64,000 bases of DNA from Candidatus Poribacteria bacterium (GTDB taxonomy: Bacteria; Poribacteria; WGA-4E; WGA-3G), in contig OZ242029.1 of NCBI GenBank assembly GCA_965205015.1, forward strand, positions 608,001-672,000. The letters are read 5' to 3'. Shown here piece by piece: positions 1-64,000 of the stretch. Numbering within the stretch: the stretch's first letter is position 1; each line of letters opens with the position of its first letter. The notes below the pieces were generated by a model that was given only the letters and a program-made list of their open reading frames with translations, searched no databases and was not told the origin of the DNA. The translations under genes and the position numbers were made by a program.

Positions 1-361
1 TGCCGTCCCGATGCCATCGCACAGAAGAACCGTGTTTCGGGAGTTTAAAGACCAAAGATTCATAGCACGGGATAAAATCGGGTCCGATGATCCGATGCAG
101 CAGATCCCCTATGAACGGGTGTCCCAAGAGTCGCAGGGAGAATTCGTTCGGGTGCGAGTGTAGATACGTCAGATAGTAAGGAATCCCTTCCGGTCCACGA
201 TTACACCACGGATCCGCCGGACCGCCCGCCAAAATCTCATCAATCAGTCGTTGACTTTCACGTTGTATAACGGCAAGTTCATCGGATTGGATGACACCTT
301 TCAGAATGAGATAGCCGTTATCGTTGAAGAATTGAATTTCGTTATCCGTAATTTTCCTCAT
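1..361 (-). CDS. Phytanoyl-CoA dioxygenase (PhyH) family protein, 3' end outside window
   Basis: Manual translation from ATG at 361: MRKITDNEIQFFNDNGYLILKGVI...LVFKLPKHGSSVRWHRDG. Has the PhyH N-terminal F..NGYL signature and the WHxD iron motif. Confidence 0.85.
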   Translation of the reverse strand, partial: MRKITDNEIQFFNDNGYLILKGVIQSDELAVIQRESQRLIDEILAGGPADPWCNRGPEGIPYYLTYLHSHPNEFSLRLLGHPFIGDLLHRIIGPDFIPCYESLVFKLPKHGSSVRWHRDG

Positions 362-495
362 TTTTAATTTTTCCTTGCGGATAAGTATCGGTTGCTTGAA
401 CTTTTACGTTTTTCGTGTTCGAGTTGAAGAAATCCACAGAAATACCCTATCAAAAACCCCCAGCAAAAACCCTGCGCCGTTGTTGCAGGCTTGGG
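362..495 (-). repeat. Dispersed intergenic element ending CCGCAAGG-AAAAATTAAAAA directly before a start codon
   Basis: Minus strand AGCCTGCAACAA...GGGTTTTTGCTGGGG...CCGCAAGGAAAAATTAAAAAATG. Related copies at 47088-47163, 54367-54454, 58146-58235, and partly 35776-35805. Confidence 0.65.
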
Positions 496-529
496 TAACG
501 TAGTGAAGTGCAGCCCCAGAGGCGATAAA

Positions 530-1372
530 TTAAAAATCACCAATCGCGGCGTGCCACGCCGAAACGAATTCTTGGACAGATTGATATCTGAACTGTTTAT
601 CTGGATGTGTCGCCTTTTTTGCGACGTGCCATGTGGCACTGTTCCCTTTCCAGTCGTCTTGTGAATCGCTGTTGTTGGCGAGCAATACGAACGCTGTCCT
701 CGCTAACATAAAGACGTTTGTCCTTTCGTCAATACGTGCACCTTTCTGAAATTCCTCCGGTGCCATGAATCGAGTTGAGCCGTACAACCGTCCTCGGTCG
801 TTTACAAACGGTGCTGGATGATAATGGTCGAAATCGTAGAGATGTATCCGCTTTTTTTCAAAGTCATAGATAATACAACCGTCGTAAAAGTCTTCAGCGA
901 TAAACCCCTGTTTTTCAATAAGGATATGGACTTCATAGATGACGTTGAGTGCATCAATTATCTCAGCGGCTGGCAACGCACAAAACCTGTCACGCGGGTG
1001 TATTTCATCGGGACCCAGTTCCCTTTCCGGACGCAGCCCCTCACCATCGACCCAGTCGTAGACCAGTGTAAAGCCGTCGGGTGTAGCGAAAGCGTTGTGC
1101 AATCGAGGGAGTGCCTCGTGCTGGACGGCGGCGTGGAAACGAACAGCCTGCTTGAGCCACGTGATGGTTTGTGGTGTGTTGCCGTGTTTGACGAACCAAC
1201 GTCGGTTGTCCACTACCGCTCGGAAGGATTGACATCTCGAATCGTGCTCAGGAAACCGATACGTGACTTCACCGATCTGCTTCAGGTATGCTTCGATATG
1301 TGTGTCTATCTCCGAAATCTCCAGAAGTGGATGTCGGGTAGGCATTTCGTTTGTCCTCATCCGGCGCGGCAC
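530..1372 (-). CDS. Ser/Thr protein kinase-like (PKL fold) protein
   Basis: WFVK lysine, IAEDFYDGCII catalytic-loop variant, LYDFD, GSTRFMAPEEF, DERTNVF. Real start may be a downstream Met. Confidence 0.8.
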   Translation of the reverse strand: MPRRMRTNEMPTRHPLLEISEIDTHIEAYLKQIGEVTYRFPEHDSRCQSFRAVVDNRRWFVKHGNTPQTITWLKQAVRFHAAVQHEALPRLHNAFATPDGFTLVYDWVDGEGLRPERELGPDEIHPRDRFCALPAAEIIDALNVIYEVHILIEKQGFIAEDFYDGCIIYDFEKKRIHLYDFDHYHPAPFVNDRGRLYGSTRFMAPEEFQKGARIDERTNVFMLARTAFVLLANNSDSQDDWKGNSATWHVAKKATHPDKQFRYQSVQEFVSAWHAAIGDF

Positions 1373-1504
1373 AGCTGCTTTCTACCTGCCTTGCGTCGGT
1401 TTTGTGGGGTTGGGATAATAGTATACACCAAAATCGAAGAAAAGTCACGTTTTTTTCAACGCCACTCAAATGCGTTGTATCTCGTATGACTCTTCTTGAG
1501 CATG

Positions 1505-3493
1505 CTACAGATAGGAGGTCAGATCCCAGAGGTAGATCGCGCCATCATGTCCACCGCTTACGAGAAGGGTACCATCTTGCGAGAAGACGAAACACTGAAC
1601 ATCGGTCGTGTGTCCCCAGAAGGTAGCCATATTTTCACCAGTCGCGACTTCCCATAAACGGATAGGCACCCTTTGCAAACCCGGCTGCCACCAAGCACCG
1701 GAGGCTAAATATTGTCCACACGGCGAAAAGCATAACGTAATCGGTCTCTGACTTCCTTCAGGCTGCGGGAGCGTCATGAGGATTTTTCCATCCGTTGCGT
1801 CCCACAAAACAATCTCACCCCACTTGCCACCGGCAATTATGTTTCCACACGGTGAAAACGCGATGCCCGTGTCGTACTCGCGATAGGTCTCTTTTGTCGG
1901 TGGCGGCGTTAGAAGAAGCCGAGTAATCTGTTGTGCCGCATTAACATCCCACAAATAGGCGGTACAATCTCGTGATATACTTGCAAGCCGTTCCCCATCT
2001 GGGCTAAATGCCATCCCTACAACATGCTGCCTCGAAAATCCGGTCTGATTAGCAGGGACTGCATGCCCTACGAGCGTGGTATGTTTTTTCCAATTTTCGT
2101 TCTTATGCGTGTTATCTGATGAAGGTGTAGACTCCCAGACATGAATGTCGCTTTTTCTGTCAACACCCGCGAGGCGATAGCCGTTAGGTGCAAATGCTTC
2201 AGCACGCAACAGTCCCGCCTCCGGTTTAGCAAGTTTAGCGATCGGTTCACTATGTCCGACCTCCCATATTTTCAATGTGGTCTCGTCAACACTTGTAGAA
2301 ATAATTTTCCCGCTATCAGATAGATACACGTTATGGAAAGTCCCAGGCAATTTCTCGCCGTCGGGACGGTACGAACGCTTACTCGCGACACCCCATAAGA
2401 GGACGTTATCCCGCCAAAATCCAGCAGCAAGCGTCTTTTCGTCTGCCGAGATCACTAACGTATCCATCGTCGGGATATGTCCATGAAGGGTTGAAAGGGT
2501 ATGGGAGTCAGAGTTATCACCTTTCGTCCAGATTCGGATTTCACTGGGGCTTGCAACCGCTAATTGTTTCCCAGTCTCTGAGAAACGCGCCTTTCTGCTA
2601 TTTCCCCGATGCCCAAACTCATCAAGTTTTTCGTGCTGCTCTACGTTCCAAACCTCAACCTTTCGCTTAGAAACTCCAGCAGCAATCAGTTCCCCCTCTG
2701 GTGCGTAATATGGAAACATCTGGGCATCTCCAGAGTCGGTATAAGTTGCTGATAGTTGCCCGCTCTCCAGATCCCAAACACGGATCGTTCCATCTGAACT
2801 CCCCGCAGCAAGGTACCTTCCATCAGGTGAGAAGCAGAAGTTTTCCATCTTCTCGGGATATTCCGTGAAGCAATTGATTTGTTCTCCCGTTTCCACGTGC
2901 CATATTACAATGGATTCGGTGTCAGAATCTTGATCGTGTTTCCTACTTGCCAACAACCTCATATCGGAGGAAAATTGGAACCGGTAATGACGAACAACAT
3001 TATAAGTCTCACCGATTTGGGTTTCACTGAGTTGCGTCCCGGTGTGCGCACACCAAATGTAAATTTTCCCATTCCTCTGATAACTAACCGCAGCAATGCG
3101 CTGTCCGTCTTGGGAGAAGACAGGTTTAGAAATATCATGTCTGCTGGAATTACCTATCTCGGCTACGCAAATACCGCGTTCAATATCCCATACCTTTACA
3201 GTTTCAACAAAAGTGTGCGTGACAATCCGCTGACTATCGGGTGAAAAGGTCACACTGCTGGTCATCCCACGTTCGGTATCCCATAGTGCAATCGGGGATA
3301 GCGTCGGAAGTTCATATAACCAGAGTCCAATTGATGTGCCGACCGCGAAGTACTGCCCGTCCGGTGAGAATGCCGTATCACAAACGTCGCCCTGTCCCAA
3401 CCGAGCAATTGCGCCTTCGGGGAGTGCCCAAGTCGTCACGTCCGCTCCGTTTGTGTTAACTCCCTTAGCGTCTAAAGGCTTTTTATTTTTCAT
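1505..3493 (-). CDS. WD40-repeat beta-propeller protein
   Basis: Many FSPDG..LA.GS.DG.I..WD repeats; N-terminal TWALPEGAIARLGQG motif. Confidence 0.92.
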   Translation of the reverse strand: MKNKKPLDAKGVNTNGADVTTWALPEGAIARLGQGDVCDTAFSPDGQYFAVGTSIGLWLYELPTLSPIALWDTERGMTSSVTFSPDSQRIVTHTFVETVKVWDIERGICVAEIGNSSRHDISKPVFSQDGQRIAAVSYQRNGKIYIWCAHTGTQLSETQIGETYNVVRHYRFQFSSDMRLLASRKHDQDSDTESIVIWHVETGEQINCFTEYPEKMENFCFSPDGRYLAAGSSDGTIRVWDLESGQLSATYTDSGDAQMFPYYAPEGELIAAGVSKRKVEVWNVEQHEKLDEFGHRGNSRKARFSETGKQLAVASPSEIRIWTKGDNSDSHTLSTLHGHIPTMDTLVISADEKTLAAGFWRDNVLLWGVASKRSYRPDGEKLPGTFHNVYLSDSGKIISTSVDETTLKIWEVGHSEPIAKLAKPEAGLLRAEAFAPNGYRLAGVDRKSDIHVWESTPSSDNTHKNENWKKHTTLVGHAVPANQTGFSRQHVVGMAFSPDGERLASISRDCTAYLWDVNAAQQITRLLLTPPPTKETYREYDTGIAFSPCGNIIAGGKWGEIVLWDATDGKILMTLPQPEGSQRPITLCFSPCGQYLASGAWWQPGLQRVPIRLWEVATGENMATFWGHTTDVQCFVFSQDGTLLVSGGHDGAIYLWDLTSYL

Positions 3494-3713
3494 CAGAATC
3501 CCTGCGGAATGCTCGCAATTTGTAAATCGGGAGCAAGTTTGTTATTCATAAAAACTGACAACTGACAACTGATAACGTCTAACAATTATCTGCTTGCAAG
3601 CTTTGCGGAAATAGTATATCATATACGTGTCAAAATTTAATCCCTTTTTGCCGCTTAGAAAACGAAAAAATTATGTAACACAGCGTGCTACAAAAGAAAC
3701 AGGAAACCTCTTT

Positions 3714-4208
3714 ATGCGACATAACCTCTTCGTCCCGAACAAAATGCCTTATGCCAAAGGAAAAAACCGTCCAGATGTACCGTGTATCCTGTGCGCAATT
3801 GTCGAGAAAAACGATAAAGTCCAACGCCTTGAGGTCCATCGAACCGAATGCTTTACCATCTCGCTTAATCTCTACCCTTACAGTCCAGGACACCTCCTAA
3901 TTTTTCCGAATCGGCATGTGCTTGACGTACGGGAGTTGAATCAGGAAGAGGTTCAAGAACTCCACGAACTTCAATGCCTCTGTTTCGAGGCATTGACATG
4001 CGCTTATCAGCCCCGCGGCTTCAACGTCGGGTATAACATGGGGGATGCCTCCGGCGCGAGCATTCCGCATTTTCATCTGCACGTTGTCCCTCGATACCCG
4101 CGTGAATTGGGATTCATGGACGTCATCGGCGGGGCGCGTATCATCATCGAAGATCCAAACGCTACGCAGGAGAAACTTGTACAGATATTCCAGAAACTGA
4201 CAGTATAG
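3714..4208 (+). CDS. HIT family nucleotide hydrolase (Ap4A phosphorylase-like)
   Basis: CILC, NLYPYSPGHLLIFP, GFNVGYN.G..SGASIPHFHLHVVPR (HIT motif). ATG 3714 follows AGGA. Confidence 0.9.
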   Translation: MRHNLFVPNKMPYAKGKNRPDVPCILCAIVEKNDKVQRLEVHRTECFTISLNLYPYSPGHLLIFPNRHVLDVRELNQEEVQELHELQCLCFEALTCAYQPRGFNVGYNMGDASGASIPHFHLHVVPRYPRELGFMDVIGGARIIIEDPNATQEKLVQIFQKLTV

Positions 4209-4391
4209 TTCTTAGTTGTCCGAAAGTTTTAAAGTCGGTAAAGTGTTCTAAAGTGCCTAAAGTTGTAAGAGGCGCTTTGACCTTCCAAACGGAAACCCTT
4301 GCAACTTCCCAACTTTAGTACACTTGCAAACTTCCCTACTACTGATGGAAACCTCTTAACTGAAAACCGATAACTGAAAACTGACAACTAT
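4205..4391. repeat. Composite inverted short-tandem-repeat element (AAAGT-based arms nested with heptamer arms)
   Basis: ATAGTT...AACTAT termini; left TAAAGT repeats versus right ACTT repeats; AAGAGG/CCTCTT core; ACTGAAA/ACCGATA heptamers. Confidence 0.6.
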
Positions 4392-4410
4392 TCAAGAAAG
4401 GAAACATAGA

Positions 4411-5625
4411 ATGAGCACTCCCGCTTATGATCTCTTAGCTGAAACGTTAGAAAAACAGGGAATTCAGGTCGAGGCTATCAAAGCCCATCTCAAGGAACAA
4501 CACATCGAAACGCCGTCATGGGGTTACGGTAATTCCGGCACTCGGTTCGGTGTCTTTGAACAACCCGGCGCAGCCCGAAATGCCGCCGAACGTCTGGAAG
4601 ACGCCGCCACCGTCCATCGTTTCACCGGTATCGCTCCCACCGTCGCACTCCACATCCCCTGGGACAAGACGGACGATTGGGGTGCCTTGAAACAGTACGC
4701 CGCGGATGTCGGTATCGGCATCGGTGCCATCAATCCGAACGTCTTCCAGGATCAGGCGTATAAACTCGGAAGCGTCTGCAACCCAGATGCCGCTATCCGT
4801 CGACTCGCCATCGATCACATGCTCGAGTGTGTCGATATCATGGAGAAAACCGGCTCCGATCTGCTGAGTTTGTGGTTCGCAGACGGGACGAACTTTCCCG
4901 GACAGTCGAACTTCAGGAAACGCAAAAAGTGGATGGAGGCGGCGTTAGCCGAGGTCCACGATGCACTGCCAGATGCCACCCGTATGCTCATCGAGTACAA
5001 GTTCTTTGAACCCGCATTCTATCATACCGATTTAGCGGATTGGGGCACCGCCTACCTCTTGGCAACGAAACTCGGTGAGAAAGCGCAAGTCCTCATCGAC
5101 TTGGGACACCACCCCCAAGGCACGAATATTGAGTTCATCGTCGCCTACCTGATTGATGAAGGCAAACTCGGTGGGTTCCATTTCAACTGTCGGAAATACG
5201 CAGACGACGATCTGACGGTAGGTTCTATCAACCCACAGGAACTCTTCCTGATTTATACTGAACTGGTCGCCGCTGAACTCGACCCCGACACGGAAACCGA
5301 CATCGCTTACATGATCGATCAGAGCCATAACCTGAAACCGAAGGTGGAAGCGAGTATCCAGTCCGTGTGCAATCTGCAGAAGGCATACGCAAAAGCACTG
5401 CTCGTTGACCGAGATGCGCTCGCCGCCGCGCAGGATGCCGCCGACCTGGTTGAAGCAGAATCCATCCTCCAACGCGCCTACGAGACGGATGTAAATCCAC
5501 TGGTGGAGCAGGTTCGCTTGGAGATGGGCCGCGATCCTCATCCGCTGACAGCGTATCGGAAGAGTGGCTACTATGAAAAGATTAGTGCTGCGCGTGTCGG
5601 TGGTGAAAGCCAAGGCTGGGCATAA
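4411..5625 (+). CDS. rhaI: L-rhamnose isomerase (RhaI type)
   Basis: [60 protein letters not shown]. Confidence 0.92.
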
Positions 5626-5652
5626 GCAGGGTTAGGAACAGTCTCAAACTCG

Positions 5653-5677
5653 GTAGGCGCGGTTTCTAATCGCGCCT
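5653..5677 (+). repeat. GTAG-type REP palindrome
   Basis: GTAGGCGCGGTT-TCT-AATCGCGCCT hairpin just after the rhaI stop. Confidence 0.65.
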
Positions 5678-5702
5678 TTCTTATGGAAGATCATCGAAAA
5701 AT

Positions 5703-6647
5703 ATGACCAAGATTAAAATCGGAATTATCGGTTCGGGTGGGATGGCACGGAATCACCTCACACGATTTGCTTCAATTCCAGATGCCGAAATCGTGGCGAT
5801 CGCCTCCAGAAACGAACAGACAGGCACCCAACTCGCCAAAGCACATAAGACAGTCTTTATACCCGAATGGGAGCGTCTGGTTGAACGTGAAGACATAGCG
5901 GGGGTCGTCATCTGCACCCACAACGACAGCCACGGTGAGATGATACTCGCGGCGTTGCGATCAGATAAACACGTTTTCGTGGAGTATCCGCTCGCCAGTG
6001 ATGTTGGTCAAGGAGAAGCGGCACTGCAGCTCGCAGAAAAACGGGGTCGTGTGCTTCGGGTATCGCATCCTGAGGCAGTCTCCAACACGCACAAAGCCCT
6101 CAAGCAAAAAATAGGCGAACTCGGCGATCTGCTGCTCACCTCTTTCGTGCGTCTCACACCGGGGCGCGGTGCGCGTCCTGAGATACTTTTCAATCTGCCG
6201 GTGTCAGGAACCCCCGCCCATTTTTTCATCTATCATATCTATCCGATTGTGGACTTCTTCGGGGGTGCTGCGTCCGTCAAAAGAAACGCCGTCTATGAAG
6301 GATTAAGGGAGAATGGACAATACGACGGGTTTGTCAACACACTCACCGTTGAATTCAAACGCGGCGGTATCGGACAGTGGACCTGGGCAGGTGGTATCGC
6401 CATCAACGCCGCCGAGGAACATGAACGATACGTCCTCACCGAAGGCACGATCAGTGATGCGGGTGGCGAGTGGCACTGCACAACACCTTCTGGCGTGACA
6501 CCGATTCTTATACCGGATTCACCGCAACAGACGCTCCAGGCGTTATGGTTCTCCGAGATCCGAGGGGCTGCTGATCAGCCTCCGAATTTGGAAGAGGCAA
6601 CGATTGCATTAGAGGCAATCCGCATCAGTCTTGGGTTTGAAGAATAA
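5703..6647 (+). CDS. Gfo/Idh/MocA family oxidoreductase
   Basis: IGIIGSGGMA Rossmann motif; ICTHNDSH; KHVFVEYPLA (EKP variant). Confidence 0.88.
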   Translation: MTKIKIGIIGSGGMARNHLTRFASIPDAEIVAIASRNEQTGTQLAKAHKTVFIPEWERLVEREDIAGVVICTHNDSHGEMILAALRSDKHVFVEYPLASDVGQGEAALQLAEKRGRVLRVSHPEAVSNTHKALKQKIGELGDLLLTSFVRLTPGRGARPEILFNLPVSGTPAHFFIYHIYPIVDFFGGAASVKRNAVYEGLRENGQYDGFVNTLTVEFKRGGIGQWTWAGGIAINAAEEHERYVLTEGTISDAGGEWHCTTPSGVTPILIPDSPQQTLQALWFSEIRGAADQPPNLEEATIALEAIRISLGFEE

Positions 6648-6978
6648 GTGTAGGATGGTGGGGATTTTCTGCCGCCAGAGGTTCAATTGAAAGTCTGCAT
6701 CCAAATGCGTTAAGAATGGTTCTAAGCGTATCAATCGTTAAAGCCTTATCGCTTGATAGTTCTTCTGAGAGCGTCTCCGGTTCAGCGTTAATTCTTTTGG
6801 CAAGTGCTGATATGCCCCCCTCCGTCTCAGCAACGGTTCGGAGTGCCAATAGGACAACTCGCGGGTCTCCAAAAGTTTGGTATTCCTCCATAATTGCTTG
6901 GAGATAATCCTTCACTCCTCCCGAATCGGAAGTGAGGCGTTGAATCATATATTCTCGCCATGTTCCCGAATCTCTCAT
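6625..6978 (-). CDS. Addiction-module antidote (HigA/HI1420-like HTH), no adjacent toxin
   Basis: YL..IMEE...GDPRVVLLALRTVAETEGGISALAKR...LS......TIDTLRTIL.AFGCRLSI. Confidence 0.75.
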   Translation of the reverse strand: MRDSGTWREYMIQRLTSDSGGVKDYLQAIMEEYQTFGDPRVVLLALRTVAETEGGISALAKRINAEPETLSEELSSDKALTIDTLRTILNAFGCRLSIEPLAAENPHHPTLILQTQD

Positions 6979-6990
6979 CGTTGTGTCTCC

Positions 6991-7797
6991 TTATACCAGT
7001 GTCCGTTGGAACCAGGCAACCGATCTGGCAATCACCGCTTGCTCCCATGCAACCGTATTGAAAGTATGATCGGCTTTATCAACGATCTCAAGTTCCGTCA
7101 AAGCATCGCGCCCGCGCATCAATTCGTAGTAACGTCTGCCGTGGGAGGCGGGCACGACATCATCACCACTACCATGAATCACGAGGAGCGCCCCCGTAAA
7201 CTGCTGAATCAAGATAGAAGGAGATAGGTGAGGGAGTTCTTCATAAAACGCCTTCCCGACGATGTTTGGGTTTAACTGCGCGATTTCCTCCGGGGTCGGC
7301 GTGTTCTTGGCTCTCTCCAAAATTTCGTTTTTCCGGTCTGGCGGATCGTCCGAGAGCGGTGCCCACATCACCGTCGATTTCACACGTGTATCTTGCCCAG
7401 AGACACACGCCGCGACACAGCCCCCCATGCTCAATCCCAAAATGCCGATGCGTTCAGGGTCTACCCCTTGCATAGCGGTAAGCACATCAATTGACTTGAC
7501 GGCATCCGAAATCTCGCCACCGATCGTCATTTCCGAGAAGTCGCCGGCACTGTCCCCGGAACCCCGAAAATCGAAGCGGAGCACATAGAACCCGATAGCG
7601 GCAAGTTCTCGGGCAGTTTTGACGAATATTCTGTGCGGTTCAACCTTCGTTCCCGTGAATCCGTGAAAAAAGGCAACTGCTGGACCCGGTGTTTCGTAAC
7701 CTGTTGGTGAATGCAGTATCCCGTTTATCTGCTGTCCTTGATTGTAAAATACGATCGGTCTTTCCATCATATCCTTCTTTTCCTTAGTGAGGTTCAC
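6991..7797 (-). CDS. Alpha/beta hydrolase
   Basis: HGFTG, RFDFRGSGDS, GLSMGG nucleophile elbow, HGSGDDVV, ADHTF. Confidence 0.9.
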   Translation of the reverse strand: MNLTKEKKDMMERPIVFYNQGQQINGILHSPTGYETPGPAVAFFHGFTGTKVEPHRIFVKTARELAAIGFYVLRFDFRGSGDSAGDFSEMTIGGEISDAVKSIDVLTAMQGVDPERIGILGLSMGGCVAACVSGQDTRVKSTVMWAPLSDDPPDRKNEILERAKNTPTPEEIAQLNPNIVGKAFYEELPHLSPSILIQQFTGALLVIHGSGDDVVPASHGRRYYELMRGRDALTELEIVDKADHTFNTVAWEQAVIARSVAWFQRTLV

Positions 7798-8055
7798 TCT
7801 CCATTTGACGCCAAAGCCCTCTGGAAATCCTCTGGACTTTCTGCTAAGATTGCAGCGCGATGCAGCTGCTTAAGGCGTTGGGGATCCTCAATTGTTTCTA
7901 ATACCGGTCTGAAAGTACGCGCCACATCCGGCTGTAATCGAAGCTCCAATGCTTCAAGGATATCCTCACGCGCGCGTTCTTTCATACCTTGTTCAAGTCC
8001 CTGTTCAAGTCCCTGTTGGTGTGCTTCCGCTGTTGCTTTCTCCGTCCAGTATTCG

Positions 8056-8220
8056 GTGATAGCACCCACAACCTAAAGGTTGGGGCTTCGGTTTCATAGC
8101 AACTGCGGTTTTCTCTAAGAGTCCACCGTCTAACTGTCGCTCCACCTGCGGGCATTTCCCTGATACTCTGAAATAGGTGAGCATCAGGCACATCGTCAAG
8201 TGACGGCTATCCCTGCCCGC
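8056..8220 (-). ncRNA. Predicted TnpB omega/reRNA scaffold
   Basis: Spans the tnpB 3' end to the right end, as for known omegaRNAs. Stems GCGGGCA/TGCCCGC, CGTCA/TGACG, CCTGATGCTC/GAGTATCAGG, plus the RE hairpin. Confidence 0.6.
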
Positions 8221-9308
8221 AATATGTTTATCGCAGCGTTGATGTCCCTATCGTGGTGTGAACCACAGTCAGGACACGTCCACTGCCTATCAGAGAGTGA
8301 AAGATTTTCGTTTTTGTAGCCACAATCGGAACACGGTTTGGTTGTCGCAGTCCATTGACCGACCTGTTTCAAAAGACGCTTATGTTTGCTACACTTATAC
8401 TTCAATATCTCAACAAACTGGTAGAAAGCAAGGTCGGAGACTTTGCGTCCCCAAAGCCGTTTCATGCCATCAAGGTTCAAGGTCTCAATGGCAATAGTAT
8501 CAAAACGCTTACAAAGTTCAGAGGCAAGCTGCCAATGAAAGTCTTTGCGTTGATTAGAAACTTTACGGTGAAGTCGTGCCAATGCTCTGACACACCGCCA
8601 CCAGCCGTTAGAACCTTTCTGTTTACGGCTCAAGTCTTTGTTGAGTGCGCGAAGTTTCTTCAAGGAGTGTTTCAAAGGTTGGCGGTGTTGCTTCTTCTCA
8701 CCCGTGCTCAGGGTCAAGTAAGCGTCTTTCATGCCGAAGTCTGCCCCAACGCTTTCACCTGTTGTCGGCAGACGTTTCATATCCGTGTCGTCTGTAGTTA
8801 TGCAAAGCCAATAGTCACCGCAGGCATCACGCTTTATCGTGATATGCCGAATACAACCGTGCCACTGCCGGTGTTTGTGAAAAGTATAAGGCACGCGGTC
8901 AAAACGCCATTTACCTTTTTCCCATTTCCGGAAGGATATTGTAACTCGGTTGTCTTTGAGTTTCCAACCGGCGGGTCCCGGAAAGGTAATAGACTTAAAC
9001 TTGTTCCTACGTTTGATTTTCGGTCTACCGCCTATTTTGTCGAAGAACCGCTCATATGCATTATCAATACGCATCAACTCTTGTTGAACCGCTTGGCTCG
9101 GCAGGGACCTCCAATGCGGGTGCGTCGTCCGCTTGAGTTCTCTAAAGTGGTGATCCATAGCGTTATAGTTCGCATATGGCAGCCCGTCTTTATATCGCTG
9201 ACGGTGCCACTTATGGAAGTATTCATGCACTTGCCACATATCATCAAGCAGATTGCCGATGCGAATACAATTCGATTGGTGACCGAACGGATATTTATAG
9301 GTTTTCAT
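8196..9308 (-). CDS. tnpB: RNA-guided endonuclease TnpB
   Basis: RuvC D (GADFG), E (AIETL), D (DRDINAAINI); Zn finger CSDC/CPDC. Confidence 0.95.
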   Translation of the reverse strand: MKTYKYPFGHQSNCIRIGNLLDDMWQVHEYFHKWHRQRYKDGLPYANYNAMDHHFRELKRTTHPHWRSLPSQAVQQELMRIDNAYERFFDKIGGRPKIKRRNKFKSITFPGPAGWKLKDNRVTISFRKWEKGKWRFDRVPYTFHKHRQWHGCIRHITIKRDACGDYWLCITTDDTDMKRLPTTGESVGADFGMKDAYLTLSTGEKKQHRQPLKHSLKKLRALNKDLSRKQKGSNGWWRCVRALARLHRKVSNQRKDFHWQLASELCKRFDTIAIETLNLDGMKRLWGRKVSDLAFYQFVEILKYKCSKHKRLLKQVGQWTATTKPCSDCGYKNENLSLSDRQWTCPDCGSHHDRDINAAINILRAGIAVT

Positions 9309-9401
9309 GGTCTATCAAGTATCAAGTCTTTAACCCCTTGTTAGTGGGTAGGCAGGTACATTACCAAGCGGTAATGCTAACAATACCTGCCAACTTGATA
9401 T
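9305..9401 (-). promoter_or_regulatory. Structured 5' leader RNA plus 6-aa uORF coupled to tnpB (copy A)
   Basis: ATATCAAGTTGGCAGGTA TTGTTAG CATTAC..GTAATG TACCTGCC TACCC ACTAACAA GGGGT...TTG ATA CTT GAT AGA CCA TGA; the stop overlaps the tnpB ATG (ATGA). Covaries with copies B and C. Confidence 0.75.
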
Positions 9402-9406
9402 TACTA

Positions 9407-9435
9407 ATTATACCACAATTTTAGGTGAAAGTCAA
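9407..9435 (-). promoter_or_regulatory. Sigma70-type promoter of tnpB
   Basis: TTGACT-17 nt-TATAAT with extended TG. Confidence 0.8.
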
Positions 9436-9541
9436 ATTAAAATGAGGCTATCAACCCTTATGCCGTCTACATCCCCTACCTAAAGGCAGGGGTCTTGACG
9501 GAAGATTGATAATATTAGATTGCTGCACGGTTTTCTCCAGT

Positions 9542-9584
9542 ATGCTGCGAATTACAGCGAAATGCTGCGAATTATAGCGAAATG
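9542..9584. repeat. 20-bp tandem duplication
   Basis: ATGCTGCGAATTACAGCGAA / ATGCTGCGAATTATAGCGAA. Confidence 0.8.
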
Positions 9585-9665
9585 TGTCATCTTTTCAGTT
9601 TTTTGTAGGTTTCCTTTAGCAATTCGGCTGTGCGTTTGTGAAATAGGCCTCAGGTTGTGTCCGAA

Positions 9666-9718
9666 TGTGACGTTTTAAACGTCACAATTACGGCAATTCG
9701 GACGTTTTAAACGTCACA
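9666..9718. promoter_or_regulatory. Pair of palindromic sites, 32 bp apart
   Basis: TGTGACGTTT-T-AAACGTCACA (9666-9686) and GACGTTTTAAACGTCACA (9701-9718). Confidence 0.5.
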
Positions 9719-9906
9719 GTGACGTGCGGAAGTCAAGTGGGACGGGAAAAGTGACGTTTTTTCGGCATTTTTTTCTCCGCGGGTTTTCCGTCGGCTTCGG
9801 TTATCGGGGTATTCCGGAATATTGTTGTTATCAATGGACAGAGGAGCTACCCGTTTTTCGCAGCTTCGCACGGGAGTCCTCTCCTTTGAGAAAACGTTAT
9901 ATATAC

Positions 9907-9935
9907 ATTATACGATTTCAAACAATATGGGTCAA
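9907..9935 (-). promoter_or_regulatory. Sigma70-type promoter facing the RpnS-like gene
   Basis: TTGACC-17 nt-TATAAT. Confidence 0.65.
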
Positions 9936-10149
9936 GTTAATTTGGAGTAAGTATATCTGATATTTACCACAGTTATCATGAAGTCAATGATACTACAGAG
10001 ATAGCAGGTATCGCCAATATTCTATTAGCGAAAACTGAATGGCTCTGGCTAGACAGTGTGGGCATTCTTAAAAGCAAGATGTGAAAAATAACGAGGAAGA
10101 TGATTGGTAGAACTGCGCCTATTTAGATTGAAACCTTCCACATTTTTCC

Positions 10150-10178
10150 TTGAAAAAAAGCCCAAAAACCGCTATACT
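10150..10178 (+). promoter_or_regulatory. Sigma70-type promoter (copy B unit)
   Basis: TTGAAA-17 nt-TATACT; equivalent site at 12714-12741 has a 16-nt spacer and TG. Confidence 0.7.
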
Positions 10179-10182
10179 CTCT

Positions 10183-10313
10183 ATATCACGTTGGCAGACA
10201 TAATCGGCGTTACCGCCCCCTGCCCAGTAACGGGTGGGGACCCCGGTGACGTGTCTGCCTCCCACCGATTAGGGGATAAAAGCGTGAGCGTGAGCGTCAA
10301 CAGATACTTTTGA
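10183..10313 (+). promoter_or_regulatory. Structured 5' leader RNA plus uORF MSVSVNRYF (copy B)
   Basis: Pairings TCACGTT/AGCGTGA, GGCAGACA/TGTCTGCC, TAATCGG/CCGATTA, CGTTAC/GTAACG, TCCC/GGGA. GTG 10284 to TGA 10313 overlaps TTG 10310. Confidence 0.75.
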
Positions 10314-10447
10314 AAGACAATCGTGAAAGCGAACAGAATAGATCCTCTATGTTCACAGTCCGAGACGCTGAAAGCGCGATGATCGCGTTGACAAGTTTCT
10401 CGATTGCTGTTATCGCTGGAGTCTTTTTATACAATCTTCTCATCGTA

Positions 10448-11856
10448 CTAAAGTTTGGACAATATTGTAAGTTTCAAGCTGCTTTGTCGAAAGGTAGCGT
10501 GGTATCGTGTTCAGATATGGGATGAATATTCTGTGAGTTGGTCTCTTCTTGGGAACTCGCAGAATATTCCAACGCTCTGAGGTGCGACTGTAAATAAGCG
10601 ACCCGTAACCCTTGGGTCAAGTGCTTCGGATGATACCAATGAATCCCGAGATGCTCGCAGACCTCTTTGACGCTCACGCGATCCGAGGGATACCGAGACC
10701 CAAACTTCAAGAAGACCAACTTCGTCAGAGACGCTGCGACGAAACTCAGCTGCACGAAGCGATTGATGCTTTTGCGAGACTTGACCCGATAGGCATCAAA
10801 TCCGAAATGCTGCTTGACATCTCGAAACGCTGTTTCTATCTGCCACCTCTGCCGGTAGTATTCAACGATCTTCGGGAGCTCCAAGGTCATATCTGTTGTA
10901 AAGACACAGAAATACCGATACGGTTTTGAGGGTTTGACTCGGGTGCGTATCACGACGAGTCGGACGTCTGTCGGACACATTTTCGTCCGAACGACCTCTG
11001 AGGCGACCTGATACGTTTTTTCCAGGATGCAAACGTCTTGATACCGTAAGCGTTGGATGTTCAAACGGTCTCCATATTTCTTCGGACGCCCGCGCTGGGG
11101 GCGCTTCGGACGTTTCGGTAAACGATAAAACACCGCATTTGACTTCGCACGACACAACAGATGATGTCCGAGTTCCAAGAGCATTTCAAAGACTTTTCGG
11201 CGGCAGAACCCTCTATCAAAGAGGATCAACCCCCGGGGGAGCTTTGAACAGATACGTTTCAACACCGCATCACCTTTGTCCCGGAGCGTCTGAGGTGCAA
11301 TGAGTTTCACCCAGACCGGAAACAGCAACCAATCTGCCGCTGTCTCGCAGAGTAAACCTAATGCCCCAAACTCGTGTCCGAAGTGAAACTTTGATTGATT
11401 CACGCGATGTTTACCGTGATAACTGAAGTTGCGGAAAAAATGTAAACCCCATTGGGTTTTACCCGTCTTCAAGGCTTTGGTGGCATCATAGACGTAAACC
11501 CAGTCGGCAAACACGCCCTGGAGCCTTTTCATCAGGCACGCAGCAACCGCATCGGTATCCCATTTGCCCCGGGAAAGAAACTTCGGAAACGACCAATAGC
11601 GTGTCGCGGATCCACTCGACTGATACAGGTGCGTCAGGCTGCCTCCAGGCGGTTGAGTCATAAACCCAAAAATAAATGCTTGAAAAAGCGCAAAGTTTTG
11701 GGAGTTGAACAAATGACGAAAATCCGATACAATACTTTCTAAGTGGAGAAGCAGGGGCATTTTTGCCTTCCTTTCAAAACAGTGGTATGTTTATGAAAGG
11801 ATACCTGCTTTTCTGCTTTCAAACATCTTAATTCTTTAAAATTGTCCAAACTTTAG
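10448..11856 (-). mobile_element. IS4/IS701-like insertion sequence (1409 bp)
   Basis: 16-bp perfect TIR CTAAAGTTTGGACAAT; 8-bp TSD TCATCGTA at 10440-10447 and 11857-11864. Confidence 0.95.
10474..11760 (-). CDS. DDE transposase (IS4/IS701 superfamily)
   Basis: YDAT, FDRGF, YRQRWQIETAFRDVKQ (YREK-type motif). Confidence 0.92.
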   Translation of the reverse strand: MPLLLHLESIVSDFRHLFNSQNFALFQAFIFGFMTQPPGGSLTHLYQSSGSATRYWSFPKFLSRGKWDTDAVAACLMKRLQGVFADWVYVYDATKALKTGKTQWGLHFFRNFSYHGKHRVNQSKFHFGHEFGALGLLCETAADWLLFPVWVKLIAPQTLRDKGDAVLKRICSKLPRGLILFDRGFCRRKVFEMLLELGHHLLCRAKSNAVFYRLPKRPKRPQRGRPKKYGDRLNIQRLRYQDVCILEKTYQVASEVVRTKMCPTDVRLVVIRTRVKPSKPYRYFCVFTTDMTLELPKIVEYYRQRWQIETAFRDVKQHFGFDAYRVKSRKSINRFVQLSFVAASLTKLVFLKFGSRYPSDRVSVKEVCEHLGIHWYHPKHLTQGLRVAYLQSHLRALEYSASSQEETNSQNIHPISEHDTTLPFDKAA

Positions 11857-12290
11857 TCATCGTAGGGAATAGCACCTTAAAATCCGTCAGTGTTGTGCTT
11901 GGTAATGTTTCAAACATTCTGTCAGCAGCAACACTGCTGACGATACTTGAAGAAGGAATCAGTCTCATGTTTTACCGAATCAGACTCGCTCTCAAAGAAG
12001 AAAGCGAAATCAAAGAACAGGGTCGCCAAGAAGCTTACCAAGAAGTGTCCGACTGGAACCGTCGCCGTCTTGAGGCAGAAGCCCGTGGCGAAACTTTTAC
12101 AGAGCCACCGCCGGGACACGATTCCCTGAAACCCAGAAAGAAAAAACGTTTCATCTTTTTCTGATGCTTTCAGAGTCTTGAAGCCGAAGCCCCTAAACGT
12201 AGCCGAACGGTTATCGCTTGAGCATTCTAACGTTGGAACTCAATTCAGCGAAAGACAAGTATTGTAAATCCACTGGAGATTTAGGTATTG

Positions 12291-12386
12291 ATGTTCTGGT
12301 TAATCGAATTTTTAGAAGCAAAAGATAACGCAATAATAGCATTTTCCGCTCTGATAACAGCAATTGCCACTGGTGTTCTCGCTGTT
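12291..12386 (+). pseudogene. 5' fragment of a membrane-anchored hypothetical gene, cut by an IS3 end
   Basis: MFWLIEFLEAKDNAIIAFSALITAIATGVLAV runs directly into the TG terminus of the IS3 remnant. Confidence 0.5.
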
Positions 12387-12600
12387 TGTAGTGCATACGC
12401 TTATTTAGACCACAATTTCGCAAAGTTAAGAGAAGGTTCGTTTCCCTTGAAATTCCATAGGCGTCAAAGACCCTAACGCCGAATGCGGGCGTTTCTGATT
12501 ATAGACGTGTGTGATAAAATGCCCAATACGGGCTCTCGCTTCGTAGATGTCCTCAGAGTCGTTGAGGTGAACTTCTTCCTCCTTGAGGGTTCTGATAAAT
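12387..12600 (-). mobile_element. IS3-family right-end remnant
   Basis: Minus strand encodes FIRTLKEEEVHLNDSEDIYEARARIGHFITHVYNQKRPHSALG...* then ...GCGTATGCACTACA terminus; homologous to the 3' end of the 15466-16283 remnant. Confidence 0.85.
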
Positions 12601-12604
12601 TCCT

Positions 12605-13110
12605 AGGACTGTGTAGGCATTCTCAAAAGCAAGATATGAAAAATGTGAAAAATAACGAGGAAGATGATTAGTAGAACTGCGCCTGTTTAGATTGAAATCT
12701 TCCACATTTTTCCTTGAAAAAAGCCCAAAAACTGTTATACTATTTATATCATGTTGGCAGACATAATCGGCGTTACCGCCCCTTCCCAGTAACGGGTGGG
12801 GACCCCGGTGACGTGTCTGCCTCCCATCGATTAGGGGATAAAAGCGTGAGAGTCAACAGATACTTTTGAAAGACAACCGCGAAAGCGAACAGAACAGATA
12901 TTCACTATTCACAGTCCGAGATGCCGAGCATGCGATGTTTGTATTTTCAGTCTTCGCAGTTGCTATTGTTGTCGGAATTTTCTCGTTTGAATTACTGATT
13001 AGAGGTAGTGGTATTTTGAAGTCTCTTGGTGTTGTACTTGGCAATGTCTCAAGTGTTTTGTCAGGATCAACACTGCTAACAATCTTTGAAGAAGGAATTA
13101 ATCTTATGTT
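12605..13110 (+). repeat. Diverged duplicate of 10050-10447 plus 11865-11970 (promoter, leader, N-terminal coding part)
   Basis: Near-identical blocks such as AAATAACGAGGAAGATGATT and TTCCACATTTTTCCTTGAAAAAA, and the leader RNA. Confidence 0.9.
12746..12869 (+). promoter_or_regulatory. Structured 5' leader RNA plus uORF MRVNRYF (copy C)
   Basis: Same helices as copy B with G-U-compatible changes (TCATGTT, TCGATTA); a 6-nt indel keeps the uORF frame; TGA overlaps TTG 12866. Confidence 0.75.
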
Positions 13111-13327
13111 TTTCCGTCGTGCCCGAGAAGAACGCGCAAAACTGAAAGAAGAACGCGAAGCAGTTGAAGCAGCACGCGCATCACTTGAAAAAGAAACGAA
13201 ACAGTTAGAAGAACTCAAAGCAGAGTTAAGTCAAGCGGCTTCTAACGTAGGTACCGGAACATCCAAAGCAGGTAACGTTGAATCTGATACAAAACCGCCG
13301 GAACAGTCCACAAAGCCTAAGAATTAG
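12866..13327 (+). CDS. Two-TM membrane protein paralog 2 with coiled-coil tail (intact)
   Basis: Two hydrophobic segments, EEGINLMF, then a charged helical tail. Confidence 0.8.
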   Translation: MKDNRESEQNRYSLFTVRDAEHAMFVFSVFAVAIVVGIFSFELLIRGSGILKSLGVVLGNVSSVLSGSTLLTIFEEGINLMFFRRAREERAKLKEEREAVEAARASLEKETKQLEELKAELSQAASNVGTGTSKAGNVESDTKPPEQSTKPKN

Positions 13328-13359
13328 TCCGTTTTTTTGAATGCCAGGAGACGTATATC

Positions 13360-13576
13360 GTGCCGACTGATGAACTTTATGAATTAATGCAGCGTGGTTT
13401 CGATCACATACAGAGGCAGTTAGACGAAATCAAAGAGACACTTAAGAGTATTGACGAACACTTGCACAAGGTTGAGACAGATCAAAGGCAGATGTCTCGC
13501 AATGAAAGACTGGTTTGTTTTTGCCTGTGCTATTGATGCTTTAATAGTATCAATCATAACTGAAGTGCATAAATAG
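13360..13576 (+). pseudogene. Small coiled-coil protein with probably frameshifted C-terminal TM anchor
   Basis: AGGAG then GTG: MPTDELYELMQRGFDHIQRQLDEIKETLKSIDEHLHKVETD, stop at 13536. An alternate frame continues MKDWFVFACAIDALIVSIITEVHK*. Confidence 0.5.
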
Positions 13577-14151
13577 GTGGCAACTTGCGTTAGGATTTAC
13601 ATACTCGTGCCTTACAACTCCAGCGCGGCTATCTTCAGACGAAACACACGAGAACGATGCACCGACGACGCAATCTACACACCGTAATTAGAAGCATCTT
13701 GAACAGCATGCAATTTATGTTACCAATCACCGCGCGCGGGCTGTACTTGACAGCCCTCCCGGCTCAGACTATGCCATTTAATCACTCAACAAGTATTACC
13801 CCCCCCCTCAAAATTAACCTCGCATTCGTTTCAAATTACACTGATTTCTCTCTGGTTTCCCGCGCAACATCGGGACACCCCGCACACAAACACACCTCTT
13901 TTTATGAAACGCAACAAATCTTTGGTACGCGACACCAAGCGTTTGCCGAACGGGTTTTTGCTGCTTGGTTTTTTCTTGGCGGTCAGGTTTCCTTATATGT
14001 GAAAAGATGGAGTTTTCAGATGCAGATTTAAAGATTTAACTGAGGAGTGCTGACTCCCCAGACCGGATAGCAGAGGTTTGCAACTGCGCTTGTTTTACAA
14101 TGCATCAGCAATTAAAGATTTTACGATAATCAACTGGAGTTCAATACAATA

Positions 14152-14469
14152 ATGAAGCAACACGACCTTTGGGTTCCTACCCTTAAAGCTGATTGGTTTC
14201 GAGATTTGATGAAGTTCTTAGATGGCACCTGCGGAGACGTAACACTTGGTGCAATGCGCGACCATATAGGGCGCGAGGCAAACCTTGGACCGCTTGACTT
14301 TATGTTAGCGTGTAATCATGCATTCCACGCCGGGATACTCCAAGAGGATGTCCGTGGTGTGGTCCACTTTAACACTGATACCCTTGACACTATTATTGAG
14401 CGCGCCGATGCCAAGGGCAGCACTGAATACATCTCTGTTGAATGCGTCAAACCGGATTGCAAGGATTAA
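14152..14469 (+). CDS. Hypothetical protein
   Basis: 105-aa ORF after GGAG; no family recognised. Confidence 0.55.
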   Translation: MKQHDLWVPTLKADWFRDLMKFLDGTCGDVTLGAMRDHIGREANLGPLDFMLACNHAFHAGILQEDVRGVVHFNTDTLDTIIERADAKGSTEYISVECVKPDCKD

Positions 14470-14525
14470 TGCGTTTACTGACGGGATAGGACGATTGTGA
14501 ATCGCGCGAATTCGCCGGAGAAAAT

Positions 14526-14900
14526 ATGGAATGGATAACCCTTCATCAAAAATGTTATGAACGTTTTGAAGAGCGCATGCAAGCGATGCACCGTTACCTC
14601 GTTACTCGTCCAACGGACTTTGACGGTTTGGCAGTCAAGCAGTACGTCTTTCGACAGGCGCAGGAGATGCTGACTCGCTATCGAGAATCTATCGACAGAA
14701 AAGATTTTACAGCCTGCGTTGTGTTGCGCAGAGGTTTAGAGAGTGGGTCGCCTTTTCTTGAGCATTACCTCGCCGCAGTGAATATACAAGTAACGAACCG
14801 CGGTACCGAGTATAATCGCGATCCGGAATTTCCGAAGCTTAAGCCTATATGGCCAGAACACAAGAGAGTGGACGATGATGCATGTGATTGGAATCCATGA
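14526..14900 (+). CDS. Hypothetical protein
   Basis: 124-aa ORF with GGAG RBS; no family recognised. Confidence 0.6.
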   Translation: MEWITLHQKCYERFEERMQAMHRYLVTRPTDFDGLAVKQYVFRQAQEMLTRYRESIDRKDFTACVVLRRGLESGSPFLEHYLAAVNIQVTNRGTEYNRDPEFPKLKPIWPEHKRVDDDACDWNP

Positions 14901-15096
14901 GGATGATGGCAAACCGGTTTATGCTGAACTTGGCAAGGTGGAGCGGGTGACCCACATTGCGCTCAGGAATAGAATCAGTTGGCGAGCATGTTATGAAATC
15001 TTGCACCGCCTTGACCGTGATCCCAATTATGAATTACGATGGTTGCAAACCGATAGCGGTTATACGGATGCTGTTTGTATTAGCAAAGCAAAGTGA
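14875..15096 (+). CDS. Hypothetical protein
   Basis: 73-aa ORF overlapping the upstream ORF, operon-like. Confidence 0.45.
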   Translation: MMHVIGIHEDDGKPVYAELGKVERVTHIALRNRISWRACYEILHRLDRDPNYELRWLQTDSGYTDAVCISKAK

Positions 15097-15144
15097 ACCT
15101 ACGAAACACTTTTACCATAATAGGATTGATATAACTGTCCAGAT

Positions 15145-15284
15145 GTAGGTTGGGTTGAGCGGGAAAGGTAAAAAACCATCAAACTACCAACGAAAGTTAG
15201 GTTTTTCAATGACGTGTTCGTATAAATGCAGATAGTGAAACCCAACGTCTCAACCGCTGCAGCGATAAACTGTTGGGTTTCACT
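15145..15284. repeat. REPIN/MITE-like element (GTAG type), partial
   Basis: GTAGGTTGGGTTGAGC...AGTGAAACCCAAC / GTTGGGTTTCACT inverted pair. Confidence 0.6.
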
Positions 15285-15465
15285 CGTATTTGGGTGATTT
15301 CAAGCTTCTGTATAAATAGTGAAAGCCATTTCGCCGTGCAATTTCTAACGCAATACGTAGTTTTGGACTTGGTAAATTACTTATTACAATGTTTTATTCT
15401 AATATGGATTCTCGTTTCAAAACCTTAAGAATCCCCCCGAAAGTTGCCTCTATTTTTCCTTTTGG

Positions 15466-16283
15466 AATTTGTGACATCCTCGATTTCAACCGCAGCAGTT
15501 TCTATTATCAACCAAGAACGGATCCGTCTGAAGACGTCCTGCGCGCTGAAATAGAGAAACTTGCGGGACGGTATCCAAGATACGGGTATAGGCGTATCAC
15601 ACAGTTACTGGTGCGTCAGGGATACACTGTTGGCACCCGGCGCGTCGCTCGGTTGATGAAAGAAATGAATCTCTTGGTCGCCATCAAGCGTGCGTGTCAA
15701 ACAACAAGATCGCTTCAGGGGGAGAAACCTTGGAGCAATCTGCTTGAAACCCTTGAAGTCTCTCATCAGGATCAGGTCTGGGTGGCAGATATTACCTATG
15801 TGCGTCTCAACCGACGTTTCGTCTATGTCTGCCTCCTCATGGATGTTTTCACTCGGATGATCAGAGCATGGCAGCTCAGTCAGCACTTGAACCAATCTCT
15901 GACGCTCAAACCGCTCCAAGAAGCATTACGCCAAAGCGTCCCTGAGACTCATCATTCCGATCAAGGCGTACAGTATTTTTCAAAAGCTTATATTACCACG
16001 CTCCAAGCACATGGCGTTGAGATTTCCGTCGCAGAGCGCGGACGGCCTTGGGAGAACGGATATGCTGAAAGACTCATCCGCACCCTCAAAGAGGAAGAAG
16101 TTCACCTCAATGACTATCAAAGCATCACCGAGGCGAGAGATCGCATCGGACAGTTTATCACACAGGTGTATCATCTCAAACGCCCACATTCGGCGTTGAG
16201 ATATCTAACATCCATGGAATTTGAGAGGCAAAACTTGTCTTAACTTTACCGAAATTGCGGCCCTAATTAGCGTTGGCACTTCA
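15466..16283 (+). mobile_element. IS3-family remnant (OrfB integrase core plus IRR; OrfA and IRL missing)
   Basis: ICDILDFNRSSFYY, YGYRRI, WVADITY, HHSDQGVQY, WENGYAERLIRTLK; stop at 16243; ends ...GCGTTGGCACTTCA. Confidence 0.88.
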
Positions 16284-16684
16284 TTGTGTTGTCTCTGACA
16301 TACTCGTTTCCTGTTTAAAGTCGTATTTCCGCATTCCACGAATTACACAATAACCGAGATTATACCCTCACAGGCTTTTTCTGTCAACACTTTACAAGGC
16401 ATTTACCAGAGGCATTCAGTTTTCGGTGGAGTGTTAGAAGAATGAAGTGATAGGAACCTGTATGAGAGCAATCAAAAATAAATTTGCATTGCCAAATTAT
16501 ATATGTTATTATATATTACATATTATTATATGTGATGTAAACTTAAATAGACATCCAGGAACACCAAAGGAAAATGTTACACTTTTGCCAAATTATTTTT
16601 TTTTTCGCGGCAGGACCTCAATCTTGAAAACGTCTCGGAACTCAGACGGTACCTAAGGTTATGGATATTTACCGCTCCACCTGC

Positions 16685-16706
16685 AATGTTACACTGGTGT
16701 AACATT
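16685..16706. promoter_or_regulatory. Perfect operator-like palindrome upstream of comF
   Basis: AATGTTACAC-TG-GTGTAACATT; extra half-site AATGTTACAC near 16573. Confidence 0.5.
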
Positions 16707-16866
16707 TTAAGGCATCAATAGGGGCACAATGCATTACATTCAGGAGTTACATAAGGCGCAATAAATCGCGCTACTACGAACCGGAGCCTCTACCTGTTAC
16801 TGGGAAGAGCAGCACTTTTGAGAACCATCCGTATTTTGAAGATGTATTTGTTGAAGGTAGCGTTTC

Positions 16867-17619
16867 ATGGGACCAAAATCGATCGGCTTGCACATTCCCC
16901 GTTTATTACGGGATATGTCCGAAACGGCAATAACCTTCCTCTACCCGGCAGAATGTCGGGTTTGTAAGGAATTTCTTGGGGCTACGTCTATCCCTTATAT
17001 CTGCAACAGCTGCTGGCAGGATATCCAATTCCTCGAACCGCCGTGGTGCGATATATGTGGGACGCTGGGTATCAAGGGACTTTGTGATGCGTGCGCGATC
17101 ACGCCGCCACGCTACGGTAAACTGAGATCCATAGCGTTTTATCAGACGACACTCCAACAGGCAATACATTTCTTTAAATTTGAAAAGAAAAAGGCGTTTG
17201 CTGGACACCTGATTCAACTGATAAATGCTCACATCCCTTTGGACTGTAGCATCGCCGAATACGACTTTATCTTGCCCGTTCCAATCCATAAGAAACGGCT
17301 GCGGGAACGCGGTTTCAATCAGGCAACGCTCCTTGCCAACGGGATTGCGAAAGCAGCAGAGGTGCCAGTTCGCACAGACACATTGATTCGGCATCGGCAT
17401 ACAGTCGCACAAAGCAGCCTGGATAGAGAAACACGCCAGCAGAATCTTATTGGTGCTTTCAAAATCCAGAATCCAGATATTATCCGTGGCAAGCGACTCC
17501 TAATCTTTGACGATGTTTTCACTACCGGTGCCACGATTCGTGAAGCCGTGAGTGAACTCTGGACTGCGGATCCCGCCGAGATCGATGTGCTAACACTGGC
17601 GAGAACCTTAAATGCATAG
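16867..17619 (+). CDS. comF: ComF family protein (double Zn ribbon plus PRTase)
   Basis: Four CxxC pairs, PVPIHKKRLRERGFNQA, IFDDVFTTGAT. Confidence 0.92.
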   Translation: MGPKSIGLHIPRLLRDMSETAITFLYPAECRVCKEFLGATSIPYICNSCWQDIQFLEPPWCDICGTLGIKGLCDACAITPPRYGKLRSIAFYQTTLQQAIHFFKFEKKKAFAGHLIQLINAHIPLDCSIAEYDFILPVPIHKKRLRERGFNQATLLANGIAKAAEVPVRTDTLIRHRHTVAQSSLDRETRQQNLIGAFKIQNPDIIRGKRLLIFDDVFTTGATIREAVSELWTADPAEIDVLTLARTLNA

Positions 17620-17926
17620 AGAATATGTTGGGTTCACTCGTCCCTTGTGATTTCAAGCTTCTTGATGAATTTGAGAGTTAATTGCTCTGTGCAATTTTTA
17701 AGAATTTACGAACGAGGTTACCCCCAAATTGACAAAATCGTGAAACTTTTTTACCAACATTGCGTTTACACAATATTAGTTATCAGCAGTTATTCACAAG
17801 AGGCACTCGGATTATCAGAAATCTTTTTAACGGATAATTCTCACTGCGAAGCAGACTGAAAAAAACGCTCTGATAACTATCCCTCCTTGGGATAATTACC
17901 TAAATACACAGTGGGAGGTCAAACCT

Positions 17927-20900
17927 TTGCACTTAAATAGCATTAAAATTCGTGGATTCAAGAGTTTCGCCGAAGAAATTGAGCTGATACTTGAACCCGG
18001 TATCACGACCATCGTCGGACCCAACGGCTGCGGGAAAAGCAACGTTTCCGACGCAATTCGATGGGTGCTTGGGGAGCAGAGTGCCCGCTCGCTTCGGTGT
18101 ACTTCTATGCGCGACCTATTGTTCAACGGTGGTGCTAACTTCGCACCCGCACAGAAAACAGAAGTCGCACTGCATTTTTCGGCACCGCTTGCAAGCGAAA
18201 AACTTGCTTCACAACAGTCAAATGGAAACGGCTCAGCGTCCCCCAATCCCCCGACACAAGACGCTCTCAAACTTGCCCTCGCATCTCCAGAGGTTCAGGT
18301 GTCTCGGCATCTCACTCGCAATGGTGAAAGCCGCTATCTAATCAACCAGAACCCGTGCCGTCTCCGAGACATCAGCGAACTCTTTATGGACACAGGTATC
18401 GGCGTAGACGCTTACTCCGTTATGGAACAGAGTAAGATTGATCTGATCTTGAACGTCCGTCCCGAAGAGCGTCGCTTCCTTTTCGATGAAGTCGCCGGTA
18501 TCACAAAATATAAACACCGTAAGAAAACAGCACTCCGTAAACTTGAACAGACCGAGCAAAACCTCGCCCGTATCAACGATGTGATTCAGGAGTTACAGCG
18601 GGAAACCGAGTCTCTCAAGGAGCAGGCAGAACAGGCACAGCTCTATAACACACAACAGGCGCAGCTGAAGCAGTTTGAATTGGAACTCGCCCACCGGGAA
18701 TATGATCAACTCCGTACAGATTATAACCAAGCGCAAGCTGACTTAGATGAGGTCTTAACCACCGTTGCGAGCGCTTCTGAAACCCTTAAAGCTGCTGAAG
18801 AACGCATTGAGAACTCCACAAATCGTCGATCCGAGTTGGATGAAGCAATACGTGAAGGACAGACAGCACTTCGCGAAATTGAAGCACAGATTGAGCACAT
18901 CGAACGCCAGATAGTACTTCACAAGGAACGCCAACTCAACATTCAACGGCAACGGGAGCGCGCACTCCAAACGCTTGAATCTTTAAAAGCACAGCAAACA
19001 GGCGTACTCGCACAGCAGCGCGAACGAACCCAAGAATATCAAAAACTTGAGGCATCCTGTAAGATAGAACAGAGCCGTTTGACAGCACGACAGCAGCTTC
19101 TCACAGAACTCGCGGGGCGGATCAGTAGGGCAAAGAACTCTGTCCAGGAAACGCAAGACACCTTGCAAGAGATCATAACGGCGTTGACAGAGCGCGAACG
19201 CGAACGCCTATCGATCGAGCATACGTTGACAAATACCGAAGGGAATCTCAACCGTCTGAAAGAAAATAAGACGGCATTAACCGCTGAACTCAGCACTGCC
19301 ACTGATACTCGTGATGAAGTCCAGTATGCCGAAACACAATTGAAGGCAGCACTCGTTCAAATTGAAACCGAGAAAAACCAGGTGGAGATAGACTTCAACG
19401 AGAATCAAGATGCACTTCGTAAGATTGAAGCCGAAATCCGCGGCTTACAAAATACCTTAGGTGCCAACGTCTCACGGCTCAAATCATTACAGGAATTGCA
19501 ATCGGCTTATGAGGGATACTATACGGGTGTTCGGGCGATCATGCGGGCGAAAACCCACTACCCCGATCAGTTTCAAGGCGTGTGCGGGGTCGTTGCTGAA
19601 CTTCTCACAACGGATACCGAGTACGAAGTCGCAATAGAGGTGGCTCTCGGGAGTGCCATCCAGAATGTTATCACTGAAACCGCTGAGGATGCACAAAAGG
19701 GTATCGCTTTCCTTAAACAGCACCGCGCAGGTAGAGTAACATTCCTCCCGCTGGATATCCTACGTGGACGTCGGTTTAATGATGATGCGTTGCTGGACGC
19801 GCCCGGCGTGATTGGCATCGCTGAGGAACTGATCGATGTCGACCCCAAATACGAGATTGCAATGCGACACCTGTTGGGCAACACGCTCGTTATTGAAGAT
19901 TTGGACTCGGCAATCGCACTGACCCGTCAGTTCCGTCCAAGTGCGCGTCTCGTCACGTTAGACGGCGAAGTCATCAACACATCTGGTGCCATCACTGGTG
20001 GTCAAACAGACCAGAGAAAAAGCGGGCTCCTGAGCCGTTCACGTGATCTGGAGACGCTTGAGGACGAAATCGGGAAGCTGACACAACGCTCGAACCAGAA
20101 GGATCAGAAGCGCAAGGCGTACGCTGCAGCAATAGCAAACCTACAAAAAACGCGACAGACACTCACCGCACAATGGCAGGATAAACGGGTCGAAAAAGCA
20201 TCATTGACGAAAGACTTAGAGCAGGCAAACCTCCAAGTTAACCGGCTCAAACAACAACTCGCTGCACTTGAGGTGGAAAACCGCGACCTGGACAGTGCGG
20301 TCGCGGCATCGCGCGAAGAACAACAGGCACTTGAAACTAAAATCGCGACGTTGACGCAAAAGAGTACCCGTACCAAGCGATGGATCGAACGAATGTCCGA
20401 GCAGATTGAAAGCGAAAATCGGAAACATACTGAGGTGGCGAGTACTTGTCAGGAGATGGAAGTCTTCTTGGCAGGACAGCGTCAGAAACTTGAGAGTTTA
20501 GCGTCCGAAGTCCAAACATTCAAGGAAACACAAGCGCGAATAGAAAAGGATATCGCTGAACAACAGGCAATTATTGACACAGATGAACAGAAAAAAAGTG
20601 ACCTCGTGGAGCAGGTAGCCGCAGCGCAACGTAAGTTCCTCCGTTTAGAAGGCGACCGCGCCGAATCCGAATCACGCCTCGATGAACTGACCGAAGAACG
20701 TGAGACGCTCCTTCAGGAGGTAGAAGTCCTCCAAAAGGAGATGCGTGCAACCCGTAGAAACTTTGAGAAACAGAACCGTGCGCGTCATAAACTCGAAGTC
20801 GCCACAACGCAACTTGAAATGCGCATAAAATCCGTCTCAACCCGCATCCACGATAAATACCAAGTCTCGATCGATGCCCTGCCGCCGATAGCGGATAAGG

Positions 20901-21586
20901 AAGTCGGGGTTACAAACCCCTCCCACCCAGCGATGGACGAGATCGATCTGTTGGATAGCATTGAAAAGCTGAAAGCAGAGATTTCTGGAATGGGCGCAGT
21001 GAATCTCAAAGCGATTGAGGCTTACGAGGAATATAAGAAACGCCACGATTTTCTTATTTCGCAGCGCGCGGATCTTCAACAATCGGTTCAAGACACGTAT
21101 CAAGTGATACAGAAAATTAATCAGACATCGAGAGAGGTATTTCTTGAGACGTTTGAAGCCGTGCAGACGAACTTCCAAGAGGTCTTTACACAACTCTTTG
21201 GCGGCGGCGAAACCGAATTGCTATTGACGGATCCGTCCGACGTGCTCGATTCAGGCATTGATATTATCGCCCGTCCACCGGGCAAACGTCCACAGAGTAT
21301 CACGCAGCTTTCGGGTGGAGAACGTTCATTGGTGGCGATTGGACTCCTGTTCGCCGTTTTCAAAATCAAGCCGAGTCCTTTCTGTGTCCTCGATGAAGTT
21401 GACGCCGCACTCGACGAAGCGAACGTCCTCCGTTTCACCAATCTTATCCGTGCCTACGCTGAGAACACGCAGTTCGTCATTATTACACACAACCGGCGGA
21501 CGATGGAAATCGCTGATGCCATGTATGGCGTGACGATGGAACAGGCGGGTATCTCGAAAATTGTCTCCGCTAAGTTCGCTGCGTAG
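17927..21586 (+). CDS. smc: Chromosome segregation protein SMC
   Basis: GFKSF, GPNGCGKSN, hinge GRVTFLPLD, LSGGE, LDEVDAALD, ITH. Confidence 0.97.
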   Translation: MHLNSIKIRGFKSFAEEIELILEPGITTIVGPNGCGKSNVSDAIRWVLGEQSARSLRCTSMRDLLFNGGANFAPAQKTEVALHFSAPLASEKLASQQSNGNGSASPNPPTQDALKLALASPEVQVSRHLTRNGESRYLINQNPCRLRDISELFMDTGIGVDAYSVMEQSKIDLILNVRPEERRFLFDEVAGITKYKHRKKTALRKLEQTEQNLARINDVIQELQRETESLKEQAEQAQLYNTQQAQLKQFELELAHREYDQLRTDYNQAQADLDEVLTTVASASETLKAAEERIENSTNRRSELDEAIREGQTALREIEAQIEHIERQIVLHKERQLNIQRQRERALQTLESLKAQQTGVLAQQRERTQEYQKLEASCKIEQSRLTARQQLLTELAGRISRAKNSVQETQDTLQEIITALTERERERLSIEHTLTNTEGNLNRLKENKTALTAELSTATDTRDEVQYAETQLKAALVQIETEKNQVEIDFNENQDALRKIEAEIRGLQNTLGANVSRLKSLQELQSAYEGYYTGVRAIMRAKTHYPDQFQGVCGVVAELLTTDTEYEVAIEVALGSAIQNVITETAEDAQKGIAFLKQHRAGRVTFLPLDILRGRRFNDDALLDAPGVIGIAEELIDVDPKYEIAMRHLLGNTLVIEDLDSAIALTRQFRPSARLVTLDGEVINTSGAITGGQTDQRKSGLLSRSRDLETLEDEIGKLTQRSNQKDQKRKAYAAAIANLQKTRQTLTAQWQDKRVEKASLTKDLEQANLQVNRLKQQLAALEVENRDLDSAVAASREEQQALETKIATLTQKSTRTKRWIERMSEQIESENRKHTEVASTCQEMEVFLAGQRQKLESLASEVQTFKETQARIEKDIAEQQAIIDTDEQKKSDLVEQVAAAQRKFLRLEGDRAESESRLDELTEERETLLQEVEVLQKEMRATRRNFEKQNRARHKLEVATTQLEMRIKSVSTRIHDKYQVSIDALPPIADKEVGVTNPSHPAMDEIDLLDSIEKLKAEISGMGAVNLKAIEAYEEYKKRHDFLISQRADLQQSVQDTYQVIQKINQTSREVFLETFEAVQTNFQEVFTQLFGGGETELLLTDPSDVLDSGIDIIARPPGKRPQSITQLSGGERSLVAIGLLFAVFKIKPSPFCVLDEVDAALDEANVLRFTNLIRAYAENTQFVIITHNRRTMEIADAMYGVTMEQAGISKIVSAKFAA

Positions 21587-21594
21587 GGGACGGG

Positions 21595-22581
21595 TTGTCA
21601 GAGAAGGGATTAATGGATAAATTGAACCGGGATCTCCTTACAGTTCTCCCGCTCCGTGAACGTCAGCACAAGATGACGGTCGCAGATGTCTACCCGTTAG
21701 ACGTGGAGACACCGCGCTACGAAAACCCGCACCTCTCTGCCGTTGCAGATCGCATTGTCGAGGCACATCACGGTGGGAAACAGGTGATCTGGATGATGGG
21801 TGCGCACGTCATGCGACGCGGCAATTCCGGTTTCATCATTGATTTGATGGAACGCGGCATCCTCACGCATGTCGCTACGAATGGGGCGTGTGCTATCCAC
21901 GATTTTGAACTCGCACACATCGGCGCAACACTCGAAGACGTAGAAGACTACATTTGGGATGGGAAGTTCGGCAATTGGGAGGAAACCGGACGCTACCTGA
22001 ACGCAGCGATTGTTCGGGGTTACCGAGACAAGATCGGTTTTGGAGAAGCCGTCGGGAGATTAATTCAAGAAGGCGAAATGGGGATTTCGTTTCCGCACCG
22101 CGATGTGAGCATGTTTGCAGCGGCGTATCGATTAGGTGCGTCTTTCACTGTTCACAAAGGTATCGGATACGACATCATCGACCAACACCCTTCTGCTGAT
22201 TACGCGGCGATGGGATGGACAACGGGTGAGGATTTTCTCCGTTTTGCGCACAGTGTTTCTCAGTTAGAAGATGGTGTCTTTCTGAACTTAGGTTCGGCTG
22301 TTATGGGACCCGAAGTCTACCTCAAAAGCCTTTCCATGGCTCGCAATATTGCCTCCCAGCGCGGCGAGGAGATCCGACACTTCACGACTGCGAACTTCGA
22401 CTTAATCGACTTTCCCGATTTCCAAGACGAAGGGAAACCGACCGATGCCCACTACTACCATCGTCCTAAGAAAACAATCCTCATCCGGACAGTGAAAGAC
22501 GGAGGCGAAGGCTATCACATCTCTGGCGATTTCTCGGTCACTGTCCCACAACTATACCGTTTGATAATCGCATCCGTGTAA
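21595..22581 (+). CDS. Hypothetical protein, deoxyhypusine-synthase-like fold
   Basis: MMGAHV, HVATNGACAIHDFE, TVHKGIGYDII, NLGSAVMGPEVYLKSLSMARN. Confidence 0.65.
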   Translation: MSEKGLMDKLNRDLLTVLPLRERQHKMTVADVYPLDVETPRYENPHLSAVADRIVEAHHGGKQVIWMMGAHVMRRGNSGFIIDLMERGILTHVATNGACAIHDFELAHIGATLEDVEDYIWDGKFGNWEETGRYLNAAIVRGYRDKIGFGEAVGRLIQEGEMGISFPHRDVSMFAAAYRLGASFTVHKGIGYDIIDQHPSADYAAMGWTTGEDFLRFAHSVSQLEDGVFLNLGSAVMGPEVYLKSLSMARNIASQRGEEIRHFTTANFDLIDFPDFQDEGKPTDAHYYHRPKKTILIRTVKDGGEGYHISGDFSVTVPQLYRLIIASV

Positions 22582-22625
22582 GATGGCTGGATCTGCCCAG
22601 TTTCCGTTTCGGTATCACACTTTTG

Positions 22626-22883
22626 CTAATAAACACTGCTTCGATGCCCGACTTCATGGACAACAATCACTCGTGTTTGCCGATTGAAGGTATAGATAAC
22701 TCGGTAAGCACCAGCAGCGCGTAAACGGAACTTTCCTCTGTATGGGCCCCGGAGAGCCTCGTGGCGATGTGTGTCGCAATTTTCGCAGAGTGATCTCAGC
22801 TTATCAAGAATTCGCTGCTCAACCGTGGCATCTAAACGCGCAAGGCCTGCTTCCGCTTTTGGCATAATTTCCAAACGGTACAT
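22626..22883 (-). CDS. RelE/ParE family toxin
   Basis: YRLEIMPKA...L.G...GKFRLRAAGAYRVIY...IVVHEVGHRSSVY; ATG coupled to the upstream stop (TAATG). Confidence 0.9.
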   Translation of the reverse strand: MYRLEIMPKAEAGLARLDATVEQRILDKLRSLCENCDTHRHEALRGPYRGKFRLRAAGAYRVIYTFNRQTRVIVVHEVGHRSSVY

Positions 22884-23578
22884 TACCACTTCAGCCCCAG
22901 TTTTTTCGCCACTTCCTCTATCGGAATCGATTTGACTTTACCGGACTCATGTTCGGCTACACTACGCTCCAATCTTTCAGCAACCTCCGGGCGTAATTCT
23001 AATCCCTCATCTGGGTCATAGTGGTAATCCTCAAGAAACTGCTCTAACTCCAAGTAGCACACAAAAAATTCAAAGAATGCTGATTTCAGTTGTTCTGTTC
23101 CGTGAACCGATGGTAACGCCTTCTGTAGTTTCACAATTCGTTCACGCGCTGCAAAAAGTTCCCAATTCGCGAGCGTCCCCATCAATCTACGGAACGCCTC
23201 ATCCGGTAATTCCCTCACCTCAATCTCGGGGTCGGGATCAGTGATTAAGGGGAGATCACTGATCCGTTTTGCTATACGCCCTGCCGGCGAAGTTTTTCGC
23301 ACAGCTTCAACGGTCCCGATGCGCGCCTGCAGAGGTCCGAATGTATCGGATGCCTGCAGTATCGCAAGCAGCTCCTTCTCGGGTTCCTCTAACTCAAACG
23401 CCAAACCACAGTAGCCTTCATAAAACTCACAGAACTCGGCTTCCAATGCGTCTCTGTCGGCGTTCTCGGCAAGCAAGGCGACGAGCCGTTCACGAGATTC
23501 AAAGAGTGGACGGTCGATAATCGGCGTAAGCCAAGTACTGAATGCTGCGTGAGTCATGCTTGTTATGTCGTGTGGCAT
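22883..23578 (-). CDS. Putative antitoxin with a long, internally duplicated N-terminal region
   Basis: C-terminus DPDEGLELRPEVAERLERS...IPIEEVAKKLGLKW is antitoxin-like; directly upstream of and coupled to RelE. Confidence 0.7.
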   Translation of the reverse strand: MPHDITSMTHAAFSTWLTPIIDRPLFESRERLVALLAENADRDALEAEFCEFYEGYCGLAFELEEPEKELLAILQASDTFGPLQARIGTVEAVRKTSPAGRIAKRISDLPLITDPDPEIEVRELPDEAFRRLMGTLANWELFAARERIVKLQKALPSVHGTEQLKSAFFEFFVCYLELEQFLEDYHYDPDEGLELRPEVAERLERSVAEHESGKVKSIPIEEVAKKLGLKW

Positions 23579-23593
23579 TGGTTCCTCCTTTAA

Positions 23594-26425
23594 CTAACCT
23601 ACAGATGCAATCTCTAAATTACCGCGCCAGTGTTTCTGTAACATCCGCTTCAACAACTGATGTTCAGACGCGTTCAGTGCTGGATCGGCTTTGATGAGCA
23701 CCTCCGCCTCTTTTTTCGCCGCTTCCAAAAGTGTAGCATCTTCAATGATGTTCGCAATCCTGAAATTTGGGATACCCGATTGACGTGTGCCGAAGAATTC
23801 GCCAGGACCCCGGATGTTCAAGTCTGCCTCTGCAATCCGAAAACCGTTGTTCGTCCGAATCATCGCTTGAATGCGTTGAAAAGAGTCGTCCCCCCGAGGC
23901 GAAGCAACAAGGTAACACGCCGACCGATGCTCGCCACGTCCGACACGTCCACGCAATTGATGCAATTGGGACAACCCAAACCGTTCTGCATTCTCAATAA
24001 CCATCAACGTCGCGTTTGGCACATCAATGCCCACCTCAATCACCGTTGTTGAGACCAGAACATCGATGTGTCGATCCTTGAAGTTCGTCATCACTTCCTG
24101 CTTCTCAACAGATTTCATTTGTCCATGCAGAAGCCCGAGACGCAGATCGGGGAATACCTCACTTTGAAGGTGTGATGCCATCTCTGTGGCGGCTTTGAGT
24201 TCCTCCAGCTTTTCGGACTCCTCAACGAGCGGATAGACGATGTACGCCTGCCTGCCGCGTTGGATCTCCTTCCGAACGGTGCTATATAATTTCTCCCGCT
24301 CCTTCTCCTTTATCCAATAGGTCTTAATTGTCTGTCTACCGGGCGGCATCTCGTCAATAACAGAAACGTTCAGATCCCCATAGAGCGTCAATGCCAACGT
24401 TCTTGGAATCGGTGTTGCAGTCATGACGAGTACGTCCGGTGCTGGCGGGACAATGGTGCCTTGCTTTTGCGTTCCATTTGCTGCCTGTGCTTTGTTACGG
24501 AGCGTTGCGCGTTGCATCACACCGAACCGATGCTGCTCGTCAATGATAACGAGTCCAAGTTTTTGAAAATCGACCCCTTCCTGTATCAACGCCTGTGTCC
24601 CAACGATGAGGTCTGCGGTGCCATCAGCGATTGCCGCCAGCGCTTCCTCGCGTTCCGGTTTTGGCAGATCACTTTTGAGAAGCACAACGTTTATATTCTC
24701 GTCTCCCGTTTGCCCAGTATTCTTGCGCAAATTCTTGAGCATCTCTGAGAGATTATAATAGTGTTGCTCGGCGAGGATTTCAGTCGGAACCATCAGCGTG
24801 CCCTGATACCCGTTTTCGATAGCACAGAGCAACGCCATCGCTGCGACAACCGTCTTTCCCGAACCGACATCCCCTTGAATGAGTCGATTCATGACGGTTT
24901 TCTGCCGCATATCGTTTTGGATCTCAGTGAAAACCCGTTTTTGTGCGCCTGTGAGTTGGTATGGCAACGAAGCGAGAAAATCCCGTAACAGGGAAGGAGA
25001 CGTTCCAGACCTTTCCATTCCCACCTGAAACGCGATACCGTCCTCCGAGATACGCCGTTCCTTTTTCATCTCCATCCCGACACTGAGCAGAAAAAACTCC
25101 TCAAACGCGAGCCGTTTTTGCGCCGCTTCCCGATGTGTCTCCGATGTCGGAAAATGTATCTCGTTAATAGCGGATTGTCTGTCAATCAAGCGTTGGCGTT
25201 GACGAAGTGCGAGTGGCAGGATTTCAGGTATCTGTTGCCCATGCGCATCCAACGCCATCCGCATCCATGCGCGTAGCATCTTCGCCGTGAGTTTCGCCGT
25301 GAGCGGGTATTTCGGAACGATCCGATTTGTATGGATTAAGTTTTCTTCTTCAAAGAGTTCAAATTCATAGTCGGTGGCTTGGATCTCATTGTAACGGCGA
25401 GCGAATTTGCCACTGACGACGACCTCGGTATCAACGGGAAGCAGTGCCTTCATAATACCGATACGCCTGCCGAAGTTAACGAGGAGTGCGACTCCCGTGC
25501 CGTCGTAAATTGAAATCTTACCGATACGTTTCCCTTTTGCTGTCGGAGACGAAGTGTGATTGACGACTTTGCCCTGTATTGTCTCCGGCTCGTCATCTTC
25601 CCTTCTCCCAACTCTGTAAATCTCTACCATCTTGGAGCGGTCGATGTAATCGCGCGGATAATATGCCAACAATTCACCAACCGTTTGGAGACTGAGCTGT
25701 TCTTGAAGCATTTCGGCGCGACGCGGACCAATCCCTTTGAGATACTGAAGCGGTTGGGATAGAAAATCAAGCGAATCAATGTCCATTGAAACAGGGGTGT
25801 CCGAGATCAGAACAGATTCTGATTGACTGTCAGGCGTCGGCAGTCGGTGGTCAGCGCGGTCCCTGCCAGCTATTTCTTGCTGATGGTTTCCGATGGCTGA
25901 TGGCTGATGGCGCTTTCGTTGTGACGGAGGGTCTGTATCCTGGAAAAGGGGTAAATCTTCTGTTGGCACCGTAGCGGCTGGACGTTCCTGTTTCGGAGAC
26001 TCGCTTTCCGGATTACTTTCTACTTCCGCAAAGAGAGACAGCATATCTGTTTGGGCACTTTTTTTCGAACGTGTATGTTGCGGCTTCGACTGCTGGCGTG
26101 TTTGTGAGGGTTCGGCATTTGTCCCGATTCTATCCGAGACGTTTCGTTGTCCGTGCCCAAGTGCAGCGTCAATTCGTTTTGTTGCTTCCTCAAGTATACG
26201 TTGCCGTTCAGTGGACGACGCGTCAGCGTAATTTTCAAAGAGGGCTGCTATACCCCTCAGGACATCTTTTTCGGCTGCCGCCAGTGTGAAGGCCTCGCCA
26301 TTCTTTACCCACAACTGGACATAACCTCCCAATCCGTTAACGACAACATCGTCGCGACACCCCTTTCGGAGTTCTTGTTGAAAGGGACGACGGATGGTGG
26401 TAAGGATTTTCGCGAAATTGTTCAT
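23594..26425 (-). CDS. recG: ATP-dependent DNA helicase RecG with N-terminal extension
   Basis: QGDVGSGKT, DEQHRFG, MTATPIPRTL, QLRGRVGRG, RGPGEFFGTRQSG. Confidence 0.97.
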   Translation of the reverse strand: MNNFAKILTTIRRPFQQELRKGCRDDVVVNGLGGYVQLWVKNGEAFTLAAAEKDVLRGIAALFENYADASSTERQRILEEATKRIDAALGHGQRNVSDRIGTNAEPSQTRQQSKPQHTRSKKSAQTDMLSLFAEVESNPESESPKQERPAATVPTEDLPLFQDTDPPSQRKRHQPSAIGNHQQEIAGRDRADHRLPTPDSQSESVLISDTPVSMDIDSLDFLSQPLQYLKGIGPRRAEMLQEQLSLQTVGELLAYYPRDYIDRSKMVEIYRVGRREDDEPETIQGKVVNHTSSPTAKGKRIGKISIYDGTGVALLVNFGRRIGIMKALLPVDTEVVVSGKFARRYNEIQATDYEFELFEEENLIHTNRIVPKYPLTAKLTAKMLRAWMRMALDAHGQQIPEILPLALRQRQRLIDRQSAINEIHFPTSETHREAAQKRLAFEEFFLLSVGMEMKKERRISEDGIAFQVGMERSGTSPSLLRDFLASLPYQLTGAQKRVFTEIQNDMRQKTVMNRLIQGDVGSGKTVVAAMALLCAIENGYQGTLMVPTEILAEQHYYNLSEMLKNLRKNTGQTGDENINVVLLKSDLPKPEREEALAAIADGTADLIVGTQALIQEGVDFQKLGLVIIDEQHRFGVMQRATLRNKAQAANGTQKQGTIVPPAPDVLVMTATPIPRTLALTLYGDLNVSVIDEMPPGRQTIKTYWIKEKEREKLYSTVRKEIQRGRQAYIVYPLVEESEKLEELKAATEMASHLQSEVFPDLRLGLLHGQMKSVEKQEVMTNFKDRHIDVLVSTTVIEVGIDVPNATLMVIENAERFGLSQLHQLRGRVGRGEHRSACYLVASPRGDDSFQRIQAMIRTNNGFRIAEADLNIRGPGEFFGTRQSGIPNFRIANIIEDATLLEAAKKEAEVLIKADPALNASEHQLLKRMLQKHWRGNLEIASVG

Positions 26426-26639
26426 TTTTTACTTATCGGCTCCTGGACTGCCTTCTTGGCATAGGTTTCCTATAGAGGCTCGCGGGACAACGTTTCAGGC
26501 AGGTTTCGAGTGAATCGCAACACCTATAGAATTAACAAACGAAAAAAGGTGCTTAATCGGAACGGATTTTCAAGGATTGATCTTTTCTAAATTAGACGCA
26601 AATTCAGTGAGAACGTTGAGTTTTCTTGGCAAAACGGGG

Positions 26640-26668
26640 TTGACACCGCAGCACAAATTGGCTATAAT
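26640..26668 (+). promoter_or_regulatory. Sigma70 consensus promoter
   Basis: TTGACA-17 nt-TATAAT upstream of 26720. Confidence 0.8.
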
Positions 26669-26719
26669 CTTTTTAAATCCAACCGACTCGTAACGCACGC
26701 CATTAAAAGGAGCAACACT

Positions 26720-27556
26720 ATGGTATCTCCCTATTTAACAGAGGTCCAACAAAAAGAGTGGCAAACAGAGGGGTTCCTGCTCATCAAGAATGTCCTTTCC
26801 CCTACCGAGATTGATACACTTTTGACATCTGTGGATTCAGCGATTGAAACGTACGTCCAAGAGACACCGAGTCTACAAGGCAATCATCGGTTCGGGAAAG
26901 GTGCCTATACGATTATCCGCGCCATTGAACGGACAGATGCCCTCGATCCGCTCACCGATCACCCGCGCCTTTTCGGGACTATCCTTTCATTGATGGGTCC
27001 GTATCTCCAAATCATGGGGACGCAAATCTACGTTCGACACCCGGATGTGGAGGCTCTGATGGCGTTTCATACGGATGCCGGTCCTTCGCTGCAACGGATT
27101 CATCCGCATCCGGATAGTTTGCCGCTACAGTTCAAAATCCAATTTTTCTTAACGGATCTGACGGAACCGAATCAGGGAAACTTTATGTGTGTGCCGGGAA
27201 GCCACAAGGTCTCTTTCCCTGAGAACGGATTTAAAAAAGGCAAATACCCTGAAGGCGCGATTCAGGTCATTGCAGAAGCTGGAGACGCGGTCATCTTTCC
27301 ATGGGCATTGTGGCACGGTGTCGGTCCGAATCAGACGGAACGCATCCGCAAAAGCGTGACCTTCCGTTATGGACAGATGTGGTCCCGACCTTACGACTAT
27401 GACAGGCTTCCCGCGGACGTTCTCGCACGGATGACCCCTCGCCGCCGGAGATTGTTCGGCGATATGGGTGAAGATCATCATCCAACCGATTACTTCAAAC
27501 CCCACGACCAACTCGAAGTTATTGGTGCGGACGAATGGAACGTTCCACTCCCGTAA
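26720..27556 (+). CDS. PhyH family dioxygenase
   Basis: EGFLLIKNVLS, FHTD, VPGSH, AGDAVIF..LWHGV..N...R. Confidence 0.9.
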   Translation: MVSPYLTEVQQKEWQTEGFLLIKNVLSPTEIDTLLTSVDSAIETYVQETPSLQGNHRFGKGAYTIIRAIERTDALDPLTDHPRLFGTILSLMGPYLQIMGTQIYVRHPDVEALMAFHTDAGPSLQRIHPHPDSLPLQFKIQFFLTDLTEPNQGNFMCVPGSHKVSFPENGFKKGKYPEGAIQVIAEAGDAVIFPWALWHGVGPNQTERIRKSVTFRYGQMWSRPYDYDRLPADVLARMTPRRRRLFGDMGEDHHPTDYFKPHDQLEVIGADEWNVPLP

Positions 27557-27565
27557 GACTTCGTA

Positions 27566-27688
27566 TTCTCGTTGGCGAGGTTTGTAACCTCAAATGTTCT
27601 CGCTGGCGAGGTTTGTAACCTCGAATGTTCTCGCTGGCGAGGTTTGCAACCTCGAATGTTCTCGCTGGCGAGGTTTGTAACCTCGCCG
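27566..27688. repeat. 4 x 31-bp tandem repeat of a REP-like hairpin
   Basis: Unit TGTTCTCGCTGGCGAGGTTTGTAACCTCGAA, with GGCGAGG at 27574, 27605, 27636 and 27667; lies between convergent genes. Confidence 0.9.
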
Positions 27689-27720
27689 CTCTTTATGTAG
27701 ACCCGTGTTCCAACAACCAA

Positions 27721-28644
27721 CTAATCCGTGTGTGCCTGTAATTTTTCAAAAAGGTCCCGGAAAATCGCATCCCGATCAACGCTCGAGGCGACACGCATGA
27801 GGTGACGACTGTTATCAAAACTCCACGTCGCCGTTTCCGTCAAGATAGGACTGTGGACAATCTCTGTCGGTACCCATGCCGGGTTAACAAGGTATGCCGT
27901 CGCGGATATATCCCAAATCACCTTTGACCAAGCGAAATGGTCGCTGGAATAATCTTTAAAGATCTCGACGAGGTAATCCCCGACCCTGCCCTTACCCTGT
28001 ACATAGCGTTCCATCTCCGCAACCGTCGTGTGTAGGTGTGAGACGACGCCACGCGCGGGGAGCCAAACGAATGGCACGCCGCAATCCAAAACCACTTGTG
28101 CACTCCGAAGGTCTTGCATAAGATTGAACTCTCGGGTGTGTGGCCAGTACAACGGATTCCCGCCAAGCCAGATGACGACGATACGTCTGATAATTTCAGG
28201 CTCCATGAGGATAGCAGAAGCGACGTTGGTTATCGCACCGACAGCAACGACATAAAGCGGATCTTCGGGAGTTGCTGCCATCGCACGCCCAATCATATCG
28301 GTCGCGGCATCGCTCGGCACGGGTGTCTCCGTATCGGGGAGAAACGCTTGGGAACCGCGATAGGCGAAACCGTCAGCAGGGACATTGAGGAAGTCCAAGA
28401 GTCTCAGGATTTCAGCGTAGCTTTTTTCCATGCCGTCTTCGGGGCTGCTGGAGCGGTTGTTGTGGAAAGGCACGGCGTAGAGTGCTTCAACGTTGAGGTG
28501 TTCGGGTGAAAGGAGTGCGTGGACGACTGCGAACTGGTCGTCAATTTCGTTATAGGTGTCAGTGTCAAGGACCATGCGCACCTTACCCGTCGGCGGTTGG
28601 AGCATGTCAAGGCGTTTCGACTCTGACAGTGTTGGAAAGTTCAT
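27721..28644 (-). CDS. Inosine/uridine-preferring nucleoside hydrolase family
   Basis: LDTDTYNEIDDQFA, VGAITNVASA, EFNL, IWD. Confidence 0.88.
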   Translation of the reverse strand: MNFPTLSESKRLDMLQPPTGKVRMVLDTDTYNEIDDQFAVVHALLSPEHLNVEALYAVPFHNNRSSSPEDGMEKSYAEILRLLDFLNVPADGFAYRGSQAFLPDTETPVPSDAATDMIGRAMAATPEDPLYVVAVGAITNVASAILMEPEIIRRIVVIWLGGNPLYWPHTREFNLMQDLRSAQVVLDCGVPFVWLPARGVVSHLHTTVAEMERYVQGKGRVGDYLVEIFKDYSSDHFAWSKVIWDISATAYLVNPAWVPTEIVHSPILTETATWSFDNSRHLMRVASSVDRDAIFRDLFEKLQAHTD

Positions 28645-28824
28645 AAGCGGTTTTTTTACCTTGTGTCATGAGGAATTTTCTTTAGTATATCACGTTTGGG
28701 AAAAGATAAGGTTGATTTTTCCGCTATTTCATTTAATGCTTCTTCATTCTCATTATCCCCATAAATCGGCAGATGAAAAATAAATTTTCATTTTTTTCAA
28801 ATGAGGAGAATTTACCGGAAACTC

Positions 28825-30163
28825 CAGGGTCATTCAATTTTAAGATTCCTCATTTTATGAGGTTAACTGCGAGTATAGGTTTTGCTGCGAGATATTGGAG
28901 AGCATCAGTGATTTTTGTATGTCCGGTGAATCGTAAAACAGAAAGTGCCGTGTTTCGCATGGCTGCCATGACTTGAGGGATCACGCCGGTTCGGACGCAG
29001 GAGGCATCCTCTCGAAAGACGGTATCTCGGACCCAATGAGGTTTATTCTCAATCGTCCAATGCTCACGTCGGAGTTTGAGCAAATCCGCTGCCGAGGCAC
29101 GTTGAGGTGTCAGACTCGTGATGCCATACTGCACGTGGCACTTGACCTTTTTGGTGTTTTTCTGTTCCTGGTGTGTGATGTATTGATAAACTTGCTGTAG
29201 CCCTGGCCAGTCGGAATCCTCTCTCAAGAGGGTGCTTGCGGTGAGGGTGCGAGTGGTAATCCTACCTTTTGCGTCTTCTATGTCTGTATACGTCTGAAGT
29301 GTTGCCTCGTTTTCTACGTGAAGGTTTTCAAACCGGCGATGCTCGACTTCAGGGGGGTCAGTTTCATCAAAGGGTTCAAAGAGGTCTCGAATATCTTCAT
29401 ATAACTGCTTCTGATTCGCTTTGACGGGGAGGCAATAATCTGCGTGATTTTCAAGAATCTGTTGACAGAACTTACGTTGGCTGAGAAGGGCATCGGTGGT
29501 AATAACCAGACCTGCGACATCAAAGGCTTTCAGGAGTTCGATGGAAAGTGGGATTTCATTGGTCTTTTCACCCACCGCAGTTTCTGCCACAGGGATGCCT
29601 ACCTCATGAAAGACGGCTGCGAGGAGATGTGTCCTGCGGGCATCTTCGCTATGACTGTTGCCTAAGGTTTTGCCATCTATGGCAAGTCCCTTCAAGCCAG
29701 ACGTGGAAATGGGCAAACTGGCTAAAGTCTGTGTTGTCCACTGCGTGAGCGTCTTTTCTACAGCCGTGATGTCCAGACGTTGATAAAGATAATGAAACGT
29801 CGATGCTGCCGGGGTTTGTTTGGCTCTGAACCCCAAGGCGTTTGGCAGGTCTGGGTGGAGGCGTGCCCATTTGGCAATCTGTGTATAGCTGCGTTGTCCA
29901 CACAAGAGTCCGACAACCGTGAGGGCGAGCATCGCGGCTAAGGGGTGGCGGCGTCCTTTTTTCTTGCGTGGATCTGGTACTTTTGCTAACATATCAAGTA
30001 AGTGGCAAGAGGAACGTCTTGTCATGATTCACCTCAAAAACGTGGTAATTTTTAGGGTGAAGTATAGCAGAAGTCGCGTGAAAAGTCACGCGACTTCTGC
30101 TTATCTGAAGTATTAACACCTGTAAAAAATACGACACAAAAAACCTACAATTGAATGACCCTG
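28825..30163 (-). mobile_element. ISAs1-family insertion sequence (1339 bp)
   Basis: 15-bp TIR CAGGGTCATTCAATT; 10-bp TSD CCGGAAACTC at 28815-28824 and 30164-30173. Confidence 0.95.
28850..30025 (-). CDS. ISAs1 family transposase
   Basis: PDPR, AIDGKT, KTNEI, TTDALLSQ, VKANQ, HWTIENKPHWVRD..FRED. Confidence 0.95.
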   Translation of the reverse strand: MTRRSSCHLLDMLAKVPDPRKKKGRRHPLAAMLALTVVGLLCGQRSYTQIAKWARLHPDLPNALGFRAKQTPAASTFHYLYQRLDITAVEKTLTQWTTQTLASLPISTSGLKGLAIDGKTLGNSHSEDARRTHLLAAVFHEVGIPVAETAVGEKTNEIPLSIELLKAFDVAGLVITTDALLSQRKFCQQILENHADYCLPVKANQKQLYEDIRDLFEPFDETDPPEVEHRRFENLHVENEATLQTYTDIEDAKGRITTRTLTASTLLREDSDWPGLQQVYQYITHQEQKNTKKVKCHVQYGITSLTPQRASAADLLKLRREHWTIENKPHWVRDTVFREDASCVRTGVIPQVMAAMRNTALSVLRFTGHTKITDALQYLAAKPILAVNLIK

Positions 30164-30250
30164 CCGGAAACTCAGAAAACGCTCGATATTTTTTTAGAGA
30201 GAAGAGCCACTCAGTATCCAAGAGGGACGAAACTCGTGAGGTAAAATTAG

Positions 30251-30859
30251 ATGAAAACATTACTTGGGATTTTTATGCTAACACTCTTGTTATCAGGTTG
30301 TGGTGCTAGTCAAAACACAACCTCGCTTGATACCCAGGATTCCAAAGAACCTTTTATCCTCGTCAATCCACTCAAGGATGATCCGGAAAATCCCAGCCCG
30401 CACAATCCTCTCATCAAGAAATTTGGGGATATTCCGCAAGTTCGTACGTATATGCGGTTACACCAAAAAATATTAAGCGGCACTCCACTTACGCGTGATG
30501 AGGCGATAGATTTCTTTACCGCAGAGTTCCACTTATATCAGTCTCCATCCACTGCGGAAGCACTCAAACGCCAAAAAGAAAGCAAAAAAAGAGACGAGAA
30601 GTTCGGATTCTCCTCTGATCTACCTGTATTCAGGTACACCGGAAAAAAAATAATAAGTTTTAGTCGTGTTGACGATGGCGGCAGTATTAGCGTAACGATA
30701 ATCGATCCAGATGGCACCAAGACGATAATAGATCCGAATCTGAATGACGGCGAACCTCTGCTAATTCCCCCCGCTGACGCAGACGCAAGTTATGATGATC
30801 GACCCAGATGGTACCAAAACGATTGGCATCAAGACGATAATAAATCCGAACCTGAATGA
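30251..30859 (+). CDS. Hypothetical lipoprotein with internal duplication
   Basis: Signal peptide and lipobox LLSGC; GAGG RBS. Confidence 0.75.
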   Translation: MKTLLGIFMLTLLLSGCGASQNTTSLDTQDSKEPFILVNPLKDDPENPSPHNPLIKKFGDIPQVRTYMRLHQKILSGTPLTRDEAIDFFTAEFHLYQSPSTAEALKRQKESKKRDEKFGFSSDLPVFRYTGKKIISFSRVDDGGSISVTIIDPDGTKTIIDPNLNDGEPLLIPPADADASYDDRPRWYQNDWHQDDNKSEPE

Positions 30860-30913
30860 CGGCGAACCTCTGCTAATTTCCTCTATTAGGATACCTTTTG
30901 GAAAACTTGCTTT

Positions 30914-31734
30914 TTATTCATCTTCTTGGGGTAGAACTTCATCTATTCTGTCGGGAGGAAACCAGGTAGGTAGTGCTGCAAGATGTGATTTCTTAATAGC
31001 GGCTTGTAAATCGTAACGATCAGCCACCGAACTGACCAAATCTAGGAACCAATCAGGAGCGGAAGGATCGATAATGACTTCTTGGATTAGTAGGTTGAGG
31101 TCAACTTCATAATAAATGCCAACATCACAGATATTCGGCCACATAGGGATTTCACTGGTAAGAAAATTCGGAAAGTTCTCCGGACTGGCCTCGGGAGGTA
31201 TACGCTGAATCATGGCTCTTACTTCTCGCTCGTGCTCAAAACTTTTTCGCTTATGTAGATACGGAGATAGTAGATCATCCTCGGGGATCTTTTCACTATC
31301 GTAGTCAATATACTTAACTTTCCCCAAGTGCATCTGTTCGTCAGTTATGAAACTCGCTACAAAAGAATCAAAATTAGTTTTGATGGCAATACCGCTGTTT
31401 GCACTGGAATATACTTTCCACATCGCCTCTGATTCGTGACTACTTTCATGCCAACAACTAATCAGTGTAAAGCGACGCAATTCCACCCTCAGGTGCTCAT
31501 ACATCAATATTTCTTTCTCTGAGAGTTCAGATTTTAAACTGGCATAACGTGATTTTATGTTGTTATAGGGGTAGCCCCTTCAAAAGGGTCACCTAATTGG
31601 TCTGCTCTAGCGAAAAACAGCGCACGCTTCTCCAAAAGCGAGACGAATTTCGTGAAGTCCATATACCTCCACAAAATCGCGTTTGCGGGAGGTGGATTGT
31701 GAAATTTCCGAGTATCGGCATCTAAATCAGGCAT
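30914..31734 (-). pseudogene. DUF2971-like protein, frameshifted near 31565
   Basis: Frame 1 MPDLD...LWRYMDFTKFVSLL...FFARADQLGDPFEG stops early; frame 2 continues ISCWH...ESEAMWKVY...HKRKSFEHEREVR. Confidence 0.75.
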
Positions 31735-31787
31735 AAGCTCGCACTTGTCGCGTTTCTAAATCTTAAGTAGATAGGTAGGGAAAAATA

Positions 31788-32177
31788 TTAACGCGGAGGG
31801 TGTGTCCATTTGGCGTGTCCGCTATAGACCATGAGTGCATTTACAAACGCATGGTCTGGATATCGCCATACATCGGCGACTATGCGATCGTGGGAAATAC
31901 CCACCGGTTCGAATGTTACCCGCTTTCCCTCCAGAAATTGTTTCAGATAGCGAATAGCTTTTTCCCCTTGTGGAGTTCCACTTTCCGGGGCATCTATATT
32001 TTTTAGACGAATCTTATTGAACCTACTCGGGCTTCCCAACCGTTGCATAGGCGGTTCGTTGAGGGGGGATCCTATTAGTCTTTCCATCGGGGTCTGTAGT
32101 ACGATTCGGCGGGAAATTTCAGGACTGACCTCAACCGTATCGCCATCAATGACTCCTGTCACAACATAAGTTTGCAT
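31788..32177 (-). CDS. Thermonuclease (SNase-like) family protein
   Basis: VIDGDTV, IRLKNIDAPE, DRIVADV, VNALMVYSGHA; AAGGAG RBS before ATG 32177. Confidence 0.85.
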   Translation of the reverse strand: MQTYVVTGVIDGDTVEVSPEISRRIVLQTPMERLIGSPLNEPPMQRLGSPSRFNKIRLKNIDAPESGTPQGEKAIRYLKQFLEGKRVTFEPVGISHDRIVADVWRYPDHAFVNALMVYSGHAKWTHPPR

Positions 32178-32181
32178 GGTT

Positions 32182-32352
32182 CTACTCCTTTTCTCGTTTG
32201 CCAACTTCTTCGGCGATGATCGTACGATTGTTTTCACGTTTGTTTCGTTTGTTTCGGAAGGCATGCGGTGAGGCGGGGTTAAGTCTACCCGCTTTTTTAC
32301 TACGTCCTTCGTTGCGCCAGTACCAGATTTTACGCATTTTCTTGCGTGGCAT
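32182..32352 (-). CDS. Small basic hypothetical protein (56 aa, below the ORF-track cutoff)
   Basis: GAGGTG RBS; MPRKKMRKIWYWRNEGRSKKAGRLNPASPHAFRNKRNKRENNRTIIAEEVGKREKE*; stop 4 nt before the nuclease ATG. Confidence 0.55.
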   Translation of the reverse strand: MPRKKMRKIWYWRNEGRSKKAGRLNPASPHAFRNKRNKRENNRTIIAEEVGKREKE

Positions 32353-32568
32353 ACCATCACCTCTTTTTAAGGAAGTGTAACAGAAATTGCCGAAAAAAGG
32401 TCAGTGTTTTTAGTGGCACTGTTGGTCCAGATATAAATACAACCCATATTCGTTAGGTATTTGCAGAAGGTTCCCGTTTCTTGACAAGTTCTCTCAGGTT
32501 ATTCGCCTAAGTATTATACCATACAAAAGCCCAGCGGTCAAAAGATATTCACGCGGAAAATTTATGTG

Positions 32569-35500
32569 CTACGCCTCCTCAGAAATTTCTAATTTTGACA
32601 ACTGCTCAACAATCTCCACCGTATCTAAGCTCACACTGATGACTTTCTGGATCAGATCCACGATGTAGGTTTCATCATTCGCACGGTTTGGATTGTTCTC
32701 AATACCGCTCCGTCTATCTGTTTTTACGCGATACTGATCGACCACCCACTCCAACGCTGAACGATTTCCTAACCGATATTGAAACGCCTCTGCAGGAATC
32801 CCGTCTAACGTGAGAAAATCGTTGTATTTTATCTGTGTTTTGTCTTTGGAAAACCGCATCTGCTCTACACGCCACTCCAGGGACATCCCCTCAGTTTCAA
32901 TCAGATCGAGTTTATATTTCGGCTGGTCTTCATAGTGGACATGGATTTCCGCTAACCGTTTTCCCGCTTCGACAAATTCCCAGAACGCTGCCGCAAATGG
33001 GATATGCGGCAAATCCCGCTTGAGGTTCGCCTGATAGTGCTCGCGATATGTAGGATGGTGCAGGAGCGCGTAGATATAGTGGAAAATGTCCCACTTGGTG
33101 ATTTTCTCGTCTCCGTAATGTTCTCGGAACTGCGTCAATGCCCAATCTGTGATGTTCTCTCGTCGGTTTGTGCCATCTTCGTCGTAGATATAGAAGGGAA
33201 AGCACTGTCCAGGCGAGCCAAAACCGCCTGTCACAATATGTCCAGGAATAAGATTACTCATAAGACAGGTGAACGGTTTTTCTGGTGTCATATTTACACA
33301 GATTACGCGATTTTCTTTTTCTGTATCAGGGGTCGGAAAGATACGCGGAAAGACAAAGACTCGTTGATTCAACATTCTATCAAAGAATAGATTCGTCTTC
33401 GTAAATGGTCTATAGAGATGCCGTCTGATTTTTGACAGGGTAAACTCAGCGGTATGTCCACCCTTTAGTTGTGATTTTAAGCCTGAACTCCAACTAATCT
33501 GCTTGTTATCATAACTCACAAAATCGTCCACATCTTCATCTGGATTCTCTCTCCGTTCCCAGTTGAACACCTGCGAATTGTAAAACTTGATTGTCCCCTG
33601 TATATTCTGGGCAAGAGTATCTTGATTGAAGTTAATGACCCATGCATCCCGATTCGTCTGAACCCCACTGCTAAATTGGTGGAAAATCACACCCGCAACC
33701 TCCCCCTTCTCTGCTTTTGCTTGTTTACTCCCTATCGGCAGGAAGGTCTCAAAATCCTCGCGAAGTCCCTCGGTGAGCCATGTATGTCGTGCATCGGGTT
33801 GAATCGTTTGCCAATTGACACCGCCGACGTGTTTACATGTGTCCAGAAATTCAAACGTTGTTTCTTTGTTCATCTCAGCGGTCTCGCCGTTGTAAAAAAT
33901 ACGGGCAGGTCCTTTACCGCCTTGATGCTTTTTCACAAACAGGTTGATGCTCACCCCCACCTGAATATCGAAGACATTGGAATTGCCTGCGTGACCTTTA
34001 CGGACGTTACCACCCAAATCCAAGAGATAGATCGCATCACACGCCTCAGCGAGGTGTTTCCGCATCCCGTCGAATGCCTGACCGGTGATAAAGTTATGGT
34101 TCGTTACAAATGCGACAATCCCTTCCCCTTCAATCCGATTCAATGCCCAGAAAATTGCTTTGACGTAGGGATCGTAGAGTGAAGTTTTGTTCGTCGCATT
34201 GGAGGCTTGAGCATACGTCTCCTGAATCTGTTTATCCAATACAGGATATTTCCGATTCCGGTTGGCATCGTTTTCATCCATCTGGCGCGCATTGTAGGGT
34301 GGATTTCCGATCACAACAAACATCTCGGTTTGCTTCTGTTTTTCGACCCGACGGGTATTCTCTGGTGCGAACATGGATAACTGGCGTTCCGTTGTCAAGT
34401 CAAAGGTGTCCACAAGACAGAGGTTATCGAAAGGCTGATACTGTTTCGTGGCAACGTAGAACTCATGCTCAATGTTCATACTCGCAATGTAATACGGCAT
34501 CAGTAAGACTTCATTGCAGTGGAGTTCATCGCTATATTTCGCTTTGAGTGCGGTTTTGCTGATTTCTTGTATGAGTCGCACGACGAAGTTGCCAGTGCCG
34601 ACGAATGGGTCGATGAGGTGAACCCCTGTATCCGAAAGTGAACGTCCAAACTCGGTTTCAAGGAGATGTGCAACGCTTTTTACCATGAAATTGACAATCG
34701 GCTGCGGCGTATAGACGATGCCGTGTGTATCCGCAACCTTGACAGAGAACCCTTGAAAAAACTGCTCGTATACGGTATTGAGGAAATGCTGTTTCTGCGA
34801 GAAGTCGATGAAGGTTGCGGCGGCACGTTCAATGGCACTGTAGAATGGGCTGAGTTCTCGGAGGAGTTCGGAGCGATTATAGGATTGCTGTATGAGGGCA
34901 TCAATCACATTTTCAATTTCACGTGCGATGATATTTCGGCGTGTGAAATCGGGATTGTCAAAAACGGTGCGGAAAATCCGCTCTGTTAAGAGATGTTGGA
35001 TGAGCATCTCCTCCACAGCAGATTTTGAGAGGTTCGGATTAATCGCCTCTTGACACTGGCGGCAAAAATCCGCAAACGCCTCCTGAAATCGTGCGTTGAT
35101 CTCCCCTTCGTTTTGGATGAGTGCTGCGGCGCGTTGTCCGAGTGCTGGCACTCTGTCTTTGAATTCAACAACGGCACGTTCCCAATTGGTAATATCTGTT
35201 TGTTCGTACCTGAAGAAGGTGTGAAGGGCTCGGATAAATGCTTCTGGGTCGGCGACGTCTACATCCATGACCTCTTGTCCATCTTGATAGAGGACGGCGC
35301 GTTCTTGGGTCGTAAAGAGAATGTTATCTTGTGGATAGTCTACATCGAATTTCTCTCTAATCACTGTAGGGAAGGGGTCGTGGAGGTCTTTCGCTTCCCA
35401 GTAGCCGCGTGGCAAGCCGAAGTCGTTATCGGTGAGCATCCCATCGACGTAAATCGTCCTGTTTTGGGGCGTTCGGAGCGATTTCTCACAGATAAGCGTT

Positions 35501-35646
35501 AGATTATTTTGCCGGGCATAGTATTGGAGGAGCGTTGCAAAAGCGAGTCGGATTTCGGTTTCATTTGTCGCGCCAAGGCTTTCGTATTGTTTGAGTTCGG
35601 CGTAAAAGGCTTTTATCGGTTTGTGCGTCGGCTTGATGTCTCGCAT
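32569..35646 (-). CDS. Single-chain restriction-modification enzyme (Type IIG/IIL; Type ISP-like C-terminal TRD, no helicase)
   Basis: N-terminal VDG...YWEAKD nuclease motif, GIVYTP, DPFVGTGNF, GNPPY, YRPF, SALEWVVDQY. Confidence 0.88.
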   Translation of the reverse strand: MRDIKPTHKPIKAFYAELKQYESLGATNETEIRLAFATLLQYYARQNNLTLICEKSLRTPQNRTIYVDGMLTDNDFGLPRGYWEAKDLHDPFPTVIREKFDVDYPQDNILFTTQERAVLYQDGQEVMDVDVADPEAFIRALHTFFRYEQTDITNWERAVVEFKDRVPALGQRAAALIQNEGEINARFQEAFADFCRQCQEAINPNLSKSAVEEMLIQHLLTERIFRTVFDNPDFTRRNIIAREIENVIDALIQQSYNRSELLRELSPFYSAIERAAATFIDFSQKQHFLNTVYEQFFQGFSVKVADTHGIVYTPQPIVNFMVKSVAHLLETEFGRSLSDTGVHLIDPFVGTGNFVVRLIQEISKTALKAKYSDELHCNEVLLMPYYIASMNIEHEFYVATKQYQPFDNLCLVDTFDLTTERQLSMFAPENTRRVEKQKQTEMFVVIGNPPYNARQMDENDANRNRKYPVLDKQIQETYAQASNATNKTSLYDPYVKAIFWALNRIEGEGIVAFVTNHNFITGQAFDGMRKHLAEACDAIYLLDLGGNVRKGHAGNSNVFDIQVGVSINLFVKKHQGGKGPARIFYNGETAEMNKETTFEFLDTCKHVGGVNWQTIQPDARHTWLTEGLREDFETFLPIGSKQAKAEKGEVAGVIFHQFSSGVQTNRDAWVINFNQDTLAQNIQGTIKFYNSQVFNWERRENPDEDVDDFVSYDNKQISWSSGLKSQLKGGHTAEFTLSKIRRHLYRPFTKTNLFFDRMLNQRVFVFPRIFPTPDTEKENRVICVNMTPEKPFTCLMSNLIPGHIVTGGFGSPGQCFPFYIYDEDGTNRRENITDWALTQFREHYGDEKITKWDIFHYIYALLHHPTYREHYQANLKRDLPHIPFAAAFWEFVEAGKRLAEIHVHYEDQPKYKLDLIETEGMSLEWRVEQMRFSKDKTQIKYNDFLTLDGIPAEAFQYRLGNRSALEWVVDQYRVKTDRRSGIENNPNRANDETYIVDLIQKVISVSLDTVEIVEQLSKLEISEEA

Positions 35647-35889
35647 CCTCGTGTTGTCTCCCTAATTCATCAATTTATGTGAAGTATTGTAGATCAGTTC
35701 GCAGTAGATTGCAAGTGAAATTATTGATCCAAAAATTGAAAACCATGATGGATCCTAAACATAAGTAGACATCTTGTAGGGGGTTTTTGCTGGGGTGTTT
35801 CCTTAGGTCTTGTACCTGCCCACTCACAGCGTCCGCTCCTTAATTGTGGGATTTACCATAAATAGCCCTAATTAGTGATATATAATCCT

Positions 35890-35918
35890 TTGACAGAAAA
35901 TCGCTTCTGTAGTATAAT
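35890..35918 (+). promoter_or_regulatory. Sigma70 consensus promoter
   Basis: TTGACA-17 nt-TATAAT. Confidence 0.8.
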
Positions 35919-35929
35919 AATTGAGAAAT

Positions 35930-36592
35930 ATGAAAATATGTCTGCTGCTACCGGCTTACAACGAATCTAAAACAATTGGACAGATAATTCAGGAATCCTC
36001 TGCGTTTATCAGTGATATTGTTGTCATTGACGACGGTTCATCAGATGAAACAGCAGAGATCGCAGCTGCGTGCGGGGCAGTCTGTTTGACAAACCCGACG
36101 AACCGTGGGAAAGGGAACGCCTTACGAAAAGGGTTTGCCTATGCCCTCGAACACAGATATGAGTCGGTTTTCACGATGGATAGCGATGGGCAACATCAGC
36201 CTGCGGATATACCCCGTTTCTTGGAACACTTTGACGATACACGTCCGGACATACTCATAGGGGCAAGGGAAACCCAGGATTTTCGGACATCCATGCCGCT
36301 TCACAGACGGATGAATAACTGCTTCATTTCTTATGTCGGTTCAAAGTTGTGTGGGCAACGGGTGCCAGATTTTCAATCGGGATATCGGCTGATTCGTGCT
36401 GAAGTCCTGCGACAGGTTCATTTGGAGACAGAGCGTTACGAAACGGAATCGGAACTCCTGATAAAAGCAGGACGACTCGGGTTCCGAATCGAAAGTTTAC
36501 CGATTCAGACCCGTTACGGCGACGAGGTCAGCCATATCAAACCGCTTCGAGAGATATGGCTCTTTACAAAGTTGTTGCTTCGTAGTTTATGA
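35930..36592 (+). CDS. Glycosyltransferase family 2 (DPM/polyprenol-phosphate type)
   Basis: PAYNE, DDGSSD, NRGKG, DSDGQH, DFQSGYR. Confidence 0.92.
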   Translation: MKICLLLPAYNESKTIGQIIQESSAFISDIVVIDDGSSDETAEIAAACGAVCLTNPTNRGKGNALRKGFAYALEHRYESVFTMDSDGQHQPADIPRFLEHFDDTRPDILIGARETQDFRTSMPLHRRMNNCFISYVGSKLCGQRVPDFQSGYRLIRAEVLRQVHLETERYETESELLIKAGRLGFRIESLPIQTRYGDEVSHIKPLREIWLFTKLLLRSL

Positions 36593-36622
36593 GGAGATGA
36601 CCAGGGCCCATAGTTAAAAAAA

Positions 36623-37654
36623 ATGGATTCACTTCGGCTCTTTATTAACGGTTTTCTGATAGGCATCGCCAACATCATTCCCGGTATGAGTGGCGGGACG
36701 CTTGCCCTCGTTTTAGGTATCTATGAACGGCTCATCGGTGCATTACGGCGCATCGGGCTTTCAACGGTAAAAAAACTGCTCAGAGGTGCGACTTTAAGAA
36801 AAAATGCCCTTGCCGAAGCACGGGCAGAACTCCGGCGAATTGATTTCGGCTTTCTGGCACTCTTAGGAATCGGTGCGATAGTCGCTGTCCTGCTCACATC
36901 AAAACTGATTGTTTATCTGCTGAACCATCATCACGACGCGACTTACGGTTTCTTTAGCGGATTAATTCTAATCTCTATCCTGATACCGATCCGTATGCTA
37001 AAGGCATTCGGTTGGAAAGAACTGTTAGTACTATTGATTGCTGTCGCATTGATATTGAGCCTGTCTATCGGTACGACAGAAAAGCAGTTAGATCGAGTTG
37101 CATATAAATCTGGGGTAGAAACAACGGCAGGTAGCGAGATCTCCGAAGGCGGAACTGGGCTGCCAACGTACTGGGAACTCGTCCTCTTTTTCGGAAGTGG
37201 TGCCTTGGCGATTTCAGCGATGATCTTGCCCGGTATCAGCGGCTCGTTCCTGATGCTTGCGCTCGGGGTCTACTTCCCCCTTTTGACGGCGATCAACACA
37301 GCGTTAGAGGGTATCCCAGGATTGCTGAAAGGGATTTTCGAGGCATCGCTGCTGGGAAGTTTACTCATCATCGGTTTCACAACAGTTGGGTGCTTGTTCG
37401 GACTCTTAGCATTTACACGATTGCTCAACTATCTGCTGGAACGCTATCGTAACTTAACAATCAGTTTTCTCATTGGACTGATGGTGGGTTCACTCTACGG
37501 GTTATGGCCCTTCCGCGAGTTCGCAATGGTAGATGGGGAACGGATAGACACGGCTCACATCTTACCGCACCTTGATATGAACCTGCTTCTCACTACGGCG
37601 GCTTTTCTTATCGGTTGCGGTGTTATATATTTATTTACGCGCCTGGAGAATTAA
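36623..37654 (+). CDS. DUF368 family protein (undecaprenyl-phosphate translocase family)
   Basis: IPGMSGGTLALVLGIYERLI and AMILPGISGS repeats; WPF. Confidence 0.88.
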   Translation: MDSLRLFINGFLIGIANIIPGMSGGTLALVLGIYERLIGALRRIGLSTVKKLLRGATLRKNALAEARAELRRIDFGFLALLGIGAIVAVLLTSKLIVYLLNHHHDATYGFFSGLILISILIPIRMLKAFGWKELLVLLIAVALILSLSIGTTEKQLDRVAYKSGVETTAGSEISEGGTGLPTYWELVLFFGSGALAISAMILPGISGSFLMLALGVYFPLLTAINTALEGIPGLLKGIFEASLLGSLLIIGFTTVGCLFGLLAFTRLLNYLLERYRNLTISFLIGLMVGSLYGLWPFREFAMVDGERIDTAHILPHLDMNLLLTTAAFLIGCGVIYLFTRLEN

Positions 37655-37658
37655 ATGT

Positions 37659-37772
37659 AATGGTTGTCGGTCTCCGGTTATTGGTTTTCGGTAGGGCGTG
37701 TGGCGGTTACAAAGTTTTGCCTGCCACAAACCGCTTTCAACCGACAACTGACAATTGACAACTGATAACCAT
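37659..37772. repeat. Heptamer-armed inverted repeat element
   Basis: ATGGTTGTCG...CCGACAA CTGACAA TTGACAA CTGATAA CCAT. Confidence 0.75.
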
Positions 37773-37779
37773 AAAAACA

Positions 37780-38697
37780 ATGAAAAAAATCAAGAACGTC
37801 GGTTTATTTGTCAATACGACCAAAGCCAACGCGTCGGGGGTCGTCGAAGGCGTGTCTGCGTGGCTCCAAGAGCGAGGTATTGTCCCACTGCTACCAAAAG
37901 AGCAAGCGATTGAGTTGGGATGTCCGCGAACCGGTATTTCCAAAACAGAGGTCGTAGAGCAAGCAGATGTACTTCTCGTGCTTGGTGGCGATGGAACGCT
38001 CCTGAGCGCAGCACATACACCGAAAATTGAAAATGTGCCTATCTTAGCAATTAACATCGGAACACTTGGATTTTTGACGGACGCCTCGCTTGATGAACTC
38101 TACCCGACACTGAACGCGCTTTTGACAGGGGCTTATCGGATAGAACATCGGATGATGTTGGAAGTTATTGTAAACAGTCAAGTCCAAACTGATCCGACCG
38201 AACCGCAAGGCAAATTTAAAAAACCTTTTCAGGCTTTCGCGCTCAACGATGTTGTGATTCGGCACTACACACATCTTATCGAATTAGATGCTTACGTCGA
38301 TGGAGAACTCTTTATACCGTATAACGCCGATGGACTCATTATCGCGACGCCGAGCGGATCGACCGGATATTCGCTCTCCTGCGCGGGCACGATCGTCACA
38401 CCACAATTGGAGGCGATCCTGCTGACACCCATCGCACCTCATAGCTTGACAGTGCGTCCCTTCATCGCCGATGGCGCTGCGGAAATAACCGTCAAAATGC
38501 GTGCGGACTATCAGAGTGTAGATGTTTTTGTAGATGGACAACGTGAAACCCATAGTCTTACTGCGGGAGCAGTCATAAGGGTGAAAAAAGCGGAACGGAC
38601 GATTCAACTCATCCGTTCGCAGCACCATAGTTATTACAGAGCCTTGCGTGAAAAATTAATGTATGGCTATCAGCCATCGGCTATCAGTCGTCGGTAA
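37780..38697 (+). CDS. nadK: NAD kinase
   Basis: GGDGT, GTLGFL, ALND, DGLIIATPSGSTGYSLS. Confidence 0.95.
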   Translation: MKKIKNVGLFVNTTKANASGVVEGVSAWLQERGIVPLLPKEQAIELGCPRTGISKTEVVEQADVLLVLGGDGTLLSAAHTPKIENVPILAINIGTLGFLTDASLDELYPTLNALLTGAYRIEHRMMLEVIVNSQVQTDPTEPQGKFKKPFQAFALNDVVIRHYTHLIELDAYVDGELFIPYNADGLIIATPSGSTGYSLSCAGTIVTPQLEAILLTPIAPHSLTVRPFIADGAAEITVKMRADYQSVDVFVDGQRETHSLTAGAVIRVKKAERTIQLIRSQHHSYYRALREKLMYGYQPSAISRR

Positions 38698-38778
38698 AGA
38701 AAGCGGTTTTCAATGAACCCACATCCGCTTGCTGACTGCTATTCTGCTAATCTATGCTACAAACTGGCAACTTAGGTT

Positions 38779-40527
38779 ATGATAGACACACTCTCTATCC
38801 GCAACATTGCCCTCATAGATGAACTTGATTTGGAACTGGCGCCAGGCCTGAACATTTTCACGGGTGAGACGGGCGCTGGTAAGTCGGTTATCCTCAGGTC
38901 GATCGGATTGGTACTCGGTGAGAGAGCCTCCGCTGATATTGTCCGAGAAGACGCTGATTTCGCGGAAGTAGAGGCGAGCGTCATCCCTGACGATGAACAC
39001 CCGATCTGGCAGACAAACGGGGACGAAGCTACCGATACTCCGTTGAAAGGTGCCGTTAGCGATGTATTGGATCCGTCAGACGCCGTGATCCTCTCCAGAA
39101 GAATCACCGCCAACGGTAGAAGTCGTTGCCAAATCAACGGACGCTTGGTGAATTTGAAGCAGCTGCAAGCACTCGGAACATTCCTTGTAGATATCCACGG
39201 TCAACACGAACATCAATCGCTGTTTAGAACACAAACACACCTTAAACTTTTAGACGATTTCGGTGGCAACAGTGACGCGCAACGACACATTGGTAACATA
39301 TATGCTCAACTACGCGCCTTGCAACAAGAAGCCGCGTCCCTCACGGAGACCTTGAAAGCATCGGAACGGGAGAAGGAACTCCTTGAATTTGAAATCAAAG
39401 AACTGACCTCGGCAAATTTGGAGGAAGGTGAGGACGAAAAATTGGCGGATGAAGCGCGGATCCTGAAGAACGCGGAGGCGTTGCGCAAATCCGCAAACTA
39501 CGTGTATCAACAACTTGATAGCGGCAGTTCTGAGATCGGAAGTTACAGCAGTCCCCTTGAACGCTTGAGAGATGCCGCAAAGGAACTGATAAAATTGTCC
39601 GAAATCGATGAGAGCCTTTCGGAATTGGGAGATCGGTTGGAATCATCGCTTTACGAACTGGAGGACATCGCTTCACAGGTCGCTCACTACGCGGAAACGA
39701 TCGAATCTAACACAATGCGGTTGGATGAAGTGACCGATCGGTTGGCGCTGATAGCGAAACTCAAACGGCGTTACGGGAACTCCATTCCAGAGATACTGAC
39801 GTATCATGCCGAGGCAGAGGAAAAATTAGAGACGTTACACCTCGGTACAGAGAAACAGGATGTGCTACAAACGGAGATCCACAAAACGATTCAAGAAGCA
39901 CAGCGTCTATGCACCGCGCTCTCCGCGAAACGACAGCATGTTGCGAAACATCTTTCAGAACGGATCCAGAAGGAGTTACGCACCCTCGGTATGGACAAAG
40001 CGAAATTTCATGCGTCCGTTCAGCATATACCGGATGACCGGGGTCCGTTTCAGATGGACGGAAAACGCTATGCCTTCCGCGCGGACGGGATGGATGCTGT
40101 AGAATTCCTAATTGCGCCGAATATAGGCTCCGAAGCGCGTCCGATCGCCCGAATCGCATCAGGTGGTGAGATCTCGCGTATCATGCTCGCGTTAAAGACA
40201 GTGCTCGTTCAAGTTGATGAGATTCCGACACTGCTCTTTGACGAAATCGACAGCGGTATTGGCGGCAAAGTGGCAGACGTCGTTGGCAAAAAGTTGAAGG
40301 AACTCTCAGCATTCTCACAGGTTATTTGCATCACACATTTGCCTCAGATTGCCCGCTTTGCAGATAGACATTTTCGGGTAGAAAAGCAGGTGATTGGGGA
40401 GCGGACACTGATTACGGCGAAATCGTTGACTGCAGAAGAACAGGTTAATGAAATCGCCCGAATGCACGGCGGCAAAGAGACCAAAATAGGACTCGCACAT
40501 GCACGAGAGTTATTGTCTGAGAAATAG
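38779..40527 (+). CDS. recN: DNA repair protein RecN
   Basis: TGETGAGKS, DIHGQHEHQ, ASGGEISR, FDEIDSGIGG, ITHLPQ. Confidence 0.97.
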   Translation: MIDTLSIRNIALIDELDLELAPGLNIFTGETGAGKSVILRSIGLVLGERASADIVREDADFAEVEASVIPDDEHPIWQTNGDEATDTPLKGAVSDVLDPSDAVILSRRITANGRSRCQINGRLVNLKQLQALGTFLVDIHGQHEHQSLFRTQTHLKLLDDFGGNSDAQRHIGNIYAQLRALQQEAASLTETLKASEREKELLEFEIKELTSANLEEGEDEKLADEARILKNAEALRKSANYVYQQLDSGSSEIGSYSSPLERLRDAAKELIKLSEIDESLSELGDRLESSLYELEDIASQVAHYAETIESNTMRLDEVTDRLALIAKLKRRYGNSIPEILTYHAEAEEKLETLHLGTEKQDVLQTEIHKTIQEAQRLCTALSAKRQHVAKHLSERIQKELRTLGMDKAKFHASVQHIPDDRGPFQMDGKRYAFRADGMDAVEFLIAPNIGSEARPIARIASGGEISRIMLALKTVLVQVDEIPTLLFDEIDSGIGGKVADVVGKKLKELSAFSQVICITHLPQIARFADRHFRVEKQVIGERTLITAKSLTAEEQVNEIARMHGGKETKIGLAHARELLSEK

Positions 40528-40535
40528 GGAGAATC

Positions 40536-40617
40536 GTTGTCAGTCGTCAGTTGTCGGTTAAGAGGTTCTCGTTTAACCAGATCCCTCTTTAACTGATAAC
40601 CGATAACCGACAACCAT
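40536..40617. repeat. Heptamer-armed inverted repeat element (cleanest copy)
   Basis: GTTGTCA GTCGTCA GTTGTCG GTTAAGAGG...CCTCTTTAAC TGATAAC CGATAAC CGACAAC CAT. Confidence 0.85.
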
Positions 40618-40624
40618 AAAAAAA

Positions 40625-43600
40625 ATGGACGATAGGTTTACACAAGCCAGTGGAACACATGTCTATACTGGATGCGAGTTATTAGTTAAGGGTGCCTTAG
40701 AGAGTGGTGTTAGCCTCCTCACAGGTTATCCCGGTTCCCCAATCGCCGAAGTATTTGACATTATCGAACGCAGTGCCGAATTGTTGAAAACCAATGGCAT
40801 CGTCGCGCAGATAGCCAACAATGAGGCATTGAGCATCGCGCGACTCAACGGTTCGCAGATGGCGGATGTCCGCGCGATTGCGTTTATGAAAAGCGTCGGT
40901 TTTCATGTCGCTTCCGATGCTCTGGCGATTAGTAACCTTGCCGGAACGACCAGTGGTGCAGTCGTGGTTGTCGGTGATGACACATGGTCGCACAGTACCC
41001 AGGTCCCCGCGGATTCCCGATTTTTGGCACGGCATGTCCAAACCCCTCTTATTGAACCTGCGACCTTTCAGGAACTTAAGGACTGGATTCACTGCGCCTT
41101 CAAGATTTCTGCAGCATCGAACCTCTATGTCTGTTATTTAACCACCGAAAATCAGGCAAGCGGAGGTGGTAATGTTGAACTCCACCCTAATATCTATCCC
41201 GAAATTAGCGACTTGCAGCAGATTAACTTGGATACCCACCTCATTGATGCCGATAAACGGGTTGTCCTACCGCCACATACTGCACAGATCGAAGTGGAGG
41301 CATTACGAGAACGGATCCCCGCCGCCCTTGAAACAGCACGGAACCTTGGGCTCAACACAATCCAATTCATGGGAGAAACGTCAAGTCGGAAGAAGCACCG
41401 TCTTGGATTTGTCAGTGCTGGCTTAGCTTACAGTTGCCTCCGCCACGCACTCGGGGAATTGCAGTTGGACGGTGAGATTCCAATTCTCAAACTCGGTATG
41501 ACACACCCTATTGACTTGGACCTCATCAGAGAGTTTACTGCACAGGTTGACGAAATCTACGTCGTTGAGGAAAAACGCCCGCTTTTAGAGAATGACATAA
41601 AAGCATTCATTACGCATGGCTATCAGAGTGGAGACATTGATCGATATGTAAACGTGTGGGGCAAACAATTTCCCAAAGGCATGGCAGGCATCCCGGTAAC
41701 TTCTGGTTTAGACGCTTCTATTCTTATTCAAAAACTCATCCCACTTCTCAAACACCTTCTCGGCAATGGCAGTCAGCCGTCAGCAGTCGGCGGTCAGCAA
41801 CGAGGTATTCCGTCCGCAGGCTTCCGACAGCCGGTTGCTGAAAGCCATACCGTAACCTACCATACTCCAAAAATTGATCTGGAACATTTCTCACGCGAAG
41901 AAACACTCCAAAAACAGGTCTCCGAACAGCACATCGACATTCCGCAACGGACGCCTACCTTTTGTCCGGGCTGTCCTCATCGTGATTCTTCGAGCGTCTT
42001 CCTTGAAATTACGAAGCAATTCATGGATGTGGACTATATGAAGAAGCATCATGATTCAGGTCCCATCGATCTCGTCTTTCACGGGGATATCGGTTGCTAT
42101 TCAATGCTCAAATATGAACCGTTTCCACGCCTCATGCACAACCTTTCGGCGATGGCGTTAGGTGGCGGTGCCGGGGCTGGTATTGACCCCTTTATCAAAA
42201 ACAAGCAGGTCGTTTTTATGGGGGATTCGACCTTTTTCCACGGCGGAATGGCAGCGATTTCGGATTCAATCAAGAACAACCAAGACATCGCCTACATTAT
42301 TTTAGATAACCAGACAACAGCGATGACTGGACATCAACCGACGCCTGCTGGTGAGTTGGACCTCCTCGGCAATCCGACGTTCGCACAAGACATTGAACAC
42401 GTCGCACAAGGACTCACCGGCGATTCCGATATAGAAATCGTGCGCACCAACCCAGAAGACAGGGTAAACTACAAAAAATATCTGGAGAAAACCATCCTCA
42501 AACCCGGCGTCAAAATCGTTATCGCCGATAAGGAGTGTGCGATCACCTATCAGCGTCGCCTCCGACGTGAACACCGGCAAACACTCGCTAAAGATGGTTT
42601 TCTTAAACACGAAAAGCATATCAATATAACCCCTGAGGTCTGTGAGTTTTGTCGAGAGTGTACCACTGCGACGGGATGTCCGGGTTTAAAAATAGTCGAT
42701 ACCGATTATGGCGATAAAATCGCCATCGATCAGTCAAATTGCGTCTCCGATGGGGCTTGTGCTCGAATCAAATACGCATGCCCGGCGTTTGAAGAGGTTA
42801 TCGTTACACGCAAACGTCCGCCTCAAAATCAAACAACAGAATCCAGAAATCGTTTGCTCCTGAGTGATGCCCCTTTACCACCGCCCCCCCTACAGACGTT
42901 CGATCGGAGTTGGAACATGTACGCTGCAGGTGTTGGGGGCATGGGGATTGGGACGATCTCGAAAGTCCTCGTTGTTGCAGGCTATCTTCAGGGCTATAAC
43001 GTGACGTTTTGCGATAGGAAAGGATTGGCAATCCGCAATGGCGGGGTCTATACACACATCGTGTATACGCAACCGGGTGTTCACGCCTGTCCGATGATTC
43101 CTTATGGCAAAGCAGATCTCCTATTAGGACTTGATATTTTAGAGGCGGTCCGTGGTATCACTGGACAATCCCTTTTCCGCATCGCATCATCGAATCGAAC
43201 CACTGCAGTCGTGAATACAGCGAAAACTGAAACGATCACCACGCTTATTGGTAAGGACCATTTCGATCCCGAGACACTTGAGGAATCACTTCAGACCTAT
43301 ACGAACGCGGACACGTATTTTGGGACGGATCTATTTACAGTCTCTGAGCAATTGTTCGGCAACAAACTGTACGCGAATATGATGCTTCTGGGGACTGCTT
43401 TCCAACGTCAATTGATACCTCTCGAATTGGAACCTCTCCAATTGGCACTGAAGCAGATGATGCCACACGCTGATTTGGATACCAATATGAAAGCATTCAC
43501 CGTTGGACGGCGTCTTGCATTAGAAGACCCTAAATCCGTTGTGGAGACAGGTTCAGAAAATCCTCTGGGAACTTATGCCGAAATGCTTTCTGCAAAACAA

Positions 43601-44308
43601 CAGATCTTAGAAAAAAAACGCAATGGGAAACGTTTAACGCGAGAATACGTAACACTTGTTAAAAGTACCGTTGAGACACTTGATCTCGATTTAGACAGCA
43701 TCCACCGGATCCTCGCCCTCTATATCTATGATTTGATTCAGTTCGAGGATATCAACTACGCGCGCGCATACGTTGAAAAGATTAAACAGGTCCATGCGCA
43801 TGACTCAGAAGCATACCAGTATCGGGCGACAAAAGCCGCGATTCGTTATCTTCACAAGGTGATGCTCATCAAAGACGAAGTCTACGTCGCACATCTGCTA
43901 ACGAGCGAAGAAAAATTGCAGCGGGATAAGGAATTGTATAAGGTTGACACAGCAAACGGCGATAGGATTAAATACGTCCATCTCAATCGTCCACACTTCA
44001 CCGTCATGGGGCTTGATTTTGAAGGGGACATTGACACACGCAATTGGCAATTGCATCTGATGAAACGGATGAAGTTCCTAAGACGTTGGCTTCCAGAGTG
44101 GCACGCCAAGGAAAAAGCGTTCCGAGAGTGGTATATTACTCGCGTAATCGATACCTTCTCACCGACTGACACTGAGACGTACGAGAAGCATCTCCAAGCG
44201 TTAGAATGTGTAGAGGAAGTCCGTGGCTATCGAGACATTCGCTATCCGAAAATGGAAGCGGCAAAACAGAAAGTTGAAGAATGGTTGTCGGTTGGCAGCC
44301 GTCAGTAG
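40625..44308 (+). CDS. Indolepyruvate ferredoxin oxidoreductase family, fused alpha/beta protein
   Basis: GYPGSP, FCPGCPH, GDIGC, GDSTFFH..N..TAMTGHQ, ferredoxin cysteines, GVGGMG, IKDEVYVA. Confidence 0.9.
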   Translation: MDDRFTQASGTHVYTGCELLVKGALESGVSLLTGYPGSPIAEVFDIIERSAELLKTNGIVAQIANNEALSIARLNGSQMADVRAIAFMKSVGFHVASDALAISNLAGTTSGAVVVVGDDTWSHSTQVPADSRFLARHVQTPLIEPATFQELKDWIHCAFKISAASNLYVCYLTTENQASGGGNVELHPNIYPEISDLQQINLDTHLIDADKRVVLPPHTAQIEVEALRERIPAALETARNLGLNTIQFMGETSSRKKHRLGFVSAGLAYSCLRHALGELQLDGEIPILKLGMTHPIDLDLIREFTAQVDEIYVVEEKRPLLENDIKAFITHGYQSGDIDRYVNVWGKQFPKGMAGIPVTSGLDASILIQKLIPLLKHLLGNGSQPSAVGGQQRGIPSAGFRQPVAESHTVTYHTPKIDLEHFSREETLQKQVSEQHIDIPQRTPTFCPGCPHRDSSSVFLEITKQFMDVDYMKKHHDSGPIDLVFHGDIGCYSMLKYEPFPRLMHNLSAMALGGGAGAGIDPFIKNKQVVFMGDSTFFHGGMAAISDSIKNNQDIAYIILDNQTTAMTGHQPTPAGELDLLGNPTFAQDIEHVAQGLTGDSDIEIVRTNPEDRVNYKKYLEKTILKPGVKIVIADKECAITYQRRLRREHRQTLAKDGFLKHEKHINITPEVCEFCRECTTATGCPGLKIVDTDYGDKIAIDQSNCVSDGACARIKYACPAFEEVIVTRKRPPQNQTTESRNRLLLSDAPLPPPPLQTFDRSWNMYAAGVGGMGIGTISKVLVVAGYLQGYNVTFCDRKGLAIRNGGVYTHIVYTQPGVHACPMIPYGKADLLLGLDILEAVRGITGQSLFRIASSNRTTAVVNTAKTETITTLIGKDHFDPETLEESLQTYTNADTYFGTDLFTVSEQLFGNKLYANMMLLGTAFQRQLIPLELEPLQLALKQMMPHADLDTNMKAFTVGRRLALEDPKSVVETGSENPLGTYAEMLSAKQQILEKKRNGKRLTREYVTLVKSTVETLDLDLDSIHRILALYIYDLIQFEDINYARAYVEKIKQVHAHDSEAYQYRATKAAIRYLHKVMLIKDEVYVAHLLTSEEKLQRDKELYKVDTANGDRIKYVHLNRPHFTVMGLDFEGDIDTRNWQLHLMKRMKFLRRWLPEWHAKEKAFREWYITRVIDTFSPTDTETYEKHLQALECVEEVRGYRDIRYPKMEAAKQKVEEWLSVGSRQ

Positions 44309-44391
44309 TCAGTGGCTTGGAAGATTGAGGCACCCATCCTTCTATTCCTCCATTTCTTCACTGATAACCGCTCACTGAAGACTAAAAAACA

Positions 44392-45246
44392 ATGCAGACA
44401 CGACATATATTGACCGGACACACTCGTATTGTCGGTGTTATCGGTGATCCCGTTGAACACAGTCGTTCACCACAAATGCACAATGCCGCTTTTGCTGAAG
44501 CAGGTCTCGATTATGTATATGTCCCGTTTCATGTACGTCCCGATGATTTGGCAGATGCGATTGCTGGATTTAAAGCGATTAATGTTGTCGGTATTAACGT
44601 AACGCTCCCACACAAACAAGCAGTTATCCCGTTCCTTACATCGATCTCTCGGGAAGCGGAACTCATCGGTGCTGTGAACACACTGACGTTTGTTGAAGGG
44701 AACATACATGGCGATAATACAGATGCGCCGGGCGTCTTACAAGCTTTAGAAGAGGACGGAAACATGTCTGTCCCGATAGGCGAAAATGTCGTCATTTTAG
44801 GAGCAGGTGGGGCTGCACGGGCTGTCGTTGTTGCGTTAGCACTCAGGGGTGTAGCATCGATCACAATCGCCAATCGCACAGTGGAAAAAGCGGTTTCTTT
44901 AGCAGAAGAGATGGATCAGAAGACAGGGGTTTCCATGCAAGGCATCGGTCTCACAGATGAACGATTGCCTCTATCTGTTCGCAAGAGCAAACTCCTTGTC
45001 AACACGGCGACGACGAGCATGGATGTAACACAACCTTTGCTGATTTCTGCTGACTGGCTTCAACCAAATACTATTGTTTACGACATTGTGTATACACCCC
45101 CGGTCACACCTTTGATGCAAGCTGCGACTGCGCGCGGATGTCAAACGCTTGGCGGCATCGGGATGTTAGTCCATCAGGGGGCTATCGCTTTTGAAACGTG
45201 GACGGGTGTTACACCCTGTACTGAGACAATGCGTCAAGCCCTATAG
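44392..45246 (+). CDS. aroE: Shikimate dehydrogenase
   Basis: HSRSP.MHN, NVTLPHK, GAVNT, NTD, GAGGAARA, MLVHQG. Confidence 0.95.
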   Translation: MQTRHILTGHTRIVGVIGDPVEHSRSPQMHNAAFAEAGLDYVYVPFHVRPDDLADAIAGFKAINVVGINVTLPHKQAVIPFLTSISREAELIGAVNTLTFVEGNIHGDNTDAPGVLQALEEDGNMSVPIGENVVILGAGGAARAVVVALALRGVASITIANRTVEKAVSLAEEMDQKTGVSMQGIGLTDERLPLSVRKSKLLVNTATTSMDVTQPLLISADWLQPNTIVYDIVYTPPVTPLMQAATARGCQTLGGIGMLVHQGAIAFETWTGVTPCTETMRQAL

Positions 45247-45316
45247 ACCTGACTCTCCACTGGAGAGTTTCAAAGGAATTCCTTTTCGGCACACCAGCGA
45301 GGTGCCAGGTCTATAG
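45241..45316. repeat. Cloverleaf palindromic element (CTATAG-ended)
   Basis: CTATAGACCTG/CAGGTCTATAG enclosing ACTCTCCA/TGGAGAGT, AAAGGAATTCCTTT and GGCAC/GTGCC. Confidence 0.7.
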
Positions 45317-45376
45317 AGTCATCTCACAATCCTATATGGTTCACTAAGACATACGAAAGGGGTCAATAATAATACA

Positions 45377-45679
45377 ATGCAACAAGAACAGGATTTTATG
45401 CCGATTCGTTTCGTTATACTCGGCACACCTTATACCATAAAACCGACAGAAGAACTCACGCCAGAAGCAATCAATGAACTGGTTGAATACGTCAAAAGTT
45501 TAGTTGAATCCTATCTCAGAAAAGGCTTTGATGAACAAAGGGTTCCCTTGCTGGTCGCTTTTCACATCGCTGATGAAAAACGGCGTCTTCAGGAAAAGTA
45601 TGAATCTCCGTTGCACCGAATAGCGGAGAGACTCCAATTTGGGATTGAAGAGGAGACGGAGGATCAGCGTTCCGATTGA
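45377..45679 (+). CDS. zapA: Cell division protein ZapA family
   Basis: I.G..Y.I, LVEYV, LLVAFHIADE, followed by a coiled coil. Confidence 0.7.
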   Translation: MQQEQDFMPIRFVILGTPYTIKPTEELTPEAINELVEYVKSLVESYLRKGFDEQRVPLLVAFHIADEKRRLQEKYESPLHRIAERLQFGIEEETEDQRSD

Positions 45680-45699
45680 AGTTTTTAAGCTATGGGACC

Positions 45700-47064
45700 C
45701 TAACGGAGCAACAGCACAGCGAGAATACCAAGTACCGGCAATAAGACGATTAGAACTTTGACTTCAACCAGATAATTTTTGTAACGTTGAACTGCAGAAT
45801 TCTGCTCTATCCACCGGTTGATGAATTCAATGCGTCGATGGATGGACGGATGGGTGTTGAAGATTTCAAAGAAACGCTGGATCGACCTGGGCACTGAATT
45901 CAGGACTGCGAGTTTCGCCAAAGCCCCTTTGAACGCTTCCGGTTTCTCCGTAAGCCTCACCGCATATAAGTCGGCTTGATGTTCACAACGCCTTGACAAA
46001 TACCGGAAGATAAATATGAAATAAATGATGAGAAAGGTCAGCGAACATAACGTCGATACCACTGAGAAAAAAGGGTGTGCTTCTCCAATGTATGCCACCA
46101 ACGGTTCTTCAACAAGGACAAAGAAAAAAGGATAATTCAAGAGATAGAAGAGTGAAAAAAGCATATATGTCGGAATGTGCCTATAGTGGATATGTCCAAG
46201 TTCATGAGCGACGACAGTTTCAATTTCGTCATCTGTGAAGTATTCAAGCAGCGCGTCTGTCAGAAAAATCCGACGATTCCATGAAAAGGTCCCCGCGACA
46301 GCTGCGTTGGCTATTAACAGTGAACCGGTTTGCCACACGACAACTTCCCGATATTTTATACCGCTCCGCCTCGTTAAACGGTCTAACTTCTCCTTGAGCA
46401 CGGAATCCACGGCGAGTCGGTCGGTTTTCCATAAAAATTGCATCAATAACGGGGCAAAGATATACATGGCAACAATTACCGGTAGAATCAGCCCAATGAG
46501 AATGTATGAATGCTCAACAATGAATACTTTTGCTGCATACGGGAGCCAGTGAATAGCGTCCATTATCACCAAATACAGGAACATCGGCAACAACGGGAAA
46601 AGCAAAAACTTGAATTGTAGACTGAGAATCTCTCTGTAATGCCCCGGTTGAAGCCTATTCACCCGATAAAACGCAAGTCGGATACAGATGAGTCCGATCA
46701 GTAGGGGCAGCAACGCGAGGGTCTGGCGTAAATGTGCCATCGGAAAGAAGGCAAAGTATTTGTCAATCAGCATCGGCAGATTCAATAGATACAGATTGCA
46801 GAGGTAGGCCGCTAAACTGAGGCACTCAAAAACAATCATGAAGCGTCGCAGGCGATAGAGAGCAGGTAGGTTCTCCTCTTCCTGGGCAGAAAAGGTTCTC
46901 GCAACATAGAATGTCACGAAACATGTGATAAGAATAGGGAATCCTGTCAAGACAATTGTCCAGAGGAGCACCTGCGCATCACTGATATTCATGCTTGTTT
47001 GCGGCGGCTCAAAGGAAAAAAGAAAGAGGAGCCCGGCAATTAAGATGATACTTATCTGTCCCAT
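45700..47064 (-). CDS. M48 family (Ste24/HtpX-like) membrane metallopeptidase
   Basis: ANAA, HELGH, E..AD, THPS..RRI; several TM segments. Confidence 0.9.
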   Translation of the reverse strand: MGQISIILIAGLLFLFSFEPPQTSMNISDAQVLLWTIVLTGFPILITCFVTFYVARTFSAQEEENLPALYRLRRFMIVFECLSLAAYLCNLYLLNLPMLIDKYFAFFPMAHLRQTLALLPLLIGLICIRLAFYRVNRLQPGHYREILSLQFKFLLFPLLPMFLYLVIMDAIHWLPYAAKVFIVEHSYILIGLILPVIVAMYIFAPLLMQFLWKTDRLAVDSVLKEKLDRLTRRSGIKYREVVVWQTGSLLIANAAVAGTFSWNRRIFLTDALLEYFTDDEIETVVAHELGHIHYRHIPTYMLFSLFYLLNYPFFFVLVEEPLVAYIGEAHPFFSVVSTLCSLTFLIIYFIFIFRYLSRRCEHQADLYAVRLTEKPEAFKGALAKLAVLNSVPRSIQRFFEIFNTHPSIHRRIEFINRWIEQNSAVQRYKNYLVEVKVLIVLLPVLGILAVLLLR

Positions 47065-47288
47065 TCTATTTTTCTAATTTTCCTTTTTTTAATTTACCTT
47101 GCGGTTAAACAACGTGGTATTGTGCTTTAAGGTGTTTTCTCAAATCCGCTTGTTGCAGGCTACACACTTCGGACGAATCTTGCGATGGAATCTCTGGCGA
47201 GTCATAGAATTCTAACGTATCTCGTATCAAAAATCAAGGACGTTTTAAAGGCGTGTGCCAACTGCTTTCGCATTTGTGAAAAAAACTC

Positions 47289-47318
47289 TTGACTTTTTTT
47301 AGGAAAAAGTTGTATAAT
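47289..47318 (+). promoter_or_regulatory. Sigma70-type promoter
   Basis: TTGACT-18 nt-TATAAT. Confidence 0.65.
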
Positions 47319-47328
47319 TGATAGTAAA

Positions 47329-47448
47329 AGTGTCTGTGAGCATAAACCGCTTGCAGGTCTCCCATATTGCAAGGTCGTGATGCAGTTTCGGTCTTTGAAA
47401 AACCGTGTCTGCGCGGGCAGTGAATTGTCCTGTTTGCATACATACACT
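47329..47448 (+). ncRNA. Candidate four-way-junction RNA in the long leader of the OmpA-family gene
   Basis: Closing stem AGTGT..AAAC/GTTT..ACACT with three inner hairpins; begins ~10 nt after the -10 box. Confidence 0.45.
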
Positions 47449-47595
47449 GATGACGGGATTTGAGAAGAATTCCGGGGAAAATAATAGCGTACATCATATA
47501 GAAAGTTGATTTTTTGGCGTAAGTTGAGAGCCGGCTTCTTGACATCGGCTTGCAAGCAACGCACTAAATTGTTGTAAAAAACTTAGGAGGAATCC

Positions 47596-48474
47596 ATGAT
47601 AAGTAGAACCGCTTTCACAATTATCGCTCTTCTGGGTGTTGCACTTGTTGTGAGTAGTTGCGGCAAGTTAGATCAGGAAGAGTTTGAAATGTGGAAGAAT
47701 GAACATGTCTCGCAGATGGAACAAACTGACGCAGACCTGTCAAACAAAATTACAATGCTGGATAGCAAGGTTGATCAGCAGGGTACAGACCTAAAAGAAG
47801 CTATCTCCAGAGCGAAAGATGAGGCGATTGCCGCCTCCCAACAAGGAGATGCCGATAGTATTGCTGCTGCGAAGCAAAGTGCCAAAGAGCAGGATGCACA
47901 ACTTCGCGCCGATCTGACGAAGTCTATTGACATGCAAGGACAAAAAGCGATGGACTTTGCCAAAGGTGAAGATGCCAAACTGCAAAAACAACTTGATGCC
48001 CAGGGAGAAGCCGATACAGCCCAAGACGCAGCGATAAAGCAGCTTGAATCTAAAGTCATGGCTTTGGAGGAAGGTTTAGCCATGGTGGCAGAAGAGGTTG
48101 CTGCAGCACCGACACTGCTGGTTACTGTCACTTTCGCCAGTGGTCGTACCAGTTTATCCAGCGACGGCAAGCAGATGCTTGACGGTATCGTTGAACACCT
48201 CATGGAAGCTTCGGACGCAAAGATCAAGGTTGTTGGACACGCTGATGGCATGCCAGTCCTGAAGGGAAGTTACAGAAGTAATTGGGACCTCTCACAGGCA
48301 CGCGCGAACGCTGCTGCAAAGTACTTGCAATCCAAGGGAATCGCTGCTGGCAGAATTGAGGCTGTTGGTAAAGCACACACGGATCCTGTTGCGCCACAGA
48401 ACACTGCCGCCGGTAGAGCCATGAATCGTCGGGTCGAAGTTATTCTGGTTCCTGCACATAGCCATCCACATTAA
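47596..48474 (+). CDS. OmpA/MotB-domain lipoprotein with coiled-coil stalk
   Basis: Lipobox VSSC, F.SG...L, GHAD, NWDLSQARA, NRRVE; AGGAGG RBS. Confidence 0.9.
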   Translation: MISRTAFTIIALLGVALVVSSCGKLDQEEFEMWKNEHVSQMEQTDADLSNKITMLDSKVDQQGTDLKEAISRAKDEAIAASQQGDADSIAAAKQSAKEQDAQLRADLTKSIDMQGQKAMDFAKGEDAKLQKQLDAQGEADTAQDAAIKQLESKVMALEEGLAMVAEEVAAAPTLLVTVTFASGRTSLSSDGKQMLDGIVEHLMEASDAKIKVVGHADGMPVLKGSYRSNWDLSQARANAAAKYLQSKGIAAGRIEAVGKAHTDPVAPQNTAAGRAMNRRVEVILVPAHSHPH

Positions 48475-48631
48475 TTCCAAATCATTCATTGGGCGGAAAC
48501 CGTTCTAATTCCTTCGGCCCAATGAGTGCAATCCAAGTATTTTTCTATCAATATAGAGGCGGGTCGTTGTACCCGCCTACTGCTGTCGTATCACTGTTCT
48601 ATACGCGCAGTGGATAAGGACTTCACCGCTC

Positions 48632-49315
48632 ATGCGTTTAGTATTTGCTTGTTGCTTGCTTCTGTTGTTAATTCCCTGCATAACACTTGCAGATACCACC
48701 GATGTGCAACCCCTACGCCCCTCCCCCGTCAGAGATTTTTTAGCGGAACACCTGCGATCTCCGTCGTTTCAATTGTCCCTATTTTCATACAAACCGGAGT
48801 TGGGCAGTTTAACCGATATCCTCCAGAGTGTTGGGGTAACGCGGATTCCGAGCCAACTGTTGCCCATGTTTTCGGTTGTATTTGAACATAGCACTGAATT
48901 AGATTCACGTTTGGAGATCGGCTATTGGCAAATGGAACTTAACATTCCGCCGCCTGTCTCAGCGAGTCTCTCTACCACGCTCATTCCGATTTCATATCAG
49001 TTTATCTATCGTCCGGTGCTGCTCTCCGAATATCTCCCAATCTACTTGGGGGGTGGGATCGGTTATTTGGGAGCAAGTTTTAGCGGTAACGCAATAGATC
49101 TCATTGAACAACAGGGCATCAGCTTTGGCAATAGCCCCTCAGGTCCAACAGGATACGTTCTCATCGGAGCAGAACTGCTGCAGTGGGACTCTAATTTTTC
49201 ACTCAATTTTGAGGTGAAACGGATACTCAAAACTGTGAAAACAACCGGCACTACACCCCTCGATCTGATTTTAGACGGCACCGCGATCGGTTTAGGCATC
49301 AAAATGCGGTTTTAA
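48632..49315 (+). CDS. Putative outer-membrane beta-barrel protein
   Basis: Signal peptide, YLGGGIGY, C-terminal GIKMRF. Confidence 0.65.
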   Translation: MRLVFACCLLLLLIPCITLADTTDVQPLRPSPVRDFLAEHLRSPSFQLSLFSYKPELGSLTDILQSVGVTRIPSQLLPMFSVVFEHSTELDSRLEIGYWQMELNIPPPVSASLSTTLIPISYQFIYRPVLLSEYLPIYLGGGIGYLGASFSGNAIDLIEQQGISFGNSPSGPTGYVLIGAELLQWDSNFSLNFEVKRILKTVKTTGTTPLDLILDGTAIGLGIKMRF

Positions 49316-49411
49316 ATGGCGATCAGCTGTCGGCTGTCGGTTATCGTTTAAGAAACGCCGCTTGCTGACGACTGACTGCGTCTTTGCTGATGGCTGAAGA
49401 CTGATGGCTAT
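49316..49411. repeat. Heptamer-armed inverted repeat element
   Basis: ATGGCGATCA GCTGTCG GCTGTCG GTTATCG...GCTGATG GCTGAAG ACTGATG GCTAT. Confidence 0.75.
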
Positions 49412-50837
49412 CTCACCGATGTTCTTAAAGCATGGTAAGCGTATTTTTCCATTTGTTGTCTGTCTCGTATTCGGCTATATCATCGGTGGTTACTCGGATA
49501 CGCCGCTCCCACTTCTGAGTTTACTGGCTGTAACGTGTGCTTTCGTCTTTTTAGGCATGGAGCTTGCAGTCTATCTGCTGTTAATCGCGCTCCCCTTTTC
49601 ATTTCGCTATATTCTCCCAGGCCGCTTCGAGATTCAAACACCGACAGAACCCCTCTTAGGGATGCTCGTCGCCGTTTATTGCGCGCGGCGAATCCTCGAT
49701 TGGGTGATCCGGTCAGGAATCGGAGTTCCCTCCTACGGGGACAAACCGAAAAATACCTTCCCGTTTTTTCTCCCACTTTGCCTCTACATCTTTGTTACCT
49801 TCCTGTCTGTAATCAACACCCCCGATCTTTTTGGCACACTGAAAGGGGCACTCCGAGCGACAGTCTACATGCTGTTTAGCGTGATTGTGCACGCCGTCAT
49901 CCAAAACAGGACTTCTCTGAAACGGCTTTTTATTGCCAGTTTTCCATCCGCTGCGGTTGCTGTCATTTGGACAGTTATTGTTCTGATTTATCACATAGAT
50001 GCGTGGCAGTGGACGAGCGCGTATCGGCGCGCGCCGTTTACGAACTATTCTGTTTACGGCGCGTTTACGGCACTCTTCTTCCTCGTCTGCCTGAGTCGTC
50101 TCCTCTTTGACAATAGTGGGTACGATCGTGTGCGCTGGACAGCATGGTTCTTATGCTTCGGCGTGGGGCTCCTCATGTGCTTTTCACGTGGGGTCTGGCT
50201 ATCGGTCATCGTTGCGATCGGTTTCATGCTGCTGCAACTCGGAAAAGGCGTTACGCATAAAAAGATTGTGTTTATCGGCACTGCGTGCCTTCTCTTATTG
50301 ATATGTCTGAATTTGCCGGGCATCTACAACATTCTCGTTGAACGTATTACATCCGCGATCGATCTTAGTTACGCTTCAAACCGAGCGCGCTTGTTACGAT
50401 GGGGACAGGCATTCGTGATGTTCTCTGAAAGTCCTATTTTGGGGAAGGGGTACGGTGCATTTGCGATGTTGTATGAGGAGGATGTCGCACTCGTTGGAAG
50501 TTATACGGCGCAGTACCAACTCGGTGCACACAGTGAATACCTTCAAGTAATGGCGGAATTGGGAATCGTTGGATTAGGGATATGGGTATGGCTGAATTTT
50601 GCCTTTCTACGCTACGGGTTTCGTGCCCTCCAAACGTTAGAAGACGGCTTTTACCGTGCCATGGTCATTGGATTAATGGCGGCAGAAATCTCATTGATGG
50701 TGCATTTCACAGTGAACAACCTATTGAACGGTGATGCCATTGGAGTCCCTTTCTGGGGTATCTATGGACTATTGCCGGCTGTCGTGCAAATGGCGAATCG
50801 CGAAAAGACTATACGCGAAACCGGACCAAGATTTTAG
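49404..50837 (+). CDS. O-antigen ligase family protein
   Basis: Many TM segments; SRGVW, R...W, P.LG.GYG.F, AHSEYLQVMAELG. Confidence 0.88.
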   Translation: MAISPMFLKHGKRIFPFVVCLVFGYIIGGYSDTPLPLLSLLAVTCAFVFLGMELAVYLLLIALPFSFRYILPGRFEIQTPTEPLLGMLVAVYCARRILDWVIRSGIGVPSYGDKPKNTFPFFLPLCLYIFVTFLSVINTPDLFGTLKGALRATVYMLFSVIVHAVIQNRTSLKRLFIASFPSAAVAVIWTVIVLIYHIDAWQWTSAYRRAPFTNYSVYGAFTALFFLVCLSRLLFDNSGYDRVRWTAWFLCFGVGLLMCFSRGVWLSVIVAIGFMLLQLGKGVTHKKIVFIGTACLLLLICLNLPGIYNILVERITSAIDLSYASNRARLLRWGQAFVMFSESPILGKGYGAFAMLYEEDVALVGSYTAQYQLGAHSEYLQVMAELGIVGLGIWVWLNFAFLRYGFRALQTLEDGFYRAMVIGLMAAEISLMVHFTVNNLLNGDAIGVPFWGIYGLLPAVVQMANREKTIRETGPRF

Positions 50838-50843
50838 TGATTT

Positions 50844-50920
50844 TTGTGATTTACTATGATAGAATGAGAAGATATCCAATAATCATGGTAGATCTGCCTT
50901 CTTATATTGCTGGCACATCA
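50844..50920. repeat. Dispersed repeat shared with 55146-55221
   Basis: TGTGAT.TAC.ATGATAGAATGA...CCAATAATCA.GGTA.ATCTGCC..CTTATAT.GCTG.CACATCA in both places. Confidence 0.8.
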
Positions 50921-50937
50921 GTCTTTTGTAGACTTTT

Positions 50938-52311
50938 ATGGAGAAATTAACGATGAATATTATCCACATTATTTCAGATACATTTCGACGCGATAACCTC
51001 GCTATCTATGGCGGAAAAGGATACACGCCATCCCTGAATGCCTTCGCGGAAAAATGTGTCGTTTTTGACAAAGCGTATGTCTGTGGTTTTCCGACTGTTC
51101 CGATTCGTGGCGAACTCGTGACAGGACAAGTCAGTATCTGTCGAAGGGGGTGGGAACCTCTCAAACGAGATGTCTCCGTCATCGCTGATGACTTAACGAA
51201 CGCTGGGATTGTGAGTATGATGATTGCGGATACACCGCATCATATCAACAACGGTTTCTTTTACAACCGTGGATTCACCGGATGGAAGTGGATTCGCGGG
51301 CAAGAGGGTGATCATTTAGAGACGCAGCCCTACGATTATGAATCGAAAAAATCGTTGCAGTATCGTGAGTACACACGAACACACCCGAACAAATTGCCCG
51401 GTGGACTCGGCAACCATCTGAGAAATATGGCGTTCCGGCAGACCGAGGCGGACACTTACGTTGCGCAGACTATGCAGACGGCTTGCGACTGGTTGGAACG
51501 TAACCATCAGCACGAAAATTTCTACCTGATGGTGGACACCTTCGACCCACATGAACCGTGGGATGCCCCCGAATGGTATCTAAAGCGTTTCGATGCAAGC
51601 GATTACGATGGACCGGAACCGATCTATCCCCCCTACGGTCCCAATCCGATGAATGAACGCGAGACAGAACGTCTCAACGCCCTCTACCGTGCGGAAGCCT
51701 CACTGGTTGACAATTGGATCGGGCAACTCCTGCGAAAAATCGACTATATGGGCTTGATGGAAAACACAATGGTGATCTTCATGGCGGATCACGGTTTCCT
51801 ACTGGGCGAACACGGACTCCTCGCGAAGAACCTCAGCATGTATGAAGAGGTTATCCATATCCCACTCATGGTTTATCACCCAGAGGCGACACCCCGTCAC
51901 ACCAATGCGCTCGCCAGCATTATTGATATTCCGCCTACCGTTATTGATGTGTTCGATGTGGAACACGAGGCGCAAGTGGAAGGTAACAGTCTACTGCCGG
52001 TTATCATGGGAGATACGGATACAGGACGCGAGTATACCGTTACGCACGGCGCATGGGTCGGGGGCTGGAGTCCTGATGGTGGCAGCCCGCATGGGAGCAT
52101 CACGGATGGCACATGGTCTCTGCTTTTAGAGAACCAAGGCGCGCCGAAGCAAATCTTCCATTTACCCTCTGATCCGGAACAGATGAATAATCGGTTTGAA
52201 TCGGAGACATCAGAGGCGCGGCGACTCTACCAAGCATTTTTGGACTTCTTAGGGCAGCACGGTGCCCCCGACGCAATGGTGACGGAATTCCAGAGTCGGT
52301 GGCAAGATTGA
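50938..52311 (+). CDS. Sulfatase-like hydrolase (alkaline phosphatase superfamily)
   Basis: NII.IISDTFRRD, TP.L, FDPHEPW, ADHG, IPL; the signature reads TVPIR. Confidence 0.88.
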   Translation: MEKLTMNIIHIISDTFRRDNLAIYGGKGYTPSLNAFAEKCVVFDKAYVCGFPTVPIRGELVTGQVSICRRGWEPLKRDVSVIADDLTNAGIVSMMIADTPHHINNGFFYNRGFTGWKWIRGQEGDHLETQPYDYESKKSLQYREYTRTHPNKLPGGLGNHLRNMAFRQTEADTYVAQTMQTACDWLERNHQHENFYLMVDTFDPHEPWDAPEWYLKRFDASDYDGPEPIYPPYGPNPMNERETERLNALYRAEASLVDNWIGQLLRKIDYMGLMENTMVIFMADHGFLLGEHGLLAKNLSMYEEVIHIPLMVYHPEATPRHTNALASIIDIPPTVIDVFDVEHEAQVEGNSLLPVIMGDTDTGREYTVTHGAWVGGWSPDGGSPHGSITDGTWSLLLENQGAPKQIFHLPSDPEQMNNRFESETSEARRLYQAFLDFLGQHGAPDAMVTEFQSRWQD

Positions 52312-52325
52312 TTTCTGTTAAAATA

Positions 52326-53330
52326 CTACCTCCAGTCCATAATGACGCCTAAGTATTCATCTTTGCGATCCGTCAATCCATCGTAGGCAGATTGTGCATC
52401 TTCCGGGTCAATCACGTGGGTCAGTAATTCTTCTACCTTGAACTTGCCCTCACATATCAGTGAATACACCAAGCGCGAGTTGCGTTCGAGTGAATGTTTG
52501 GATTCGCCAGAGTGCATCGTCGGATAGACCCACTCATGCGCACTTCTGAGCGTAATCGCGCCTAAGCCGATACTGTGGCTGTAGTTCAGGATCGCCGTTG
52601 CATTCGTGACGTATTCACCGCGCGGCGAACCCAATAAGATGACCTCTCCCTGTCTGCCGGTCAACTGATATGCTGTTTCAACGAGTCGTGGGTTTCCGAT
52701 CGCCTCAACGGTGACTGCCGCTTTCTCGCCGTTTGTCAAATCTATAACCCGTTCCAGCGCATCTTCCTCGTCTGGATTAATCAGGTGCTGGATCCCGCAC
52801 TGCCGGGCGATTTCAAGTCGGCGCGGCACCCGCTCAATACTGATGACTTTCATGCCTGCCAAGTTAAAGAGTTGTGATGCGGAGTTGCCGACCAACCCCA
52901 AACCGATAACCGCAACGGTATCCCCGAATTCGGCAGAAGATACCCGCAGGGAGGTCATGGCGACGGTTGCCATTCGGACGAACGGGACCAGTTTCTCGTC
53001 TATCTCTAAAGGGGGTTTGAACGCTAAAAGGACCGCCTCCGTTTTGGCGATAGAGGCGTGTGGACCATAGCAGAAGGCGAGGTCTCCGACGGCACATTTG
53101 GTCACGTTTTCACCGACTTTGAGGACCTCACCGATCGCCGTATAGCCAGAGCCGTGCGGGAACTGTGTCCCGCTTTCGAGTCCAGTATACCCTGCGCCTT
53201 CGGTGCCGGGACTAATCAAACTATAGCGCGTTTTTAACAGAATTTGGTTCGGCGTGAGTGTCTCGTCAAGCTCGAAATCCTCCAACGTCGCTGAGCGTTT
53301 CGCTGGCATCACAATCCGTTTGCCTTTCAT
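52326..53330 (-). CDS. MDR-family (zinc-type) alcohol dehydrogenase
   Basis: SLISPGTE, GY..IGEV, VIGLGLVG. Confidence 0.85.
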   Translation of the reverse strand: MKGKRIVMPAKRSATLEDFELDETLTPNQILLKTRYSLISPGTEGAGYTGLESGTQFPHGSGYTAIGEVLKVGENVTKCAVGDLAFCYGPHASIAKTEAVLLAFKPPLEIDEKLVPFVRMATVAMTSLRVSSAEFGDTVAVIGLGLVGNSASQLFNLAGMKVISIERVPRRLEIARQCGIQHLINPDEEDALERVIDLTNGEKAAVTVEAIGNPRLVETAYQLTGRQGEVILLGSPRGEYVTNATAILNYSHSIGLGAITLRSAHEWVYPTMHSGESKHSLERNSRLVYSLICEGKFKVEELLTHVIDPEDAQSAYDGLTDRKDEYLGVIMDWR

Positions 53331-53405
53331 TTCGTTATGCTCCTTGTTGAATTTTCTCTATTATGGTATCATATCTGCTAAACTTTAAGAAGGAGAAACT
53401 TCCTT

Positions 53406-54287
53406 ATGAGACTCACGCAAGAACAGTGCGAAACCTTCGAAACACAAGGCGTGCTCATCGTCAAAAACGCCTTGACTGACGAAGACCTACAGCCAGTAAT
53501 TGATGAGATTTCGGACTGGATTTCAGAACGCGCCCTTGCCTTAAAACAGGAAGGTAAAATCGAAGACCTGTATGAAGACGAACCCTTCGATAAACGGTTT
53601 GGTAAGCTGCTGGCACAGTCCAGCGAGATGGTCGGTGGCTTGGACATCATGCATTATCGCGGCAAAGCCATCTTTGAATTCCTGAAGAACGACCACCTTT
53701 TAGATGTTGTTGAAGGAATTGTGGGTCCCGAAATTACGTGCAACCCGATTCAGCATCTACGTGCAAAACCGCCCGTTATCGACGGGAACGCGAGTTGGGC
53801 AGGCGGTGTGCCGTGGCATCAGGATGCCGGCGTCATGATGCCGGAAGCAGAAGGGTCCACTATCGTTACATGCTGGCTCCCATTGGGTGATAGCACAGTA
53901 GAGATGGGGTGCCTTCAGGCATTACCGGGTATTACCGAGGAAAAGGGGTATCTGGTCCATCAGAAAGAGGGTGGGACGATGATCAAACCGGAGTTAATGC
54001 CGGATGTCGAACCGCTTATGCTGGAATGCTACCGCGGCGATATTATCTTACTGAGCCGTTTCACACCACATCGTTCGGAACCGAACACGTCTGACCGATG
54101 CCGCTGGTCATTGGATTTGCGCTATCAGACGACAGGGCAGCACACTGGACGGACAGCGCATCCCGACTTCATTGTGCGGAGTCGCAAGAATCCTGAAACT
54201 GTCCTCTCTGAACACCAAGCGTGGTGTGATATGTGGATAGATGCCTTTGAAAATCCGAGAGGTTTCGCAGGACATAGGTCGGTATAG
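53406..54287 (+). CDS. PhyH family dioxygenase
   Basis: PWHQD, WLPL, GCL..LPG, HRS.PN.S...RWSLDLRY. Confidence 0.9.
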   Translation: MRLTQEQCETFETQGVLIVKNALTDEDLQPVIDEISDWISERALALKQEGKIEDLYEDEPFDKRFGKLLAQSSEMVGGLDIMHYRGKAIFEFLKNDHLLDVVEGIVGPEITCNPIQHLRAKPPVIDGNASWAGGVPWHQDAGVMMPEAEGSTIVTCWLPLGDSTVEMGCLQALPGITEEKGYLVHQKEGGTMIKPELMPDVEPLMLECYRGDIILLSRFTPHRSEPNTSDRCRWSLDLRYQTTGQHTGRTAHPDFIVRSRKNPETVLSEHQAWCDMWIDAFENPRGFAGHRSV

Positions 54288-54454
54288 CCGTCAGCAGCCG
54301 GCAGTCGGTTCTCGGTTAAGAGGGGTCATCTAACAAAGGGTTCCTCTTGAGATAGCATCAAAACCCGTAGCCCGTAATGGAATGGAGGGCGGATTTGGGG
54401 AACGCACGTAAAAGTCGAAACGTCCGTTGTTTCTCCGCAAGGTCAATTAAAAAG

Positions 54455-55150
54455 ATGGAAGCGATTATTTTGTGTGGTGGTCTTGCCACGCGGCTCGGTG
54501 AAACAGCGAAAACACTTCCGAAGATTCTGCTGGAGATCGCTGGGAAAACAGTATTGGAATGGCAAATCCAATTGTTGAGAGATGTAGGTGTTACGACGGT
54601 CATCCTCGCCTCGGGACACCTTCACGATGTGCTTTATGAGCGCGTAGGAGACGCTTACGCTGGGATGTGCATCCGTTATGCCAAAGAGGAAAAGCGGCTC
54701 GGTACTGGCGGCGCGATTCAGAATGCGATGCAGCAGATTGATACATCACCTTTTTTTGTCCTAAATGGCGACATTTTGCTCGCCAACTTTTCGCTGCGGG
54801 ACATGTTGGTTCGATTTGACCAAGGAATGGCAGGCGTGCTGTTAAGCGTTCATGTCCCCGACACCCGTCCCTACGGCGAAATTGTATCGGACAGTGAGGG
54901 AAAAATTCAGGCATTCCGTGAGAAACAACCCATCTGCCGTGCGGGCTACGTCAACGGCGCGATATATCTTTTTGATCGAAGCATTGCTGAGGCGTTTCCA
55001 AACGATCAAGAGAATTTCTCTATGGAGCGAGACGTTTTTCCGTTCGTTTCTAATCTCTATACGTTACGAACGGACGCAGACTGGATCGACATCGGTGTTC
55101 CAGAGCGGTTAGCTTACGCGAGAGAGTATTTTCGACCAGGATCTCTGTGA
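54455..55150 (+). CDS. NDP-sugar pyrophosphorylase / nucleotidyltransferase family
   Basis: MEAIILCGGLATRL...PK, LGTGGAI, LNGD, WIDIG.PE. The upstream in-frame ATG lies inside a repeat. Confidence 0.9.
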   Translation: MEAIILCGGLATRLGETAKTLPKILLEIAGKTVLEWQIQLLRDVGVTTVILASGHLHDVLYERVGDAYAGMCIRYAKEEKRLGTGGAIQNAMQQIDTSPFFVLNGDILLANFSLRDMLVRFDQGMAGVLLSVHVPDTRPYGEIVSDSEGKIQAFREKQPICRAGYVNGAIYLFDRSIAEAFPNDQENFSMERDVFPFVSNLYTLRTDADWIDIGVPERLAYAREYFRPGSL

Positions 55151-55218
55151 TGTACCATGATAGAATGATTAACTCCCCAATAATCACGGTAAATCTGCCC
55201 TCTTATATCGCTGACACA

Positions 55219-56211
55219 TCAATCATAGTTCAGACTTTTCTCTTCCGTCCGCAACACGACATAACTCCGATACCGTTCGGCATGTATTTCCCCGGCTTTA
55301 ACGGCATTCTGAACAGCACAATCAGGTTCCGCCACATGGGCACAATCGTTGTATTTGCATGTCCCGAGGTAAGGTTCCATTTCTGGGAAATAGTATTCTA
55401 AATTCTCCGTATCTACACCCCACAACCCAACTTCCCGTATCCCAGGTGTATCGGCGACCTCACCGCCGATGTCTAAAGGAAAGAGTTCAACAAGTGTCGT
55501 CGTATGGCGTCCCTTCTGCGTTCTGATACCGACTTCACCCGTGCGCAAGTCTAAACTGGGTTGGAGTGCATTCAGTAGGCTGGATTTGCCGACCCCAGAC
55601 GCGCCAACAATGACACTCAATTTATCCTTTAGCGTGTTTCGGAGCGCGTCGAGACTCTCAGGAACATTGATGCTGGTATAGATGACCCGGTACCCCAATT
55701 TTTCATAAACAGCAAAGATCTCTGTGAGTTCTGTCCGTTGGGCTTCATCCACTAAGTCCATCTTGTTGAGACATACCACCGCCTCCATGTCCCCTGCCTC
55801 CGCCAAGATAAGAAACCTATCCAGCGTCCGAAAATTAAGGGGCGGCATAAGCGTCGCGACGACAGCTACGATTTGATGTGCATTCGCAACGATAACCTGT
55901 TCAATGTCCCCATGTTTTCCGGCGTATTGCCGCGAAAACTTTGTCTGGCGAGGCAGAACATCCTCGACCACTCCCTCCTCCATATCAAGTTGCGTGAAGA
56001 TGACCCAATCGCCGACAGCAACTGGGTCGGCATAGAGTCTGCGTCCGGTTTCAGAGCGGTGTCTCCGTTTGAGTGTGCCGCGGAGTGTGCATCGCAGGAT
56101 AATATCATCGTGTTGGACATCGTAAAACCCTGTCCGCGCCCGGATAACTTTGCCTTGTTCGCGTGTAAGGATAAACGCCACCTCCCAAAAGAGGCTGTAG
56201 GGAAACCACAA
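55219..56211 (-). CDS. rsgA: Ribosome small subunit-dependent GTPase A
   Basis: NKMD, GASGVGKSS, GRHTTT, DTPG, C.YNDC.H..EPDC. Start codon uncertain. Confidence 0.95.
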   Translation of the reverse strand: MWFPYSLFWEVAFILTREQGKVIRARTGFYDVQHDDIILRCTLRGTLKRRHRSETGRRLYADPVAVGDWVIFTQLDMEEGVVEDVLPRQTKFSRQYAGKHGDIEQVIVANAHQIVAVVATLMPPLNFRTLDRFLILAEAGDMEAVVCLNKMDLVDEAQRTELTEIFAVYEKLGYRVIYTSINVPESLDALRNTLKDKLSVIVGASGVGKSSLLNALQPSLDLRTGEVGIRTQKGRHTTTLVELFPLDIGGEVADTPGIREVGLWGVDTENLEYYFPEMEPYLGTCKYNDCAHVAEPDCAVQNAVKAGEIHAERYRSYVVLRTEEKSLNYD

Positions 56212-56236
56212 GGGACCGCCTCTACATTAAAATCTG

Positions 56237-57004
56237 TCAGATATACGTTTTCATGGTTTCCAAAGCCACTTCAACATCCTCGTCAAAATTGTCAAACTTG
56301 CACTCACACGAGACGCGCCCGTCATAGCCTGCTTTTTGGAGTGCCGTGAAGAAATCTGTGAAATCGAAATCATCGTTTCCGGGATAGGAACGCTTGACAG
56401 GTTCGGCAATGTGAACATGCGCGAGCCATTCCGCAGCGTCAATGGTGTTTTGCATCGGTTCTTCTTCCTGATAGATGTGATAGAGATCCGCCAACGCTTT
56501 GATACCCGGACGATTCACGCGTTTTGCCATAGCGAGTCCATCTGCGACAGTCCGAAGAATGTTTCCCTCGCGCCAGCAAATTGGCTCGATGACGATCGTC
56601 ATATTGTAAGCTTCGGCATGATCCGCCGCCATATCAAGGAACTCAGCGATTTGCGCCAATGCCCATTCGCGCGAATAACCTTCCTCTATACTCCGGGAAC
56701 CGCTGCTGCCGTAGACGATAATCTCACCGCCAACTTCATTGCCCCTACGACATGCAGTCTCTACATACCGAGATAAACGTGGCAAATCAACAACATCCCC
56801 CACGACCCGCAAGTCACCGGGAATAAACCCCGAGTACGACTCCGGCTTTAACGGGGCCTTCGCTACCTGTTCACGAATTTTCTGGAATTCAGTCTCATCC
56901 GCCTCAGGCATCAACCCCGGACGTACACCTAATTCAATGTAGTCATATCCGACTTCTGCCAGCCGATTGACATTCTCTAAACCTGTACAAACCCCAAATC
57001 TCAT
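56237..57004 (-). CDS. Sugar phosphate isomerase/epimerase (TIM barrel)
   Basis: GYDYIE, IEP, DLYH, HVHIAE...R.YPG, GYDG.VS.E. Confidence 0.88.
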   Translation of the reverse strand: MRFGVCTGLENVNRLAEVGYDYIELGVRPGLMPEADETEFQKIREQVAKAPLKPESYSGFIPGDLRVVGDVVDLPRLSRYVETACRRGNEVGGEIIVYGSSGSRSIEEGYSREWALAQIAEFLDMAADHAEAYNMTIVIEPICWREGNILRTVADGLAMAKRVNRPGIKALADLYHIYQEEEPMQNTIDAAEWLAHVHIAEPVKRSYPGNDDFDFTDFFTALQKAGYDGRVSCECKFDNFDEDVEVALETMKTYI

Positions 57005-57018
57005 CCGTTGGCTCCTTC

Positions 57019-57822
57019 TTATTTTCCAAATCGTCGTTTTCGTTGGCTATAAGCCCGCAAAGCACGGAGAAAGTCAATTTTTCGAAACGAGGGCCAATAC
57101 GTATCACAGAAATAGAATTCCGAGTAAACGCTCTGCCAAAGTAAAAACCCCGATAACCGCACCTCACCGCTGGTGCGAATGATTAACTCAGGATCAGGCA
57201 GGTTTGACGTGTAAAGATAGGGTGCAATTTTATCCACTGTAAGTTCGTCTGCGATCTGGTGGATAGGTTTACCCCTCTCACTTTCGGCTTTGAGGTGCCC
57301 CCGAAATGCTTCAATAATCTCCTCTCGCCCACCATAAGCGACAGCGACATTTAAGATAAACTTATCGTAATGTTTCGTTGCTTCTTCTGCCTCCCGAATT
57401 GCTTCTTGCAGACTACTTGGTAACAACTCTATCTGCCCCATGGCACGTACTCTGATCTGGTTCGTATGGAGCCCTTCAATTGTGACGAGCTCCCGCATTT
57501 TCCTTTCAATCAGCCCCAGAATCCCTTCAACTTCGTGTGCCGCACGTTTGAAATTATCAAGCGAGAAAATCCAGATTGAGAAAATGTCAACGCCGAGTTC
57601 GTCACACCAATGGAGTACCTCTTCAAGTTTGTTCGCCCCTTCATGATGCCCTTCAATGACATCTTCAAGTCCACTGGCTTTCGCATAGCGACGATTTCCA
57701 TCTAAAATTACACCGATATGGCGTGGGATCTTCCATGCCTTGGCTTCGGATTCCAAACGCCTTTGATAAGCATTGTAAAAAAATCTTTCAACTCGATTTT
57801 TAATAGAGTGGAATGGCTTCAT
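57019..57822 (-). CDS. uppS: cis-Isoprenyl transferase (undecaprenyl diphosphate synthase family)
   Basis: HIGVILDGNRR, FSLDNFKR, YGGREEI, IRTSGEVRLSGFLLWQ. Could be a short-chain Z-prenyltransferase paralog. Confidence 0.88.
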   Translation of the reverse strand: MKPFHSIKNRVERFFYNAYQRRLESEAKAWKIPRHIGVILDGNRRYAKASGLEDVIEGHHEGANKLEEVLHWCDELGVDIFSIWIFSLDNFKRAAHEVEGILGLIERKMRELVTIEGLHTNQIRVRAMGQIELLPSSLQEAIREAEEATKHYDKFILNVAVAYGGREEIIEAFRGHLKAESERGKPIHQIADELTVDKIAPYLYTSNLPDPELIIRTSGEVRLSGFLLWQSVYSEFYFCDTYWPSFRKIDFLRALRAYSQRKRRFGK

Positions 57823-58159
57823 ATGTACATCCTAAGTTGTTACAGATGCAATGTAGGCACAACTTGTAGGTCTCCCATATTGCGATATTTATTATAACAC
57901 AGAAGGGTTATTTAGAAAAGTCTATTTTATGCCGAAGAAACTCGGTTTTCAGCGACTTCAAAACGATTGATGGATTAAGAAGTATAAGAGGTTTTAAAGT
58001 TGACTTGTTGAAGAAAGTGTGATAAATTTATTTAGAAATGTTCACAGATAGCGGTCGGCGTTTGTAGGGATCGCTAAAATCATACGTATCTATCTACTAT
58101 CAAGTTTGCAGTATATCTATGCGCAAATTCTTAAGCGCTGACGCGCAGCCCGTAACGAA

Positions 58160-60208
58160 GTGGAGGGCGGTTCTACAGAAAGGCACTTCATTCATCAAAC
58201 CCGCCTCAACGAACCGCAAGGAATAATTAAAAAATTTGAAACTTCCTCGTCGCTCACATCATCACGAATTCCCGCCCACGGTGTCACCCTCAAATCTATT
58301 CTTATTGCTGTTATTCTAATACCGATTAACTGCTACTGGGTCATTGAGATGGAAGTTATTCGGTATTCAGGTCATCCTGTGACGATTTCGCTCTTTTTCA
58401 ATGTGATTTTCAGTCTGTTCTTGGTTATCGGTGTAAACTACCTATTGCGCCGTTTCATCCCGAGCCTCGCATTGGCACAAAGCGAGTTAGTCATTGTTTA
58501 CCTGATGCTTTCCATCGCTTCGGGAATTACGGGGCACGATATGCTTGAGATTTTGGTCCCGATGTTAGGGCATGCCTCCCGTTTCGCTACTCCGGAAAAC
58601 GAATGGCAACAGTTGTTTGTCCCCTTCCTGCCAAAGTGGCTCACCGTTAGCGACACGTCCCTTTTACACGGCTATTATGAGGGTGAGCTTCCTCTCTACA
58701 CAGTTGAAACATTGCTTGGCTGGGCAACGCCGGTCCTCTGGTGGACTGCCTTCATCACTATGTTGATTTTTGGCATGCTTTGCATCAATATAATTGTGCG
58801 TAAACAATGGATCGAACACGAGAAATTAAGTTACCCGATCATCCAACTCCCACTCCAATTGACGGAAACTCCACAGAACCGCCTCTTTCAAAATAAATTG
58901 ATGTGGCTCGGGTTTGGGATTGCTGGCGCGCTTGCGCTGTGGAATGGTGTTAATTTTCTGTATCCGGTTTTACCTGAACTCCGGACACGTGTGCGAAGCT
59001 TCCAAATTTTTACGGAGAGTCCGTGGAACGCTATGGGGAGAATCCCGTTTTCACTCTATCCATTCGCAATTGGACTTGGTTTCTTTATACCTCTTGATCT
59101 CTCGTTTTCATGCTGGTTCTTCTTCTGGTATTGGCGATTCATGCGAGTTCTCGGTGCCGCGCTTGGATTACGGAGTCTACCTCGTTTTCCGTACATGAAC
59201 GAGCAAGCAGCAGGTGGTTATCTCGCGCTATGCGTTTTGGCAATTTGGGCGAGTCGCAGACATCTATTGCATGTAGCGAAAACCGTTGTGGGACTCAATA
59301 CCCAACAGGACAATACTGCGATCAGCGCCTCAGGGCGCGAAACGCAGGAATCGATGTCCTATCGCGGGGCGACGCTCGGTCTTATCGCGGTAATGATATT
59401 TCTTGTGCTGTTCTGCTACTATGGCGGTGCTGAGCTTTGGGTAATGTTCGCATTTTTTGTTATCTATTACATGATTTCGATCGCCATAACTCGGATGCGC
59501 GCAGAACTCGGCACCCCTGTGCATGACCTGCACTACTCCGGTCCTGATGAAATTCTGACTCGGACTGTTGGAACACGGCGATTAGGGAGAGACAACCTTA
59601 TTATGTTTTCGATGTTTTGGTTTATCAATCGTGCGCATCGAAGCCATCCTATGCCGCACCAGCTCGAAGGTTTCAAAATCATGGAACGGACAAACATGAC
59701 GATGAACCGTATCATTTTCGCCTTGACACTTGCGACTATTTTGGGATCATTAGCAGGATTTTGGGCATTAATCGACCGCGGGTATCGGCTCGGCATGGAA
59801 GTACGCGCGTATTGGCCCTCTCTCAGTGCTTTTGGAATAGAACCGTATCGTCGCCTGGCGGGATGGTTGCAAGCCCCAGAAGAGACACTCATCCCTGAAA
59901 GCGGATTTATGGGCATAGGGTTCCTATTAACAACGGTGCTAATGTTCTTTCGCATGCGATTCGTATGGTGGCCATTTCATCCTGCAGGGTTCGCTATCTC
60001 CACGAGTTGGGGTATGAATGTCACGTGGAGCTGCCTCTTCATGAGCTGGTTAATCAAGTGGCTTATTCTTCAGTACGGCGGCGTCGTTCGGCACCGCAAG
60101 ATCGCTCCCTTTTTCTTAGGGTTAATTTTGGGGGAATTTACGGTCGGGAGTCTCTGGACAATCTTAGGGATTATCGCCGGTATTCCGACTTACGGGTTTT
60201 GGGTATAA
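58160..60208 (+). CDS. Large polytopic membrane protein (DUF6785/DUF6784-like, OPT-like); start uncertain
   Basis: RKQW...EKLSYPI..LP, FSCWFF, WWPFHPAGF, FFLGLILGE. The first ~25 codons derive from a repeat. Confidence 0.75.
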   Translation: MEGGSTERHFIHQTRLNEPQGIIKKFETSSSLTSSRIPAHGVTLKSILIAVILIPINCYWVIEMEVIRYSGHPVTISLFFNVIFSLFLVIGVNYLLRRFIPSLALAQSELVIVYLMLSIASGITGHDMLEILVPMLGHASRFATPENEWQQLFVPFLPKWLTVSDTSLLHGYYEGELPLYTVETLLGWATPVLWWTAFITMLIFGMLCINIIVRKQWIEHEKLSYPIIQLPLQLTETPQNRLFQNKLMWLGFGIAGALALWNGVNFLYPVLPELRTRVRSFQIFTESPWNAMGRIPFSLYPFAIGLGFFIPLDLSFSCWFFFWYWRFMRVLGAALGLRSLPRFPYMNEQAAGGYLALCVLAIWASRRHLLHVAKTVVGLNTQQDNTAISASGRETQESMSYRGATLGLIAVMIFLVLFCYYGGAELWVMFAFFVIYYMISIAITRMRAELGTPVHDLHYSGPDEILTRTVGTRRLGRDNLIMFSMFWFINRAHRSHPMPHQLEGFKIMERTNMTMNRIIFALTLATILGSLAGFWALIDRGYRLGMEVRAYWPSLSAFGIEPYRRLAGWLQAPEETLIPESGFMGIGFLLTTVLMFFRMRFVWWPFHPAGFAISTSWGMNVTWSCLFMSWLIKWLILQYGGVVRHRKIAPFFLGLILGEFTVGSLWTILGIIAGIPTYGFWV

Positions 60209-60267
60209 CAGTCGTCGAAGGATTTTCGGAGAAACCCGAACCAAAAGTAGTGACCAGACCTAATCGT

Positions 60268-63147
60268 TTAAAAATCGTCAGATCGCGACCCTACTGCCAA
60301 ATTCAGGGGCAATAACAGCAATGTTAGGCTAAACAGGAGCGTCCATTGCCATTGCCATTTGAGGGGTACCATTCCAAAAAATTGCGCTATCGGTTCAACA
60401 TAGAGCGTCGCCAAATGGAGTGCTATAATAACAAATGAAATAATGATGAGACGAGAGTTGGCAAGTACCCTTTGAACCAGCGATTCCCATGGATAACGTA
60501 ACGCTTGCCAACATGTAGCCAACTGCGTGAAAATCAGGGTGGTACACGCAGCGGTTCGCGCGATCGCAATATCCATAGCATTTGGATCTCCCATATCCCC
60601 AACGGAAAGGACATCTTTCATTAGCGTTGAAACACCGAGTGTATCGGACAATGCAGGTGAACGCCACAGGATAAAGAAGAAGGGAATAATTGTCATCAGA
60701 CTAATCGTCAGCGCGCGGCAAACGATGTCCAAGCCTGTCGTTTTTGAAAGGAAACGCGATCCCGAAAACAGCGTTGGACGGTGATGCCGGTTTGTATCGT
60801 TAGCATCCGCAAATATCCGTTCTGTGCCTGTAACGAAGGAGGGTAATAGCGTCAGGAGAAATTGGGTCCAAATTATCTGTGTTAACGTCAATGGCATAGG
60901 CATTTTATAGAGATAGTGTAGGACCGTCCCAAAAGCCAGTGTGAGAAGTAGGGAGAGCGTACAAGAAAAGTTCCACTGCAGAAAACTGGCGGCGTTATGG
61001 TAAGCCTCGCGCGCATGAAGCAGCACATCTCTTACCGCTTGAAAACCGCCCTTGTTAATGAGTCCATCGGCTGCGGCTTGTACAACATGTGATGCCTCGG
61101 ATCTATTCGCAAGTGTAATATCCGCAACCGTCATTGCTCGGAGGTCTATCCGACTTTGGCCCAAAAATCCTACTGCATGTCCTTGACGTTTTAAACTCAG
61201 GACGATATTCCGACGCTGATACCACGTTGGTTGCGAATAAGCAATCCACTTTGCTGTTTCACTATCGAGTTGTTCCCGCGAGACACTGTCAAGTTCCTCC
61301 CTTGACACCACTGCTTTTCGGTTATGGATAAGCCCAAGATCTTTTGCAAGATCGACCGTTTCTTGTTCTTCACCTTCAGTGACGAGGATAATTTTAAGCC
61401 CAGTATCAAGACTCGACTTCAGGATCGCCTTCGTCCGTTCATCGTTGTTGGCGGAAAAACTGATAAACCCTAAAAAGATAGGTGTGTATTCCATCTCTTG
61501 GGGTTTCAGAATAACATCAGAGGAATGAAAGGCGACGCCATAAGCCTGTGCTTTCGTACTCATCAGATAGTCTATGATTTCACTATATATTTCGTACCTA
61601 TCGTCCGATAAAGGGGTCGCTTCGCCATTAATGAGTACATAACCGCAAGTGTCAAGCACTGCTCGGGCGTCTCCAAAGATGACATTAAGATAATCCTCTG
61701 GTGCTGACTCAAAGACTTGCATTTGATACGGATAGTTCCGTGTGAAGGGATACGTATTCACCAAAGGAAGCCGAGTCCTCACACTTTCGAGTTGGTAGCC
61801 GAGTTTCTTCACATCCTTTTGAATGGCGATCTGGGGGGACAGTCCCATTTCGGAAGACATAGCTTCTGAAGTTGTCCGTAAGTTGAGGAGGTCGGCTCTG
61901 TCTGTATCCTGCCCATCAGAAGTACCGAGTCCCGCAGTGAACACTAAGTGTGGAGCACCCTGTGGAATTTTTCCGCCGGGTGACATTGACTCAATAGCTT
62001 TTTGTCGCTCTGTAGGGGTAAGCTCCTTGAGAGAATCTAACCAAGCGTTCCATGTTTTGCCATCCACCAATTGTTCATCAACGAAAAGATTTGAAATTGT
62101 TAGGGAGCGTGTCGTGGCAATCCCATTTTCATTGGCAAAAACAGTGGTAACGCGACTTAGTTTTTCAAGGCTACGTGAATTGCGTAGCACAACCCCTTTT
62201 TCCAACAATCTTTGGGCGTGTTTAGAAAAGAATAAACGGATCACTTGAATTACATCTTGCGGGGCAGATGCGACAGCAAATAGCATGCCTAAATGGATGA
62301 GAGATTGCCAATTGGTAGCCCGATTCTGATATTCAAACCACCACGCGATCGCAACGGCCACACCTCCCACAACCAGACCGATAATTTTTATTGTGGTATA
62401 TAAATCTCGTGTCTCACTTTCTGCGCGGGTATTCGCGATGATCGTTGGACGTGGATCCGGACGTTGCTTCCATATCTCCAATTGCCTCCCTGTTTGCACA
62501 ACGATCGCAAGTCCATGCCCTGCTACAACGTATGTCCCGCCGAACGCCATGTTTTTCTGTTTTTGAGGGGGTACAGCACTATCTTGAATATCCACCGCGA
62601 CCTTTTGCACAGGTTCCTCGGTCCCAAAGAGTCCTGATTCGTCAATCATCAGCCCTTCTGATTCAATGATCCTGGCATCAGCAGGTACATAGTCCCCTGC
62701 GCTGAAAGGGAGTAGATCCCCAGGCACGATGTCCTCTGGCGCGCACGCATCTAATTTCCCCTGTCGAATCACCTTGATACTATGTACCATACGCCTATTA
62801 TGGCGGGTATCACGGATGCGAATGCGATGTTCCATCATGTATGCAGACACGGCATGAATAACCAGAACGGCTCCAACAACACTGACTGCCTGAAGCGTAA
62901 CGTCGCTTGTACCGTTGGTCAAGGAAACACTCAGGATACCTGTGGCGACCCCTAAAACAATCACACGCCACGTGAGCAACGATTTAAGAAATGCTACAAA
63001 AGGAAACGCGTTTTCCTCTGGAGACACCTCGTTTTTACCGTGCCGTGCCTTCGCCTTTTGAAAGGCTTCCGCACTTAACCCCTGATCCATGTTGGAGTCG
63101 AATTTATTTAGTATTGATGCAATATTTTCCGCATGAAAATTTGACAT
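60268..63147 (-). CDS. P-type (PII-like) cation-transport ATPase homolog with degenerate catalytic motifs
   Basis: GLS...HGKNE, VIRQG, IVPGD...GDYVPADARI, PMPLT..QI.W; DKTGT, TGES and GDGVND are all replaced. Confidence 0.85.
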   Translation of the reverse strand: MSNFHAENIASILNKFDSNMDQGLSAEAFQKAKARHGKNEVSPEENAFPFVAFLKSLLTWRVIVLGVATGILSVSLTNGTSDVTLQAVSVVGAVLVIHAVSAYMMEHRIRIRDTRHNRRMVHSIKVIRQGKLDACAPEDIVPGDLLPFSAGDYVPADARIIESEGLMIDESGLFGTEEPVQKVAVDIQDSAVPPQKQKNMAFGGTYVVAGHGLAIVVQTGRQLEIWKQRPDPRPTIIANTRAESETRDLYTTIKIIGLVVGGVAVAIAWWFEYQNRATNWQSLIHLGMLFAVASAPQDVIQVIRLFFSKHAQRLLEKGVVLRNSRSLEKLSRVTTVFANENGIATTRSLTISNLFVDEQLVDGKTWNAWLDSLKELTPTERQKAIESMSPGGKIPQGAPHLVFTAGLGTSDGQDTDRADLLNLRTTSEAMSSEMGLSPQIAIQKDVKKLGYQLESVRTRLPLVNTYPFTRNYPYQMQVFESAPEDYLNVIFGDARAVLDTCGYVLINGEATPLSDDRYEIYSEIIDYLMSTKAQAYGVAFHSSDVILKPQEMEYTPIFLGFISFSANNDERTKAILKSSLDTGLKIILVTEGEEQETVDLAKDLGLIHNRKAVVSREELDSVSREQLDSETAKWIAYSQPTWYQRRNIVLSLKRQGHAVGFLGQSRIDLRAMTVADITLANRSEASHVVQAAADGLINKGGFQAVRDVLLHAREAYHNAASFLQWNFSCTLSLLLTLAFGTVLHYLYKMPMPLTLTQIIWTQFLLTLLPSFVTGTERIFADANDTNRHHRPTLFSGSRFLSKTTGLDIVCRALTISLMTIIPFFFILWRSPALSDTLGVSTLMKDVLSVGDMGDPNAMDIAIARTAACTTLIFTQLATCWQALRYPWESLVQRVLANSRLIIISFVIIALHLATLYVEPIAQFFGMVPLKWQWQWTLLFSLTLLLLPLNLAVGSRSDDF

Positions 63148-63244
63148 GTTTTTACTGGTTATCGGTTATCAGTTACAAGAGGGTGTTGTTAAACGAAAAC
63201 CTCTTAACCAACACCTATTAAGAGCGGTGCCCAGATTTAATCGC

Positions 63245-64000
63245 CTAAAAAACGCTTGCTCCGTGAGCATCCGGCTTCAAAATTTTAATATCGGATGCAA
63301 TCTCGTGCTTTTTAAAGGCAGTTTGCATCTTCTCAGCAACCTGTTCGGTATGCTCCAGACAATAGGCTGCGATAGTTGGTCCTGCTCCACTCAAAGCAAC
63401 GCTAAGGGCGCCAGCGGTGGTAGCGGCTTCTGCGACATCATCAAATCCTGGAATCAGTGAAGTACGATAAGGTTGATGCAACCTATCCTTCATTGCGACA
63501 CGCAACATTTCAAATTGTCTCGTGGCAATACTGGCGATTAGCAGTGTGCTCCGACTTGTATTGTAGATTGCATCTGCAAAACCGACTGATGTCGGTAATA
63601 CCCCGCGTGCTTGTTCCGTTGACAGTGGAAAATCAGGAATCGCCAATACAATCGAAAGGAGGGACGGACATTCTAATCGAACGGTATGAACCTGAGCATC
63701 CTCCTGCGCTGAAACGACGAGTCCACCATACAGTGAGGCGGCGACGTTATCCGGATGCCCTTCCAGTTCTGTTGCAAAATTGAGAAGTTCTTTGTCAGAA
63801 AATGGAGTGCCGCAGAGTGTGTTTGCAGTAAGCAACCCACCAAGAATAGCTGTTCCACTGCCGCCGAGACCACGAATCGCCGGGATCCCATTTTCGATCT
63901 GCAATCTGAAGCCTTTCGGACGTTTCGCGCCGCTGCGATGGAAAACGAGTTCTACCGCTTGAAACGCGACATGCGCCGGCGTACTCGGTATTTTATCGGC
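63245..64000 (-). CDS. thrB: Homoserine kinase, 5' end outside window
   Basis: IP..RGLGGSG, EGHPDNVA, DRLHQPYR, LSGAGPT. Confidence 0.95.
   Translation of the reverse strand, partial: ADKIPSTPAHVAFQAVELVFHRSGAKRPKGFRLQIENGIPAIRGLGGSGTAILGGLLTANTLCGTPFSDKELLNFATELEGHPDNVAASLYGGLVVSAQEDAQVHTVRLECPSLLSIVLAIPDFPLSTEQARGVLPTSVGFADAIYNTSRSTLLIASIATRQFEMLRVAMKDRLHQPYRTSLIPGFDDVAEAATTAGALSVALSGAGPTIAAYCLEHTEQVAEKMQTAFKKHEIASDIKILKPDAHGASVF

What the first reader, a model, noticed from the sequence alone, without database searches (positions are those of the whole stretch)
9305..12869. Three-copy pseudoknotted leader RNA plus coupled uORF shared by tnpB and two membrane-protein genes
Seen: the same architecture begins 4-5 nt after a -10 box at 9401-9305(-), 10183-10313(+) and 12746-12869(+). 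The tnpB copy differs in sequence from the other two, yet every helix is kept by compensatory changes. P0: TCAAGTT/GACTTGA vs TCACGTT/AGCGTGA (covers the uORF start codon). P1: GGCAGGTA/TACCTGCC vs GGCAGACA/TGTCTGCC. P2: CATTAC/GTAATG vs CGTTAC/GTAACG. P3: ACCC/GGGT vs TCCC/GGGA (hides the AGGGG SD). A 7-bp pseudoknot between the P1 interior and the P3 loop: TTGTTAG/CTAACAA vs TAATCGG/CCGATTA. In all three, AGGGG lies exactly 8 nt before a TTG/GTG uORF (MILDRP, MSVSVNRYF, MRVNRYF) whose TGA overlaps the main start (ATGA/TTGA), and a 6-nt indel preserves the frame. Established analogies: mok-hok coupling and repY/repZ pseudoknot control in IncI plasmids. Inference: a portable translational lock or switch for potentially harmful genes. 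I do not recognise it as a named RNA family.
Basis: partly seen in the sequence, partly recalled or inferred. Interest (0 to 1): 0.88.

Follow-up and report, generated by a model that had tools for sequence, protein, structure and literature searches.

The report
Pseudoknotted leader RNA of Poribacteria tnpB genes
The three look-alike stretches are copies of a previously uncatalogued, tightly folded RNA leader that sits in front of hundreds of transposon tnpB genes, and a few ordinary genes, in sponge-associated Poribacteria, and probably controls how these genes are translated.

Summary
All three copies (9401-9305 -, 10183-10313 +, 12746-12869 +) start about 5 nt after a promoter-like -10 box and share helices P0, P1, P2, P3 and a 7-bp bulge-loop pseudoknot. 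No Rfam 15 family matches. It is a large family. A motif scan found 109 true copies, almost all in Candidatus Poribacteria MAGs. A covariance model hit 78 of 150 genomes of that phylum and 0 of 302 in two other phyla. Covariation is very strong: 96.9% of cells paired, 21 of 34 pairs changed on both sides, 0 of 500 shuffles as good. Of 113 long downstream ORFs, 110 are TnpB, some only about 25% identical to each other. The leader lies inside IS200/IS605-type elements, between the left-end hairpin/promoter and tnpB (window IS 8055-9507). A few host genes also carry it. The coupled uORF is not conserved (36 of 105), and AGGGG is replaced in divergent classes. One new feature: the 3' strand of P0 is duplicated in tandem just before the start codon, and both copies covary with the 5' strand. 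The mechanism, probably translational gating, is inferred only.

The parts
8055..9507 (-). IS200/IS605-family, tnpB-only insertion sequence (1453 bp) that contains leader copy 1
   Evidence: Contigs in runs X1-X4 join 8054 to 9508 and skip 1453 bases, i.e. the empty site. Related copies align from about -112/-140 to +1305/+1350 relative to TTGGCAG.
9478..9497 (-). Left-end subterminal imperfect palindrome (hairpin) of the IS. A similar one lies at the right end, about 8060-8084.
   Evidence: Read from the sequence. This is the usual IS200/IS605 end architecture (established knowledge, recalled).
9407..9435 (-). Promoter-like site TTGACT-17-TATAAT with TG extension, 5-6 nt before the leader
   Evidence: 11 of 12 matches. 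At least 67 of 104 family members have both hexamers at 4/6 or better, and the modal distance from the -10 end to TTGGCAG is 12 nt.
9309..9401 (-). Leader copy 1 (tnpB). P0 5' 9400-9394; P1 9391-9384 with 9358-9351; pseudoknot strand a 9383-9377 with strand b 9344-9338; P2 9376-9370 with 9365-9359; P3 9349-9346 with 9336-9333; P0 3' copy 1 9326-9319; P0 3' copy 2 9319-9313; ATG 9308.
   Evidence: covariance model R1 scores 109.4 bits.
8196..9308 (-). tnpB (370 aa)
   Evidence: Pfam OrfB_IS605 2.3e-20 and Cas12f1-like TNB 7.5e-22.
10150..10178 (+). Promoter-like site TTGAAA-17-TATACT before leader copy 2
   Evidence: 10 of 12 matches.
10184..10313 (+). Leader copy 2 with a long P2 insert. P0 5' 10184-10190; P1 10193-10200 with 10252-10259; pseudoknot 10201-10207 with 10265-10271; P0 3' copies 10282-10287 and 10288-10293; uORF 10284-10313.
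   Evidence: R1 scores 71.3 bits.
10310..10525 (+). 5' part of the membrane/coiled-coil gene. It is interrupted by the IS at 10448-11856 and continues at 11895-12164.
   Evidence: no Pfam family; paralogue of 12866-13327 (cluster).
12714..12741 (+). Promoter-like site TTGAAA-16-TATACT (TG) before leader copy 3
12747..12869 (+). Leader copy 3. It has the same fold as copy 2, but a 6-nt deletion leaves only one intact copy of the P0 3' strand. uORF 12846-12869.
   Evidence: R1 scores 69.9 bits.
12866..13327 (+). Intact membrane/coiled-coil gene (153 aa, TTG start as listed)
   Evidence: only sub-threshold coiled-coil Pfam hits. Orthologues with the same leader occur in L020, L050, L054 and L105.

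Best explanation
The three stretches are members of a large, uncatalogued family of cis-acting 5'-leader RNAs of Candidatus Poribacteria. The RNA starts a few nucleotides after its own sigma-70-type promoter. Its first about 7 nt (P0 5' strand) close a three-way junction. One arm is a long P1-P2 hairpin carrying a 7-nt bulge. The other arm is a short hairpin, P3, whose loop pairs with that bulge to form the pseudoknot. The 3' strand of P0 occurs twice in tandem and ends 4-9 nt before a start codon that has no Shine-Dalgarno sequence of its own. Most copies lie inside tnpB-only IS200/IS605 elements, between the left-end hairpin and tnpB. Unrelated TnpB lineages and a few host genes have acquired the same module. 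Shown here: the fold, its strand, its position, its spread and its gene partners. Inferred: the compact domain controls translation initiation, and probably also 5'-end stability. It would do so by toggling the 5' strand between the two tandem complements. Paired to the distal copy, the initiation region is occluded. Paired to the proximal copy, it is left single-stranded. My odds: real structured cis-leader RNA family about 0.9; translational gating through the bistable P0 helix about 0.4-0.5.
For: Fold and covariation: 105 distinct copies, 96.9% of cells paired against 83.2% when shuffled; 21 of 34 pairs changed on both sides; 0 of 500 shuffles reach the observed values; sliding the partners drops pairing to 25-44%. 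The four central pseudoknot pairs each use all four Watson-Crick types. P3 end pair: A..T in 68 and T..A in 32 of 105. Second P0 copy: 89.8% paired, with the same covariation. The two states are close in energy: median difference -2.7 kcal/mol, and -28.9 against -29.1 for the window's tnpB copy. Sense-strand specificity: frequent G-U pairs, for example 33:67 UG in 26 and 30:73 UG in 17. Divergent classes keep the architecture, including the tandem P0 3' strand, with entirely different letters. Position: a promoter lies at fixed distance, and GGGG to ATG is mostly 25 nt, range 24-28. No SD-like motif precedes the tnpB ATG, whereas AGGA precedes 11 of 39 other ORFs against 4% background. Partners: 143 of 179 leaders are followed by an ORF of the TnpB cluster, and 110 of 113 long ORFs match OrfB_IS605. 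In genome G001, 33 of the 42 listed tnpB genes have the leader, and the 5 that follow a tnpA gene do not. Module exchange: only the -10/leader segment aligns between ISs whose TnpBs are about 25% identical. RNA-library contigs cover the leader and tnpB (contigs cannot prove transcription).
Against: There is no experimental or TSS evidence. The contigs cannot show 5' ends and may include DNA. A 7-bp helix is easily melted by a ribosome, so occlusion may be weak. On the nearest-neighbour model the proximal pairing is favoured in 62% of copies, so the distal pairing might rarely form. Leader copy 3 in the window has lost the second P0 copy, yet its gene looks intact. In the membrane-gene class the listed start lies 19 nt beyond the second copy, so simple occlusion fits less well there. 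P1 letters are highly conserved within the main class, which hints at sequence-specific recognition that the gating model does not explain. The alignment behind the statistics was pattern-selected.
Confidence: 0.5

Rival explanations
1. The fold is mainly a 5'-end protective, nuclease-resistant cap for the mRNA. The first nucleotides of the transcript are buried in P0. The tandem complement lets the end stay paired (to copy 1) while a ribosome occupies the initiation region. There is no regulated switching.
For: P0 uses the predicted first about 7 nt of the transcript. The domain is a compact pseudoknot. No universally conserved junction letters survive across classes, which fits a purely structural role. 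Both P0 copies are kept.
Against: It does not explain why the start codon lacks an SD and sits at a fixed 4-9 nt from copy 2. It also does not explain the strong conservation of P1 letters within classes. Nothing here measures stability.
Confidence: 0.2
2. It is an aptamer-type sensor (riboswitch or protein/sRNA-binding operator). Ligand or factor binding at the three-way junction fixes P0 on copy 1 and frees the initiation region.
For: A three-way junction with a tertiary bulge-loop contact and two mutually exclusive closing helices is typical riboswitch anatomy (established knowledge). P1 and the junction letters (TT, TAAAG) are conserved in the main class. The module serves unrelated genes.
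Against: Divergent classes change P1, P3 and the junction letters completely, leaving almost no conserved unpaired nucleotides for a pocket. The downstream genes give no metabolic clue. No Rfam aptamer matches.
Confidence: 0.15
3. One reading: an SD (AGGGG) hidden in P3 drives a short uORF whose termination at ATGA/TTGA couples translation into the main gene.
For: This is true for all three window copies and for 36 of 105 family members. GTG, TTG or CTG fills the start position in 89 of 105. All six membrane-gene copies keep a uORF ending in TTGA, and there the main start is too far from P0 for direct occlusion.
Against: 32 of 105 copies have no ATG/GTG/TTG at that place, and 21 of 105 uORFs run on out of frame for 15 or more codons. 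The 'start' covaries as part of P0. GGGG is replaced in divergent classes. GGGG is not used before other genes of the window (0 of 39).
Confidence: 0.1
4. It is a single-stranded-DNA signal of the transposon (a TnpA binding or cleavage site), or an RNA bound by TnpB (omega-RNA-like or autoregulatory).
For: It lies inside IS200/IS605 elements, which use folded ssDNA ends and guide RNAs (established knowledge; abstracts listed). Y1 transposase genes are present in the same genomes, with 5-13 matches each.
Against: The true end hairpins lie elsewhere (9478-9497 and about 8060-8084). The leader keeps a fixed distance to a promoter and to the ATG. It also occurs before host genes that have no IS. 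It is shared by TnpBs about 25% identical. The pseudoknot 6-mers have no third partner anywhere in the IS (75 copies). Omega-RNAs lie 3' of tnpB (passage read).
Confidence: 0.05

Closest known systems
IS200 tnpA 5'-UTR stem-loop that sequesters the ribosome-binding site (Salmonella; recalled, not checked in a paper here)
   Same: It is a 5' leader inside an IS200/IS605-family element that folds over the initiation region and is thought to keep expression of the element's gene low.
   Different: The IS200 leader is a simple hairpin over a real SD, before tnpA. Here there is a three-way junction with a pseudoknot, a tandem-duplicated closing strand and no SD, before tnpB and some host genes. There is no sequence relation and no Rfam match.
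IncI-alpha/IncB repY-repZ (repB-repA) pseudoknot control (recalled)
   Same: A pseudoknot in a leader next to a short leader ORF whose stop overlaps the main start.
   Different: In the plasmids the pseudoknot's 3' strand abuts the main RBS, its formation needs leader-peptide translation, and an antisense RNA blocks it. Here the 3' strand lies 26-32 nt before the ATG, the uORF is present in only 36 of 105 copies, and no antisense promoter was seen by consensus scan.
hok/mok/sok type I toxin-antitoxin leader (recalled)
   Same: An overlapping upstream reading frame and folded mRNA in front of a small membrane protein, as in the window's two membrane-gene copies.
   Different: No Sok-like antisense gene was found and there is no 5'-3' fold-back of a full-length mRNA. 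Most partners are 370-430-aa TnpB nucleases, not toxins. The uORF is not conserved.
TnpB omega-RNA / reRNA and the Rfam IS605-orfB motifs (family names recalled; omega-RNA position from the passage and the abstracts listed)
   Same: A structured, pseudoknot-containing RNA encoded by the same transposon family.
   Different: Omega-RNA overlaps the 3' end of tnpB and the right end, and it carries a guide. This element is 5' of tnpB, has its own promoter and has no variable flank-derived guide. No Rfam family matches.
Phage T4 gene 32 mRNA 5' pseudoknot operator (recalled)
   Same: A pseudoknot at the very 5' end of an mRNA, followed by a short unstructured stretch to the start codon, used for translational control.
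   Different: The T4 element is an H-type knot that nucleates cooperative binding of its own product. Here the partners are unrelated proteins, and the knot is a bulge-loop contact inside a closed three-way junction.

Membership tests
Any Rfam 15 family (4227 models) | Covariance-model score at or above the gathering threshold, or at least E <= 10 | tested here: not met
   0 matches at gathering over the whole window. Only 4 chance-level hits, none on the leaders, at E <= 10 in 9200-13000. 0 matches in 18 further loci, 142.5 kb, that hold leaders.
IS200/IS605 transposon end (LE/RE) ssDNA hairpin | Subterminal imperfect palindrome within a few tens of nt of the element's boundary | tested here: not met
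   The boundaries are 8055 and 9507. The end palindromes lie at 9478-9497 and about 8060-8084. The leader starts about 106 nt inside the left end, behind a promoter, and also occurs without any IS.
TnpB omega-RNA | Overlaps the 3' end of tnpB and the right end, with a guide taken from the flank | tested here: not met
   The leader is 5' of tnpB. Its variable 6-mers pair with each other and have no other partner within the IS.
mok-hok type coupling | Conserved upstream ORF overlapping the main start and needed for its translation | tested here: not met
   Present in 36 of 105; 32 of 105 lack a start; 21 of 105 run on. Whether the main gene needs it could not be tested.
mok-hok type coupling | Cis-encoded antisense RNA (Sok) against the leader | tested here: inconclusive
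   The consensus scan shows no opposite-strand promoter-like site within the three leaders. A consensus scan cannot exclude one, and no stranded reads were available.
IncI-alpha repY/repZ pseudoknot control | The pseudoknot's 3' strand lies directly upstream of the main RBS and is unmasked by leader-peptide translation | tested here: not met
   The 3' strand lies 26-32 nt before the ATG, inside the P3 loop and upstream of the uORF start. The uORF is not conserved.
Riboswitch (generic) | Conserved unpaired nucleotides forming a ligand pocket, plus an alternative-pairing expression platform | tested here: inconclusive
   The alternative pairing is met. The junction letters are conserved in the main class but not across divergent classes. 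Ligand binding cannot be tested with these tools.
Structured cis-regulatory 5' leader (generic kind) | Same strand as the downstream gene and at a fixed distance from it, transcribed from an upstream promoter, with helices supported by covariation | tested here: met
   The transcription start itself is predicted, not mapped.

The most novel reading that the evidence does not exclude
The element is a new class of bistable RNA device. A pseudoknot-locked three-way junction has a 5'-terminal strand that slides between two tandem complements placed exactly where a Shine-Dalgarno helix would sit. This would give SD-independent, switchable initiation, possibly in response to a host factor or ligand. 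At least four unrelated TnpB lineages and several host genes of Poribacteria would have captured it independently as a ready-made expression module.
Probability: 0.25. Interest if true: 0.85.

Novelty: new variant of a known kind. Interest (0 to 1): 0.72.

Why it matters
[quoted passage not shown] Study of their RNA has centred on the 3' omega-RNA. I found no description of a conserved 5' control element in Rfam 15 or in six full-text searches. This leader has more than a thousand copies in one uncultured phylum and textbook-quality covariation. It has an unusual design in which the closing strand is duplicated, and it appears to have been exchanged between transposon lineages and host genes. 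It therefore offers a concrete way to study how a host-specific RNA module tunes transposon nuclease expression. It is also a clean candidate for a new Rfam family, and it is small enough (about 95 nt) for direct structure probing and reporter tests.

Tried and rejected
1. Own-genome search: no genome is held for this window, so I used public genomes reached through loci.

2. tRNA-like or tmRNA-like reading: ARAGORN finds nothing in 7900-13400.

3. A third pairing partner for the hypervariable pseudoknot 6-mers elsewhere in the IS (guide- or target-like role): none in 75 full-length copies. The 6-mers occur only at their own two places.

4. Leader as LE hairpin or omega-RNA: rejected (see Membership tests).

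5. A contig joint '9324 to 9405, skips 80' in runs X1-X3 looked at first like a leader-less form. It shares its depth with a joint to 12448 in the same runs, so I read it as a paralogous copy in another context aligned in pieces, not as a deletion. Parts of the stretch without RNA-contig cover (9991-12343, apart from one bin) are not evidence of anything.

6. The four non-Poribacteria pattern hits (L026, L049, L108, L111) lack the complementarity, and their genomes give 0 model matches. I dropped them before building A2.

7. Literature: no paper holds 'Poribacteria' with 'tnpB', 'Poribacteria-1' or 'Poribacteria' with 'RNA motif'. The searches on tnpB/UTR/pseudoknot/IS605 listed nothing on a 5' leader. 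Passages of PMC10691335 mention only 3' UTRs. Passages of PMC5737381 do not mention Poribacteria or IS605 in the main text. Its motif list is in supplements, which are closed, so I could not check a 'Poribacteria-1' motif that I only recall by name. The Rfam scans argue that no catalogued motif equals this one.

Protein homology searches, structure prediction and complex prediction were not used, because the question concerns an RNA.

Full report
**What is in the window.**
- Minimum-free-energy folds recover P0, P1, P2 and P3 in all three, with z-scores of -3.8 to -4.0 against dinucleotide shuffles.
- A pattern made of the shared letters occurs once plus twice in the window and never in 100 shuffles.
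- Each copy begins 5-6 nt after a promoter-like -10 hexamer: TTGACT-17-TATAAT ending at 9407, TTGAAA-17-TATACT ending at 10178, and TTGAAA-16-TATACT ending at 12741.
- The gene after copy 1 is tnpB (Pfam OrfB_IS605 and Cas12f1-like TNB).
- The genes after copies 2 and 3 are paralogous membrane/coiled-coil proteins without a Pfam family. The first is split by a DDE insertion sequence.
- No Rfam 15 family matches, either at gathering threshold over the whole window or at E <= 10 around the finding.

**It is a large family.** No genome is held for the window. I therefore scanned one genome per prokaryotic species with a pattern of the conserved letters.
Of 117 matches, window included, 4 lack any complementarity and come from other phyla (L026, L049, L108, L111). 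The rest are in MAGs labelled Candidatus Poribacteria, or in unlabelled MAGs.
- A covariance model built from 105 distinct copies finds 22-41 matches in each of five Poribacteria genomes.
- It finds matches in 78 of 150 genomes sampled from that phylum. That is 150 listed plus 898 unlisted matches, with at most 26 candidates scored per genome.
- It finds none in 151 + 151 genomes sampled from two other phyla.
- The window itself most likely comes from a Poribacteria genome. Its IS is 96% identical to one in a Poribacteria MAG (L018).

**The fold is strongly supported.** On the 105-sequence alignment, 96.9% of cells form standard pairs, against 83.2% after shuffling. Of the 34 pairs, 21 show changes on both sides, and 0 of 500 shuffles reach any observed measure. 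Sliding the 3' partners by 1-3 columns lowers pairing to 25-44%.
- The four central pseudoknot pairs each use all four Watson-Crick types with 97-99% pairing. P2 behaves likewise.
- The P3 end pair is A..T in 68 copies and T..A in 32 of 105.
- Frequent G-U pairs place the structure on the sense strand.
- The pattern fixed TTGGCAG, CTGCCT, CCCA and GGGG, so their invariance means nothing. But low-scoring model hits and genomes with few copies show other classes. These keep the same architecture with different letters in P1 (for example GGAAACCAGCA with TGCTGGTTTCC), in P3 (ACCG/CGGT, ACCT/AGGT, TCC/GGA) and in P0.
- The topology is a three-way junction. P0 closes it. P1 stacks on P2 with a 7-nt bulge between them. 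P3 is a 3-4-bp hairpin whose loop pairs with that bulge.

The 3' strand of P0 is present twice in tandem, with a 7-nt period in tnpB leaders and a 6-nt period in the membrane-gene leaders.
- The 5' strand pairs with the second copy as well as with the first: 89.8% of cells, with the same four-type covariation at the variable position.
- Divergent classes with unrelated P0 letters also carry two copies.
- Nearest-neighbour energies of the two states are close. The median difference is -2.7 kcal/mol in favour of the proximal copy, and the values are -28.9 against -29.1 for the window's tnpB leader.
- The second copy ends 4-9 nt before the start codon. That is where an SD would lie, yet no SD-like motif is there. 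AGGA-type motifs precede 11 of 39 other long ORFs of the window, against 4% background, and GGGG precedes none.
- Window copy 3 has lost the second copy through the 6-nt deletion.

**Genomic setting.**
- Near-identical copies align from about -112/-140 to +1305/+1350 relative to TTGGCAG.
- Contigs of four metatranscriptome runs join 8054 to 9508, which is the empty site. The window's element is therefore 8055-9507, 1453 bp.
- It has the subterminal palindromes typical of IS200/IS605 ends at 9478-9497 and about 8060-8084. The leader is internal, behind the element's own promoter.
- Of 179 leaders examined, 143 are followed by an ORF of one BLAST-linked cluster.
- Of 113 distinct downstream ORFs of 300 aa or more, 110 match OrfB_IS605 and 107 match the TNB domain. 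Their identity to the window's TnpB ranges from 14% to 96% and falls into groups near 25, 36, 55 and 78%.
- In genome G001, 33 of the 42 listed tnpB matches have a leader upstream. The 5 that follow a Y1 tnpA gene have none, and 4 have neither. Ten further tnpB matches of that genome were not listed.
- Between elements whose TnpBs are about 25% identical, the only DNA similarity is the -10/leader segment. The module has therefore been exchanged, or it is far more constrained than the rest.
- Pseudoknot 'alleles' are distributed discordantly with overall IS similarity. One pair is 94% identical yet differs at 4 of 7 pseudoknot letters. The same allele also occurs in copies only 73-79% identical.

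**Non-tnpB partners.**
- The membrane/coiled-coil gene: 6 copies, including the two in the window.
- A signal-peptide coiled-coil protein with its own P1 class: 5 copies.
- A small GIY-YIG protein: 2 copies, one above the Pfam cut-off.
- One moeA, which has its own SD.
- One katG, behind a degenerate leader.
- The remaining leaders precede broken tnpB genes or run into contig ends.

**The uORF and the SD.** All three window copies have the uORFs described. Family-wide they are not conserved.
- 36 of 105 copies have TTG/GTG 8 nt after GGGG, six codons and a TGA within ATGA.
- 32 of 105 have no ATG/GTG/TTG at that position.
- 21 of 105 run on for 15 or more codons out of frame.
- The putative start is the covarying NTG of the P0 3' strand: GTG 36, TTG 33, CTG 20, others 16.

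The uORF may still matter in the membrane-gene class, where all six copies keep it and the listed start is 19 nt beyond P0. Those copies are too similar to each other to test this.

**Mechanism.**
- Shown: a sense-strand fold that begins at the predicted transcript start and ends at an SD-less start codon, with two alternative closing helices.
- Inferred: it gates translation initiation, and probably protects the 5' end, by toggling between the two P0 states.
- Rivals are a pure stability cap, a ligand- or factor-sensing aptamer, obligatory uORF coupling, and a DNA- or TnpB-level role. The last is the weakest (and the host-gene copies).
- RNA-library contigs cover the leader and tnpB at 99% identity, but contigs cannot prove transcription or show ends.

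**Comparison and novelty.** It works most like the translational leaders of other insertion sequences and plasmid replication genes, but it is a member of none. Rfam gives no match. The defining features of mok-hok, of repY/repZ, of the LE/RE hairpins and of the omega-RNA were tested and not met. Six full-text searches and passages of two papers gave no description of a 5' tnpB leader or of a Poribacteria RNA motif. I rate it a new variant of a known kind, namely a structured cis-acting leader, with interest 0.72.

Noticed in passing
window 10448-11856 (flanks 10440-10447 and 11857-11864): A 1409-bp DDE (IS4-like; Pfam DDE_Tnp_1/DDE_5) insertion sequence with 16-nt terminal inverted repeats and an 8-bp target duplication (TCATCGTA). 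It splits the first membrane/coiled-coil gene.
   Followed up: partly
window 10215-10244 and 12778-12806; also L001, L029, L045, L050, L054, L062, L081, L099: A nearly identical G+C-rich insert of about 26 nt extends P2 in 10 of 105 leaders, in both tnpB-type and membrane-gene-type classes. It may be an optional module or a sign of exchange between leaders.
   Followed up: partly
family-wide, e.g. L058 vs L067, L013 vs L047: Pseudoknot and P2 'alleles' are discordant with overall IS similarity. Copies 92-94% identical carry different, internally complementary alleles, while copies 73-79% identical share one allele. This suggests modular recombination or selection for distinct pairs. It remains unexplained.
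   Followed up: partly
window 9541-9590 and 9660-9725: Just outside the IS left end there is a 20-nt tandem repeat (two copies), followed by two copies of a palindrome built on GACGTTTTAAACGTC.
   Followed up: no
window, upstream of three long ORFs (list): Three ORFs of 200 aa or more share a similar 20-nt upstream sequence (AACYGAYAACCA...AAAAA). This suggests another repeated gene or leader family in the window.
   Followed up: no
window 8054/9508: Contigs in four metatranscriptome runs carry the empty site without the 1453-bp IS. The element is therefore polymorphic among close relatives.
   Followed up: partly
G046 and G127 loci L158-L167: In a divergent leader class an ATG in the junction after P3 is in frame with the annotated tnpB ATG. 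TnpB may start upstream in that class.
   Followed up: no
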